Below are positions 1 through 64,000 of a DNA stretch of 64,000 bases, one piece after another; positions within the stretch are counted from its first letter, which is position 1, and each line of letters starts with the position of its first letter. The position numbers were made by a program, and so were the translations under genes. The notes beneath the pieces are model-generated. The model was not told the origin of the DNA, made no database searches, and saw only the letters and a list, made by a program, of their open reading frames with translations. The DNA comes from Escherichia coli. GTDB lineage: Bacteria > Pseudomonadota > Gammaproteobacteria > Enterobacterales > Enterobacteriaceae. The stretch is taken from assembly GCF_003334355.1 (NCBI RefSeq), contig NZ_QOWP01000022.1; one strand, written 5' to 3'.

Positions 1-55
1 TTTTTCGTCTTGCGACGTTAAGAATCCGTATCTTCGAGTGCCCACACAGATTGTC

Positions 56-75
56 TGATAAATTGTTAAAGAGCA
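56..75 (-). promoter_or_regulatory. rrnH: rrnH leader boxA antiterminator (minus-strand TGCTCTTTAACAATTTATCA)
   Basis: Seen in sequence: reverse complement of 56-75 matches the rrn boxA consensus; lies downstream of the P1/P2 promoters in the direction of transcription (toward position 1). Confidence 0.6.
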
Positions 76-112
76 GTTGCGACGCGGCTTTCAGCTCACT
101 GTCGCGAGGTGG

Positions 113-140
113 CGTATATTACGCTTTCCTCTTTCAGAGT
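113..140 (-). promoter_or_regulatory. rrnH: rrnH P2 promoter (-35 TTGACT, -10 TAATAT on minus strand)
   Basis: Seen in sequence: minus-strand TTGACT (135-140) and TAATAT (113-118) with 16-bp spacing; the arrangement is typical of rrn P2. Confidence 0.55.
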
Positions 141-224
141 CAACCCTGAATTTCAGGATTTTTCTCTTCAACCGAACCGGCTGTTTGTGTGAAGTGATTC
201 ACATCCGCCGTGTCGATGGAGGCG

Positions 225-280
225 CATTATAGGGAGTCGTCTCAGGAAGACAAGTGGAAAAATGCATTTTTATTTCAATC
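225..280 (-). promoter_or_regulatory. rrnH: rrnH P1 promoter with AT-rich UP element
   Basis: Seen in sequence: minus-strand -35 CTTGTC (248-253), 16-bp spacer, -10 TATAAT (225-230), GCGCCTCC discriminator, and an AT-rich UP-like tract (254-280). Established knowledge: this is the rrn P1 architecture. Confidence 0.65.
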
Positions 281-296
281 GCTCATCTTTTAATCA

Positions 297-869
297 TTAT
301 GCCGGTTTTTGCTGCTTTTTTATCGCTTGCGGCAGGTCTGCCAGGCTATTTAACACCCAATCCGCCGCGTTTTCTGCTTCAGGCGTAATAGGTTTACCCG
401 TACGCACCAGCACTTTTGTTCCCACGTTCGCCGCAGCCGCTGCCTGCATATCTTCTAATTTATCGCCCACCATATAAGAAGCGGCCATATCAATATGCAA
501 ATAATCGCGTGCTGACAAAAGCATCCCCGGATGTGGTTTACGGCAGTCGCAGACCTGGCGAAACTCTTCAACACTACCCTGCGGATGATGCGGGCAATAA
601 TAGATACCATCCAGATCGACATCTCGGTCCGCCAGCGACCAGTCCATCCACTCGGTCAGCGTTTCAAACTGTGCTTCGGTAAATTTACCGCGAGCAATGC
701 CAGACTGGTTGGTTACTACCACCAGCGCAAAGCCCATTTTTTTTAGCTCGCGCATGGCGTCAATAACACCGTCGATAAATTCAAAGTTGTCGATCTCATG
801 GACATAGCCGTGATCGACATTAATGGTGCCATCACGGTCAAGAAAAATTGCGGGTACGCTCTTTGCCAC
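297..869 (-). CDS. gmhB: D,D-heptose 1,7-bisphosphate phosphatase (HAD superfamily)
   Basis: ORF track, 190 aa; HAD motif FLDRDGTIN near the N-terminus; sits between rrnH and metN as in K-12. Confidence 0.93.
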
Positions 870-958
870 CTTTTATAGCTCCTTAATAAGGCATGTGACG
901 CTAGTATCGCATGTTTCGACCTGCAAGAAAGTGCTCTTCGCATAAACCTGATTGATTT

Positions 959-990
959 AGACGTCTGGATGCCTTAACATCCATTTCATT
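959..990. promoter_or_regulatory. MetJ operator: tandem 8-bp met boxes upstream of metN
   Basis: Seen in sequence: AGACGTCT GGATGCCT TAACATCC ATTTCATT, four contiguous 8-mers with the first a perfect metbox, about 70-100 bp upstream of the metN start. Confidence 0.55.
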
Positions 991-1056
991 GACGGCGTTG
1001 CCCGTTTCAGGCATTCGAGATGCCACGACTAACTTAATGACGATAATAAATAATCA

Positions 1057-2088
1057 ATGATAAAACTTTCGAATATCACCAAAGTGTTCCACCAGGGCAC
1101 CCGCACCATCCAGGCGTTGAACAACGTCAGCCTGCATGTGCCAGCTGGACAAATTTATGGCGTTATCGGTGCCTCAGGCGCGGGTAAGAGTACGCTTATA
1201 CGTTGTGTAAACCTGCTGGAGCGCCCAACCGAGGGTAGCGTGCTGGTCGATGGCCAGGAACTGACCACGCTGTCAGAATCCGAGTTGACCAAAGCTCGCC
1301 GCCAGATTGGTATGATTTTCCAGCATTTTAACCTGCTCTCTTCGCGTACTGTTTTTGGCAACGTGGCTCTGCCGCTGGAGCTGGACAACACACCGAAAGA
1401 CGAGATCAAACGTCGCGTGACGGAATTGCTGTCATTGGTTGGTCTTGGCGATAAGCATGATAGCTACCCATCGAATCTTTCCGGTGGGCAGAAACAGCGT
1501 GTGGCGATTGCCCGTGCGTTAGCCAGCAATCCCAAAGTATTGCTGTGTGATGAAGCCACCAGCGCGCTGGACCCGGCAACGACACGTTCTATTCTCGAGC
1601 TGCTGAAAGACATTAACCGCCGTCTGGGTTTGACGATTCTGTTGATCACCCACGAAATGGACGTTGTAAAGCGTATTTGTGATTGCGTGGCGGTCATCAG
1701 CAATGGCGAACTGATTGAGCAGGACACGGTAAGTGAAGTGTTTTCGCATCCGAAAACGCCGTTGGCGCAGAAGTTTATTCAGTCGACCCTGCATCTGGAT
1801 ATCCCGGAAGATTACCAGGAACGTCTGCAAGCGGAGCCATTCACTGACTGCGTGCCGATGCTGCGTCTGGAGTTTACCGGTCAGTCGGTCGATGCCCCAC
1901 TGCTTTCTGAAACCGCGCGTCGTTTCAACGTCAACAACAACATTATTAGCGCGCAGATGGACTACGCCGGTGGCGTTAAGTTCGGCATCATGCTGACTGA
2001 AATGCACGGCACACAACAAGATACGCAAGCCGCCATTGCCTGGCTGCAGGAACACCATGTAAAAGTAGAGGTACTGGGTTATGTCTGA
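1057..2088 (+). CDS. metN: D-methionine ABC transporter ATP-binding protein
   Basis: ORF track, 343 aa; Walker [13 protein letters not shown] signature LSGGQKQR, Walker [12 protein letters not shown]; C-terminal regulatory domain. Confidence 0.96.
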
Positions 2089-2734
2089 GCCGATGATGTG
2101 GCTGCTGGTTCGTGGCGTATGGGAAACGCTGGCAATGACCTTCGTATCCGGTTTTTTTGGCTTTGTGATTGGTCTGCCGGTTGGCGTTCTGCTTTATGTC
2201 ACGCGTCCGGGGCAAATTATTGCTAACGCGAAGCTGTATCGTACCGTTTCTGCAATTGTGAACATTTTCCGTTCCATCCCGTTCATTATCTTGCTGGTAT
2301 GGATGATTCCGTTTACCCGAGTTATTGTCGGTACATCGATTGGTTTGCAGGCAGCGATTGTTCCGTTAACCGTTGGCGCAGCGCCGTTTATTGCCCGTAT
2401 GGTCGAGAACGCTCTTCTGGAGATCCCAACCGGGTTAATTGAAGCTTCCCGCGCAATGGGTGCCACGCCAATGCAGATCGTCCGTAAAGTGCTGTTACCG
2501 GAAGCGTTGCCGGGTCTGGTGAATGCGGCAACTATCACCCTGATTACCCTAGTCGGTTATTCCGCGATGGGTGGTGCAGTCGGTGCCGGTGGTTTAGGTC
2601 AGATTGGCTATCAGTATGGCTACATCGGCTACAACGCGACGGTGATGAATACGGTACTGGTATTGCTGGTCATTCTGGTTTATTTAATTCAGTTCGCAGG
2701 CGACCGCATCGTCCGGGCTGTCACTCGCAAGTAA
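2081..2734 (+). CDS. metI: D-methionine ABC transporter permease
   Basis: ORF track, 217 aa; hydrophobic multi-TM protein; 8-nt overlap with the metN stop suggests translational coupling. Confidence 0.95.
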
Positions 2735-2773
2735 CGTTCAACACAACATAAATAATTGAAGAAGGAATAAGGT

Positions 2774-3589
2774 ATGGCGTTCAAATTCAAAACCTTTGCG
2801 GCAGTGGGAGCCCTGATTGGATCACTGGCACTGGTAGGCTGCGGTCAGGATGAAAAAGATCCAAACCACATTAAAGTCGGCGTGATTGTTGGTGCCGAAC
2901 AGCAGGTTGCAGAAGTCGCGCAGAAAGTTGCGAAAGACAAATATGGCCTGGACGTTGAGCTGGTAACCTTCAACGACTATGTTCTGCCAAACGAAGCATT
3001 GAGCAAAGGCGATATCGACGCCAACGCCTTCCAGCATAAACCGTACCTTGATCAGCAACTGAAAGATCGTGGCTACAAACTGGTCGCAGTAGGCAACACT
3101 TTTGTTTATCCGATTGCTGGTTACTCCAAGAAAATCAAATCACTGGATGAACTGCAGGATGGTTCGCAGGTTGCCGTGCCAAACGACCCAACTAACCTTG
3201 GTCGTTCACTGCTGCTGCTGCAAAAAGTGGGCTTGATCAAACTGAAAGATGGCGTTGGCCTGCTGCCGACCGTTCTTGATGTTGTTGAGAACCCCAAAAA
3301 TCTGAAAATTGTTGAACTGGAAGCACCGCAACTGCCGCGTTCTCTGGACGACGCGCAAATCGCTCTGGCAGTTATCAATACCACCTATGCCAGCCAGATT
3401 GGCCTGACTCCGGCGAAAGACGGTATCTTTGTTGAAGATAAAGAGTCCCCGTACGTAAACCTGATCGTGACGCGTGAAGATAACAAAGACGCCGAGAACG
3501 TGAAGAAATTCGTCCAGGCTTATCAGTCTGACGAAGTTTACGAAGCAGCAAACAAAGTGTTTAACGGCGGAGCTGTTAAAGGCTGGTAA
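2774..3589 (+). CDS. metQ: D-methionine-binding lipoprotein (NlpA family)
   Basis: ORF track, 271 aa; signal peptide with lipobox LALVGC; third gene of the metNIQ operon. Confidence 0.95.
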   Translation: MAFKFKTFAAVGALIGSLALVGCGQDEKDPNHIKVGVIVGAEQQVAEVAQKVAKDKYGLDVELVTFNDYVLPNEALSKGDIDANAFQHKPYLDQQLKDRGYKLVAVGNTFVYPIAGYSKKIKSLDELQDGSQVAVPNDPTNLGRSLLLLQKVGLIKLKDGVGLLPTVLDVVENPKNLKIVELEAPQLPRSLDDAQIALAVINTTYASQIGLTPAKDGIFVEDKESPYVNLIVTREDNKDAENVKKFVQAYQSDEVYEAANKVFNGGAVKGW

Positions 3590-3626
3590 TTTTTAGGCTG
3601 TTTCCACAATTTGTAATATCATTCAG

Positions 3627-3655
3627 GACGGGCGCTTGCCCGTCTTGTCATTTTT
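3627..3655 (+). terminator. Intrinsic terminator after metQ
   Basis: Seen in sequence: GACGGGCGCTTGCCCGTC hairpin followed by TTGTCATTTTT. Confidence 0.7.
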
Positions 3656-3706
3656 ACAAGCTCCTGATTCAATATTGACGTTTTGATCATACATTGAGGA
3701 AATACT

Positions 3707-4111
3707 ATGCGTGCTTTACCGATCTGTTTAGTAGCACTCATGCTAAGCGGCTGTTCCATGTTAAGCAGATCCCCTGTCGAACCCGTTCAAAGCACTGCAC
3801 CCCAGCCGAAAGCGGAGCCTGCAAAACCGAAAGCGCCGCGCGCCACGCCGGTCCGAATTTATACCAATGCAGAAGAATTAGTCGGCAAACCGTTCCGCGA
3901 TCTCGGTGAAGTCAGTGGCGACTCTTGCCAGGCCTCTAATCAGGACTCTCCGCCGAGCATTCCAACCGCACGTAAGCGGATGCAAATCAACGCCTCTAAA
4001 ATGAAAGCCAATGCTGTATTACTGCATAGCTGCGAAGTCACCAGCGGTACGCCAGGCTGCTATCGTCAGGCTGTATGTATCGGTTCTGCGCTTAACATTA
4101 CGGCGAAATGA
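3707..4111 (+). CDS. rcsF: Outer-membrane lipoprotein RcsF (Rcs envelope-stress sensor)
   Basis: ORF track, 134 aa; lipobox LMLSGC, proline-rich linker, conserved Cys residues. Confidence 0.95.
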   Translation: MRALPICLVALMLSGCSMLSRSPVEPVQSTAPQPKAEPAKPKAPRATPVRIYTNAEELVGKPFRDLGEVSGDSCQASNQDSPPSIPTARKRMQINASKMKANAVLLHSCEVTSGTPGCYRQAVCIGSALNITAK

Positions 4112-4815
4112 GCAGTTTCCAGTTCGAGCAAATAGGCGTTATTCGCTCGCCCTATAAAGAAAAGTTCGCCGTTCCGCGCCAGCCAGGTCTGGTAAAAAGC
4201 GCCAACGGCGAACTGCATCTCATTGCTCCCTACAACCAGGCCGACGCCGTTCGCGGCCTGGAAGCGTTCAGCCATTTATGGATCCTTTTCGTCTTTCATC
4301 AAACGATGGTAGGCGGCTGGCGTCCGACTGTGCGTCCACCGCGCCTCGGCGGTAACGCCAGAATGGGGGTTTTCGCAACACGCTCTACTTTCCGCCCTAA
4401 CCCAATTGGCATGTCGCTGGTAGAGCTGAAAGAGGTTGTTTGCCATAAAGACAGCGTGATTCTGAAGCTCGGCAGTCTGGATCTGGTCGATGGTACGCCG
4501 GTAGTGGATATCAAACCGTATCTCCCCTTTGCCGAATCGCTTCCCGATGCCAGTGCCAGCTATGCGCAAAGTGCGCCAGCTGCAGAGATGGCGGTGAGTT
4601 TTACCGCAGAGGTCGAAAAGCAGCTTTTGACGCTGGAGAAGCGTTATCCGCAGTTAACGCTGTTTATCCGCGAAGTACTGGCGCAGGACCCGCGCCCGGC
4701 CTATCGTAAAGGTGAGGAAACGGGCAAAACCTATGCCGTCTGGCTACATGATTTTAACGTTCGCTGGCGCGTCACCGACGCAGGTTTTGAAGTCTTTGCG
4801 CTGGAACCGCGTTAA
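4108..4815 (+). CDS. tsaA: tRNA (t6A37) methyltransferase TsaA/YaeB family
   Basis: ORF track, 235 aa; 4-nt overlap with rcsF; sequence recognised as YaeB. Confidence 0.9.
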   Translation: MSSFQFEQIGVIRSPYKEKFAVPRQPGLVKSANGELHLIAPYNQADAVRGLEAFSHLWILFVFHQTMVGGWRPTVRPPRLGGNARMGVFATRSTFRPNPIGMSLVELKEVVCHKDSVILKLGSLDLVDGTPVVDIKPYLPFAESLPDASASYAQSAPAAEMAVSFTAEVEKQLLTLEKRYPQLTLFIREVLAQDPRPAYRKGEETGKTYAVWLHDFNVRWRVTDAGFEVFALEPR

Positions 4816-4926
4816 ATTCACGCCCTTCTCTTTTGACATTTCTTTTGCACTGGTAAACTAAATCACTTTTTTTTGTCCCAGGCTCGCCTTGAGCCTGTTC
4901 TACCTTCCAACTGGAACCGTAACAAC

Positions 4927-6645
4927 ATGCGTACTAGCCAATACCTGCTCTCCACTCTCAAGGAGACACCTGCCGACGCCGAGGTGATCAGCCATCAGCT
5001 GATGCTGCGCGCCGGGATGATCCGCAAGCTGGCCTCCGGGTTATATACCTGGCTGCCGACCGGCGTGCGCGTTCTGAAAAAAGTCGAAAACATCGTGCGT
5101 GAAGAGATGAACAACGCCGGTGCGATCGAGGTGTCGATGCCGGTGGTTCAGCCAGCCGATTTGTGGCAAGAGAGTGGTCGTTGGGAACAGTACGGTCCGG
5201 AACTGCTGCGTTTTGTTGACCGTGGCGAGCGTCCGTTCGTACTCGGCCCAACTCATGAAGAAGTTATCACTGACCTGATTCGTAACGAGCTTAGCTCTTA
5301 CAAACAGCTGCCGCTGAACTTCTATCAGATCCAGACCAAGTTCCGCGACGAAGTGCGTCCGCGTTTCGGCGTCATGCGTTCCCGCGAATTCCTGATGAAA
5401 GATGCTTACTCTTTCCATACTTCTCAGGAATCCCTGCAGGAAACCTACGATGCAATGTATGCGGCCTACAGCAAAATCTTCAGCCGCATGGGGCTGGATT
5501 TCCGCGCCGTACAAGCCGACACCGGTTCTATCGGCGGCAGCGCCTCTCACGAATTCCAGGTGCTGGCGCAGAGCGGTGAAGACGATGTGGTCTTCTCCGA
5601 CACCTCTGACTATGCAGCGAACATTGAACTGGCAGAAGCTATCGCGCCGAAAGAACCGCGCGCTGCTGCTACCCAGGAAATGACGCTGGTTGATACGCCG
5701 AACGCGAAAACCATCGCGGAACTGGTTGAACAGTTCAATCTGCCGATTGAGAAAACGGTTAAGACTCTGCTGGTTAAAGCGGTTGAAGGCAGCAGCTTCC
5801 CGCTGGTTGCGCTGCTGGTGCGCGGTGATCACGAGCTGAACGAAGTTAAAGCAGAAAAACTGCCGCAGGTTGCAAGCCCGCTGACTTTCGCGACCGAAGA
5901 AGAAATTCGTGCCGTGGTTAAAGCCGGTCCGGGTTCACTGGGTCCGGTAAACATGCCGATTCCGGTGGTGATTGACCGTACCGTTGCGGCGATGAGTGAT
6001 TTCGCTGCTGGTGCTAACATCGATGGTAAACACTACTTCGGCATCAACTGGGATCGCGATGTCGCTACCCCGGAAGTTGCAGATATCCGTAACGTGGTGG
6101 CTGGCGATCCAAGCCCGGATGGCCAGGGTACGCTGCTGATCAAACGTGGTATCGAAGTTGGTCACATCTTCCAGCTGGGTACCAAGTACTCCGAAGCACT
6201 GAAAGCCTCCGTACAGGGTGAAGATGGCCGTAACCAAATCCTGACGATGGGTTGCTACGGTATCGGGGTAACGCGTGTGGTAGCTGCGGCGATTGAGCAG
6301 AACTACGACGAACGAGGCATCGTATGGCCTGACGCTATCGCGCCGTTCCAGGTGGCGATTCTGCCGATGAACATGCACAAATCCTTCCGCGTACAAGAGC
6401 TTGCTGAGAAACTGTACAGCGAACTGCGTGCACAAGGTATCGAAGTGCTGCTGGATGACCGCAAAGAGCGTCCGGGCGTGATGTTTGCTGATATGGAACT
6501 GATCGGTATTCCGCACACTATTGTGCTGGGCGACCGTAACCTCGACAACGACGATATCGAATATAAATATCGTCGCAACGGCGAGAAACAGTTAATTAAG
6601 ACTGGTGACATCGTCGAATATCTGGTGAAACAGATTAAAGGCTGA
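4927..6645 (+). CDS. proS: Prolyl-tRNA synthetase (class II)
   Basis: ORF track 4873-6645 trimmed to the ATG at 4927 (MRTSQYLL..., 572 aa); class II aaRS motifs including [17 protein letters not shown]. Confidence 0.95.
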
Positions 6646-6654
6646 TGCCAGAAA

Positions 6655-6682
6655 GGGTCCTGAATTTCAGGGCCCTTTTTTT
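6655..6682 (+). terminator. Intrinsic terminator after proS
   Basis: Seen in sequence: GGGTCCTGAATTTCAGGGCCC hairpin followed by TTTTTTT immediately after the proS stop. Confidence 0.7.
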
Positions 6683-6698
6683 ACATGGATTGTATAAA

Positions 6699-7523
6699 AT
6701 GGATAAACCAAAGGCGTACTGCCGCCTGTTTCTCCCCAGCTTTCTTTTACTTTCGGCTTGTACCGTTGATATCAGCCAGCCAGACCCATCAGCCACAGCA
6801 GTAGATGCCGAGGCAAAAACATGGGCTGTCAAATTCCAGCATCAAAGCTCTTTCACCGAACAATCAATAAAAGAAATAACGGCACCTGATCTCAAACCCG
6901 GCGATTTGCTGTTCTCCTCAAGCCTTGGGGTAACCTCATTTGGAATCCGCGTCTTCAGCACTTCCTCTGTGAGTCACGTTGCAATCTTTCTGGGTGATAA
7001 TAACGTTGCAGAAGCGACAGGCGCTGGCGTCCAGATCGTTTCCCTTAAAAAAGCGATGAAGCATAGTGATAAGCTTTTCGTCTTACGAGTCCCGGATCTT
7101 ACCCCGCAACAAGCCACAGATATCACCGCGTTTGCCAATAAAATCAAAGATAGCGGTTATAACTATCGCGGCATTGTCGAATTTATTCCCTTTATGGTGA
7201 CTCGCCAGATGTGCTCACTGAATCCGTTCTCCGAGGATTTTCGCCAACAGTGCGTCAGCGGCCTGGCGAAAGCGCAGTTAAGCAGTGTGGGCGAAGGAGA
7301 CAAAAAGTCGTGGTTTTGTTCGGAATTTGTCACGGATGCCTTTGCCAAAGCCGGGCATCCACTTACACTGGCGCAATCGGGCTGGATTAGCCCTGCCGAT
7401 CTGATGCATATGCGTATTGGTGATGTCTCTGCGTTTAAGCCAGAAACGCAGTTACAGTATGTTGGGCACCTGAAGCCTGGGATTTATATCAAGGCGGGTC
7501 GCTTTGTTGGTTTGACCCGGTGA
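6699..7523 (+). CDS. yaeF: Lipoprotein YaeF (putative papain-like Cys peptidase/amidase family)
   Basis: ORF track 6645-7523 trimmed to the ATG at 6699 (MDKPKAY..., 274 aa), since the upstream extension overlaps the proS terminator; lipobox LLLSAC. Confidence 0.85.
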   Translation: MDKPKAYCRLFLPSFLLLSACTVDISQPDPSATAVDAEAKTWAVKFQHQSSFTEQSIKEITAPDLKPGDLLFSSSLGVTSFGIRVFSTSSVSHVAIFLGDNNVAEATGAGVQIVSLKKAMKHSDKLFVLRVPDLTPQQATDITAFANKIKDSGYNYRGIVEFIPFMVTRQMCSLNPFSEDFRQQCVSGLAKAQLSSVGEGDKKSWFCSEFVTDAFAKAGHPLTLAQSGWISPADLMHMRIGDVSAFKPETQLQYVGHLKPGIYIKAGRFVGLTR

Positions 7524-7533
7524 TAAAGTAAAT

Positions 7534-7666
7534 GCCTTATCCGCCTTAAGGTATGAGGGGGGTTGTAGGCATGATAAGACGCGCCAGCGTCGCATCAGGC
7601 GTTGAGCACCTAATTCAAAATGTTGCATTATATGCTGTAGGCCTGATAAGCGCAGCGCATCAGGCA
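7534..7666. repeat. REP/BIME cluster between convergent yaeF and nlpE
   Basis: Seen in sequence: two full REP units (GTAGGCATGATAAGACGCGCCAGCGTCGCATCAGGC and GTAGGCCTGATAAGCGCAGCGCATCAGGCA) plus a partial GCCTTATCCGCC. Confidence 0.8.
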
Positions 7667-7696
7667 ATTTTGCGTTTGTTTCTGCCTTAAGCAGGT

Positions 7697-8407
7697 TTAC
7701 TGCCCCAAACTACTGCAATCCTTATTCGGGTAAAATTTACCCGCCGTATCGGGCGCTAATACTTTGGTTGGCGCACCAGTATCCGGATTAGCCTCAAGCG
7801 TAAAGTGACCTTCTACTGACAGTAACACCGGTTTTTCACTGTGACCGCGCGCAGCCAGGTAGCTACGCTCCAGCTCTGCGTTATTCGCTACCATGAAACG
7901 TTTTCCGGTCGCGCAATCAGTGAAGGTCGCCACATCAGCCATATAAAAATACATGCCCCGCAGGGTCATCGGCGTCAGGGGTAAACTGGATTGTGCCGGT
8001 TCCAGCGTATAGTTGAACTGCGATTCAATCGGATTGCCTTCACGATCGAGCATCTCCAGCGCATCGCCTTTGGCCCGATAATATGACTTTTCACCTTTGC
8101 TGTCGGTTAATACCAGCTTGTCAGCGGTTCGCGCCCATGTACCGTAGGAAGCGAAGGAGGAAGGTTCTTCACGAGCACCGAGATAACGCTCATTCATCAC
8201 CCATGTTCCGTCTTTTTCGAGGAACAGAGAGGTTTCGATTCCTTCGCAATCAGCACACGGCAGCACGCCGCGCCAACTTTGCGGCATCGGTTTCAGTTCG
8301 GCAGCCTGTGCTGGAGAAAGCGTATCGACTTCGGCCCGGTTATTACATCCCATCAGAGTAAAGAGGCTGATTACAGCCATCGCTGTCACTATCGCTTTTT
8401 TCACCAT
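7697..8407 (-). CDS. nlpE: Outer-membrane lipoprotein NlpE (CutF), Cpx pathway activator
   Basis: ORF track, 236 aa; lipobox LFTLMGC; CxxC motif (CADC). Confidence 0.93.
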   Translation of the reverse strand: MVKKAIVTAMAVISLFTLMGCNNRAEVDTLSPAQAAELKPMPQSWRGVLPCADCEGIETSLFLEKDGTWVMNERYLGAREEPSSFASYGTWARTADKLVLTDSKGEKSYYRAKGDALEMLDREGNPIESQFNYTLEPAQSSLPLTPMTLRGMYFYMADVATFTDCATGKRFMVANNAELERSYLAARGHSEKPVLLSVEGHFTLEANPDTGAPTKVLAPDTAGKFYPNKDCSSLGQ

Positions 8408-8420
8408 CTATTCCTTCTTT

Positions 8421-8843
8421 TTATTCCCGACCGCTGCGTACTTTGCCGCGCATCGCCTTCACGCTTGATTTTTGTGCTTTCGATGCCAGCCTGCGCTCTT
8501 TCGATGCACGGGTGGGCCGTGTGGGTCGTCGGGCTTTTTGTTCTGTTGTTAAATCTTTAATCACTGCCACCAGCCGGGCTAGCGCGGCTTCGCGGTTCAG
8601 TTCCTGACTGCGGTATTCCTGTGCCTTAATGACAATCACGCCATCACTGCTGATCAAATGATGGCTGGCGGCGAGTAGACGCTCTTTGTAATACTCTGGC
8701 AGGCTGGACGCCCGAATGTCAAAACGCAGATGAATGGCCGTTGAGGTCTTATTAACATGCTGCCCGCCCGCGCCCTGCGCACGAATGGCGGTGATCTCAA
8801 GCTCACCATCGGGAATAGCAACATGTCGGGAAATCACAATCAT
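8421..8843 (-). CDS. arfB: Peptidyl-tRNA hydrolase ArfB (YaeJ), alternative ribosome-rescue factor
   Basis: ORF track, 140 aa; catalytic GGQ motif ([10 protein letters not shown]); basic C-terminal tail. Confidence 0.95.
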
Positions 8844-9385
8844 GAAGGTTGTTGCCAGGCGGTTAAGTTAACTTCCAGATTATTCTTATCGTCCGATAAC
8901 CAGATCACGCCATCCTGAATCGTTGCCTGCAGCGTCATGGTACGATCGGCAAAGGCGCTTACTTTCGCCAGTTGTTCATCGTCCAGATACCAGACGGAAA
9001 GATTGGCAAACTGCACACATTTGCTCTGATTTTGCTGCCACCAGATTTGCGCCGCCCGACTATTATAGGTAAACAGCGCCACTTCTGCGGCCTGGGTGCA
9101 GGCTTTCTTAATCCGCCGCTCATCCGGCAGCCCCAGCTCAATCCACAAATCAATGCCCAGGTGATCGTTACGCAGCCACGCTTCCGGCTCATCATCGGCA
9201 CACAAACCACGGGTAAATTGCAGACGTTCATCAGCATATTTCAGCCACGCCAGCAAGCGCAGCATCATACGCTCCTGGGTTTCTGAAGGGTGGCGCGCCA
9301 GCGTCAGAGAGGCATCGAGAAACTGGTTGCGGTCGAGATCGGCCACATTAACCGTCGCTTTATAAATTGTCGCTTTAAGCGCCAT
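8840..9385 (-). CDS. yaeQ: YaeQ family protein (function unknown)
   Basis: ORF track, 181 aa; 4-nt overlap with arfB. Confidence 0.88.
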
Positions 9386-9550
9386 AAGAAAACTCCTTTC
9401 GAATCAGGAGGCCATTGTAACGGAATACGTGCAGTTGCGGCGCTGATATTGCAGAAATGAGTGTGGTATAGTCACCTTGCGAAACAGAGTTTATCTTCGT
9501 AGGCTTAGACTTGCATCCACGGTTAAGTCAGAGTGCTGACAGGAGGGCAT

Positions 9551-9751
9551 GTGGAAAAATATTGTGAGTTAATACGCAAGCGGTACGCGGAAATCGCCAG
9601 CGGAGACTTAGGATACGTTCCGGACGCGCTGGGCTGCGTTTTGAAAGTGCTGAATGAAATGGCTGCCGACGACGCCCTTTCTGAGGCTGTCAGGGAAAAA
9701 GCAGCATACGCTGCGGCAAACTTACTGGTGAGCGATTATGTCAATGAATGA
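9551..9751 (+). CDS. yaeP: Small protein YaeP (UPF0253, 66 aa)
   Basis: ORF track 9533-9751 trimmed to the GTG at 9551, which is preceded by AGGAGG at 9541-9546. Confidence 0.85.
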
Positions 9752-9998
9752 TACGTATCAACCAATCAATTGTGATGATTACGATAATCTTGAGCTAGCC
9801 TGCCAGCATCATTTAATGCTGACACTTGAGCTGAAAGATGGCGAAAAATTGCAGGCAAAAGCCAGCGATTTAGTCTCCCGCAAAAATGTGGAGTATCTGG
9901 TCGTCGAGGCCGCTGGCGAAACCCGTGAGCTACGTCTGGATAAAATTACCAGCTTTAGCCACCCGGAAATCGGTACGGTGGTGGTGAGCGAGTCCTGA
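9744..9998 (+). CDS. rof: Rof (YaeO), Rho-specific inhibitor of transcription termination
   Basis: ORF track 9738-9998; K-12 start taken at the ATG at 9744 (MNDTYQ..., 84 aa); overlaps the yaeP 3' end. Confidence 0.9.
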
Positions 9999-10006
9999 TT
10001 GACTTT

Positions 10007-10040
10007 CGCCGGATGCGACGTTTGATGCGTCTTATCCGGC
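10007..10040. repeat. REP element between convergent rof and tilS
   Basis: Seen in sequence: CGCCGGATGCGACGTTTGATGCGTCTTATCCGGC palindrome. Confidence 0.8.
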
Positions 10041-10046
10041 TTTCAC

Positions 10047-11345
10047 TTAACTAAGCGTTTTCTGCCAGACAAAACTTACGCCATTCTCACCTTCAGCCAC
10101 ACCTTCTTGCGTCACAAATACCCCTGCCGCCGCAATCAGCGTTTCGCCATAAAACAGCAGTGGCGTGGTGTCACGTAGCCACGGCGGCACGCCTAACTCT
10201 TGCCAGATTTTCTTCAGCTTACGTCCGCCGTTGCGCCCGACAATATGCAGCAATCCTGCCGCTTTGAAACGCACGCTGACCGCTTCGTCTGCACGCGGAG
10301 GGCGAATATCGCCTCCCGCAGTAAGCTGTACGCTTCCCAGCCCCGCCGGTAATTCCAGCGGTTGTAGCCACGTCTGCCACGGCACAATGGTTTCACTTTG
10401 CCCGGTGACGGATTTAATCCACCACAGTTGCGACTGATATCGGCGGATTTCAAACGCGCCCAAGCGTAAACAGGGGGAGGCATCTTCCCGCGCCAGCGCC
10501 ACTTCCTGCCAGATCCGCACCAGCGCGTCGCGGGAAGGCATTGGTGCATTCTGCCCTGCCAGCCAGCGACGGATAATCGCCGCGCGGCGGGCATCACTCA
10601 TCGCCAGCATTGGCGCAATCTGCAGCGTCCCCTGCGACGTTTGGCAGTGTGCTAAATCATCCGCCAGCAGTTCATCCAACAGACTCTCTTGTTCAGCACA
10701 AAGTGCGGCGCTGCGGGCCGTTGCTTCGGCAAAATGCGGCCAACGCTGCTGCAATAACGGCACTACGCGCAGGCGCAGAAAGTTACGATCGTATGAGTCG
10801 TCCTGATTACTTTCGTCTTCAATCCAGCGTAAACCATGCGCCAATGCCCACTGCGCCAGTTCCCCCCGCGTGCGGGCAAGCAACGGGCGGATAAGCCGTG
10901 TTCCGGCAAACTCCGAAACTTCCGCCATAGCCGAAAGCCCGGCAGGGCCGCTACCGCGTTTTAGCGCCAGCAGAAAGGTTTCACATTGATCGTCGAGATG
11001 TTGCGCGGTGACCAGCACTTCGCCGGGCAATAGGGTACGGGCAAATGCCTGATAACGCGCCTGCCGCGCCTGGGCCTCAATCCCCAGCCCCTCTTGCGCA
11101 AGTTGTACGCATTCGACCACCAGCGGCACCTGCCACTGTTGGCAGACGTTTTCGCAATGCGTAACCCAGGCATCGGCATTGGCACTTAAACCGTGATGCA
11201 CATGAATAGCGCGCAGAGTGACGCCCGGATTTTCCGTCCGCCACTGCACCAACTGATGCAGCAGAACGGTGGAGTCAAGCCCGCCGCTAAAGGCCACCAG
11301 AATCTGGCGTGAGGTGAGAAGTTGTCTATTGAGCGTGAGTGTCAT
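10047..11345 (-). CDS. tilS: tRNA(Ile)-lysidine synthetase
   Basis: ORF track, 432 aa; PP-loop ATPase motif SGGLDS near the N-terminus. Confidence 0.95.
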
Positions 11346-11409
11346 GATGGTGCGATTTTACAGTAGCAATGCCCGGCACGTTACCGGGCAAATGCGGCGA
11401 TGACAAGCC

Positions 11410-11799
11410 TTACTGCTCATACAGTTCCAACGGCAGCCCGTCCGGATCGTTAAAGAAGGTGAAGCGTTTTTGCGTGTATGGATCGACACGGATGGCTTCA
11501 CACTTCACGTTATGGCTTTCAAGGTGCGCCACTGCCGCATCGATGTCATCAACGCTAAAAGCCAGATGACGCAGGCCGCAAGCTTCCGGTCGGCTGGGGC
11601 GCTCCGGCGGGAACGGAAAAGAGAAAAGCTCAATCACATATTGCCCATTAAGCGCCAAATCCCCTTTCCACGAGTCGCGCGCTTCGCGATAGACTTCGCT
11701 TTGCAGCGTGAAACCAAGAATATCGCAGTAGAAAGCTTTGCTCACCGCATAATCCGTCGCAATAATCGCAATATGGTGAACCTGTTTTAAACTCAGCAT
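11410..11799 (-). CDS. yaeR: VOC (glyoxalase I-like) family protein YaeR
   Basis: ORF track 11410-11826 trimmed to the ATG at 11799 (MLSLKQVHH..., 129 aa) with an upstream AGGAGA RBS. Confidence 0.85.
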   Translation of the reverse strand: MLSLKQVHHIAIIATDYAVSKAFYCDILGFTLQSEVYREARDSWKGDLALNGQYVIELFSFPFPPERPSRPEACGLRHLAFSVDDIDAAVAHLESHNVKCEAIRVDPYTQKRFTFFNDPDGLPLELYEQ

Positions 11800-11855
11800 A
11801 ACGTCTCCTTTATTTGTTAACAGCACGTTACTCGCCCGGAAGCCGCTCTGGCAAG

Positions 11856-13997
11856 TTATCCCGCCATTTTTAGGACTCGTACGCGGTAAACGCCGTCTTC
11901 GTCCTGTTTCGCGCCGTGAATATCCGTTTCAAAACCGGGGTAATGTTGCCCTACGGAACAAAGCATCAGTAGAAAATCGAGTACCGTGCGGCTCTCTTTG
12001 GTCAGCATTTCTCCTGGCATCAACAGCGGTACGCCCGGTGGATAAGGCAGGATCATATTTGCCGATACTCTACCGACCAGTTGTTCCAGCGCAATGGTTT
12101 CTACTTCACCTTTAATCTGTCTCTGCCATGCCTGATGTGGCGTCATGATCATTTCCGGCAAAGTATCGAATGCCCGCAACATCAAACCGGGAAGATCGTG
12201 TTTACGAATCAGCTTATGGATCCCTTGCGCCAGATCCTGGATACGCATATTGCGGTAGAAATCGGGATCTTCAGCATAGAGATCGGGTAGCATATTTTTG
12301 ATCCGCAGGTTGAGATCGTAAGAGCGTTTAAATTCCGTCAACCCACGCAATAATCCCATTGCTTTGGTTTTATCGATACCAATACTAAAGAGAAACAGCA
12401 GGTTATAAGGGCCGGTTTTCTCTACTACGATCCCACGTTCGTCGAGGAATTTTGCCACCAGCGCCGCCGGGATCCCCTCCTCGCTCATATTGCCCTGTTC
12501 GTCCATCCCCGGTGTCAAAATAGTGACTTTAACCGGATCGAGAAACATATGATCGGCATCCGCATCGTTAAAGCCGTGCCACTGTTCGCCAGGCGCAACG
12601 GGCCAGCATTCGGCTTCATCCACCTGCGGCGGTTGCCAGATATCGAAAAACCAACCGTCAGACTCTTCCCGCAACCGCTGGACCTCTTTGCGAAAATGCA
12701 GCGCCCGCTCCACCGAACGGTTAATCAGCCGTTTGCCCGGATTACCACGCAGCATCGCCGCCGCCGTCTCAACCGAAGCAACAATGGGATAACTGGGCGA
12801 GGTGGTGGTATGCATCATAAAGGCTTCGTTAAACGCCTCTTCGTCATACTCGCCTTTAATGTGGATCAGCGAAGCCTGCGATAACGCCGCCAGCATTTTG
12901 TGGGTCGATTGCGTTTCGAAGATCACTTTTCCCGCAACACGCTCGCCGCTCATACCACTTTTCCCCTGGTAGATCGGATGAAAATGGGTGTACGGCACCC
13001 AGGCGGAATCGAAGTGGATCGACGGGACATCCAGCGTCTGTTTGATCCAGTCGGTGTTGTAGAGCAAGCCATCATAGGTGGAGTTGGTAATCACCGCATG
13101 AACCGGCCATTGTGCCTGCGTGGTGGCAGCGACTTTCTCTTCGATGCTGTCGCGAGTAAATTCACGGCGCGGGATCCCACCAAGAATCCCCAACGCATTA
13201 CGCGTCGGTTTCAGCCAGACTGGCACTACATCGTTCATCATCAACAGATGCGCCAGCGATTTATGACAATTGCGGTCGATCAACAGCGTACTGCCGGATG
13301 GCGCGGCGTACATACCCACAATTTTGTTCGACGTCGATGTTCCGTTGGTAACGATATAACTCTGTTCCGCGCCAAAAGTCCGCGCGATGTACTCTTCCGC
13401 TTCCAGGTGTGGCCCGGTGTGGTCGAGCAACGAACCAAGCTCGGTAACCGAAATAGAGACATCAGCCTTGAGGGTATTCCCGCCGAAAAAATCATAAAAC
13501 AGACAGCCAACCGGGCTTTTTTGATAGGCGGTACCGCCCATATGCCCCGGCGTACAAAAGGTGTACTTCCGCTCTTTGACGTAGGTAAACAAGGCTTTCG
13601 TGAACGGCGGTGTAATGTTATCAAGATATTCGTCGGTGTACTGACGCATACGAATGGCGATATCTTCCGCCTGCCCCAGCGCATATTCAAAAAACCAGAG
13701 CGCCATCCGCATATCCTGCACGCTGACATCCATCGTCGAGTGGGTGTTGATGAAGGCATAAAGCGGGAGATATTCATTAAGCTGATTGATATCGCTACAT
13801 AAATCGAGACTGTACTCATCCCAGTCAAAAATCACGCCGCAAATTCGAGGGTTATGTTCGATAAATTTCAGCAAATCAACGCTGTTTTGTGGCCAGATAA
13901 TCTGAAAGCCTTGCGCCACCAGCGCCGACTCCAGTTCTTTGATGGGCTCATCTTTATAAAAGACGCCATGCGGTCCCATAATGGCAATGATGTTCAT
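11856..13997 (-). CDS. ldcC: Constitutive lysine decarboxylase (PLP-dependent)
   Basis: ORF track, 713 aa; PLP-lysine motif STHKML; recognised as LdcC rather than inducible CadA from its position next to accA. Confidence 0.93.
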   Translation of the reverse strand: MNIIAIMGPHGVFYKDEPIKELESALVAQGFQIIWPQNSVDLLKFIEHNPRICGVIFDWDEYSLDLCSDINQLNEYLPLYAFINTHSTMDVSVQDMRMALWFFEYALGQAEDIAIRMRQYTDEYLDNITPPFTKALFTYVKERKYTFCTPGHMGGTAYQKSPVGCLFYDFFGGNTLKADVSISVTELGSLLDHTGPHLEAEEYIARTFGAEQSYIVTNGTSTSNKIVGMYAAPSGSTLLIDRNCHKSLAHLLMMNDVVPVWLKPTRNALGILGGIPRREFTRDSIEEKVAATTQAQWPVHAVITNSTYDGLLYNTDWIKQTLDVPSIHFDSAWVPYTHFHPIYQGKSGMSGERVAGKVIFETQSTHKMLAALSQASLIHIKGEYDEEAFNEAFMMHTTTSPSYPIVASVETAAAMLRGNPGKRLINRSVERALHFRKEVQRLREESDGWFFDIWQPPQVDEAECWPVAPGEQWHGFNDADADHMFLDPVKVTILTPGMDEQGNMSEEGIPAALVAKFLDERGIVVEKTGPYNLLFLFSIGIDKTKAMGLLRGLTEFKRSYDLNLRIKNMLPDLYAEDPDFYRNMRIQDLAQGIHKLIRKHDLPGLMLRAFDTLPEMIMTPHQAWQRQIKGEVETIALEQLVGRVSANMILPYPPGVPLLMPGEMLTKESRTVLDFLLMLCSVGQHYPGFETDIHGAKQDEDGVYRVRVLKMAG

Positions 13998-14051
13998 GTG
14001 TTCCTCCTGGAAAATCCTTCCTTAATCATAGCCTGCTCAAACCGTGGCGAT

Positions 14052-14080
14052 AAAAAAGGGCCACCGAAGTGACCCTTTTT
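14052..14080 (-). terminator. Intrinsic terminator downstream of accA (hairpin flanked by A and T runs)
   Basis: Seen in sequence: AAAAAAGGGCCACCGAAGTGACCCTTTTT. Confidence 0.65.
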
Positions 14081-14095
14081 CAGAACTTTTGCGAA

Positions 14096-15055
14096 TTACG
14101 CGTAACCGTAGCTCATCAGGCGCTGATAACGACGATTTTTTAAATCTTCAGTGCTTAACACGTCGAGATCGGCCAGATCCGCCAACAGTTGCGCTTTCAA
14201 CGATGCCGCCATCGCTTCCGGGTTACGGTGAGCACCACCCAGCGGTTCCGGGATGATGGAGTCGATCAGTTTTAGTTCTTTCAGACGCGGAGCGATGATA
14301 CCCATCGCTTCAGCCGCCAGCGGCGCTTTATCAGCGCTCTTCCACAGAATGGACGCACAACCTTCCGGCGAGATAACGGAATAGGTGCTGTATTGCAGCA
14401 TATTCACTTTATCGCCCACGCCAATCGCCAGCGCGCCGCCAGAACCACCTTCACCGATAACGGTACAAATAGTCGGTACGCTAAGGCGAGACATTTCACG
14501 CAGGTTGCGTGCAATGGCTTCAGACTGACCGCGCTCTTCTGCGCCCACGCCCGGATAAGCCCCCGGGGTGTCGATAAAGGTGATGATTGGCATCTTAAAG
14601 CGTTCAGCCATTTGCATCAGACGCAGTGCTTTGCGGTAACCTTCTGGCGCTGGCATACCAAAGTTACGGCGAATTTTTTCTTTGGTTTCACGACCTTTTT
14701 GATGACCAATGATCATCACCGGACGACCATCGAGACGGGCGATACCACCGACGATAGCTTTATCGTCTGCATACGCGCGGTCGCCAGCCAGTTCGTCAAA
14801 TTCATCAAATGCCAGGCGAACGTAATCCAGGGTATAAGGACGCTGTGGATGGCGTGCCAGTTGCGCAATCTGCCATGCACCGAGATCGGCGAAGATTTTA
14901 CGTGTCAGTTCTACGCTTTTTTCACGCAGACGATGCACTTCTTCATCGATGTTAATATCCAGTTTCTCATCCTGACGGCTAACCGCAGTCAGAGAATCGA
15001 TTTTCGCTTCCAGCTCTGCAATCGGCTGTTCAAAATCAAGGAAATTCAGACTCAT
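14096..15055 (-). CDS. accA: Acetyl-CoA carboxylase carboxyltransferase alpha subunit
   Basis: ORF track, 319 aa. Confidence 0.96.
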
Positions 15056-15067
15056 AGTATTCCTGTA

Positions 15068-18000
15068 TTAGTCAAACTCCAGTTCCACCTGCTCCGAACC
15101 AATGAGGCCACGGAGATCGTTTAATAAACGATCGCTCGGAGAGACACGCCACGTCGCGCCAAAACGCAACCGCGCGCGTGCATCCGCCCTCTGATAGTAG
15201 AGATGTACTGGAATTGTCCCAGAGCGGTGGGGTTCCAGAGACTGACGGAGTCGGTTTAAAAGCTGGTCATCAATTTGCCTGTCCGTCAGCGAGATAGCAA
15301 GCCCGCGAGCATATTTTTCCCGGGCTTCGTCAATATCCATCACTTCGCGAGCGGTCATTTTAAGCCCACCGCTGAAGTCATCAAAGCTGACCTGTCCGCT
15401 GACGATAAGTATGCGGTCTTTTTCCAGCAATTGCTGGTATTTATCCAGGGCGTCAGTAAACAACATCACTTCCAGCCGCCCGGAACGGTCATCCAGCGTG
15501 CAGATACCGATACGATTGCCGCGCTTGGTGACCATAACCCGCGCGGCAACAACGAGCCCCGCAGCCGTGATGACTTTACCACGTTCTGTCGGGTGCATGT
15601 CTTTCAGCCTTACGCCTCCGACATAACGCTCAATCTCTTTTAAATACTGGTTGATAGGGTGTCCGGTCAGGTACAGGCCTAACGTTTCACGTTCCCCATC
15701 TAATACCACCTGCTCCGGCCACGGTTGGCAGCTGGCGTAGGATTGTTCAATTTGTTCCGGCTCTTCGGCCAGCACGCCGAACATATCGGCCTGACCGATA
15801 GCTTCCGCTTTCGCGTGTTGATCTGCCGCTTTTAACGCATCGCCCAGCGAGTTCATCAGCGCTGCGCGATGTGGCCCAAGACGGTCAAACGCCCCGGACA
15901 TGATCAGTTTTTCCAGCACGCGACGGTTCAACTTTTTGGTGTCGGTACGGGCGCAGAGATCAAACAGTTCGCGGAAGTAGCCGCCTTTATTACGGGCTTC
16001 GATGATGGCCTCAATCGGACCTTCACCGACCCCTTTGATCGCGCCAATACCATACACGATTTCGCCGTCGTCGTTGACGTGGAAATGGTAAAGACCGGAG
16101 TTTATATCTGGTGGCAGGATTTTCAGCCCCATCCGCCAGCACTCATCCACCAGACCCACCACCTTCTCGGTGTTGTCCATATCGGCGGTCATTACCGCCG
16201 CCATAAACTCCGCAGGATAGTGCGCTTTCAGCCATAACGTTTGATATGACACCAAAGCATAGGCCGCAGAGTGCGATTTGTTAAATCCGTAACCAGCGAA
16301 TTTCTCCACCAGGTCGAAGATTTTCATCGCCAGTTCAGCGTTGATTCCGTTCTTTTCTGCACCTTCAGCAAATACAGAACGTTGCTTAGCCATCTCTTCC
16401 GGCTTTTTCTTACCCATCGCACGACGCAGCATATCCGCGCCACCGAGGGTATAACCAGAAAGCACCTGCGCAATCTGCATGACCTGTTCCTGATACAGGA
16501 TAATGCCGTAGGTTGGCTCCAGTACCGGTTTCAGGCTTTCATGCTGCCACTGTACGTCCGGATAGGAGATCTCTTCACGACCATGTTTACGGTCGATAAA
16601 GTTATCCACCATCCCTGATTGCAACGGACCGGGGCGGAACAGTGCCACTAGGGCGATCATATCTTCGAAGCAGTCAGGTTGTAGACGCTTGATCAGGTCC
16701 TTCATGCCGCGCGATTCAAGCTGGAATACCGCCGTGGTTTCCGAGCGTTGCAGCATGTCGAAGCTTTTCTTATCATCCAGCGGGATCGCAGCGATATCCA
16801 GCGGCGGCTCGCCATTCTTCGCCCGCCGCTTGTTGATCATCTCCAGCGCCCAGTTGATGATGGTGAGCGTACGCAAACCAAGGAAGTCGAACTTCACCAG
16901 TCCGGCGTATTCAACGTCGCTTTTATCAAACTGGGTGACCGGATGTTTGCCCTCTTCATCGCAGTAAAGCGGCGCAAAATCGGTAATTTTGGTCGGCGCG
17001 ATAACCACCCCACCGGCGTGCTTACCGGCGTTACGGGTGACCCCTTCCAGTTTGCGCGCCATGTCGATCAGCGCCTTAACTTCTTCATCCGCTTCGTAGA
17101 TTTCCGGCAGCTGCGGCTCGGCTTCAAACGCTTTCGCCAGCGTCATCCCCGGATCGGGCGGGATCAGTTTCGAGATACGATCGACAAAGCCGTACGGATG
17201 CCCCAGCACGCGGCCTACGTCGCGGATCACCGCTTTCGCCGCCATTGTACCGAAGGTGATGATCTGCGATACCGCATCACGACCGTACATGTCCGCTACG
17301 TGCTCGATAACCTGATCGCGTTTCTCCATACAGAAGTCAACGTCGAAGTCAGGCATGGAGACACGTTCCGGGTTAAGGAAACGTTCGAACAGCAGGTCAA
17401 ATTCCAGCGGATCGAGGTCGGTGATTTTCAGCGCGTAGGCCACCAGTGAACCCGCACCGGAGCCACGGCCTGGCCCTACCGGTACGCCGTTATCTTTCGA
17501 CCACTGGATAAATTCCATAACGATGAGGAAGTAGCCCGGGAAGCCCATCTGGTTGATAACCTGAAGTTCAGTCTCCAGACGTTCGTCATATTCCGGGCGG
17601 CGCTTAAGACGTTCTTCCTCATCAGGGAATAAAAAGGCCAGACGCTCTTCCAGGCCCTCTTTTGCACGCTTGACCAGATAATCTTCGGTGCTCATGTCCC
17701 CGGTCGGGAACTGCGGCAGGAAGTATTCACCAAGACGCACGGTTACGTTACAGCGTTTGGCGATCTCAACGGTGTTGGCAAGGGCTTCGGGGATGTCGGC
17801 AAACAGCTCACACATCTCCTCTTCGCTACGCATATATTGCTGCGGCGAATAGTTACGCGGGCGTTTAGGATCGTCGAGGGTAAAGCCGTCGTGGATCGCG
17901 ACGCGGATTTCGTGTGCGTCAAAGTCGCTGCTGTCGATAAAGCGCACGTCGTTGGTCGCCACGACGGGCAAACCGCGCGCTTCCGCCAGTTCCACCGCCG

Positions 18001-18550
18001 CGTGCAGATAGCTTTCTTCATCCGGCCTGCCGGTGCGGATCAGCTCGAGAAAATAGCGATCCGGGAAGTGTTCTTCATAAAACGCGACACACTCATCTAC
18101 CAGCGCGCTGTTACCACGCAAAAGACTGCGTCCGACGTCGCCCATGCGTCCGCCGGAAAGAAGGATCAACCCTTCGTTTAATTCGATAAGCCAGTCGCGA
18201 TCGATGATCGGCCCGGCGGCACCGTACCCGCGCTGATACGCTTTTGAGATCAGCAACGTCAGATTCTGATAGCCGGTATTGTTCGCCGCCAGTACCGTCA
18301 GGTGGGTTAACTCATCACCCAGCAGGTCGCACTGGACGTTAAAATCTGCCCCGACGATAGGCTTAATCCCTGCGCCATGTCCCGCTCCGTAGAACTTCAC
18401 CAGACCACAAAGGTTGGTGAAATCGGTGATCGCCAGTGCTGGCATACCCAACGCCGCCGCCTTTTTTACCAACGGTGCGGTTTTGGCCAGGCCATCGATC
18501 ATCGAGTAGTCGCTGTGCACCCGCAGGTGTACGAAACGTGGTTCAGACAT
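15068..18550 (-). CDS. dnaE: DNA polymerase III alpha subunit
   Basis: ORF track, 1160 aa; N-terminal PHP domain ([11 protein letters not shown]). Confidence 0.97.
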
Positions 18551-18586
18551 CTTCAGATTCCGGTTTACTTAATCTCGACACAAGAA

Positions 18587-19183
18587 TCAGGACGCAAGTC
18601 CCAGTGCGCGTTTGACAGGCCCAAAGCTGCGCCGATGGTGTTCGGTCGCGCCGTGTTCAGCCAGTTTTTCCAGATGAAAAGCGGTTGGGTACCCTTTGTG
18701 TTGGGCAAAACCATATTGCGGGAAAACAATATCCAGCGCCGCCATTTCGGCGTCACGCGTCACTTTCGCCAGGATAGACGCGGCACTGATTTCCGGTACG
18801 CGGCTATCGCCTTTCACCACAGCCATCGCAGGCATCGGTAATTTCGGGCAGCGGTTACCATCAATCAACACATATTCCGGCGCAATATGCAGCCCAGCGA
18901 CGGCACGCTGCATCGCCAGCATGGTCGCATGAAGAATGTTCAGCTCGTCGATTTCGTGGGGTTCCGCGCGGCCCAGACTCCAGCTCAACGCTTTCTCTTT
19001 GATCTCTTCATAGAGCGCCAGACGGCGTTTTTCGCTCAGCTTTTTGGAATCATTCAGCCCGGCAATCGGGCGCGCCGGGTCAAGGATCACCGCAGCGGTG
19101 ACGACCGCGCCAACTAACGGCCCGCGTCCGACTTCATCCACACCCGCAACCAGCTGCGTGTGCGGATAAACAAATTCGATCAT
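18587..19183 (-). CDS. rnhB: Ribonuclease HII
   Basis: ORF track, 198 aa; DEVGRG active-site motif. Confidence 0.96.
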
Positions 19184-20328
19184 TGTGCTAACTCCAGAAC
19201 GGCTTGTGCCGCCTGCTCATCGGCATTGCAGCGGATCTGCTGATGCAGTTCACGGAAGGTATCGTGCATCGCGTGGCTGGTTTTCCCGTTCGCCAACAGC
19301 GGTAACAGCGCCGCAGCCAGTTTTTGCGGCTCACACTCTTCCTGCAATAATTCTTTGACTAACTCTCTGCCCGCCAGCAGATTTGGCAGCGAGACATAAT
19401 CAGTTTTCACCAGCCGCTTCGCCAACCAGAAGGTAAAAGGCTTCATGCGATATCCCACCACCATCGGGCATTTCGCCAGCATACACTCCAGGGCTGCCGT
19501 ACCCGACGCCAGTAGCGCCGCATCGCTGGCGACCATCGCCTCACGGCCCATCCCATCCAGCAAATGAACTGAAAGGTCTGGCGCGACTTCAGCTTTGATG
19601 CGTTCAAACTGCTCGCGGCGTTTGGCATTCACCAGTGGCACCACGATTTCGAGATCCGGATATGTCTGGCGCAAAAGCTGGGCCGTTTTCAGGAAATCGG
19701 CACTAAGCATTTCAACTTCTGCACCACGGCTCCCCGGTAGCAACGCCAGGCAGTGGGCATCGTGAGGGATCCCCAGCACATCACGGGCGGCATTTTTATC
19801 TGGATCTAATGGCATGGCATCAGCCATGGTATGACCGATAAAGCGGCACGGTACGTTGTATTTGTCATAAAACGCTTTTTCGAAAGGCAGAAATGCGAGC
19901 ACCAGATCGGTGGCTCTGCCTATTTTGAAAACACGTTTCTGTCGCCACGCCCAGACTGACGGACTGACGTAATGAATGGTTTTGATACCCTGCTTTTTGA
20001 GGTTACCTTCAAGAGTAATATTGAAGTCAGGCGCATCAATACCAACAAAAACATCTGGCTTCAGTTCGCCAAAACGCTTTGTCAGATCGGCACGAATATG
20101 CAGTAAGCGACGCAGACGACCGAGCACTTCAACAATGCCCATCACCGCCAGTTCTTCCATTTCGTACCAGGCTTCGCAGCCTTCAGCCTGCATTCGTGGC
20201 CCGGCAACACCAACAAAGCGGGCGTTGGGCACATGTTCTTTCAGAGCGCGGATTAAACCGGCCCCCAGGATATCGCCGGAGGTTTCTCCGGCGACCAGGG
20301 CAATCGTTAATGGACGCTGTTCAGTCAT
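19180..20328 (-). CDS. lpxB: Lipid-A-disaccharide synthase
   Basis: ORF track, 382 aa; overlaps rnhB by 4 nt. Confidence 0.96.
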
Positions 20329-21116
20329 TAACGAATCAGACCGCGCGTTGAGCGTGCAAAGAAATCGGTAAAGGCTTTCACTTCCGGATATGTTTCCGCC
20401 AGTTCAGCAATTTCCGGTTTCACTTCATCGAGCGTTTTACCGCTACGATAAATCAGCTTATACGCATTGCGGATAGCGGTAATCGCCTCACGGCTGAATC
20501 CGCGGCGCTTCAGCCCTTCGATATTGACACCGAACGGCGTTGCGTGGTTACCCTGCGCAATGACATAAGGAGGGACGTCCTGCGCCACACCGGAGCAGCC
20601 GCCAACCATCACGTGCGCACCAATGATGCAGAACTGATGGACTGCGGTCATGCCGCCGATGATCGCGAAGTCGTCAACCGATACGTGACCCGCCAGCGTT
20701 GCGTTGTTGGCGAGAATACAGCGGTTACCTACCGTACAATCGTGCGCAATGTGCGCGTTGATCATCAGTAAGTTGTCGCTGCCCACCTTCGTCAATCCAC
20801 CGCCCTGGACTGTGCCACGATGAATGGTGACGCTTTCGCGAATGCGGTTACGATCGCCGATTTCCACACGGGTCGGTTCGCCAGCATATTTCAGATCCTG
20901 GTTAACTTCGCCGATGGAGGCGAACTGATAAATCTCATTATCGCGGCCAATTTTAGTATGACCATTCACGACAACGTGAGATTTCAGTACGGTACCCTCA
21001 CCAATTTCGACATGGGGTCCAACGATACAAAAAGGACCAATGTGTGCGTTCGCGCCAATTGACGCGCCCTCTTCCACAATGGCGGTTGGATGCACAAAGG
21101 CGGATTTATCAATCAC
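20328..21116 (-). CDS. lpxA: UDP-N-acetylglucosamine acyltransferase (hexapeptide repeat)
   Basis: ORF track, 262 aa; left-handed beta-helix hexapeptide repeats. Confidence 0.96.
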
Positions 21117-21119
21117 GTA

Positions 21120-21575
21120 TCAGGCCTCCCGGCTACGAGCACACATCATCGTTGCTTCGCAAACTACTTTACCATCGACCAGAGCAACCCCTTTAAAACG
21201 GGTCAGGCCGCGGCGCGTTTTTTCGAAAGTGACTTCCATGATCATTTGATCGCCAGGCACGACCGGGCGCTTGAAGCGCGCTTCGTCAATACCAGCGAAG
21301 TAGTACAGCTCACCCGGTTCCAGTTTTCCTACGCTTTTAAACGCCAGAATACCTGTTGCCTGTGCCATTGCTTCCAGAATCAGCACACCCGGGAAAATCG
21401 GTTTTCCAGGGAAATGGCCCTGGAAGAATGGCTCATTGACAGAGACATTTTTTACTGCGCGCAGAAAACGACCTTCTTCAAAATCCAGCACGCGATCCAC
21501 CAGTAAGAACGGGAAACGGTGCGGCAGAAGTTCTAAAATCTCTTCAATCTGCAGAGTATGAGTGTTAGTAGTCAA
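21120..21575 (-). CDS. fabZ: 3-hydroxyacyl-ACP dehydratase FabZ
   Basis: ORF track 21120-21668 trimmed to the TTG start giving the 151-aa product (M)[13 protein letters not shown]...; hot-dog fold motif. Start coordinate approximate (plus or minus 1-3 nt). Confidence 0.85.
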
Positions 21576-21679
21576 GATACTCTTCCTGTCAAAATATAAG
21601 AAACGACAATAATAACACGGCCTGCCGCAATCGTAAGAATGAGACAGGCCGTAAAGTTTGGCGAACAAAAGATGGAACG

Positions 21680-22705
21680 TTAGTCTTGTTGATTAACCTT
21701 GCGCTCAAGCGATTTCAGACGCTTGCTCATGTCATCAATGTTCATCACCAGTGCAGCGGTTTTGCGCCAGACTTTGTTGGGTTGCAGCGGAATGCCTGAG
21801 GAATAGACGCCTGGTTCAGTGATGGGACGCATCACCATACCCATGCCCGTAACCGTCACTTTGTCGCATATTTCCATATGCCCGTTGATTACGCTGGCTC
21901 CGCCGATCATGCAGTAACGACCAATTTTCAGGCTGCCCGCCATAATGACGCCACCGGCAACCGCCGTATTGTCGCCAATCACGACGTTATGTGCAATCTG
22001 GCACTGGTTATCAATGATCACGCCATTGCCAATAATAGTGTCATCCAGCGCGCCGCGATCGATGGTTGTGCAGGCACCGATCTCCACGCGATCGCCAATA
22101 ATTACGCGACCAATCTGTGGGATCTTCACCCAGTTACCACGATCGTTGGCATAACCAAAGCCGTCTGCGCCTACCACTGTTCCGGACTGGATCAGGCAAT
22201 TCTGACCGATCTGGATCTCATGGTAAATGGTTACGTTCGCCCAGAGACGCGAACCTGCACCGATTTTGCTGTTTTTACCTACGAAGCAACCGGCACCGAT
22301 AATCACGTTATCGCCCAGTTCAACGCCGGACTCAATCACCGCGTTAGCGCCAATCGATACGTTGTTACCCAGCTTCGCCGTCGCGTCGATCACCGCACTG
22401 GGTGCAATGTTCTGCGCGGGCTGCGGCGTGGTATCTAAAATTTGCGCCATGCGCGCGTAAGTCAGGTAGGGATTCTTCACTACCAGTGCGGCACTTTTCG
22501 CGAAAGGAAGATCGTCCTGGGTCATGACAACCGCGGACGCCTGGCACAAGCCTAAATGCTCACGGTATTTTGGGTTAACCATGAACGTAATGTGACCTGT
22601 TTGTGCAGATTGCATGGACGCAACGCCGGTGATGACGATATCGCCATCACCGTGTAGTTCTGCATCCAACTGCTGCGCTAAATCAGCCAGTCGAATTGAA
22701 GGCAT
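21680..22705 (-). CDS. lpxD: UDP-3-O-(3-hydroxymyristoyl)glucosamine N-acyltransferase
   Basis: ORF track, 341 aa; hexapeptide repeats. Confidence 0.96.
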
Positions 22706-22708
22706 TAC

Positions 22709-23194
22709 TTATTTAACCTGTTTCAGTACGTCGGCAGTGATGTCTTTTACATCGCTGCTGTTGTAAGCAACGGCGTTTGCATCAACAACCAGATCGATAT
22801 CCTGGCTGTTGGCAACGGATTTCACAGCAGTCTGGATACGAGTAACCAGTTTGCCGCGTTCTTCGTTGGAACGACGTGCGCGATCCTGCTCAAAAGCCTG
22901 CGCTTTCTGAGCAAAAGTCTGGCGCTGAGCCATCACGTCTTTTTCCAGCTTAGTGCGATCGCTGCCCGCTTTCATGGACTGCAGCTTTTTCATTTTAGCC
23001 TGCAGATCGGTTTCCATACGCTGCAGTTCGCTGGCACGGCCTTTGAACTCATTTTCCAGCGTGTTAGAAACACCGGTTTTCTGCGCTACCTGCTGGAACA
23101 GGCTGCCCATGTTGACGATTGCAATTTTGTCAGCCGCCTGAGCAGAAGTTGCCAGTGCTAAACCGAGACCTGCAGCTAATAACCACTTTTTCAC
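22709..23194 (-). CDS. skp: Periplasmic chaperone Skp (OmpH)
   Basis: ORF track, 161 aa; signal peptide, coiled-coil-rich sequence. Confidence 0.96.
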
Positions 23195-23315
23195 AATAAA
23201 CTCCTTACCATCCCATTTGCACCGGAGGGTGCAGTTCTTTGCGTGGCCCGGCGATCTTATATTGATCGCCTAAAGTCATCGCTACACTACCACTACATTC
23301 CTTTGTGGAGAACAC

Positions 23316-25766
<2,451 letters not shown>

Positions 25767-25777
25767 CTAACTAACTC

Positions 25778-41331: not shown

Positions 41332-41359
41332 AACCCCTTCCCGTTTTCAGGAAGGGGTT
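41332..41359 (-). terminator. Terminator hairpin downstream of degP
   Basis: Seen in sequence: AACCCCTTCC-loop-GGAAGGGGTT stem-loop followed on the minus strand by a modest T-rich tract. Confidence 0.55.
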
Positions 41360-41367
41360 GAGGGAGA

Positions 41368-42792
41368 TTACTGCATTAACAGGTAGATGGTGCTGTCGCC
41401 GCGCTGAATGTTGAGTGCCAGCACAGACGGTTTGCTGTCGAGAACTTTACGCAGTTCAGCGATGTTTTTCACTGCCTGCTGGTTCGCGCCAATAATCACA
41501 TCACCTTTCTTCAGGCCGATCTGCGCAGCCGGAGTGCCCGTTTTCACGTTGTTCACTACCACGCCCTGATCTTTGCCTTTGTTGCTCATCTCAGCGCCTT
41601 CAATGCCGTTGAAGATGGAGCTGGAATCAACCTGATTCTGGCTGCTCTGCTGCAGTTCCAGGTTCACGTTAACCTGCTTACCGTCGCGCAGTAAGCCCAG
41701 GGTCAGTTTGCTGCCTACCGGCATAGTACCCACCTGAGCACGCAGTGCGGCAAAGCTGCTGATCGGCTTACCGTTCAGTGAGGTGATCACATCACCCGCT
41801 TTAATGCCCGCTTTTGCAGCGGAGGAATTAGGCAGAACCTGGCTTACGAAAGCACCGCGCTGGGCGTCAACTTTCATCGCTTTCGCCAGTTCGGAGTTCA
41901 GCTCAGTCCCCATAATACCCAGCTCACCGCGTTTCACCTGGCCGTATTCCACCATCTGCGAGGTCAGGTTTTTCACCATGTTACTCGGGATAGCAAAACC
42001 GATACCGATGTTGCCGCCGTCCGGTGCGAGGATCGCGGTGTTGATACCGATCAGTTCGCCGTTCAGGTTAACCAGCGCACCACCGGAGTTACCACGGTTG
42101 ATCGCTGCATCGGTCTGGATGAAGTTTTCGTAGTTTTCGGCATTCAGGCCGCTACGCCCCAGCGCAGAGACAATCCCGGAAGTTACCGTCTCGCCCAGAC
42201 CAAACGGGTTACCAATCGCTACGGTGTAATCACCCACGCGCAGTGCATCAGAATCCGCCATCTTAATTGCGGTCAGGTTTTTCGGGTTCTGGATTTGGAT
42301 CAGCGCGATATCAGAGCGCGGATCTTTGCCAACCATCTTCGCGTCGAACTTACGGCCATCGCTCAGTTGAACTTTAATGACCGTCGCGTTATCAACAACG
42401 TGGTTGTTGGTGACGACATAGCCTTTATCGGCATCAATGATGACGCCGGAACCCAGCGCCATGAATTTCTGTTGCTGGCCGCCACCATTACCGCCCTGGC
42501 CACCCTGGCAGAACGGAGAGCTCTGGAACGGAGAACCTTCCTGGCAGAACGGAGAATCATCACCGAAGAACTGCTGGAAATTACGCGGCATACGCGGCGT
42601 ATTAACGGTTGTGCTACCTTCTACGTTAATGCTGACCACTGAAGGCATCACCTTTTCGAGCATCGGTGCAAGGCTTGGCATCTGCTGGGCTGTCGTTGCT
42701 GAAGAAGTCTCAGCCGCCGTTGCAGAGAGCGGAGATAACGCCAAACCTAAACTCAGAGCCAGTGCACTCAGTGCTAATGTGGTTTTTTTCAT
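41368..42792 (-). CDS. degP: Periplasmic serine endoprotease/chaperone DegP (HtrA)
   Basis: ORF track, 474 aa; signal peptide; catalytic Ser motif GNSGGAL; two PDZ domains. Confidence 0.97.
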   Translation of the reverse strand: MKKTTLALSALALSLGLALSPLSATAAETSSATTAQQMPSLAPMLEKVMPSVVSINVEGSTTVNTPRMPRNFQQFFGDDSPFCQEGSPFQSSPFCQGGQGGNGGGQQQKFMALGSGVIIDADKGYVVTNNHVVDNATVIKVQLSDGRKFDAKMVGKDPRSDIALIQIQNPKNLTAIKMADSDALRVGDYTVAIGNPFGLGETVTSGIVSALGRSGLNAENYENFIQTDAAINRGNSGGALVNLNGELIGINTAILAPDGGNIGIGFAIPSNMVKNLTSQMVEYGQVKRGELGIMGTELNSELAKAMKVDAQRGAFVSQVLPNSSAAKAGIKAGDVITSLNGKPISSFAALRAQVGTMPVGSKLTLGLLRDGKQVNVNLELQQSSQNQVDSSSIFNGIEGAEMSNKGKDQGVVVNNVKTGTPAAQIGLKKGDVIIGANQQAVKNIAELRKVLDSKPSVLALNIQRGDSTIYLLMQ

Positions 42793-42838
42793 GTATTTCA
42801 GTCTCGATTAACAGATAACGCAAAATTGCTGTGTTCTT

Positions 42839-42865
42839 CAGATTCGTTTTATAGCCTGAAGTTCC
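42839..42865 (-). promoter_or_regulatory. degP: Sigma-E-type promoter for degP
   Basis: Seen in sequence: minus-strand GGAACTT (-35), 16-bp spacer, TCTGA (-10), located 50-75 bp upstream of the degP start. Confidence 0.6.
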
Positions 42866-42921
42866 GAACTAAAGTTTCTGCAAAAGGTAAAAATTTATTG
42901 TTCGTCTTTACAAAAGCCTGG

Positions 42922-44439
42922 TTATTGTTCTACGGCCATCAGACGTCGGTATTCATCCCACGCATAGAGGTCGGTCATACCGCTGATATAATCCTGCAGC
43001 AGGCGGCAACGGTAATAATATTCCCATAGCGGAAACTCAGGAGAATCTGACGGTAATTTACTGACAGCCTCGACATAGGCCAGCCGATGGCGCGTCGAGA
43101 GTTTGTGGAATAAGCGCGATTCAATAGGGAAACGTTTCACCCGTTCTTTTTCTACCAGTTCAGTAAAGTCTGATAACGACAGGCTTAATAAAGGACGATA
43201 AATCTCTAATAATCCGCTAATGACCCGATAGCCCTGCAATTCAAGCTGCTCGACATCTGGATGGCTAAACACATGTTTTACAGCGACATTTTTATATAGC
43301 TTAAGAAGATCGCTGCATTCGCTGGCATCTTCCAATAATGCATGATTAAACGTTCCGGCGAAAATCGCAGGCAGATTATCAATAAATCGTTGTGCCGCGT
43401 AGGGTACCAGTTTATTTAGGGTGTTTACTCGTAAATACATAAAAAACTGATCTTCCGTACTGCGACTTAAACTATTTGAGCGTGATTTTTCCCAGGCATT
43501 TTCAACCACTAGCGAAAAGAGCGAACCTTTCTCATGCTGGCCCCACGCTTCGTGCAAATGATGATAAAGCTGCTCAACGGTAAATATTCTTTTCTCTACC
43601 GCATCTTCAAGGTCTGCCACACAATAGGAGATGTCGTCGGCAGCTTCCATAATCCACGTTAATGGAAAACGACTGTAAAGCGCCAAATTAAGTTCTTTAC
43701 GCAACCGCGCAATATAGGCTTCTTCAGAAAGATAATAACCCGGCTTTTTCATTAAATAGTGATGTGTCTCAGGCGTTTCGCCACGCCACCACGCCGGACG
43801 GGTATATTTTAAAATACCGCCAACCTGTGCCCAGGTGAGATTCATCCGCATCAATGTATGCACCAGACGAATGCCTTGTGCATTCCCCTCAAAATGACAT
43901 AAGTCCTGACGAATCTTGCGCCGCAGCTCGTTAAGCGGTTCTTCCCCGTCCCGTAAACGTAGTGCCGCCACGCTGCAGCGATCGTCAGTCAGAGGCTGGC
44001 TTTCGGCATCTTCCGGGTGCAAACGTTGGCGAAACCAGTCATTTATCGCTGCTTCGCCAAAATGACCAAACGGCGGATTGCCGATATCGTGCATCAGGCA
44101 TGACATCTCAACAATGCTTTCAAAGGGGCCGGTCAGTTCATCCAGGCCGTATGCTTCCAGCAATTTAAGCTCTTTCAGACGGCTTAAAATTTCTTTGGCG
44201 ATGTAGCGTCCCACCTGCTGGACTTCCATCGAGTGGGTAAGACGCGTGCGCACGGCGGCATTGCGCTCCAGTGGAAAAACCTGGGTCTTTTGTTGCAGAC
44301 GACGAATTGCCGGAGAGTTGATGATACGCCCGCGATCGCTCTCGAAGATCCGCAGGATCTCATGTTCGGTTTTAACGCCCTGCGGTGAACGGTAACGACG
44401 ATGCCAGTTTATTTTTTTTCGGAAATCAATCTGTGCCAT
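42922..44439 (-). CDS. dgt: dGTP triphosphohydrolase
   Basis: ORF track, 505 aa; HD-domain motif [10 protein letters not shown]. Confidence 0.96.
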
Positions 44440-44522
44440 GTCCTCTCCCGCGTGAGAAATACGCTTCCCCGTAAGCGCATGGTAAACTATGCCTTCAAAT
44501 CGGGCTTATCGCGAGTAAATCT

Positions 44523-45221
44523 ATGAAAATCGGCATCATTGGTGCAATGGAAGAAGAAGTTACGCTGCTGCGTGACAAAATCGAAAACCGTCAAACTATC
44601 AGTCTCGGCGGTTGCGAAATCTATACCGGCCAACTGAATGGAACCGAGGTTGCGCTTCTGAAATCGGGCATCGGTAAAGTCGCTGCGGCGCTGGGTGCCA
44701 CTCTGCTGTTGGAACACTGCAAGCCAGATGTGATTATTAACACCGGTTCTGCCGGTGGCCTGGCACCAACGTTGAAAGTGGGCGATATCGTTGTCTCGGA
44801 CGAAGCACGTTATCACGACGCGGATGTCACGGCATTTGGTTATGAATACGGTCAGTTACCAGGCTGTCCGGCAGGCTTTAAAGCTGACGATAAACTGATC
44901 GCTGCCGCTGAGGCCTGCATTGCCGAACTGAATCTTAACGCTGTACGTGGCCTGATTGTTAGCGGCGACGCTTTCATCAACGGTTCTGTTGGTCTGGCGA
45001 AAATCCGCCACAACTTCCCACAGGCCATTGCTGTAGAGATGGAAGCGACGGCAATCGCCCATGTCTGCCACAATTTCAACGTCCCGTTTGTCGTAGTACG
45101 CGCCATCTCCGACGTGGCCGATCAACAGTCTCATCTTAGCTTCGATGAGTTCCTGGCTGTTGCCGCTAAACAGTCCAGCCTGATGGTTGAGTCACTGGTG
45201 CAGAAACTGGCACATGGCTAA
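44523..45221 (+). CDS. mtnN: 5'-methylthioadenosine/S-adenosylhomocysteine nucleosidase
   Basis: ORF track, 232 aa. Confidence 0.96.
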
Positions 45222-46014
45222 GTCACTGTTCAGGGCGCTGGTCGCCCTGTCTTTTCTCGCGCCACTGTGGCTCAACGCCGCGCCGCGCGTCATCACGCTT
45301 TCTCCCGCCAACACTGAACTTGCCTTTGCCGCCGGGATCACGCCGGTTGGGGTCAGCAGCTATTCCGACTATCCTCCACAAGCGCAAAAGATTGAGCAGG
45401 TTTCCACCTGGCAGGGGATGAATCTGGAACGCATTGTCGCGCTGAAACCCGATCTGGTGATTGCCTGGCGTGGAGGTAATGCCGAGCGGCAGGTTGACCA
45501 GCTGGCTTCGCTGGGAATAAAAGTGATGTGGGTCGATGCGACAAGCATTGAACAAATTGCCAATGCGTTACGTCAACTGGCCCCCTGGAGTCCGCAACCG
45601 GATAAGGCCGAACAAGCCGCGCAATCCCTGCTGGATCAGTACGCGCAATTGAAAGCGCAATATGCTGATAAACCTAAAAAACGTGTTTTTCTGCAATTCG
45701 GCATTAATCCGCCATTTACCAGTGGAAAAGAGTCGATTCAAAACCAGGTACTCGAAGTTTGTGGCGGAGAAAACATCTTTAAAGACAGCCGGGTTCCCTG
45801 GCCGCAAGTTAGCCGCGAACAGGTGTTAGCACGCTCGCCACAGGCGATTGTCATTACAGGCGGACCGGACCAAATTCCTAAAATCAAACAATACTGGGGT
45901 GAACAGCTCAAAATTCCCGTTATTCCTCTCACGAGTGACTGGTTTGAACGTGCAAGCCCACGTATTATCCTCGCTGCACAACAGCTCTGTAATGCGCTTT
46001 CACAGGTAGATTAG
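45214..46014 (+). CDS. btuF: Vitamin B12 periplasmic binding protein BtuF
   Basis: ORF track 45187-46014 trimmed to the ATG at 45214 (MAKSLFRAL..., 266 aa); signal peptide; overlaps the mtnN 3' end. Confidence 0.9.
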
Positions 46015-46051
46015 CGCCAGACCTTTTCAGGTGCTCAGTGGGGATTGAACA

Positions 46052-46675
46052 ATGCTCGTCTATTGGCTGGATATAGTCGGCACAGCGGTATTTGCCATCT
46101 CCGGCGTTTTGTTAGCCGGAAAATTGCGTATGGACCCTTTTGGTGTTCTGGTACTGGGCGTGGTTACCGCTGTAGGCGGCGGGACAATTCGCGACATGGC
46201 GCTGGATCACGGCCCGGTATTTTGGGTGAAAGATCCCACCGATCTGGTCGTTGCAATGGTCACCAGCATGCTGACCATCGTGCTGGTGCGCCAGCCAAGA
46301 CGCTTACCAAAATGGATGTTGCCGGTGCTGGACGCCGTTGGTCTGGCGGTGTTTGTCGGCATTGGCGTGAATAAAGCCTTTAATGCGGAAGCCGGTCCGT
46401 TAATCGCGGTTTGTATGGGCGTCATTACTGGCGTTGGCGGCGGGATCATTCGTGATGTTCTGGCCCGCGAAATCCCCATGATTTTACGTACAGAAATCTA
46501 CGCAACTGCCTGTATTATCGGCGGTATTGTCCACGCTACGGCTTATTACACATTTTCCGTACCACTGGAAACAGCCAGTATGATGGGCATGGTCGTGACG
46601 CTATTGATTCGGCTGGCGGCTATTCGTTGGCATCTTAAGCTACCGACGTTTGCGCTGGATGAGAATGGGCGTTGA
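46052..46675 (+). CDS. yadS: UPF0126 inner-membrane protein YadS
   Basis: ORF track, 207 aa; glycine-rich multi-TM protein with an internal duplication. Confidence 0.88.
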   Translation: MLVYWLDIVGTAVFAISGVLLAGKLRMDPFGVLVLGVVTAVGGGTIRDMALDHGPVFWVKDPTDLVVAMVTSMLTIVLVRQPRRLPKWMLPVLDAVGLAVFVGIGVNKAFNAEAGPLIAVCMGVITGVGGGIIRDVLAREIPMILRTEIYATACIIGGIVHATAYYTFSVPLETASMMGMVVTLLIRLAAIRWHLKLPTFALDENGR

Positions 46676-46721
46676 AGAGAGAAGATGTGCCGGATAGTTT
46701 ATCCGGCACATGAACAACAGA

Positions 46722-47066
46722 TTAGATACTAAAGGAAGAACCGCAACCGCAGGTGCTTTTCGCGTTCGGGTTGGTCACGATGAAACGAGAACCTTCCAGA
46801 CCTTCGGTATAATCAACGGAACCGCCGACCAGATATTGCAGGCTCATCGGATCAACCACCAGGCCAACGCCCTGTTTTTCGATGGTCATATCGCCTTCGT
46901 TCACCTGATCATCAAAGGTGAAACCATACTGGAAGCCGCTGCAACCGCCACCGGTGATATACACGCGTAATTTCAGATTCGGGTTATCTTCGTCAGCGAT
47001 CAGGCTTTTAACTTTGTTGGCTGCTGCGTCGGTAAACTCCAGCGGCAGTGCTACGTCATCACTCAT
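46722..47066 (-). CDS. erpA: Iron-sulfur cluster insertion protein ErpA (A-type carrier)
   Basis: ORF track 46722-47099 trimmed to the ATG at 47066 ([11 protein letters not shown]..., 114 aa); C-terminal CGCGSSF motif. Confidence 0.92.
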
Positions 47067-47147
47067 ATTTTGCTCCAAACGACATCGGCAATTGGGCAAA
47101 TTCTAACCCAATAATAATCGCCATTATCTAATACCCTGGTATTTCGT

Positions 47148-48587
<1,440 letters not shown>

Positions 48588-48793
48588 TCATACAAATAAG
48601 ATGACGGCATTTTACTCGCACGTTCCATGAAAATCCTTTGCAAAGCGTAATGTTTCAAATGCACAAAACTTTTATACTCTAAGAAATCAGGATTGCACCA
48701 GTACAAGCAGCCTGATGTTTGACGAGTATTTAACTTGTTATGAATAACATAGAATAGCAGCCATTCACTTTTTCTACGAATCAGGAACCCTCC

Positions 48794-50074
48794 ATGAGTA
48801 AGTCTGAAAATCTTTACAGCGCAGCGCGCGAGCTGATCCCTGGCGGTGTGAACTCCCCTGTTCGCGCCTTTACTGGCGTGGGCGGCACTCCACTGTTTAT
48901 CGAAAAAGCGGACGGCGCTTATCTGTACGATGTTGATGGCAAAGCCTATATCGATTATGTCGGTTCCTGGGGGCCGATGGTGCTGGGCCATAACCATCCG
49001 GCAATCCGCAATGCCGTGATTGAAGCCGCCGAGCGTGGTTTAAGCTTTGGTGCACCAACCGAAATGGAAGTGAAAATGGCGCAACTGGTGACCGAACTGG
49101 TCCCGACCATGGATATGGTGCGCATGGTGAACTCCGGCACTGAAGCGACCATGAGCGCCATCCGCCTGGCCCGTGGTTTTACCGGTCGCGACAAAATTAT
49201 TAAATTTGAAGGGTGTTACCATGGTCACGCTGACTGCCTGCTGGTGAAAGCCGGTTCTGGCGCACTCACGTTAGGCCAGCCAAACTCGCCGGGCGTTCCG
49301 GCAGATTTCGCCAAACATACCTTAACCTGTACTTATAATGATCTGGCTTCTGTACGCGCCGCATTTGAGCAATACCCGCAAGAGATTGCCTGTATTATCG
49401 TCGAGCCGGTGGCAGGCAATATGAACTGTGTTCCGCCGCTGCCAGAGTTCCTGCCAGGTCTGCGCGCGCTGTGCGACGAATTTGGCGCGTTGCTGATCAT
49501 CGATGAAGTGATGACCGGTTTCCGCGTAGCGCTAGCTGGCGCACAGGATTATTACGGCGTAGTGCCAGATTTAACCTGCCTCGGCAAAATCATCGGCGGT
49601 GGAATGCCGGTAGGCGCATTCGGTGGTCGTCGTGATGTAATGGATGCGCTGGCCCCGACGGGTCCGGTCTATCAGGCGGGTACGCTTTCCGGTAACCCGA
49701 TTGCGATGGCAGCGGGTTTCGCCTGTCTGAATGAAGTCGCGCAGCCGGGCGTTCACGAAACGCTGGATGAGCTGACAACACGTCTGGCAGAAGGTCTGCT
49801 GGAAGCGGCAGAAGAAGCCGGAATTCCGCTGGTCGTTAACCACGTTGGCGGCATGTTCGGTATTTTCTTTACCGACGCCGAGTCCGTGACGTGCTATCAG
49901 GATGTGATGGCCTGTGACGTGGAACGCTTTAAGCGTTTCTTCCATATGATGCTGGACGAAGGTGTTTACCTGGCACCGTCAGCGTTTGAAGCGGGCTTTA
50001 TGTCCGTGGCGCACAGCATGGAAGATATCAATAACACCATCGATGCTGCACGTCGGGTGTTTGCGAAGTTGTGA
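48794..50074 (+). CDS. hemL: Glutamate-1-semialdehyde 2,1-aminomutase
   Basis: ORF track, 426 aa; class III aminotransferase fold. Confidence 0.96.
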
Positions 50075-50083
50075 TCCAGCATG

Positions 50084-50212
<129 letters not shown>

Positions 50213-50231
50213 GGGCCGTTATATGGAAAAA

Positions 50232-52214
50232 TTAACGGCTCTGCTTTCTCAGCAAATAGATAAAATATGGCGCGCCGATAAAGGTCGACAGCAGCCCCGC
50301 CGGGATCTGGAACGGAAACAGCACCATCCGCCCACACCAGTCAGCGAACACCAGCAGTAAACCACCCACCAGCGCCGAAATTACGATGTGTGGCATCGTC
50401 CGTCGAAAACCCATCATCCGCGCAATATGCGGTGCCATTAAACCAACAAAACTCAACGGTCCAATAGTCATCGTCGCGGTCGCCGTCAGGCAAGCCGCTA
50501 ACAGCAGCAGCGCAATTCGCGTCGGCGTCAGCGCCATTCCTACGGCTCGGGCGGTATCACCACCCAGCGGTAAAATGGTCAGCCAGCGGCGGCACAGCGG
50601 GGTAATCGCCAGCAAAATCACCATCACAATTCCGGTGCGCCAGACCTGCGCATCGGTCGCGTTGTAGGTCGAACCGGAAATCCAGGTCAGCACTTGCGCC
50701 ATTCGCGGGTCACCACTTGCCTGCAACATCATCAAAAGCATGGTGAACGCGGTGCTTAACGCCATCCCCGCCAGTAACATACGGTGTGGGGAAAATCCAC
50801 CGCGGCCGGCGGCGATCATAATGATCAACAGCGTCACCGCCGCGCCGAGACTGCCTGCAGGTAACAGCCAGCCAAAGGCATTACCCGGCACCAGAAACAG
50901 CATCAACACCACGCCAAACGCCGCGCCGGAGCTAATCCCCAGCACTTCCGGGCTTGCCATCGGGTTTCCGGTCAGTCGCTGAATAATACAGCCCGCCACC
51001 GCCAGCATGACGCCCGCAAACAGCGCCGCCATAATTCGCGGCCAGCGCCAGGGCATTAAATCCTCGAGCAACGCCCCGCTCGCCCACGTCCAGCCGTGCG
51101 CATCACGACCAAACGACAGCGCCACCACCACAACCATCAACAGCAGCACGCCGCCCGCGAGGGCAAACGCCAGCACATGTTGGCGTTCAGCCGCGACACG
51201 ATCGTTGACCTTCATATCCGGCGCGCTAATGCTGCGTAAACGCGGCAACAGCCACAGTAGCAGCGGCGCACCGATCAACGCAGTGACCGAACCGGTGGAA
51301 ACTTCCATCCACACGCGAGTCAGCCAGAGGATGATTTGATCAGAAAGCCACAGAATTAACGCACCAATCAGCGACGCCAGCATCAACCGTGGCAACAAAC
51401 GCCGCGCCCCCAGCATTTTTGCCAGCAGTGGCGCGAACAACCCGATAAAGCCGATAATCCCCACTGCGTTCACCAGCAGCGCACTGATGACTATCGCCAG
51501 CGACAGCGCCGCCAGACGCGCGAGCGACAAGGCCAGCCCGAGATTGCGCGCCACGCCATCATCAAGCCCCATCAGGGTTAACGGACGAAGTAGCAGTAAC
51601 GTCAGCATCACGCCGCCCAGCAACTGCGGCCATAAACGCTCAACGCCGCCCCAGTCGGTTTGCGTCAGCGTTCCGGTGCTCCACAGGAACATGCTTTGCA
51701 ACTGGTCATGATGGAAGATAACCAGTAACTGATTGATTGCCCCACAATAAAGGCTCACTACCAGCCCCGCGAGAATCAGCGTTACCGGCGACAGCCGTTT
51801 CCCCCACGCGACGCCAAAGACAATTAAGCCAACAACGCAAGCCCCTGCCAGCGCAGCAAACTGGCTCGCCATAGCACCTGGGATCGCCCAGAGCGTAGTG
51901 ACGGTAATCCCCAGTTGCGCGCCTGTTGCAACGCCCAACGTCGTCGGTTCCGCCAGAGGATTACGCAGCACTTGCTGAAACAGCACGCCCACCAGCCCCA
52001 GGCCCGCGCCCACCAGCAGCGAAATCGCCAGACGCGGCAACAAGCTGTAGTGAAAAATCATCTGCTCGATGACGTCAATATCCGGCGACCAGGCAGCCTG
52101 CGCCCACTGGCTACGCGGCAGCGCCTGCGAGAAGTTCATCCAGGTCAGCGCCGTAGCGGCAATCACCAGCAACGCCAGCAATAACGCCGGAAAAAGCGCA
52201 ATTCGTTTACTCAC
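50232..52214 (-). CDS. fhuB: Ferric hydroxamate ABC transporter permease (duplicated permease domains)
   Basis: ORF track, 660 aa; two homologous polytopic halves. Confidence 0.96.
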   Translation of the reverse strand: MSKRIALFPALLLALLVIAATALTWMNFSQALPRSQWAQAAWSPDIDVIEQMIFHYSLLPRLAISLLVGAGLGLVGVLFQQVLRNPLAEPTTLGVATGAQLGITVTTLWAIPGAMASQFAALAGACVVGLIVFGVAWGKRLSPVTLILAGLVVSLYCGAINQLLVIFHHDQLQSMFLWSTGTLTQTDWGGVERLWPQLLGGVMLTLLLLRPLTLMGLDDGVARNLGLALSLARLAALSLAIVISALLVNAVGIIGFIGLFAPLLAKMLGARRLLPRLMLASLIGALILWLSDQIILWLTRVWMEVSTGSVTALIGAPLLLWLLPRLRSISAPDMKVNDRVAAERQHVLAFALAGGVLLLMVVVVALSFGRDAHGWTWASGALLEDLMPWRWPRIMAALFAGVMLAVAGCIIQRLTGNPMASPEVLGISSGAAFGVVLMLFLVPGNAFGWLLPAGSLGAAVTLLIIMIAAGRGGFSPHRMLLAGMALSTAFTMLLMMLQASGDPRMAQVLTWISGSTYNATDAQVWRTGIVMVILLAITPLCRRWLTILPLGGDTARAVGMALTPTRIALLLLAACLTATATMTIGPLSFVGLMAPHIARMMGFRRTMPHIVISALVGGLLLVFADWCGRMVLFPFQIPAGLLSTFIGAPYFIYLLRKQSR

Positions 52215-53101
52215 GCTTTACCTCCGATGGCGTTATCCAGAACGCGCACAAAGTGCATTGCCGAGAGCGTCGCACCATAAAACCAGACTGCGGGTACGCG
52301 CTGAAAGCGTCCGGCGCGGACAAACGGCATGGCCTGCCACAGCGGGGTTGCCATTAGCGCGTCCATGTCTTTGCTGTTGTCGTGATCAAAACAGAGCACA
52401 TCAACATCTTTATACGCCGCCAGACGATCGATGCTGACGGCGGTACTGCCCCAGAAGTTGGTTTCCCCTTGCCAGGCATTTGGGATGCCGTACTCATCAA
52501 GAATTTCCTGAAACAAGCTGTTTGGACCGAAAACCAGCATATGGCGCGGATCGATAAGCGTCGTCAGCAATAACGGGCGTTCACCACGCTTCACAAAGCG
52601 GGGTTTCATGCTGCGGATAAAGTCTTCATAGTGCGCTAAATGCGTTTCTGCTGCGCTTTGCAGGTTAAGTAAATCTGCCATTTCCGTCAGTGACTTACGC
52701 GCCATCGCCAGCGGCTGTTTGCCATCGCTGAAGTTAAATCCACGCCCCGGCGCAATACGAACCAGCATTTCTGGTGAAGGGCCATATCCTGCCGACCAGA
52801 CCATAAACGATGGTTTCATTTCGGTCAGCAGTTCAAGGTTAGGTTCTGTGCGCAAACCGACGTCGATCACTGAGTCCGGCAATGGTGGTTCGCTGACCCA
52901 CAGGCGATAGTTGATGGTATCCGCCACGCCGTAAGGCACGATGCCGAGCGCCAGCAGTAATTCCACCGGCAACCACTCCAGCGCCACAATACGATTGGGA
53001 TCAATAGCCGCCGCGTGGGCGGTATTCATCTGCCATAACAACGGGGAAAGCGCCATCGCCGTTAACAGTCGACGGCGCGAAATAAGAGGTAAGCCGCTCA
53101 T
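52211..53101 (-). CDS. fhuD: Ferric hydroxamate periplasmic binding protein
   Basis: ORF track 52211-53104 (297 aa); K-12 product is 296 aa starting one codon downstream; overlaps fhuB and fhuC by 4 nt each. Confidence 0.93.
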   Translation of the reverse strand: MSGLPLISRRRLLTAMALSPLLWQMNTAHAAAIDPNRIVALEWLPVELLLALGIVPYGVADTINYRLWVSEPPLPDSVIDVGLRTEPNLELLTEMKPSFMVWSAGYGPSPEMLVRIAPGRGFNFSDGKQPLAMARKSLTEMADLLNLQSAAETHLAHYEDFIRSMKPRFVKRGERPLLLTTLIDPRHMLVFGPNSLFQEILDEYGIPNAWQGETNFWGSTAVSIDRLAAYKDVDVLCFDHDNSKDMDALMATPLWQAMPFVRAGRFQRVPAVWFYGATLSAMHFVRVLDNAIGGKA

Positions 53102-53898
53102 CAATAAACAAAACTCACAGGTGCAGCACCCGCCGGATGCGGCAAAATACCCATCGGGATGCCATAAATCATTTCGAGGGTTTCGCCGCGCATAATTTCC
53201 GCAGGCGTTCCCTGAGCAATCATTTCACCGCCGCGCAGGGCGACCAGATAATCACAGTAGCGTGCCGCCATATTGATATCGTGCAACACGGCAATGACCG
53301 TCAGGCCACGCTCCTGACTTAAACGGTGCACCAGCGACAGCACATCAACCTGGTGGGCGATATCCAGCGCCGAGGTCGGTTCGTCGAGCAACAGACAACG
53401 GCTATCCTGCGCCACCAGCATGGCGATCCACGCCCGCTGACGTTCGCCGCCAGAGAGACTATCGACCAGCCGATGCGCCAGCGGTTTTAAGCCAACCAGC
53501 GAGATAGCTTCCTCGACTTTTTCGCGATCTGCCGCCCCAAAGCGCCCCAGCGCGCCATGCCACGGGTAACGACCAATCGCCACCAGTTCACGCACGGTCA
53601 TCCCTTCTGCCGGAGGAAGCTGCTGCGGCAAATAAGCCACTTTGCGGGCAAACGCTTTGCTGCTCCAGCTTTCCAGCGGTTGGGCATCAAGAAGAATCTC
53701 CCCTTCCGACGGCGGCTGATGACGGCCAAGCATTTTGAGCAGAGTGGATTTACCAGAACCGTTGTGACCAATCAGACCGGTCACTTTCCCGGCAGGAAAG
53801 GTTAACGACAGCGGATGCAAAAGCGTGCGCCCGGGCACACGAAAGGAGATATTACGCAGTGCAAAAGTGGTATCGGAATGATTCGTGTATTCCTGCAT
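53101..53898 (-). CDS. fhuC: Ferric hydroxamate ABC transporter ATPase
   Basis: ORF track 53101-53940 trimmed to the ATG at 53898 (MQEYTNHSD..., 265 aa); Walker A GHNGSGKST; signature LSGGERQR. Confidence 0.93.
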   Translation of the reverse strand: MQEYTNHSDTTFALRNISFRVPGRTLLHPLSLTFPAGKVTGLIGHNGSGKSTLLKMLGRHQPPSEGEILLDAQPLESWSSKAFARKVAYLPQQLPPAEGMTVRELVAIGRYPWHGALGRFGAADREKVEEAISLVGLKPLAHRLVDSLSGGERQRAWIAMLVAQDSRCLLLDEPTSALDIAHQVDVLSLVHRLSQERGLTVIAVLHDINMAARYCDYLVALRGGEMIAQGTPAEIMRGETLEMIYGIPMGILPHPAGAAPVSFVY

Positions 53899-53948
53899 AA
53901 CAGCCAACTTGTGAAATGGGCACGGAAATCCGTGCCCCAAAAGAGAAA

Positions 53949-64000: not shown

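Follow-up and report, generated by a model that had tools for sequence, protein, structure and literature searches.

The P1 and P2 promoters of rrnB are the experimental paradigm for the control of rrn transcription in E. coli. Fis binds upstream of rrnB P1 at three footprinted sites, centred at -71 (site I), -102 and -143, and a 2001 study by Hirvonen et al. is said to have covered Fis and the UP element at all seven rrn P1 promoters. A literature search returned no paper in which rrnH and gmhB are paired, and the term rrnH P1 was met in one preprint only, which gives no site coordinates. The rrnH core promoter has been used merely as a part (PMC6501063). The authors of PMC6312700 suggest that rrnH may owe its relative up-regulation under nutrient limitation to interactions that are comparatively strong with Fis and weak with H-NS. 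The main text of a Fis and H-NS ChIP study (PMC3064808) carries no rrn data.

The window, i.e. the whole stretch of Escherichia coli DNA analysed here, is 64,000 nucleotides long. We conclude, with a probability of about 97%, that positions 1-296, read on the minus strand, are the control region of the ribosomal RNA operon rrnH. The feature is already known, as the promoters belong to a textbook class, among the best studied in biology, and every E. coli genome has this locus annotated. Its identification draws on sequence identity, element positions, conservation and flanking genes, and no observation speaks against it. Positions 1-900 match many E. coli chromosomes, that of ATCC 8739 for instance, with 100% identity, and a match at 80% coverage or more of this segment was found in 5420 of the 5426 complete genomes, with gmhB annotated beneath it. 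The window ends 70 nt short of the 16S rRNA gene, and the downstream gene order was read from the identical genomes and from K-12. In ATCC 8739 the 16S gene starts 70 nt past window position 1, at the upper end of the 60-70 nt that a first-pass annotation of this DNA had forecast, and it is followed by tRNA-Ile, tRNA-Ala and 23S; the opposite flank carries metQ-metI-metN. The equivalent locus of K-12 is annotated gmhB-rrsH-ileV-alaV-rrlH-rrfH-aspU-dkgB. With gmhB inside the window, the rRNA and tRNA genes next to it in the 1-900-identical genomes and in K-12, the gmhB-metNIQ genes upstream and the alignment to K-12 rrnH, the initial assignment of the segment to the rrnH promoter and leader was borne out. 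So were the individual elements it named (P1, its UP element, P2 and boxA), each recovered on the minus strand by promoter scan, boxA search or alignment of rrn operons. No tRNA gene was found in the 64-kb window.

The promoter scan returned 5 promoter-like sites in positions 1..1100, compared to 1.6 ± 1.5 in shuffled sequences. The -10/-35 spacing on which the early assignment depended held on re-inspection, being 16 bp in both P1 and P2. The P1 core promoter, delimited by the scan and by the rrn alignment, occupies 253..218 on the minus strand. It consists of a -35 hexamer TTGTCT (253..248), a 16-bp spacer and a -10 hexamer TATAAT (231..226), with 10 of the 12 hexamer bases matching the consensus, followed by the G+C-rich discriminator GCGCCTCC (225..218, minus strand). 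In the alignment, the seven K-12 rrn P1 promoters all shared CCCTATAATGCGCC without change, in the -10 and discriminator region. Two weak promoter-like matches, one per strand (1072..1043, minus; 1020..1047, plus), were also seen around the divergent gmhB/metN intergenic region (870-1056), and the same region holds a terminator-like hairpin on the plus strand (966-983).

The transcription start of P1 was placed in the register of rrnB P1, where +1 lies 9 nt after the -10 hexamer. It would thus be the A at position 217 (minus strand), 286 nt upstream of mature 16S rRNA. The rule yielded a G for rrnD P1, and an A for the window, for K-12 rrnH and for rrnA, rrnB, rrnC, rrnE and rrnG, in agreement with the established starts (G at rrnD P1, A at the others). 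P1 combines what is found at rrn P1 promoters, namely a TTGTCN/TATAAT pair with a suboptimal 16-bp spacer, a GCGC discriminator and a probable purine start. Immediately upstream, the segment TGAAATAAAAATGCATTTTTC (277..257, minus strand, around -60 to -40) aligns with the UP elements of rrnB, rrnA and rrnC. With 17 A+T among its 21 positions it has the composition of an rrn P1 UP element, and it is nearly unchanged among the Enterobacteriaceae homologues; by analogy with rrnB P1, it would act as such at rrnH P1. The palindrome AAAAATGCATTTTT within it was considered as a terminator and rejected, being too A+U-rich in a region that folds no better than shuffled sequences.

Fis sites were sought with a heuristic that scores 15-bp segments up to a maximum of 16, for G at -7, C at +7, Y-4/R+4, R-3/Y+3 and an A/T core. 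When applied to rrnB P1, it recovered the footprinted sites at -71 (score 15), -102 (13.5) and -143 (16). Upstream of rrnH P1, on the minus strand, a site I-type match, GATTAAAAGATGAGC (295..281), scored 15 out of 16; its centre at -71 is in the register of rrnB P1 site I, and it is non-coding, as it begins 1 nt past the gmhB stop codon. Farther upstream, GCAGCAAAAACCGGC (315..301, centre -91, score 12.5) overlaps the final gmhB codons, and GGGTGTTAAATAGCC (358..344, centre -134) reached 16 out of 16 within the gmhB codons for W-V-L-N-S-L. A further Fis-like match, GCCTGGCAGACCTGC, is centred at -122 (346..332, score 12). As motif matches, the predicted sites at -71, -91 and -134 reproduce the rrn P1 arrangement, in which a site at -71 is accompanied by others upstream, and they lie where Fis sites had been expected from the outset. 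Scores of 15 or more occurred 59 times in the 64 kb. The -134 site is a perfect match to the strict consensus GNNYRWWWWWYRNNC, one of 12 in the 64 kb; with 10.1 matches expected by chance, this consensus is not enriched window-wide, so a motif match counts for little by itself, and the case for the -134 site rests on position and conservation. Fis binding at -71, -91 and -134 is best read as a prediction.

To assess conservation, one-genome-per-species contigs were scanned for the P1 -10 region, a gap of 195-225 nt, and the gmhB codons for GDKLEDM. The gmhB-P1 junction was found in this way in 70 species, from genera that include Escherichia, Salmonella, Citrobacter, Enterobacter, Leclercia, Pantoea, Erwinia, Pectobacterium, Serratia and Rouxiella; together with the window, this makes 71 junctions. 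The matched stretch, which begins at the GDKLEDM codons and reaches the -10 region of P1, was 247 nt long in 51 of the 71 and 246-248 nt in 69, where 230-260 nt was allowed. The gmhB stop codon itself shifts between -80 and -93 across the junctions, by point changes. Fis scores of 13 or more peaked at exactly three positions, the same three as predicted in the window: -71 (92% of the 71 junctions), -91 (54%) and -134 (63%), over a background of 1.7%, with another 15% of junctions reaching this score at -133. At the -71 site, the G at -7 and the C at +7 were each present in 67 of the 71 junctions, the A residues from -3 to -1 in 62-69 and the purine at +4 in 70, and the N positions of the motif varied freely. 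Conservation at -71 thus mirrors the Fis motif.

For the sites that overlap gmhB the reading is less direct. Conservation at -134 is confounded, because the site encodes the conserved peptide DWV(I/L)NSLA. Synonymous positions were compared in up to 51 in-register sequences, which are phylogenetically related. The Lys codon that provides the G at -7 of the -91 site was AAG in 38 of 38 sequences, compared to 65-98% AAA for the other Lys codons. The Leu codon giving the C at +7 of the -134 site was CTN in 51 of 51, and the Val codon at its R-3 position ended with a purine in 47 of 51. Some further gmhB codons were unusually uniform as well. These counts are suggestive only of synonymous sites being constrained in a Fis-compatible direction.

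The gmhB coding sequence spans 869..297 on the minus strand (190 aa, stop codon TAA at 299..297), as given by the open reading frame list and by the RefSeq annotation under the 100%-identical matches; its product is D-glycero-beta-D-manno-heptose 1,7-bisphosphate 7-phosphatase. The stop codon ends at -80, and 43 bp separate it from the P1 -35 hexamer, so that the upstream region of P1 does abut the 3′ end of gmhB, as the first-pass annotation had it. The accompanying idea that gmhB transcription converges on P1 has to be abandoned: both are on the minus strand, in tandem, and gmhB reads toward P1 from behind. The placement of the P1 activating region on the end of gmhB was right in part. It applies to the distal Fis-like sites at -91 and -134, but not to site I and the UP element, which lie in the 43-bp gap. 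With so short a gap, the distal portion of the predicted Fis-binding region falls within the last ~60 bases of gmhB.

These last ~60 bases may then have a dual use, as the GmhB C-terminus and as the distal Fis region of P1, and this might have frozen the spacing in at least four families of Enterobacterales. We put this forward as a tentative proposal, with appreciably less than even odds. If it is true, a corollary is that gmhB has no dedicated terminator and that its transcription continues into rrnH. What gives the locus its interest is the near single-base constancy of the gmhB-P1 spacing across many Enterobacterales, together with Fis-like sites that overlap the coding end of gmhB; the junction would be a small and clean example of regulatory sequence embedded in the coding end of a neighbouring gene.

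How gmhB transcripts end bears on another account of this tight tandem, in which the arrangement is itself regulatory: a terminator-less gmhB would read into P1 and occlude it, or would acquire its 3′ end through rrnH processing. Between gmhB and P1, the promoter/terminator scan detected nothing terminator-like on the minus strand, and the 106-nt segment that covers the end of gmhB and P1 contains no stable hairpin (z = +1.2 compared to shuffled sequences). A terminator between the two was thus rejected as a candidate, and this is what such a reading would ask for. Two further observations agree with it, as the K-12 Term-seq data (PMC7815308, supplement) place no RNA 3′ end in the interval that separates the gmhB stop codon from P1, and as the junction spacing is nearly fixed in 70 species. 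However, a missing Term-seq peak is weak evidence for an mRNA of low abundance, and the absence of a hairpin is explained equally well by Rho-dependent termination or by Fis or polymerase acting as a roadblock at P1; read-through, Rho and a roadblock at P1 are all possible ends for the gmhB transcript. Moreover, as gmhB expression is weak relative to that of rrn P1, its effect on P1 should be negligible, and coding constraint combined with the phasing of Fis sites is a simpler account of the fixed spacing. We consider a regulatory role of the tandem arrangement unlikely.

Downstream of P1, the second promoter, P2, was found by promoter scan at 143..116 on the minus strand, with TTGACT as the -35 hexamer (143..138), a 16-bp spacer and TAATAT as the -10 hexamer (121..116). 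This is the TTGACT-16-TAWTAT form of rrn P2 promoters, and its -35 hexamer begins at +75 of P1, as it does in rrnE. Transcription from P2 is expected to start ~6-8 nt downstream of the -10 hexamer. P2 is identical across rrnD, rrnE and rrnH, and the P2 -35 hexamer and the segment TTGACTCTG at P2 were invariant in all seven K-12 operons. Adjoining the P2 -35 hexamer, the rrn alignment disclosed a perfect 13-nt palindrome, CCTGAAATTCAGG (157..145, minus strand), which among the seven aligned K-12 operons is confined to the rrnD/rrnE/rrnH class of leaders. As RNA, it would form a hairpin of -12.8 kcal/mol (z = -3.3). A run of T follows this palindrome on the plus strand, where it was flagged as terminator-like.

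Next come the elements of the anti-termination leader, all on the minus strand: a boxB-type hairpin GCGAC...GUCGC at 105..79 (predicted fold of -13.5 kcal/mol), an exact match to boxA, TGCTCTTTAACAA, at 75..63, and a boxC-like G+T-rich segment, TGTGTGGG, at 48..41, which lies in a stretch invariant in the seven operons. The succession is thus that of an rrn anti-termination leader, i.e. hairpin, exact boxA, G+T-rich box. The boxA was the sole match in the 64 kb, even with one mismatch allowed, for a chance expectation of 0.09, and everything from boxA to 16S was invariant in the alignment of the seven K-12 rrn operons. K-12 coordinates were converted by subtracting them from 223702 to give the window position, and the conversion was checked against a flanking sequence from the Term-seq data. 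An RNase III cut reported at 223653 in the K-12 gmhB-rrsH spacer (PMC5371410) falls in this way at window position ~49, and the 5′ strand of the 16S processing stem was mapped to 49..1 (minus strand). The K-12 Term-seq supplement (PMC7815308) also lists an RNA 3′ end at 223637, inside the boxA of the rrnH leader (window position 65), and a further one 5 nt before mature 16S.

Taken together, and with the start sites, the binding of Fis and of the alpha C-terminal domain and the regulation at rrnH all transposed from rrnB and from general knowledge, the control region would work as follows. RNA polymerase carrying sigma-70 would initiate at two tandem promoters, P1 and P2, as rrnB homology suggests. 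P1, with its near-consensus core, 16-bp spacer and G+C-rich discriminator, would be the growth-rate-regulated and stringently controlled one. It would be boosted by contacts of the alpha C-terminal domain with the A+T-rich UP element, and stimulated by Fis dimers at -71 and farther upstream. The G+C-rich discriminator, together with an open complex of short lifetime, would be the means by which ppGpp/DksA and the initiating NTP regulate this promoter. P2, ~110 bp downstream of P1, would supply basal expression. The boxB-boxA-boxC transcript would load the Nus-factor anti-termination complex, at boxA, and allow polymerase to traverse the 5-kb operon, and RNase III would cleave the leader near window position 49.

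The leader could also be taken for something else, since a cmscan search matched the Rfam model RF02849 (Ysr197, Yersinia sRNA 197) to 300..53 on the minus strand with 143.7 bits and E = 2.4e-36, in an end-to-end alignment (model positions 1-254). This would make the stretch an independent small RNA of the Ysr197 family, beyond its role as an rRNA leader, and the RNA 3′ end within boxA does indicate that short leader fragments exist in K-12. Against this, the score falls short of the 167 bits set as gathering threshold for the family, and the model also matches the six other K-12 rrn control regions, with 78-117 bits, all below 167 too. In addition, the match takes in 83 bp of DNA that lie ahead of the P1 start and are not transcribed from P1. 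As all seven control regions match, including DNA upstream of the P1 start, RF02849 appears to describe the rrn promoter and leader region itself. An independent Ysr197 RNA is very improbable, and was rejected on account of its sub-threshold score and of the matches to all rrn control regions. Elsewhere in the window, Rfam matches above the gathering threshold were obtained on the minus strand for the CssrA sRNA (32882-32991), the t44 RNA (33830-33916) and the HtrA 5′ UTR thermometer (42787-42832).

The control region of rrnH was then compared to its K-12 allele. The K-12 gmhB-rrsH intergenic region (223409-223770) is the same locus, with the same gene order. Over window positions 1..239 there is not a single difference, and over 240..299 there are 4 SNPs (window allele first): A/C at -23, A/G at -38, A/G at -62 and T/C at -82. 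Half of the 8 SNPs that distinguish the window from K-12 in 1..1056 thus fall in these 60 bp around P1 (240-299). The SNP at -82 affects the end of gmhB. The TAA stop of the window (299..297) is CAA in K-12, where a TGA follows 3 nt on, so that K-12 GmhB is one residue longer. The K-12 gmhB sequence accordingly ends at -77, with a TGA stop that shares bases with the beginning of the predicted Fis site I. The exact 83-nt allele of the window was found in ~500 of the 5426 genomes.

Among the other rrn operons, rrnE is identical to rrnH over the stretch that begins with the P1 -10 hexamer and ends with the boxB hairpin. Both rrnD and rrnE share with rrnH the P2 region, including the palindrome CCTGAAATTCAGG, but differ from it in their upstream activating regions and upstream neighbours. 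The leader alone cannot name the operon, given this identity to K-12 rrnE and the near identity of the window to rrnD from P2 onwards. That the region might belong to another operon such as rrnE, or to a recombinant hybrid, draws on these resemblances, but it has practically no chance of being correct, as upstream of the P1 -35 hexamer rrnH is the sole match among the seven aligned K-12 control regions, the gmhB-metNIQ flank is that of K-12, and the window-identical genomes have Ile and Ala spacer tRNAs like K-12 rrnH: synteny rules it out for practical purposes.

Compared to rrnB, the rrnH control region has the same tandem promoters with 16-bp spacers, the same CCCTATAATGCGCC at P1 and TTGACTCTG at P2, an A+T-rich UP element, a Fis-type site in register at -71, and an identical sequence from boxA to 16S. 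Differences are found at the P1 -35 hexamer (TTGTCT in rrnH, TTGTCA in rrnB), at the discriminator and start (GCGCCTCC-A instead of GCGCCACC-A), and at the distal Fis-like sites, which are at -91 and -134 in rrnH, whereas those of rrnB are at -102 and -143. In rrnH, P1 and P2 lie 9 bp closer together than in rrnB, and the P2 -10 hexamer reads TAATAT where rrnB has TATTAT. A boxB hairpin is present at the equivalent place in rrnB, but its stem sequence is unlike that of rrnH.

The upstream neighbours differ from one operon to another. At rrnD the upstream gene, yrdA, is divergent, as is the upstream gene of rrnC. The 600 bp that precede rrsE carry no annotated gene. At rrnG P1, the upstream gene clpB ends at -152 and a terminator hairpin is visible, and hemG ends at -86 of rrnA P1. 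Like rrnH, rrnB has a co-directional upstream gene, murI, that stops ~80 bp before the P1 start (at -82). With hemG and murI similarly close to rrnA and rrnB P1, the compact layout seen at gmhB and rrnH is not peculiar to this operon.

Follow-up and report, generated by a model that had tools for sequence, protein, structure and literature searches.

The window (the whole 64,000-nucleotide stretch of E. coli DNA analyzed here) carries the divergent genes gmhB and metN, placed by the open reading frame list together with the annotation, and between them lies an intergenic region of 187 bp (870-1056), which is where the original prediction had correctly located a set of tandem repeats. Downstream of metN follow metI and metQ, and the elements on which the analysis turns are these:

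297-869, minus strand, gmhB
952-957, plus strand, putative -35 hexamer TTGATT (TTGACT in 8 of 22 genera)
959-966, unstranded, metbox 1, AGACGTCT, 8 of 8 consensus matches, 12.58 bits, also in Table S1 of Augustus & Spicer
967-974, unstranded, metbox 2, GGATGCCT, 5 of 8 consensus matches, 4.22 bits
975-982, unstranded, metbox 3, TAACATCC, 4 of 8 consensus matches, 3.63 bits
975-980, plus strand, putative -10 hexamer TAACAT, within metbox 3 and 7-8 nt upstream of the published transcription start site
983-990, proposed fourth box, ATTTCATT, 2 of 8 consensus matches, -19.42 bits, not a metbox
987-988, plus strand, metNIQ transcription start site (222714 in MG1655 converts to window 988, or to 987 if the source table is 0-based), inside the proposed fourth box
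1057-2088, plus strand, metN
2081-2734, plus strand, metI (open reading frame and annotation)
2774-3589, plus strand, metQ (open reading frame and annotation)
1057-3589, plus strand, regulated operon metN-metI-metQ (open reading frames, annotation and a single transcript from the start at 222714)

MG1655 coordinates convert to the window by subtraction (window position = 223702 minus MG1655 position). Between 702 and 1202 a single base differs from MG1655, at 864 within gmhB, and the gmhB-metN intergenic region of the window equals that of MG1655 base for base. A 1951-base query over the region, annotated with gmhB, metN and metI, is matched in 5425 of 5426 complete E. coli genomes. The gmhB gene is one codon shorter here than in MG1655 (190 versus 191 amino acids); base 299 is A rather than G, which turns the final codon CAA (Gln) into TAA, with the original TGA directly after it (window 297-299). 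In 20 of 21 Enterobacterales draft genomes (L001-L020) the contig ends ~0.8-1.4 kb upstream of metN, just past gmhB, which is the pattern expected from assembly breaks at an adjacent rRNA operon. Going by the K-12 map, the rRNA operon rrnH presumably begins just beyond the left end of the window. Elsewhere in the window, the Rfam matches above gathering thresholds were the CssrA sRNA (32882-32991, minus strand, 136.6 bits), the t44 RNA (33830-33916, minus strand, 83.5 bits) and the HtrA 5' UTR thermometer (42787-42832, minus strand, 77 bits).

The repeats were scored with the published information-weight metbox matrix (Augustus & Spicer 2011, PMC3228920, Table 3), under whose rule each box must reach at least one-quarter of the consensus score (3.145 bits, a per-box threshold that its own authors call arbitrary) and the whole site at least the score of one consensus box (12.58 bits). 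Boxes 1-3 (959-982) form three in-register, contiguous 8-bp repeats without any spacer, each above the per-box threshold, and total 20.43 bits, a score that is not fully independent given that metNIQ was among the E. coli sites used to train the matrix in its first version (PMC3228920). Boxes 2 and 3 clear the per-box threshold narrowly. The original prediction had read four contiguous 8-mers here, the first of them perfect, and had named matrix scoring as the check, with no significant score beyond the first box as the outcome that would tell against it. The perfect first 8-mer is indeed present, and the scoring extends the site past it through boxes 2 and 3; the fourth 8-mer is where that reading fails.

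A perfect AGACGTCT occurs once in the 64-kb window (959-966) against 0.53 copies expected, and at least one copy was found in 45 of 100 shuffles; by itself the single octamer is unremarkable, and it is the tandem arrangement that is remarkable. Octamers above the per-box threshold make up 0.93% of the window, the probability of two further in-register passing boxes beside a perfect one is ~9e-5, and when the whole window was shuffled 1000 times with dinucleotides preserved, 0.2-0.3% of the shuffles contained a three-box site scoring 20.43 bits or more, which places the score above chance. Besides the metN site, the metbox rule picks out a single location in the window, 38190-38205 (AAACGTCC ATCTGTCT, two boxes, 13.97 bits), inside an open reading frame of 274 amino acids (37729-38553, plus strand). 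Chance alone predicts ~0.6 such sites in 64 kb and probably explains this second one.

The feature is a known one, the MetJ operator of metNIQ: control of these genes by MetJ has been described since 2002, and the 24-bp site has been catalogued since 2011. For K-12 b0199 (metN), Augustus & Spicer (2011, PMC3228920, Table S1) give agacgtctggatgccttaacatcc, a three-box site of 20.45 bits separated from the start codon by 74 bp, and this published site is exactly window 959-982 because 1057 - 982 - 1 = 74. The window site is the same as the K-12 operator in sequence, box count and gap, and nothing of substance differs between them. What the present analysis adds to the catalogued site is its placement relative to the -35, -10 and +1 elements and the explicit rejection of a fourth box. 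Scored with the same matrix, other E. coli operators in the Augustus & Spicer table are as follows:

metA operator, 4 boxes, 27.2 bits
metB/metJ operator, 4 boxes, 31.2 bits
metF operator, 4 boxes, 25.0 bits
mmuP operator, 4 boxes, 27.9 bits
metE/metR operator, 3 boxes, 21.1 bits (21.08)
metK operator, 3 boxes, 15.0 bits
metC operator, 2 boxes, 18.9 bits
ybdH/mtnE operator, 2 boxes, 21.9 bits

In this comparison with metA/metB and the others, also put forward as a check at the outset, metN falls mid-range (three boxes, 20.4 bits) and lies nearest to metE/metR, which it resembles in box number, in a near-equal total and in its degenerate GGAT/CATCC-type boxes. The metE/metR operator is, however, common to two divergent met genes and has MetR as a co-regulator, whereas the metN operator serves one operon. 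The operators of metA, metB/metJ, metF and mmuP share with metN the tandem head-to-tail 8-bp boxes close to where the regulated gene begins, but they are longer arrays with higher totals (25-31 bits), and metN, with one perfect and two just-above-threshold boxes, is nevertheless repressed equally tightly (ratio 0.05).

The position of the operator within the promoter follows from published start site data. SMRT-Cappable-seq (PMC6131387, supplementary file 4) reports one metNIQ transcript (b0199 b0198 b0197) starting at 222714 on the reverse strand, in a table that is likely 0-based because its gmhB start (222805) is 1 below the Cappable-seq value (222806). A conserved TTGAYT 17 bp upstream of TAACAT points to a -35/-10 pair that would start transcription near 987, and the placement of TTGATT and TAACAT is consistent with the published start at window 987/988. 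Among the 22 genera aligned, T952, T953, G954 and T957 of the -35 hexamer are invariant and A955 is kept in 21; in the -10 hexamer five of the six columns are invariant and A977 is kept in 21 of 22. Relative to the published start, the operator (959-982) therefore runs from about -29 to -6, filling the spacer and covering the -10 hexamer, which puts it 74 bp ahead of the metN ATG and within the promoter of a gene related to methionine. The 8-mer at 983-990 is the transcription start and not a repeat. With matches at 8 of 12 positions, TTGATT/TAACAT fell below the cut-off of the generic promoter scan (9 of 12) and was not called. The scan called instead ATGCCA-16-GATAAT (1020-1047), which we rejected as the main promoter: its start would fall ~3 nt before the ATG, and its location 38 bp downstream of the operator is at odds with both the 20-fold repression by MetJ and the mapped start site. 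Two extra reverse-strand starts, at 221367 and 221008 (window ~2335 and ~2694), give transcripts of metQ (b0197) only, which implies internal promoters within metI, and a read-through transcript extends from metNIQ into b0196 (rcsF) (SMRT-Cappable-seq, PMC6131387).

A structured or covarying RNA in the 70-nt metN leader of E. coli was considered and rejected: Rfam gave no match to this leader even at an E-value of 10, RNAalifold found no consensus structure across 18 genera, the two named leader hairpins showed no covariation (score of 0.104, equaled or exceeded by 381 of 500 shuffles, whose mean was 0.127), and the leader is not more stable than its own shuffles (z = +0.33). The leader does contain a strongly conserved motif, ATGCCACGGCTAAC (within 1020-1056), of which Yersinia, Erwinia and Hafnia still retain GCCACGG. 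The motif is followed, immediately ahead of the metN ATG, by an A/T-rich stretch, CGATAATAAATAA, that is likewise conserved; no recognizable Shine-Dalgarno sequence was seen in the metN start region. In Yersinia (L013, ~990-1020) and Hafnia (L018, ~889-920) the leader opens with a strong hairpin, CTTTGG...CCAAAG, with z of about -4 relative to shuffles, and then a T-run. The Yersinia/Hafnia hairpin resembles an intrinsic terminator or attenuator, which E. coli does not have.

Published regulatory data bear directly on the site. With the native 400-bp metN upstream region fused to lacZ, the repression ratio in the presence of MetJ is 0.05, which corresponds to 20-fold repression (Augustus & Spicer, PMC3228920). 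MetJ ChIP-exo in methionine-supplemented medium gives a peak, MetJ-3, at 222715 between gmhB and metNIQ, which is window 987 and 5 bp from box 3; the peak is a single coordinate that does not resolve individual boxes, and its intensity of 11 is the lowest in that table. The MetJ i-modulon, of 17 genes, includes metI, metN and metQ and leaves out gmhB. Deletion of metJ raises metN expression in Salmonella (log2 fold change of +4.27) and upregulates metNQI in E. coli. MetJ occupancy is thus established at the operator by the published ChIP-exo data, and MetJ-dependent repression by the published lacZ and metJ deletion data. The proposal that MetJ represses metNIQ through tandem metboxes is upheld by all of these together with the published operator and the i-modulon. 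The same ChIP-exo table places a second peak in the window, MetJ-2, a possible MetJ binding site, at 179560 (intensity 23, window ~44142), ~300 bp inside dgt (open reading frame 42922-44439, minus strand) and ~380 bp away from where mtn, a gene of methionine salvage, begins. The motif nearest to MetJ-2 is AGACGGCT TAAAATTT (44177-44192), which at 9.5 + 0.1 bits is below threshold and by its two-box sum ranks 6th among ~64,000 positions.

An alignment of 22 Enterobacterales genera shows a near-invariant, sharply bounded island at 952-982, with a drop to background at 983. Mean information content over the 22 genera, by segment, is:

940-951, upstream flank, 0.52 bits
952-957, TTGAYT, 1.80 bits
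959-966, box 1, 1.89 bits
967-974, box 2, 1.57 bits
975-982, box 3, 1.97 bits, the highest segment
983-990, proposed fourth box, 0.64 bits
991-998, downstream, 0.42 bits

Seven of the eight columns of box 1 are invariant among these genera, and box 3 is identical in 21 of 22, which makes TAACATCC more strongly conserved than the perfect box 1. This invariance could stem as much from the role of box 3 as the -10 element as from its contacts with MetJ. The box 2 variants of other genera are mostly nearer to the consensus (AGACGCCT, AGATGCCT, AGACACCT). Three divergent E. coli alleles carry changes at 934, 997, 1001, 1007 and 1019, and their sole change within the operator, G967A, shifts box 2 toward the consensus.

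We extended the comparison to 80 metN loci, one genome per species, scanning 300 bp upstream of each under the same metbox rule, for which the chance rate of ~0.6 sites per 64 kb amounts to roughly 0.003 per 300 bp. An in-register site, 61-103 bp before the start codon, is present at every one of the 21 Enterobacterales loci. Sites of 2-4 boxes were found in 15 of 17 loci from Vibrionaceae, Aeromonas, Psychromonas, Orbaceae, Pasteurellaceae and one unclassified gammaproteobacterial metagenome-assembled genome, the 300 bp upstream of metN in a Rodentibacter and a Salinivibrio being without one. None of the remaining 42 loci, from Bacteroidota, Oceanospirillales, Bacillota and a single alphaproteobacterium, has a site in the 300 bp upstream of metN. 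MetJ is confined to five gammaproteobacterial orders (Augustus & Spicer, PMC3228920), and on that distribution the site is kept in MetJ-bearing lineages and missing elsewhere. The Vibrionaceae metN operators (for example ATACGTTT AGACGTCT AGACGTAA AAATATCT) resemble that of E. coli in that weaker, A/T-rich boxes come after a AGACGTCT that is perfect or nearly so; they differ in having 3-4 boxes, 26-35 bits and an extra box upstream of the perfect one. At the matching octamer of E. coli (951-958, ATTGATTT) there is instead the -35 hexamer, and this octamer was rejected as a metbox at -9.93 bits. The MetN proteins of Pedobacter and Flavobacterium (Bacteroidota; L022, L037-L045) share 62-73% identity with E. 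coli MetN, which makes them as close to it as Vibrio MetN is, and their metN loci are without metboxes. Identity this unexpectedly high across phyla hints at horizontal transfer of metNIQ.

Given that the conserved island maps onto the -35, spacer and -10 region, and that the most conserved box holds the -10 hexamer, it might be supposed that the island is merely the sigma-70 promoter of metN and its likeness to metboxes incidental. This supposition is barely credible: promoter spacers are normally unconstrained, yet the spacer here holds a perfect AGACGTCT with seven of eight columns invariant, a three-box score of this size is rare by chance, MetJ occupies the region in vivo and represses it 20-fold, 3-4 metboxes are likewise present in the metN promoters of Vibrio, whose sequence is different, and metboxes are absent from lineages beyond the MetJ-bearing orders. 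A separate question is whether the operator has a fourth box, a point that the original prediction had left between three and four. A fourth MetJ dimer on 983-990 (ATTTCATT), held cooperatively by the dimer on box 3 in an array reaching over the transcription start, would accord with the cooperative binding of MetJ, with a published per-box threshold that is arbitrary by its authors' own account (PMC3228920), with metF, for which a review counts five metboxes and the matrix-based table four, so that footprinted arrays can exceed matrix calls, and with the ChIP-exo peak coordinate (window 987), which falls within 983-990. We nevertheless regard a four-box operator as very unlikely. The octamer has the most disfavored base at both of the symmetric position-3/6 sites (-7.70 bits each), including it takes the sum of the array down to 1.0 bit, its conservation is at background (0.64 bits versus 0.42-0.52 in the flanks) with a sequence that varies freely among genera, Augustus & Spicer list three boxes (PMC3228920), and the start site accounts for 983-990. 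The count therefore settles at three, the fourth 8-mer failing the matrix, lacking conservation and containing the start site.

The dyad and the divergent gene raise two further alternatives. The inverted repeat TGGATG-CCTTAA-CATCCA (966-983) could be read as an RNA hairpin or terminator, and a pattern scan does call it terminator-like, with a 6-pair stem and then TTTCATT; we give this reading next to no credence, since 966-983 lies upstream of the metN start and so outside the transcript of that promoter, the gene on its upstream side is transcribed divergently, the T tract is a weak one, Rfam has no match at 966-983 even at an E-value of 10, and two neighboring half-palindromic metboxes would be expected to produce such a dyad. 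The operator might also be shared, with MetJ repressing gmhB as well as metNIQ, as is the case for several MetJ operators common to divergent genes (metE/metR, metJ/metB and ybdH/mtnE, for example), and the ChIP-exo table does give gmhB as the adjacent plus-strand transcription unit. The gmhB start has been mapped to 222806 by Cappable-seq and 222805 by SMRT-Cappable-seq (PMC6131387), that is, window 896/897. The block at 903-911 (AGTATCGCA) is conserved across genera and on the minus strand reads TGcGATACT, an extended -10, so that window 896-911 looks like the gmhB promoter, back to back with that of metN and ~45 bp from it. The operator lies ~50 bp upstream of this -10 block and outside the gmhB core promoter, gmhB is absent from the MetJ i-modulon, and it has no role in methionine metabolism, all of which makes joint control of gmhB highly improbable.

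We therefore assign 959-982, with near certainty, as the MetJ operator of the metNIQ promoter, built of three contiguous 8-bp metboxes, AGACGTCT GGATGCCT TAACATCC. In the MetJ family, SAM-bound dimers bind one per box with cooperative dimer-dimer contacts, SAM acting as the co-repressor. On the metN operator the stoichiometry would be three MetJ dimers. With abundant methionine, and hence SAM, SAM-bound MetJ would occupy the boxes, one dimer each, and the bound array would keep RNA polymerase off the core promoter, such that the high-affinity methionine importer is not made; as SAM falls, MetJ would depart and transcription would proceed from window 987/988. As the operator covers the spacer and the -10 hexamer, we infer that the mode of repression is steric occlusion of RNA polymerase, and this placement would also account for repression as tight as 20-fold despite two weak boxes.

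Box 3 may, more tentatively, be a dual element that acts both as the -10 hexamer and as a MetJ box, in which case its apparent degeneracy would reflect not decay but a compromise, now fixed, between TATAAT and AGACGTCT, and by extension a fourth dimer might sit non-specifically over +1 through cooperativity alone; we hold this to be possible but doubtful, and a dual-purpose box 3 and a fourth dimer, if true, would be refinements of a known operator. Beyond correct annotation the importance of the finding is small: it settles the number of boxes at three, and a real operator recognized from sequence alone provides a positive control for this kind of reading.

Follow-up and report, generated by a model that had tools for sequence, protein, structure and literature searches.

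The yaeQ-arfB-nlpE locus

The window, a 64,000-nt stretch of Escherichia coli DNA (NZ_QOWP01000022.1), carries yaeQ, arfB (yaeJ), and nlpE next to one another on its minus strand, with yaeP-rof diverging from yaeQ on one side and yaeF converging on nlpE on the other. The order of transcription of the three minus-strand open reading frames (ORFs) is yaeQ, arfB, nlpE. Coordinates of the three ORFs were taken from the ORF list and from the raw sequence; the features of the locus, listed from the promoter-proximal end, are as follows.

9414-9419, minus strand: candidate −10 hexamer (TACAAT) of a putative yaeQ promoter whose −35 is weak; the hexamer precedes the yaeQ start codon by 28 nt
9393-9398, minus strand: yaeQ Shine-Dalgarno sequence (SD), AAGGAG, 7 nt before the ATG
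8840-9385, minus strand: yaeQ coding sequence, 181 aa, YaeQ family (PF07152), first gene in the unit
8840-8843, minus strand: ATGA junction at which the yaeQ TGA stop and the arfB ATG start overlap, without an upstream SD
8421-8843, minus strand: arfB (yaeJ) coding sequence, 140 aa
8408-8420, minus strand: arfB-nlpE spacer, 13 nt, AAAGAAGGAATAG, which includes the nlpE SD (AAGGA, 8412-8416)
7697-8407, minus strand: nlpE coding sequence, 236 aa
7568-7647, no strand assigned: REP-type palindromic elements between the convergent nlpE and yaeF genes

A preliminary description of this DNA gave the nlpE-arfB gap as 13 bp and the arfB/yaeQ overlap as a 4-nt ATGA, and both values are exact. It also described a tightly packed, co-directional unit, which is what we find: three minus-strand ORFs whose two junctions (yaeQ-arfB and arfB-nlpE) leave no space for a promoter or a terminator. 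However, it placed the uncharacterized gene at the end of the unit; because the unit is read from the minus strand, yaeQ instead opens it and is promoter proximal. Junctions of this kind, 4-nt ATGA overlaps and 13-nt spacers, are among the commonest within bacterial operons, and the tight packing of the unit is ordinary operon architecture.

Bases 7400-9700 of the window are 100% identical to several complete E. coli chromosomes, and at least 80% of the stretch is found in 5,423 of 5,426 complete E. coli genomes. The RefSeq annotation of a 100%-identical chromosome lists a YaeQ family protein, ArfB, and NlpE; the gene names given at the outset are borne out by this annotation as well as by NCBIfam, Pfam, and PDB entry 3C0U. 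The locus is that of the E. coli K-12 yaeQ-arfB-nlpE operon, with the same gene order, 4-nt overlap, SD-less arfB, and flanking REPs; there is no substantive difference, the earlier description having followed plus-strand order only. Said et al. (2024; PMC11018626) delimited the "yae locus" as MG1655 positions 213,630-216,140, reported that arfB has no SD and overlaps the upstream ORF by 4 nt, and drew "insulating REP elements" at either end. A RegulonDB-derived table gives "arfB,nlpE,yaeQ" as one operon (PMC4448311), and an ethanol-induced expression signature contains both yaeJ and yaeQ (PMC1599756). A role for yaeQ in translation was likewise proposed earlier, for Enterobacteriaceae, by GeCoViz in 2022 (PMC9252766). 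Thus, the operon, the 4-nt overlap, the lack of an arfB SD, and the inference of a translation role are already known from literature and annotation.

The two better-characterized products are readily assigned. ArfB matches the NCBIfam equivalog NF006718 with 201.2 bits (cutoff, 100) over residues 1 to 136 of 140, and matches Pfam RF-1 with an E value of 3e-25; its 140-aa translation has a GGQ motif and a basic C-terminal tail and lacks a codon-recognition domain. By these criteria, ArfB is predicted to be the alternative ribosome-rescue peptidyl-tRNA hydrolase, and hydrolysis of peptidyl-tRNA on stalled ribosomes is established for E. coli ArfB in the literature reviewed in PMC3989581. NlpE matches the NCBIfam equivalog NF007814 with 397.4 bits (cutoff, 243), and its N terminus, MVKKAIVTAMAVISLFTLMGC, has the lipobox LMGC of a lipoprotein signal peptide; its sequence identifies it as the Cpx-activating outer-membrane lipoprotein.

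The 147-bp region upstream of yaeQ is common to yaeQ and the divergent yaeP-rof promoter. Its TACAAT hexamer is invariant among the aligned yaeQ upstream regions of Enterobacteriaceae and Erwiniaceae, and the remaining conserved blocks correspond to the extended −10 and the −35 of the yaeP-rof promoter on the opposite strand. A strict consensus promoter scan missed the yaeQ candidate because it has no recognizable −35; the yaeQ promoter is probably weak. Downstream of it, a minus-strand consensus scan found neither promoter-like nor convincing terminator-like sites between the genes, and no σ70-like minus-strand site in arfB or in the 3′ half of yaeQ; the sole σ70-like match on this strand of the unit lies inside nlpE (8106-8078). 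Past nlpE, the REP-type region includes a subthreshold match to the REP-derived Rfam family naRNA4 (7568-7635) and an inverted repeat (7594-7647), and such subthreshold, REP-like naRNA4 matches were the only known RNA elements found in or around the unit. These REPs likely mark the 3′ boundary of the transcript. A further REP is located after rof.

Signals for translation initiation differ among the three genes. The calculated anti-SD duplex upstream of yaeQ has a free energy of −8.2 kcal/mol in Escherichia albertii locus L002, the closest relative, whose upstream sequence is the same as that of the window, and a median of −6.9 kcal/mol across 27 Enterobacterales loci. For arfB, which lacks an SD, the best upstream duplex has a median of only −2.1 kcal/mol (23 Enterobacterales loci), with values of about −1.5 to −2.7 kcal/mol in most Enterobacterales; loci L016 and L021 are exceptions, with SD-like pairing upstream of arfB. 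The corresponding value for nlpE is −6.2 kcal/mol, and the AAGGA/AGGAG SD-like motif upstream of nlpE is kept in other genera.

A downstream gene without an SD whose start codon overlaps the preceding stop codon is the architecture of a translationally coupled operon, and yaeQ-arfB has it. The trpB-trpA genes of the E. coli trp operon are a coupled pair with overlapping stop and start codons; yaeQ-arfB resembles pairs of this type both in its stop/start overlap and in the absence of an SD for the downstream gene, and arfB expression is therefore expected to depend on yaeQ translation. The translational coupling proposed in the preliminary description thus has its classic signature, but it would run in the other direction, with arfB coupled to yaeQ. 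This coupling is read here from the sequence. The products of a classic coupled pair are usually subunits or partners in a pathway, but we know of no functional relation between YaeQ and ArfB.

Neighborhoods of yaeQ within and beyond Enterobacterales

We scanned one genome per species (GTDB) with an alignment of 13 YaeQ sequences and kept the best 80 loci, in which ArfB, NlpE, YaeP, Rof, TilS, and YaeF were placed by tblastn before the junctions were inspected. Twenty-seven of these loci are from Enterobacterales, 25 of them with enough downstream sequence to judge. The adjacency of arfB and yaeQ is nearly universal in the order: arfB directly follows yaeQ on the same strand in 23 of the 25 informative loci. 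Stop and start codons overlap (ATGA, GTGA, or TGATG; −4 or −1 nt) in 19 of these 23, including most Enterobacteriaceae and Erwiniaceae, and gaps of +1 to +3 nt separate them at the remaining four loci (Serratia, Edwardsiella, Yersinia, and one of Enterobacter). An ATGA overlap and a 13-nt spacer are in themselves statistically ordinary; it is their conservation across genera that is beyond chance.

The third gene is less constant: nlpE follows arfB in 20 Enterobacterales loci, after a spacer of 13 to 93 nt, and the units of three genera (L006, L016, and L028) lack it. Conversely, Pectobacterium and Dickeya have yaeQ and then nlpE, with arfB absent from the locus, which weakens the hint, drawn in the preliminary description from coupling to arfB, of a translation- or RNA-related role for yaeQ. 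The yaeQ-arfB pair can also be lost, since an E. albertii genome has a YaeQ-ArfB chimera without the GGQ domain. The one apparent YaeQ plus RF-1 fusion (P0018) was considered as a Rosetta-stone fusion and rejected, because it is a deletion chimera.

The remaining 53 of the best 80 loci are proteobacterial loci outside Enterobacterales and include Aeromonas, Marinobacter, Pseudoalteromonas, Shewanella, and many Betaproteobacteria; 48 of the 53 have at least 1 kb of sequence on both sides of yaeQ. In tblastn searches, nlpE, yaeP, and rof were found near yaeQ in none of the 53, and arfB lay within 4 kb in only four, even at E values up to 10 (E < 10). Thus, yaeQ-arfB adjacency is conserved across enterobacterial genera, yet it is not a feature of the YaeQ family as a whole. 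In all four non-enteric cases the order is reversed, with arfB preceding yaeQ: the genes overlap by 11 nt in two Lamellibrachia symbionts (L046 and L047), meet at a TGAcATG junction (+1-nt gap) in a metagenome-assembled genome (MAG) of Gallionellaceae (L077), and are 268 nt apart in an uncultured gammaproteobacterium (L079). In a neighbor-joining tree of 81 YaeQ sequences, these cases represent three scattered lineages far from the Enterobacterales clade. If one arfB occurs per ∼3,500 genes, we estimate that ∼0.03 chance adjacencies would be expected in 53 genomes; by this estimate, chance does not account for how often arfB and yaeQ have become, or stayed, neighbors in the two orders.

Clustering of all ORFs at these loci yielded only one other recurrent non-enteric neighbor, an RhlE-like DEAD-box RNA helicase (NCBIfam), which is found within 1.4 kb of yaeQ in seven of the 53 loci and directly adjoins it in four. 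The helicase gene is co-directional and just downstream of yaeQ in Thalassolituus and a Desulfuromonadales MAG, divergent and upstream in three Neisseriales and L079, and convergent in an Ectothiorhodospiraceae MAG. Single loci also have tightly spaced, co-directional neighbors, among them an ABC-F ATPase gene (L074), a gene for an IMPACT/YigZ protein (L071), and a weakly RNase HI-like ORF (L053); others encode LrgB, AcuI, an FKBP isomerase, YajQ, and an OmpA-like lipoprotein. At the genus level, yaeQ neighbors include genes for LrgAB, bacterioferritin, phosphomannomutase, and a transporter, and no RNA-related neighbors were found around a distant YaeQ representative on its single 24-kb contig. 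The non-enteric context of yaeQ is therefore mostly variable, with a minority of RNA or ribosome flavor, and gene context lends modest, nondecisive support to a role of YaeQ in RNA or ribosome biology. As a hint at such a role, coupling to arfB is weakly borne out: reversed-order arfB and the RhlE-like neighbors point in the same direction, but arfB adjacency is absent from 49 of the 53 non-enteric loci. Compared with the literature that we searched, the reversed-order arfB cases and the RhlE-like helicase association are small additions.

The YaeQ protein family

YaeQ is a small, self-contained, single-domain protein with what appears to be a PD-(D/E)XK-like fold. It matches Pfam PF07152 (COG4681) end to end (E = 3e-71), and its residues 2 to 181 are identical, residue for residue, to PDB entry 3C0U ("yaeQ"). 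The family is of modest size, with 1,544 clusters at 50% identity (E ≤ 0.001), and has four solved structures; the YaeQ structure was reportedly described by Guzzo et al. in 2007. Longer YaeQ proteins were considered as candidate domain fusions and set aside, their N-terminal extensions looking like miscalled start codons.

We evaluated residue conservation among 49 diverse representatives (≤50% identity). E35, R43, G85, and W115 are invariant, and H32, P33, S34, R39 (98%), F57, W81, P87, A95, and V102 nearly so; E66 is kept in 90%, and an acidic residue (D or E) occupies position 68 in 90% but position 83 in only 82%. When mapped on an AlphaFold model of YaeQ (pLDDT, 95.9), the conserved residues form a pattern in which a Glu opens helix 1, a P-(D/E) pair opens a strand, and an acidic residue in the next strand lies two positions before the invariant Gly. 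That Gly, G85, occupies the position of the canonical PD-(D/E)XK lysine; K94, which is Lys in 76% of representatives, is a possible substitute. As modeled, YaeQ appears to have a PD-(D/E)XK-like motif without its lysine, a catalytic motif that is incompletely conserved. The PD-(D/E)XK superfamily includes restriction endonucleases, XPF/Hef, and Tox-REase-5 toxins (Steczkiewicz et al. 2012, PMC3424549). The nuclease fold led us to consider YaeQ as an anti-phage defense protein, a candidate that was rejected when no PADLOC match was obtained at E ≤ 0.1. In the searchable literature, no biochemical function or phosphodiester-hydrolyzing activity has been reported for YaeQ; as far as the citing papers relate it, the sole functional claim is multicopy suppression of rfaH (Wong et al. 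1998), which is disputed (PMC9252766 and PMC3197603).

Expression of the unit and possible roles of YaeQ

The arrangement is very probably the known tricistronic E. coli operon, with a weak but conserved promoter, coupling of arfB to yaeQ by termination and reinitiation, and independent initiation at nlpE. Most likely, a weak σ70-type promoter with the conserved TACAAT −10 drives one tricistronic mRNA, which would end in the REP elements beyond nlpE. yaeQ would be translated from its own AAGGAG SD, and ribosomes terminating at its UGA would restart at the overlapping, SD-less arfB AUG; because of this restart, ArfB synthesis would be tied to, and capped by, YaeQ synthesis, and a back-up rescue factor would be kept scarce. 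Overexpression from a multicopy plasmid is needed for ArfB to rescue an ssrA arfA double mutant (PMC3989581), which fits a low native level resulting from SD-less, coupled translation. nlpE, 13 nt farther on and with an SD of its own, would be translated independently; its pairing with yaeQ-arfB is particular to Enterobacterales and has no evident functional meaning. For YaeQ itself, our best guess is that it binds or cleaves nucleic acid, probably RNA, under the same stress conditions in which ArfB acts.

We think it improbable that the genes do not share a transcript, that is, that nlpE and possibly arfB are expressed mainly from promoters inside the upstream coding sequences, so that their spacing would not reflect coregulation. 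Such an organization would be in keeping with the strong SD of nlpE, the variation of the arfB-nlpE spacer among genera (13 to 93 nt), the apparent weakness of the yaeQ promoter, and the commonness of internal promoters in E. coli operons, and an internal nlpE promoter may lie inside the arfB coding sequence. However, our scan detected no minus-strand σ70-like site in arfB or the yaeQ 3′ half, an SD-less arfB would hardly be translatable from a transcript starting just upstream of it, and the database listing cited above (PMC4448311) treats the three genes as one operon. A shared transcript is thus the reading that we retain, and the question becomes what, if anything, the linkage says about YaeQ.

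One answer is that it says nothing: yaeQ, arfB, and nlpE could be a frozen accident, sharing a promoter while their functions are unrelated, with coupling serving only to set a low level of ArfB. We hold this to be neither more nor less probable than its negation. It would account for the restriction of nlpE, yaeP, and rof linkage to Enterobacterales, for units without nlpE (L006, L016, and L028) or without arfB (Pectobacterium and Dickeya), for the highly variable surroundings of yaeQ elsewhere, and for the E. albertii chimera that has dispensed with the GGQ domain. What it explains poorly is the separate placement of arfB beside yaeQ, with the order of the two genes reversed, in three or more further lineages, which is hard to understand without a selective link. 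The same adjacency, against the ∼0.03 cases expected, is an argument for a functional partnership in which YaeQ would be an RNA- or ribosome-directed PD-(D/E)XK phosphodiesterase or binder that works with ArfB, a proposal that we regard as doubtful but worth entertaining. It is consistent with the RhlE-like helicases near yaeQ at seven of the 53 non-enteric loci, with the single co-directional ABC-F, IMPACT/YigZ, and weakly RNase HI-like neighbors, and with the conserved cluster of acidic and basic residues in YaeQ (E35, R39, R43, E66, D/E68, E/D83, and K94). One possibility under a partnership is that YaeQ trims or clears mRNA on stalled ribosomes, allowing the ArfB C-terminal tail to enter the empty channel. 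Pairings of nucleases with ribosome rescue have precedents in SmrB with tmRNA and in the processing of arfA mRNA by RNase III; by analogy, YaeQ, if it cleaves RNA, would yield nonstop complexes for the rescue factor. The YaeQ fold is unrelated to both the SMR domain and RNase III, and we take the analogy as a lead rather than a finding. A mutant of the YaeQ homologue in Pseudomonas aeruginosa has altered tolerance to tobramycin, a ribosome-targeting drug (PMC3197603), which also favors a partnership.

A role for YaeQ in the elongation or termination of transcription, rather than in translation, is very unlikely. The multicopy suppression of rfaH mutations (Wong et al. 1998), known here through the papers that cite it, would suit such a role, as would the position of yaeQ back to back with rof, which encodes a Rho inhibitor; however, yaeQ and rof are linked only within Enterobacterales, and rof itself, if present on the suppressing clones, could speculatively explain the suppression. 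A narrower proposal, that YaeQ is an RNA- or ribosome-directed PD-(D/E)XK enzyme in the ArfB branch of ribosome rescue, is rather unlikely as it stands; we raise it because arfB and yaeQ are independently adjacent in both orders, RhlE-like neighbors recur, and single loci pair yaeQ with ABC-F or IMPACT genes. In this branch, YaeQ could, for example, act with an RhlE-type helicase in RNA processing or free the entry channel of a stalled ribosome from mRNA.

The position of yaeQ has a practical consequence. Because yaeQ is promoter proximal and arfB probably depends on its translation, yaeQ insertions are likely polar on arfB and nlpE, including the yaeQ::kan insertion in E. coli K1 that causes a gut-colonization defect (PMC5847654); phenotypes assigned to yaeQ therefore need confirmation with nonpolar mutations. 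For the family, the recurrence of arfB and RhlE-like helicases beside yaeQ in unrelated lineages is a cheap, testable lead to the role of an orphan protein, and placement in the ArfB branch, if true, would supply a role for proteins whose crystal structures have been available for more than 20 years without one.

A direct repeat and the apparent loss of arfB

An 11-nt direct repeat, GATGGCGTGAT, occurs on the minus strand once in arfB (8635-8645) and once in yaeQ (8904-8914), with a spacing of 269 nt between the copies; 0.03 such matches are expected by chance. Deletion between the two copies would yield exactly P0018, a 231-aa protein of Escherichia albertii in which Pfam recognizes both YaeQ and RF-1. 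Its YaeQ part extends through ...QDGVI and is followed by an ArfB part starting VIKAQEYRS..., a junction that leaves out the GGQ domain. Rather than a true YaeQ/RF-1 domain fusion, P0018 looks like a natural arfB/yaeQ knockout that arose by microhomology deletion.

In two Pectobacteriaceae loci, those of Pectobacterium zantedeschiae (L024) and Dickeya oryzae (L027), yaeQ is followed directly by nlpE (about 4001-5300), and tblastn detected neither arfB nor an arfB remnant at either one. The operon's arfB appears to have been lost in Pectobacteriaceae.

Sequences around yaeQ and the divergent yaeP-rof pair

Features of the yaeQ-arfB-nlpE/yaeP-rof locus
7568-7647: REP-type palindromes, on one side of the locus
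9393-9410, minus strand: 5-bp hairpin CTCCT-GATTCGAA-AGGAG, whose upstream, anti-SD-like arm pairs with the yaeQ Shine-Dalgarno (SD) sequence
9443-9472, plus strand: extended -10 promoter of yaeP-rof, CTGATA-18-TGGTATAGT, well conserved
9551-9998: yaeP-rof pair, divergent from yaeQ
9997-10041: REP-type palindromes, on the other side

The SD hairpin is intact in E. coli and E. albertii only, with one mismatch in Citrobacter, and part of it may lie upstream of the transcription start. As for the outer boundaries, the REP-derived Rfam family naRNA4 matches the REP-type palindromes at 32.6 and 23.5 bits, both below its gathering score of 59.5 bits; no canonical intrinsic terminator was found 3' of nlpE on the minus strand.

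The yaeP-rof pair is a second coupled pair at the locus, the counterpart of yaeQ-arfB: taking the annotated start of rof, the two genes share 14 nt, and initiation at the second ATG of rof (9744) would shorten this overlap to 8 nt. The Rho inhibitor gene rof lies back-to-back with yaeQ (9385-9998). Multicopy "yaeQ" clones reportedly suppress rfaH defects, although this report is disputed; we speculate that rof could explain the suppression, if the suppressing plasmids carried it.

Neighbors outside Enterobacterales and the yaeQ::kan phenotype

RhlE-like DEAD-box RNA helicase genes adjoin yaeQ, in mixed orientations, in 7 of the 53 non-enterobacterial loci from the YaeQ alignment scan; two other neighbors were each seen at a single locus.

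Genes near yaeQ (positions within each locus)
L042, 4548-5915: RhlE-like helicase
L053, 4589-5992: RhlE-like helicase
L075, 2429-3787: RhlE-like helicase
L076, 4622-5899: RhlE-like helicase
L057, L069, and L079: RhlE-like helicase, further loci
L074, 4530-6203: ABC-F ATPase, co-directional, immediately 3' of yaeQ
L071, 4542-5159: IMPACT/YigZ, co-directional, immediately 3' of yaeQ

An E. coli K1 yaeQ::kan mutant is reported to be defective in colonization of the small intestine (PMC5847654). Since yaeQ is promoter proximal and arfB translation depends on it, this defect may reflect polarity on arfB and nlpE.

Follow-up and report, generated by a model that had tools for sequence, protein, structure and literature searches.

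Does the translation of rof, the gene for an inhibitor of Rho, depend on the translation of yaeP, the small gene whose 3' end overlaps the rof start? We addressed this question in a 64,000-nucleotide stretch of Escherichia coli DNA (contig NZ_QOWP01000022.1 of assembly GCF_003334355.1), which we call the window and in which position 1 is the first letter. The source region is the E. coli chromosome: E. coli ATCC 8739 has the same sequence as positions 9380-10060 (100% identity), its record is collinear with the window over the window's first 50 kb, and among 5426 complete E. coli genomes 5425 contain the yaeP-rof region. The locus is the known yaeP-rof (yaeP-yaeO) operon of E. coli, and both the observation of the overlap and its interpretation as coupled translation have already been published. 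Passages of Morita et al. 2022 (mBio, PMC9765468) note the overlap and suggest yaeP as a modulator of rof. Passages of Said et al. 2024 (Nat Commun, PMC11018626) describe rof as a gene without a Shine-Dalgarno (SD) sequence that overlaps yaeP by 8 nt; according to the same passages, the overlap with yaeP is constant for rof in Enterobacteriaceae, the two genes are unlinked in Vibrionaceae and lie on separate chromosomes in V. cholerae, REP elements flank the locus on both sides, and the yaeQ-arfB overlap is mentioned together with that of yaeP-rof. As far as these passages go, our description agrees with theirs in the locus, the overlap, the absent SD, the suggestion that yaeP modulates rof and the taxonomic pattern; it differs in the rof start, for which they give an 84-aa protein and an 8-nt overlap, whereas RefSeq and the present comparison favour ATG 9738, 86 aa and a 14-nt overlap. 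The passages contain no mention of a block of zero synonymous variation, of a GGUGA element or of the leader features. Thus, the additions made here are an invariant 30-nt block, evidence for the 86-aa start, a GUG/ATG contrast among yaeP genes, and tentative leader and junction helices, and the category of the finding is unchanged by them. In the papers and supplements that we searched, no experiment testing the dependence of rof on yaeP translation was found, and the TRAINSPOTTER N-terminomics supplements, searched for start sites, hold no rof or yaeP entry.

The argument turns on the following parts of the locus:

9541-9546, plus strand: SD sequence AGGAGG of yaeP, pairing with the anti-SD at -10.8 kcal/mol, with a 4-nt spacer (GCAT) before GTG 9551
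9549-9572, plus strand: out-of-frame ATG in an AUGUG context with the yaeP GUG, opening a 7-codon ORF (MWKNIVS, then stop) in E. coli
9551-9751, plus strand: yaeP coding sequence, GTG start, stop TGA 9749-9751, 66 aa, YaeP/UPF0253 family, three-helix bundle
9727-9731, plus strand: SD-like GGUGA, complementary to UCACC of the 16S 3' tail, 6 nt before ATG 9738 and 12 nt before ATG 9744
9738-9998, plus strand: rof coding sequence, 86-aa form (MSMNDTY...), stop TGA 9996-9998; the alternative ATG 9744 gives the 84-aa K-12 form

This anatomy is established. An earlier note on this DNA had described yaeP as a 66-aa gene that starts at a GTG behind an AGGAGG ribosome-binding site and overlaps the rof start with its 3' end, and the sequence, the list of open reading frames and the RefSeq annotation agree with it on every one of these points. 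RefSeq places yaeP at 9551-9751 and rof at 9738-9998 (86 aa), an overlap of 14 nt; in the K-12 convention (PDB 8W8D, Said et al.) rof begins at 9744 and encodes 84 aa, so that the overlap is 8 nt, within ATGAATGA. The rof frame is +1 relative to yaeP, as seen in the sequence and the list of reading frames, and from its two candidate start codons, ATG 9738 and ATG 9744, it is 5-11 nt to the yaeP TGA. The same note had called the arrangement easy to miss, which it is not: every RefSeq genome of E. coli carries annotations for both genes, and the overlap and the coupling idea are in print (PMC9765468 and PMC11018626). The out-of-frame ORF at 9549 is not conserved, being reduced to ATG-TGA in Leclercia and Lelliottia and lacking its ATG in some loci. 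PMC9841429 lists yaeP among the atGTG-start genes; there its SD is given as AGGAGG and its abundance as 94.5 ppm, and no ambiguity of the start is predicted.

Gene overlap alone is ordinary. The first 50 kb of the window contain 8 overlapping pairs of same-strand neighbours, and in three of these the overlap is 8 nt. The conservation of the yaeP-rof overlap, however, is far beyond chance. Species-representative genomes were scanned with a YaeP profile, and the best 80 loci, all from Enterobacteriaceae and with YaeP 82-98% identical, were combined with ATCC 8739 into a set of 81 loci; it should be noted that this set is dominated by one family and that its members are phylogenetically related. 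Distant lineages were sampled one at a time and comprise the rof-linked Enterobacterales Serratia, L092 and L098, plus homologues that are unlinked to rof. In all 81 loci rof lies directly downstream of yaeP, and the yaeP stop is TGA at an identical offset, +5 from the second rof ATG. The same stop/start geometry is found in the three more distant lineages, in which the junction reads ctATGttgATGaaTGA in Serratia, ttATGgtgATGacTGA in the AT-rich L098 and tcATGtcaATAagt in L092, where the equivalent of ATG 9744 is ATA and the yaeP 3' end is frameshifted. The co-occurrence of the two genes, proposed earlier as a check, thus holds in one respect and fails in another: they are adjacent in all Enterobacterales loci examined, but outside Enterobacterales yaeP homologues occur without an adjacent rof, namely in Vibrio, in Utexia and in three metagenomic lineages. 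The yaeP gene of Vibrio alfacsensis shares a TAATG overlap with a 63-aa DUF4250 gene, that of Utexia lies by itself behind ABC-transporter genes, and in the three metagenomic lineages yaeP is preceded by Zn-ribbon, SulA or Usp genes.

Linked and unlinked genes differ in their initiation signals. The yaeP start codon is GTG in 79 of the 81 rof-linked loci and in two of the distant linked lineages, L098 and Serratia; it is ATG in all five lineages unlinked to rof and in the degenerate gene of L092. As for rof, in three Vibrio species it begins 4-17 nt after a gene for a GNAT acetyltransferase, and two of these three carry a canonical AGGAG (-8.6 and -6.8 kcal/mol), the SD of V. cholerae being weak (-4.5 kcal/mol). 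With small samples, these patterns fit a derived enterobacterial arrangement in which rof would have given up its canonical SD and would ride on yaeP translation; in the same reading, and with the same small samples, yaeP initiation may be held down by its GUG start.

The initiation signals of the two enterobacterial genes are of very different strength. The yaeP SD is strong, as the earlier note had stated, at -10.8 kcal/mol against -2.8 kcal/mol for the best pairing of the region upstream of rof with the core anti-SD, so that rof has no canonical SD. The GGAGG core of the yaeP SD is kept in 81 of 81 loci, and only the first base changes from A to G in a few. What rof does have is the GGUGA element: the invariant UGGUGAGCG pairs with the extended 16S tail GAUCACCUCCUUA at -7.6 kcal/mol, and GGTGAG is retained in Serratia, L092 and L098. 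With respect to the start codon, ATG 9738 is kept in all 81 loci and in the three distant lineages, whereas ATG 9744 is lost in L010 and L019 (ACG) and in L092 (ATA). The loss in L010 and L019 corresponds to an AAT-to-AAC change in yaeP, which is synonymous, and probably happened once, in a Pluralibacter-like lineage. In all three loci the Rof ORF is intact with all conserved residues, and the equivalent of ATG 9738 is the sole available start. Because ATG 9738 is always kept and ATG 9744 can be lost with the rof ORF intact, the 86-aa start with its 14-nt overlap is probably real and, to judge by this comparison, probably the main functional one; use of ATG 9744 as a second start is possible. 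For studies of structure and function the choice has modest importance: the N-terminus of Rof occupies a cavity in the N-terminal domain of Rho, and activity is lost when a His-tag is placed at the N-terminus of Rof.

The most direct evidence on the junction comes from synonymous positions:

9722-9751, plus strand: invariant junction block TTACTGGTGAGCGATTATGTCAATGAATGA, with zero synonymous variation, containing the rof initiation region and the yaeP stop codon

Across the 81 loci, the third-codon-position entropy is 0.00 for yaeP codons 58-64, 66 and 67, compared to a mean of 0.94 bits for codons 2-57, and variation resumes at 9752, the first base past the yaeP stop. A comparable run was reached in 0 of 200,000 permutations (p < 5e-6, a value obtained on related sequences). 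Of the 30 nucleotides, 16 lie upstream of the first rof ATG and cannot encode Rof because of an in-frame TGA at 9729-9731, and the constraint therefore acts on the nucleotides themselves. The yaeQ-arfB junction of the same loci served as a control: its last ten yaeQ codons have third-position entropies of 0-2 bits and no block. We conclude that, as judged from the alignment of these loci, the junction is under nucleotide-level purifying selection, and that the size and position of the block are, on the same evidence, those of the rof translation-initiation region.

These observations lead us to favour coupling, because rof lacks a canonical SD, starts 5-11 nt from the yaeP stop, keeps this arrangement strictly and shares with yaeP a nucleotide-constrained junction; the canonical AGGAG of uncoupled rof in two of three Vibrio species is counted as support as well. 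We estimate the probability that rof translation is coupled to yaeP translation at about 60%. Both the dependence itself and the sub-mechanism at work are what we infer from these patterns. The course of events may be as follows. A bicistronic yaeP-rof transcript would be made from an extended -10 promoter and would begin with a conserved leader of about 72 nt. Ribosomes would load at the strong AGGAGG, and YaeP would start at the conserved GUG, a weaker start codon. The rof start would most likely be AUG 9738, with AUG 9744 as a possible second, both within the last 14 nt of yaeP. Most Rof would come from ribosomes fresh from yaeP, which would terminate at UGA 9749-9751 and re-initiate 5-11 nt back, helped by a weak contact with GGUGA. 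Additionally or instead, the passage of ribosomes might melt local structure that covers GGUGA and the AUG. The expected outcome is a low output of Rof at a fixed ratio to YaeP, which would suit a growth-inhibiting global anti-terminator. Tight control of Rof dosage is plausible, because Rof overproduction inhibits growth or colony formation (passages of PMC9765468 are among the sources).

Of the competing explanations, the one that survives best is that rof initiates independently, from a weak translation-initiation region of its own made of GGUGA and AUG 9738, that the overlap reflects genome compaction, and that the block results from selection on this initiation region together with dual coding. 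The energy of the GGUGA pairing with the extended anti-SD and its usable spacing to ATG 9738 agree with this explanation, as do the predicted ensembles, in which AUG 9744 is mostly unpaired, the frequency of overlaps in the first 50 kb, and the V. cholerae rof, whose SD is weak although no yaeP lies upstream of it. Conversely, it does not lead one to expect that all lineages examined share one stop/start geometry, even amid diverged surrounding sequence, that rof is left without a canonical SD, that two of three uncoupled Vibrio rof genes carry AGGAG, or that the yaeQ-arfB overlap in the same loci is free of comparable constraint. We consider independent initiation rather unlikely.

Coupling of the kind favoured here has well-known precedents. 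Termination-reinitiation at overlapping stop and start codons couples trpE-trpD and trpB-trpA of E. coli, and this type of coupling is said to have been surveyed by Huber et al. in Nat Commun in 2019. As in the trp pairs, yaeP and rof are on the same strand, the downstream start is a few nucleotides from the upstream stop, and the downstream SD is weak or absent, for rof with respect to the core anti-SD; however, the trp genes overlap by 1 or 4 nt (UGAUG, AUGA), whereas the rof start is 5 or 11 nt upstream of the stop, and a longer back-scanning would be needed. In rpmI-rplT of the infC-rpmI-rplT operon and in MS2 coat-replicase, coupling by unmasking of a sequestered initiation region is experimentally established. 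Similarly, a candidate yaeP-rof helix would bury the rof GGUGA and AUG and would be opened by ribosomes finishing yaeP, but, unlike those systems, this helix is without covariation support, is weak in the present E. coli sequence and is unstable in full-length folds. In mok-hok the translation of a harmful protein depends on an overlapping upstream reading frame. Likewise, the growth-inhibiting Rof has no strong SD of its own and lies behind, and overlaps, an SD-bearing upstream ORF; the differences are that YaeP is conserved, folded and independently distributed and not a dedicated leader frame, that Rof is a regulator and not the toxin of a toxin-antitoxin system, and that, unlike for mok-hok, we know of no antisense RNA control for yaeP-rof. 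A nearer comparison is yaeQ-arfB (overlap 8840-8843, ATGA), in which the downstream gene also overlaps the upstream one and has no SD (-1.5 kcal/mol for arfB), but where, unlike at yaeP-rof, no block of suppressed synonymous variation is found.

The helix that would mask the rof start is a candidate only, and is based on RNA folding models:

9783-9800, plus strand: candidate 3' arm of a long-range helix (RNAalifold), in about rof codons 14-20

The pairing proposed by RNAalifold joins GGUGAGCGA (9727-9735) and UGUC (9739-9742) with 9783-9786 and 9790-9800. It is present in 57 of 67 folds of a 105-nt segment. The native duplex has a mean of -15.5 kcal/mol, compared to -11.4 kcal/mol for synonymous Rof recodings (mean z = -2.1), and in 61% of species it beats 95% of the recodings. 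The duplex of the present E. coli sequence is weak, with a G-A mismatch caused by the CTA codon at 9795-9797 (native -12.0 kcal/mol, p = 0.25). The 5' arm of the helix is invariant, and therefore no covariation is possible. In whole-mRNA partition-function folds of 12 species, only 0-7 of the 13 bp of the helix form; in these predictions GGUGA usually finds some pairing partner (P unpaired 0.00-0.37), AUG 9744 stays largely unpaired in most of the species, and the rof initiation region has no more structure than the average of the mRNA. A local hairpin at 9726-9764, found by single-sequence folding (z = -0.69), was dropped in favour of the alifold helix because its 3' arm varies freely while its 5' arm is invariant.

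The two proteins belong to established families. YaeP matches NCBIfam NF003436 with 137.4 bits (cut-off 99), and all its close homologues carry Pfam PF06786 (UPF0253). It was correctly described in the earlier note as a protein of unknown function, though a crystal structure exists (PDB 5H1N, a dimeric helical bundle; Kim et al. 2018), which shows the small helical-bundle fold, and its AF2 model has a pLDDT of 90.8. The protein has been detected in Salmonella proteomics. The family is small, with 36 clusters at 50% identity among 1.84 billion proteins. YaeP is thus a genuine, detected three-helix protein and not merely a leader peptide, because it occurs without rof outside Enterobacterales. 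Rof matches NCBIfam NF008636 (PF07073, Rof/YaeO) with 181.5 bits (cut-off 117), the 86-position profile covering residues 1-86, and its sequence is identical to PDB 1SG5 (86 aa), 8W8D (84 aa) and 8PTM. The Rho-contacting residues of the N-terminal helix named in Said et al. (C10, Y13, D14 and E17 in the 84-aa numbering) are present, and the Rho-contacting residues are kept in all orthologues displayed. Separately, we considered a programmed frameshift that would yield a YaeP-Rof fusion. Fused YaeP-Rof ORFs do exist in the protein database (P0161, P0164, P0171, P0194 and P0210), but they are read as indels or assembly errors, because they are mostly singleton metagenome clusters with differing junction points and because GAA-UGA is not slippery.

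Given two small, conserved cytoplasmic proteins whose genes are invariably adjacent across the Enterobacterales examined, in a coupled arrangement that passages of Said et al. (PMC11018626) point out, YaeP and Rof might be functional partners (chaperone, antagonist or co-factor), and the overlap would then enforce a ratio of co-production and would not serve to limit Rof. This explanation is improbable. YaeP homologues exist without rof in Vibrio, Utexia and the three metagenomic lineages, and the placement of the two genes on different chromosomes in V. cholerae (passages of PMC11018626) also speaks against it. Furthermore, passages of Morita et al. 2022 (PMC9765468) report that rof alone is sufficient for the anti-termination phenotype and that YaeP alone has no effect on terminator read-through or the colony phenotype, and passages of Said et al. 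2024 (PMC11018626) that Rof binds and inhibits Rho in vitro without YaeP.

The weakest explanation assigns the block to an overlapping element other than the rof start, such as a promoter or transcript on the antisense strand, an internal promoter, or a site bound by an sRNA or protein. In its favour are an absolute 30-nt invariance that exceeds that of most translation-initiation regions and a promoter-like ATCACA-17-TATCAT on the minus strand (9776-9748) that touches the 3' end of the block. It is very improbable, given that the antisense match has the minimum score (9 of 12) with its -35 in freely varying rof codons, that the plus strand has no promoter there, that Rfam gives no match, and that the block has the footprint of an initiation region, its end coinciding exactly with the yaeP stop and its beginning lying some 16 nt ahead of the first rof ATG.

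If coupling is the correct reading, control of Rof would begin upstream of yaeP, where several further features were predicted:

9443-9472, plus strand: candidate sigma-70 promoter of yaeP-rof from a consensus scan (CTGATA, 18-nt spacer, TATAGT, with a TG extended -10)
9479-9550, plus strand: conserved 5' leader of about 72 nt, with a near-invariant block at 9476-9507 (alignments)
9487-9494/9499-9506, and hairpin GUCAG 9527-9531/CUGAC 9536-9540 abutting the SD, plus strand: candidate leader helices (pair counts)
9517-9554, plus strand: candidate 'anti-start' helix (RNAalifold), in which CCACG 9517-9521 pairs with UGUGG 9550-9554 and covers the yaeP GUG
10008-10041, no strand assigned: REP-type palindrome between the convergent rof and tilS, with sub-threshold naRNA4 (REP-derived) matches on both strands

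The consensus scan predicts a transcript start near 9479, and alignments show that the extended -10 TGGTATAGT is conserved across Enterobacteriaceae. Between yaeP and rof no strong promoter or terminator is predicted, and the matches inside yaeP are at chance level. A promoter inside the junction, or a leaderless rof transcript, was considered and rejected: positions 9700-9745 contain no plus-strand match, and a GATTAT noticed by eye has no usable -35 or TG. At the other end, the operon probably stops at the REP palindrome. Conservation of the leader does not reach as far as Serratia. The near-invariant block of the leader may instead belong, as an element at the DNA level, to the promoter region of the divergent yaeQ. 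In the anti-start helix, 98.3% of the cells are paired, and a C-G to U-A covariation is seen in 11 sequences; the yaeP GUG is mostly paired in the predicted full-mRNA folds of 12 species. The single-sequence z-score of this helix is only -1.08. Taken together, the three leader helices show more covariation than shuffled controls (1/500), a result that related sequences can also give when no structure exists. An Rfam search of the leader and the junction returned no family match. The anti-start helix over the yaeP GUG is thus a tentative prediction of RNA folding.

In a more far-reaching view, the dosage of Rof may be set by a dedicated throttle at the RNA level, perhaps a switch that responds to stress, made up of the invariant junction, the conserved GUG and the structured leader; Rof would then be made from AUG 9738. 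We regard this extension as possible but, on balance, doubtful. If it is true, the Rof N-terminus that inserts into Rho would be two residues longer than in the 84-aa K-12 form, and there would be a concrete handle on the control of Rof expression, a question that passages of Said et al. (PMC11018626) call unanswered. Rof is one of few endogenous direct Rho inhibitors. If its synthesis is slaved to YaeP translation, the regulation of Rof would have to be sought at the yaeP promoter, leader and GUG start, and not at rof itself.

The start of yaeP and its leader lie among several small elements, which are listed here with the other elements found in the window.

Elements in the window, by position (strand stated where assigned)
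8840-8843: ATGA overlap of yaeQ and arfB
within 9476-9554: candidate GUCAG/CUGAC hairpin adjoining the SD of yaeP
9517-9521 (CCACG) with 9550-9554 (UGUGG): candidate anti-start helix, with a C-G to U-A covariation
9549-9572: out-of-frame ATG ORF of 7 codons (MWKNIVS*) in E. coli
10008-10041: REP-type palindrome between the convergent rof and tilS, with sub-threshold naRNA4 matches on both strands
32882-32991, minus: CssrA sRNA, Rfam gathering-score match
33830-33916, minus: t44 RNA, 5' of rpsB, Rfam gathering-score match
42787-42832, minus: HtrA (degP) 5' UTR thermometer, Rfam gathering-score match

Strong conservation extends across the yaeP leader (9476-9554), which is without a match to any Rfam family; alternatively, this conservation could come from elements of the divergent yaeQ promoter that act at the level of DNA. 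The GUG of yaeP stands in the context AUGUG. The ATG at 9549, which opens the 7-codon ORF in E. coli, is followed directly by TGA in Leclercia, Lelliottia and some Enterobacter, leaving just a start-stop (ATG-TGA), and GTGTG takes the place of this start context in Salmonella diarizonae and Phytobacter; therefore, there is no conserved peptide at this position.

Within rof, C or T strongly predominates at the third position of the two Leu codons and the Ala codon that lie in 9789-9800 (58/67, 64/67 and 65/67), and neither Leu codon is often CTG. The Leu codon at 9795-9797 is CTA in this E. coli sequence; it is CTC or CTT in E. albertii, Escherichia sp. MOD1 and most other genera. At the neighboring yaeQ-arfB junction, in contrast to the yaeP-rof junction, the same set of 79 loci varies at synonymous sites to an ordinary degree, and arfB is without an SD (-1.5 kcal/mol).

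The database includes five YaeP-Rof fusions of 124-147 aa (P0161, P0164, P0171, P0194 and P0210), mostly singleton clusters from metagenome assemblies, and one 90-aa YaeP (P0112, 7 contigs) that runs on into a third frame. Recoding is disfavored as the origin of the fusions: they look like indels or assembly errors, because the junction points differ.

In Vibrio alfacsensis (L084:3001-3398), a yaeP homologue adjoining proS overlaps a 63-aa DUF4250 gene via TAATG, and thus YaeP is paired in that lineage, as the upstream member, with a small protein other than Rof. At the rof loci sampled from V. cholerae, V. anguillarum and V. aestuarianus (L094, L095 and L096; region 960-1750), rof lies 4-17 nt 3' of a 173-aa GNAT acetyltransferase gene in all three species. 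A 2OG-Fe(II) oxygenase gene follows rof immediately in V. anguillarum and V. aestuarianus (2/3), and in V. cholerae a transposase gene is inserted between the two. Said et al. (PMC11018626) describe rof in Vibrionaceae as having no conserved neighbors.

The locus L092 (3001-3449) represents one of three more distant Enterobacterales lineages with a rof-linked yaeP; its yaeQ is truncated. YaeP is highly divergent in this lineage (39% identity to E. coli YaeP), and the 3' end of yaeP is frameshifted (…ANLFTGERSCQ*). Despite this divergent yaeP, the L092/L093 lineage keeps ACTGGTGAGCG, the equivalent of ATG 9738 and an intact rof, which suggests that the junction and rof persist longer than the function of yaeP.

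Follow-up and report, generated by a model that had tools for sequence, protein, structure and literature searches.

The window analysed here, that is, the whole stretch of Escherichia coli DNA with a length of 64,000 nucleotides, contains on its minus strand an open reading frame of 505 aa (44439..42922) followed by one of 474 aa (42792..41368), both located from the list of open reading frames and by reading of the sequence. In matching database records the former is annotated as dgt (dGTPase) and the latter as degP (serine endoprotease DegP). The gap between the two genes extends from 42793 to 42921 and measures 129 bp, as the preliminary description of this DNA had stated. A 501-nt query covering the junction matched many E. 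coli chromosomes with 100% identity, and identity was at least 99% in 5422 of the 5425 matching records. By this identity, the region is the E. coli degP (htrA) promoter itself, in agreement with the published one in both locus and sequence. No novelty is claimed for it: the sigma-E promoter, the listed CpxR site and the catalogued thermometer were all already known from previous descriptions. Coordinates of the features are collected in Table 1, for which MG1655 positions were converted locally (window = 223676 - MG1655 coordinate).

The arrangement was compared among 80 Enterobacteriaceae loci obtained through a DegP scan of GTDB species genomes, from genera including Escherichia, Citrobacter, Salmonella, Enterobacter, Klebsiella, Kluyvera, Kosakonia, Buttiauxella, Mangrovibacter and others. 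The conservation figures given below derive from 77 distinct upstream sequences, which were aligned with MAFFT. It can be observed that dgt lies directly upstream of degP in all 79 loci with enough flanking sequence, and that the gap spans approximately 119-143 bp in 78 of these 79. The gaps of about 120 bp recorded for some loci, for example L013 of Salmonella arizonae, are really about 129 bp long, a TTG lying 9 nt ahead of the real start codon having been taken. A longer gap, of 214 bp, was displayed by Intestinirhabdus alba (L011), where extra DNA is located beside dgt; there, neither the conserved upstream block nor the sigma-E promoter is disrupted, and both keep their usual distance from degP.

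Table 1. Features of the dgt-degP junction in window coordinates (signed positions are relative to the transcription start site)
Feature	Position	Strand	Basis
degP start codon ATG	42790..42792	-	sequence, ORF list, annotation matches
HtrA 5' UTR thermometer, Rfam RF02700 (fourU hairpin)	42787..42832	-	77 bits
Transcription start site (A) = MG1655 180844	42832	-	two start-site maps; alignment column A
sigma-E -10 element TCTGA, -10..-6	42838..42842	-	exact match
16-nt spacer CAGGCTATAAAACGAA, includes conserved TATAAA at 42853-42848	42843..42858	-	sequence and alignment
sigma-E -35 element GGAACTT, -33..-27	42859..42865	-	exact match
25-bp pseudo-palindrome GTAAA-N5-ACAAT-N5-TTTAC, -79..-55	42887..42911	-	sequence and alignment
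CpxR box 'degP1' GTAAAGACGAACAAT, -79..-65	42897..42911	-	known site, PMC9600279 Table S1
dgt stop codon TAA	42922..42924	-	sequence, ORF list, annotation matches
Weak dgt-internal start site = MG1655 180669	43007	-	Cappable-seq score 1.8
CpxR box 'degP2' GTAAATTACCGTCAG, within dgt CDS	43047..43061	-	PMC9600279 Table S1

Core promoter and start site

The core promoter in the gap is composed of GGAACTT, a 16-bp spacer and TCTGA, an arrangement that the preliminary description had reported for the minus strand and that is borne out here, since the match is exact and GGAACTT-N16-TCTGA occurs only once in the 64 kb when both strands are considered. TCTGA is of the TCNNA type, the T, C and final A of the regulon consensus TCAAA being matched. 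The position of the promoter had been described more loosely. It does lie in the gap, as claimed, but not just downstream of the dgt stop codon, the -35 element beginning 57 bp past it. Similarly, initiation almost at the end of dgt is an approximate statement, as the mapped start site is 90 nt past the stop codon. It is the upstream activator region, not the core promoter, that abuts the dgt stop, beginning 11 bp after it.

The preliminary description had proposed a check against published start-site maps, the outcome of which is favourable. The degP start site was placed at MG1655 180844, with a 5' UTR of 40 nt, by Kim et al. 2012 (PMC3415461), whose 51-nt upstream sequence TGCAGAAACTTTAGTTCGGAACTTCAGGCTATAAAACGAATCTGAAGAACA is equal to 42882..42832 of the window on the minus strand, and the same position was obtained with a score of 41.6 by Cappable-seq (Ettwiller et al. 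2016, PMC4782308). These two independent maps agree on 42832, and from the dgt stop to the degP ATG no MG1655 plus-strand start site other than 180844 is listed. The geometry was judged against a spacer of 15-19 nt, with 16 nt strongly preferred, and a distance of 25-28 nt from -35 to +1. According to Rhodius et al. 2006, sigma-E prefers a 16-nt spacer, a discriminator of 5 or 6 nt, a -35 to +1 distance of 26 or 27 nt, and initiation at a purine. In each of these four respects degP has the optimum, with a spacer of 16 nt, a discriminator of 5 nt (AGAAC), 26 nt separating the -35 motif from +1 and a start at A. This A is located 6 nt past the last base of TCTGA, which is 1-2 nt fewer than the 7-8 nt anticipated in the preliminary description; that figure was mis-specified, and the sigma-E promoter stands. 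All the defining features of a sigma-E promoter that can be tested in a sequence are present.

Conservation of the two elements was high among the 77 aligned sequences. The -35 element was GGAACTT in 59, GGAACTA in 12 and TGAACTT in 6, GAACT being invariant, while the -10 element was TCTGA in 66, TCTTA in 7, TCTCA in 3 and another variant in the remaining 1. The spacer had a length of 16 nt in 74 of the 77 and 17 nt in the other 3, and the aligned +1 column contained A in 100%. The average identity to the base present in E. coli was 0.97 in the -35 and 0.96 in the -10 element, whereas it was 0.64 in the stretch between the upstream block and -35, 0.53 in the nine bases past the stop codon and 0.51 in the discriminator. 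Many genera carry an insertion of 7-8 nt after TCTGA, typically TAGTCAC (loci L012, L021, L023, L025, L027, L044, L070, L077 and others), when compared with Escherichia, Citrobacter, Salmonella and Enterobacter. In Klebsiella, the mapped sigma-E-type start is 8 nt past TCTGA, not 6.

The degP promoter is one of the two founding sigma-E promoters, and its original mapping is said to be that of Lipinska in 1988 and of Erickson and Gross in 1989. The other classical sigma-E promoter, rpoH P3, likewise combines a -35 element of the GAACTT type with the unusual TCTGA instead of TCAAA at -10, but differs from degP in that it is without a CpxR box and is one of several tandem promoters. The sigma-E dependence of the 42832 start site rests on the literature. 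Overproduction of sigma-E induces degP 56-fold, the strongest response of all genes (PMC2731931); furthermore, degP is represented in the Gross laboratory library of 60 sigma-E promoters (PMC3326320) and belongs to the conserved core sigma-E regulon (PMC1312014). RNA polymerase with the envelope-stress factor sigma-E would read GGAACTT and TCTGA, 16 nt apart, and would begin transcription at the A of 42832. Taken as a whole, the best explanation of the gap is that it carries the known sigma-E, CpxR-assisted promoter of degP together with its leader, for which we estimate a probability of about 95%.

CpxR sites and the conserved upstream block

A search of 42870-42921 for CpxR sites of the form GTAAA-N5-GTAAA had been suggested in the preliminary description. 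The listed box 'degP1' does lie inside this range, but it is degenerate, differing from the pattern by 3 mismatches, and it was therefore overlooked by the search with up to 2 mismatches, which gave no match in the dgt-degP gap. In the whole window, 72 sites with up to 2 mismatches were found against 45 expected, and a CpxR site with 3 mismatches, judged on sequence alone, would be indistinguishable from chance. Within the upstream block, GTAAAG, CAAT and TTTAC are each 100% conserved in the 77 distinct enterobacterial sequences, and the block is the best-conserved stretch of the gap, above the core promoter. Such a strong phylogenetic footprint over 'degP1' supports a probable function of the site rather than the identity of the bound protein. 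The right arm of the block, read on the plus strand, is GTAAA, an inverted half-site 20 bp or two helical turns away. Moreover, the A/T-rich right half of the block sits where sigma-E UP elements lie, A/T-rich UP sequences upstream of the sigma-E -35 being described by Rhodius et al. 2006. The second listed box, 'degP2', which falls outside the coordinates of the preliminary description, was rejected as a conserved element, its bases and even the encoded residues varying across genera.

The dependence of degP on the Cpx system is strong according to published measurements. Expression of degP rose 26.6-fold in cpxA24 and 32.4-fold with pNlpE, but only 6.4-fold with pNlpE in a cpxR deletion (PMC9600279), while CpxR overproduction alone was without degP induction, for which limiting sigma-E was held responsible by the authors (PMC2731931). 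Phosphorylated CpxR, positioned on the conserved GTAAA-containing block (-79..-55), would boost degP transcription. In its listed CpxR site and strong Cpx dependence, degP resembles CpxR-activated promoters (PMC9600279), and it shares a perfect upstream GTAAA half-site with the cpxP box GTAAAACAACGTAAA, which is a GTAAA-N5-GTAAA tandem. Unlike promoters of the cpxP type, however, degP has ACAAT as its second half-site, within a 25-bp pseudo-palindrome that includes an inverted GTAAA, and its core promoter is read by sigma-E whereas those of the cpxP type are read by sigma-70.

Alternative sources of degP transcription

If the motif pair were a chance resemblance, degP would have to be transcribed from elsewhere. 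Relaxed searches are compatible with such coincidence, as GAACTT-N15-17-TCNNA gave 1 match against 1.04 expected per window and the full sigma-E pattern with up to 2 mismatches gave 3 matches against 3.3 expected; these patterns are uninformative alone, and it is consequently the exactness, position and conservation of the motif that carry the argument for a promoter. The exact GGAACTT-N16-TCTGA was found in none of 100 dinucleotide-preserving shuffles (mean 0.00), and simple arithmetic with 12 specified bases and 128,000 positions gives a chance expectation of approximately 0.008. Furthermore, the motif has canonical spacing to the one start site mapped in the gap and is kept in 77 distinct sequences from many genera, while the flanking bases drift. 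The start-site maps effectively refute mere resemblance, the likelihood of which is practically nil. Rather unlikely, by comparison, is an overlapping promoter, probably sigma-70-dependent and CpxR-assisted, which would use the TATAAA of the spacer, start near 42839, the G of TCTGA, and mediate part of the Cpx control in place of Esigma-E. Only 180844 is given for the E. coli gap by Cappable-seq and by Kim 2012, yet a Salmonella start with a 47-nt leader lies 7 nt upstream of that with the 40-nt leader (PMC5602114), and in Klebsiella a start falls on the G of TCTG (51-nt leader), with 25 reads against 11 at the sigma-E-type site. TATAAA is located 8 nt upstream of the E. coli position equivalent to this Salmonella/Klebsiella start and is at least 88% conserved at each position in the 77 sequences. 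Danese et al. in 1995 reportedly proposed Esigma-E 'and perhaps other RNA polymerases' as the enzymes with which Cpx acts. However, a sigma-70 scan of the minus strand of 42300-43300 returned no site, no acceptable -35 hexamer is present 17 +/- 1 bp upstream of TATAAA, and an A/T-rich mid-spacer is common to sigma-E promoters generally (PMC3326320).

Transcription entering from dgt was the other source to be weighed. The preliminary description had found no dedicated dgt terminator evident, and our analysis agrees: 0 terminator-like sites were detected by a consensus scan of 42300-43300, compared with 1.1 expected in shuffles, and the folds of 42860-42935 and 42793-42940 were no stabler than shuffles (z = +0.56 and +0.80, respectively). 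Adams et al. 2021, in the accessible part of their Term-seq tables, give no 3' end for dgt; the plus-strand 3' end that follows is the degP terminator at MG1655 182347. The 129 nt of gap RNA (A45 C23 G22 U39) are A/U-rich and C-poor, and thus would make a poor loading site for Rho. In Salmonella, htrA transcripts with leaders of 215 or 449 nt begin inside dgt and cross the gap (PMC5602114), which makes some read-through plausible. The weak E. coli start site at 43007 is 215 nt upstream of the degP ATG, equal to the distance of the 215-nt leader in Salmonella. It is preceded by TATTAT at 43020-43015, in which the two TAT codons show 88% and 95% conservation at their synonymous third positions, and the 'degP2' box falls at -54..-40 relative to it. 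The Cappable-seq scores were 9.8, 6.3 and 4.3 at the dgt promoter and 1.6-1.8 inside dgt, against 41.6 for degP without stress, so that any contribution of read-through would be small.

Read-through from dgt into E. coli degP, which the preliminary description had termed conceivable, is therefore plausible in view of the missing terminator and the long Salmonella leaders, but probably minor in view of the weak upstream starts; for read-through specifically from the dgt promoter in E. coli, its occurrence is what we infer. As dgt is without an intrinsic terminator, low-level transcripts from its promoter or from inside the gene can enter degP, and they would provide a small stress-independent baseline. 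That such transcripts supply a substantial share of degP mRNA, with dgt-degP acting as an operon, is very unlikely. The lack of both a terminator-like element and a tabled dgt 3' end, the unpromising Rho loading site and the gap-spanning Salmonella transcripts, with a weak E. coli start at the homologous -215, would all suit an operon; on the other hand, the start sites of dgt are far weaker than that of degP even when unstressed, and for dgt no response to sigma-E like the 56-fold one of degP is reported (PMC2731931). Moreover, dgt behaved oppositely to degP in the CpxR study, with values of 0.77 and 0.29 (PMC9600279), and neither dgt, degP nor 180844 appears in the accessible part of the SMRT-Cappable-seq supplement, where no full-length dgt-degP read was found either. 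A more elaborate and quite unlikely proposal is that the 42911-42887 block, instead of being an ordinary tandem CpxR box, is a two-orientation composite site, occupied either by a head-to-head pair of CpxR dimers or by CpxR and another factor, which might act on the sigma-E promoter as well as on an overlapping sigma-70 promoter at the spacer TATAAA, while unterminated dgt transcription adds a stress-independent floor of DegP.

The degP leader and comparison with Salmonella

The known sigma-E promoter of degP produces a leader that is itself a catalogued element. In the Rfam scan of the window, the HtrA thermometer model was matched over its positions 1-46 of 46 with 77.0 bits, compared with a gathering score of 52, and the 5' end of the match coincides with the mapped start site, the 5' UTR comprising the 40 nt of 42832-42793. 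The thermometer was absent from the preliminary description of this gap. In the minimum-free-energy fold, U8-U11 and G12 are paired with C27-A31, which covers the Shine-Dalgarno GAGA (42805-42802); a bulged C13, an upper stem of 4 bp and a loop of 5 nt complete the hairpin, the energy of which is -3 kcal/mol. It is no more stable than shuffles (z = +0.95), being weak, as thermometers are. RNAalifold applied to the leader alignment predicted no consensus structure and no pairs; among 51 distinct leaders, 75.9% of cells were paired, against 75.1% in shuffles, and the covariation score of the leader, matched by 146 of 500 shuffles, was not above controls.

For the Salmonella htrA leader, SHAPE shows cooperative melting at approximately 36 C (PMC5602114), and the reviews consulted attribute the HtrA thermometer to Salmonella only. 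Of 46 positions, 3 differ between the leaders of E. coli and S. enterica subsp. arizonae. Because the two are nearly identical, we infer that the thermometer probably also functions in E. coli. The 40-nt leader would form a weak fourU hairpin by which the Shine-Dalgarno sequence is partly hidden, and melting of this hairpin near 37-42 C would add heat control at the level of translation.

The closest known system is Salmonella enterica htrA, which has promoters P1 and P2, the sigma-E-dependent P3 and a fourU thermometer (PMC5602114). The dgt-htrA layout is common to both species, the S. arizonae locus has the same -35 and -10 elements as E. coli, and both leaders have 40 nt, a bulged C and a 5-nt loop. 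E. coli differs from Salmonella in that only the sigma-E-type start is prominent, the site for the 47-nt leader being unlisted and that at -215 very weak, and in that C at leader position 32 breaks a stem-base pair present in Salmonella. With three inputs stacked in about 130 bp, degP offers a teaching example of layered control: sigma-E reports outer-membrane protein stress, CpxR reports periplasmic or inner-membrane stress, and the thermometer reports temperature.

Several other sites were observed in the window. In the accessible part of the Term-seq tables, a primary 3' end of degP (MG1655 182347) corresponds to approximately 41329 on the minus strand, 39 nt past the stop codon and inside a hairpin rich in G+C, CCCCTTCC...GGAAGGGG; this position is also entered there as a 3' end upstream of an ORF, 116 nt before cdaR, with a 'Yes' flag. 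A sigma-E-like sequence, CGAACTT-N16-TCTGG, with 2 mismatches, is present at 28111-28138 (minus strand), such sites being at chance level (3 against 3.3), so that it is no more than a lead. Other sigma-E promoters known in this region are those of the bamA, skp and lpxD area. Two further Rfam matches exceeded their gathering scores, namely CssrA (RF02798) at 32882-32991 with 136.6 bits and t44 (RF00127) at 33830-33916 with 83.5 bits, both on the minus strand; on the MG1655 map we take these two to be located around rpsB.
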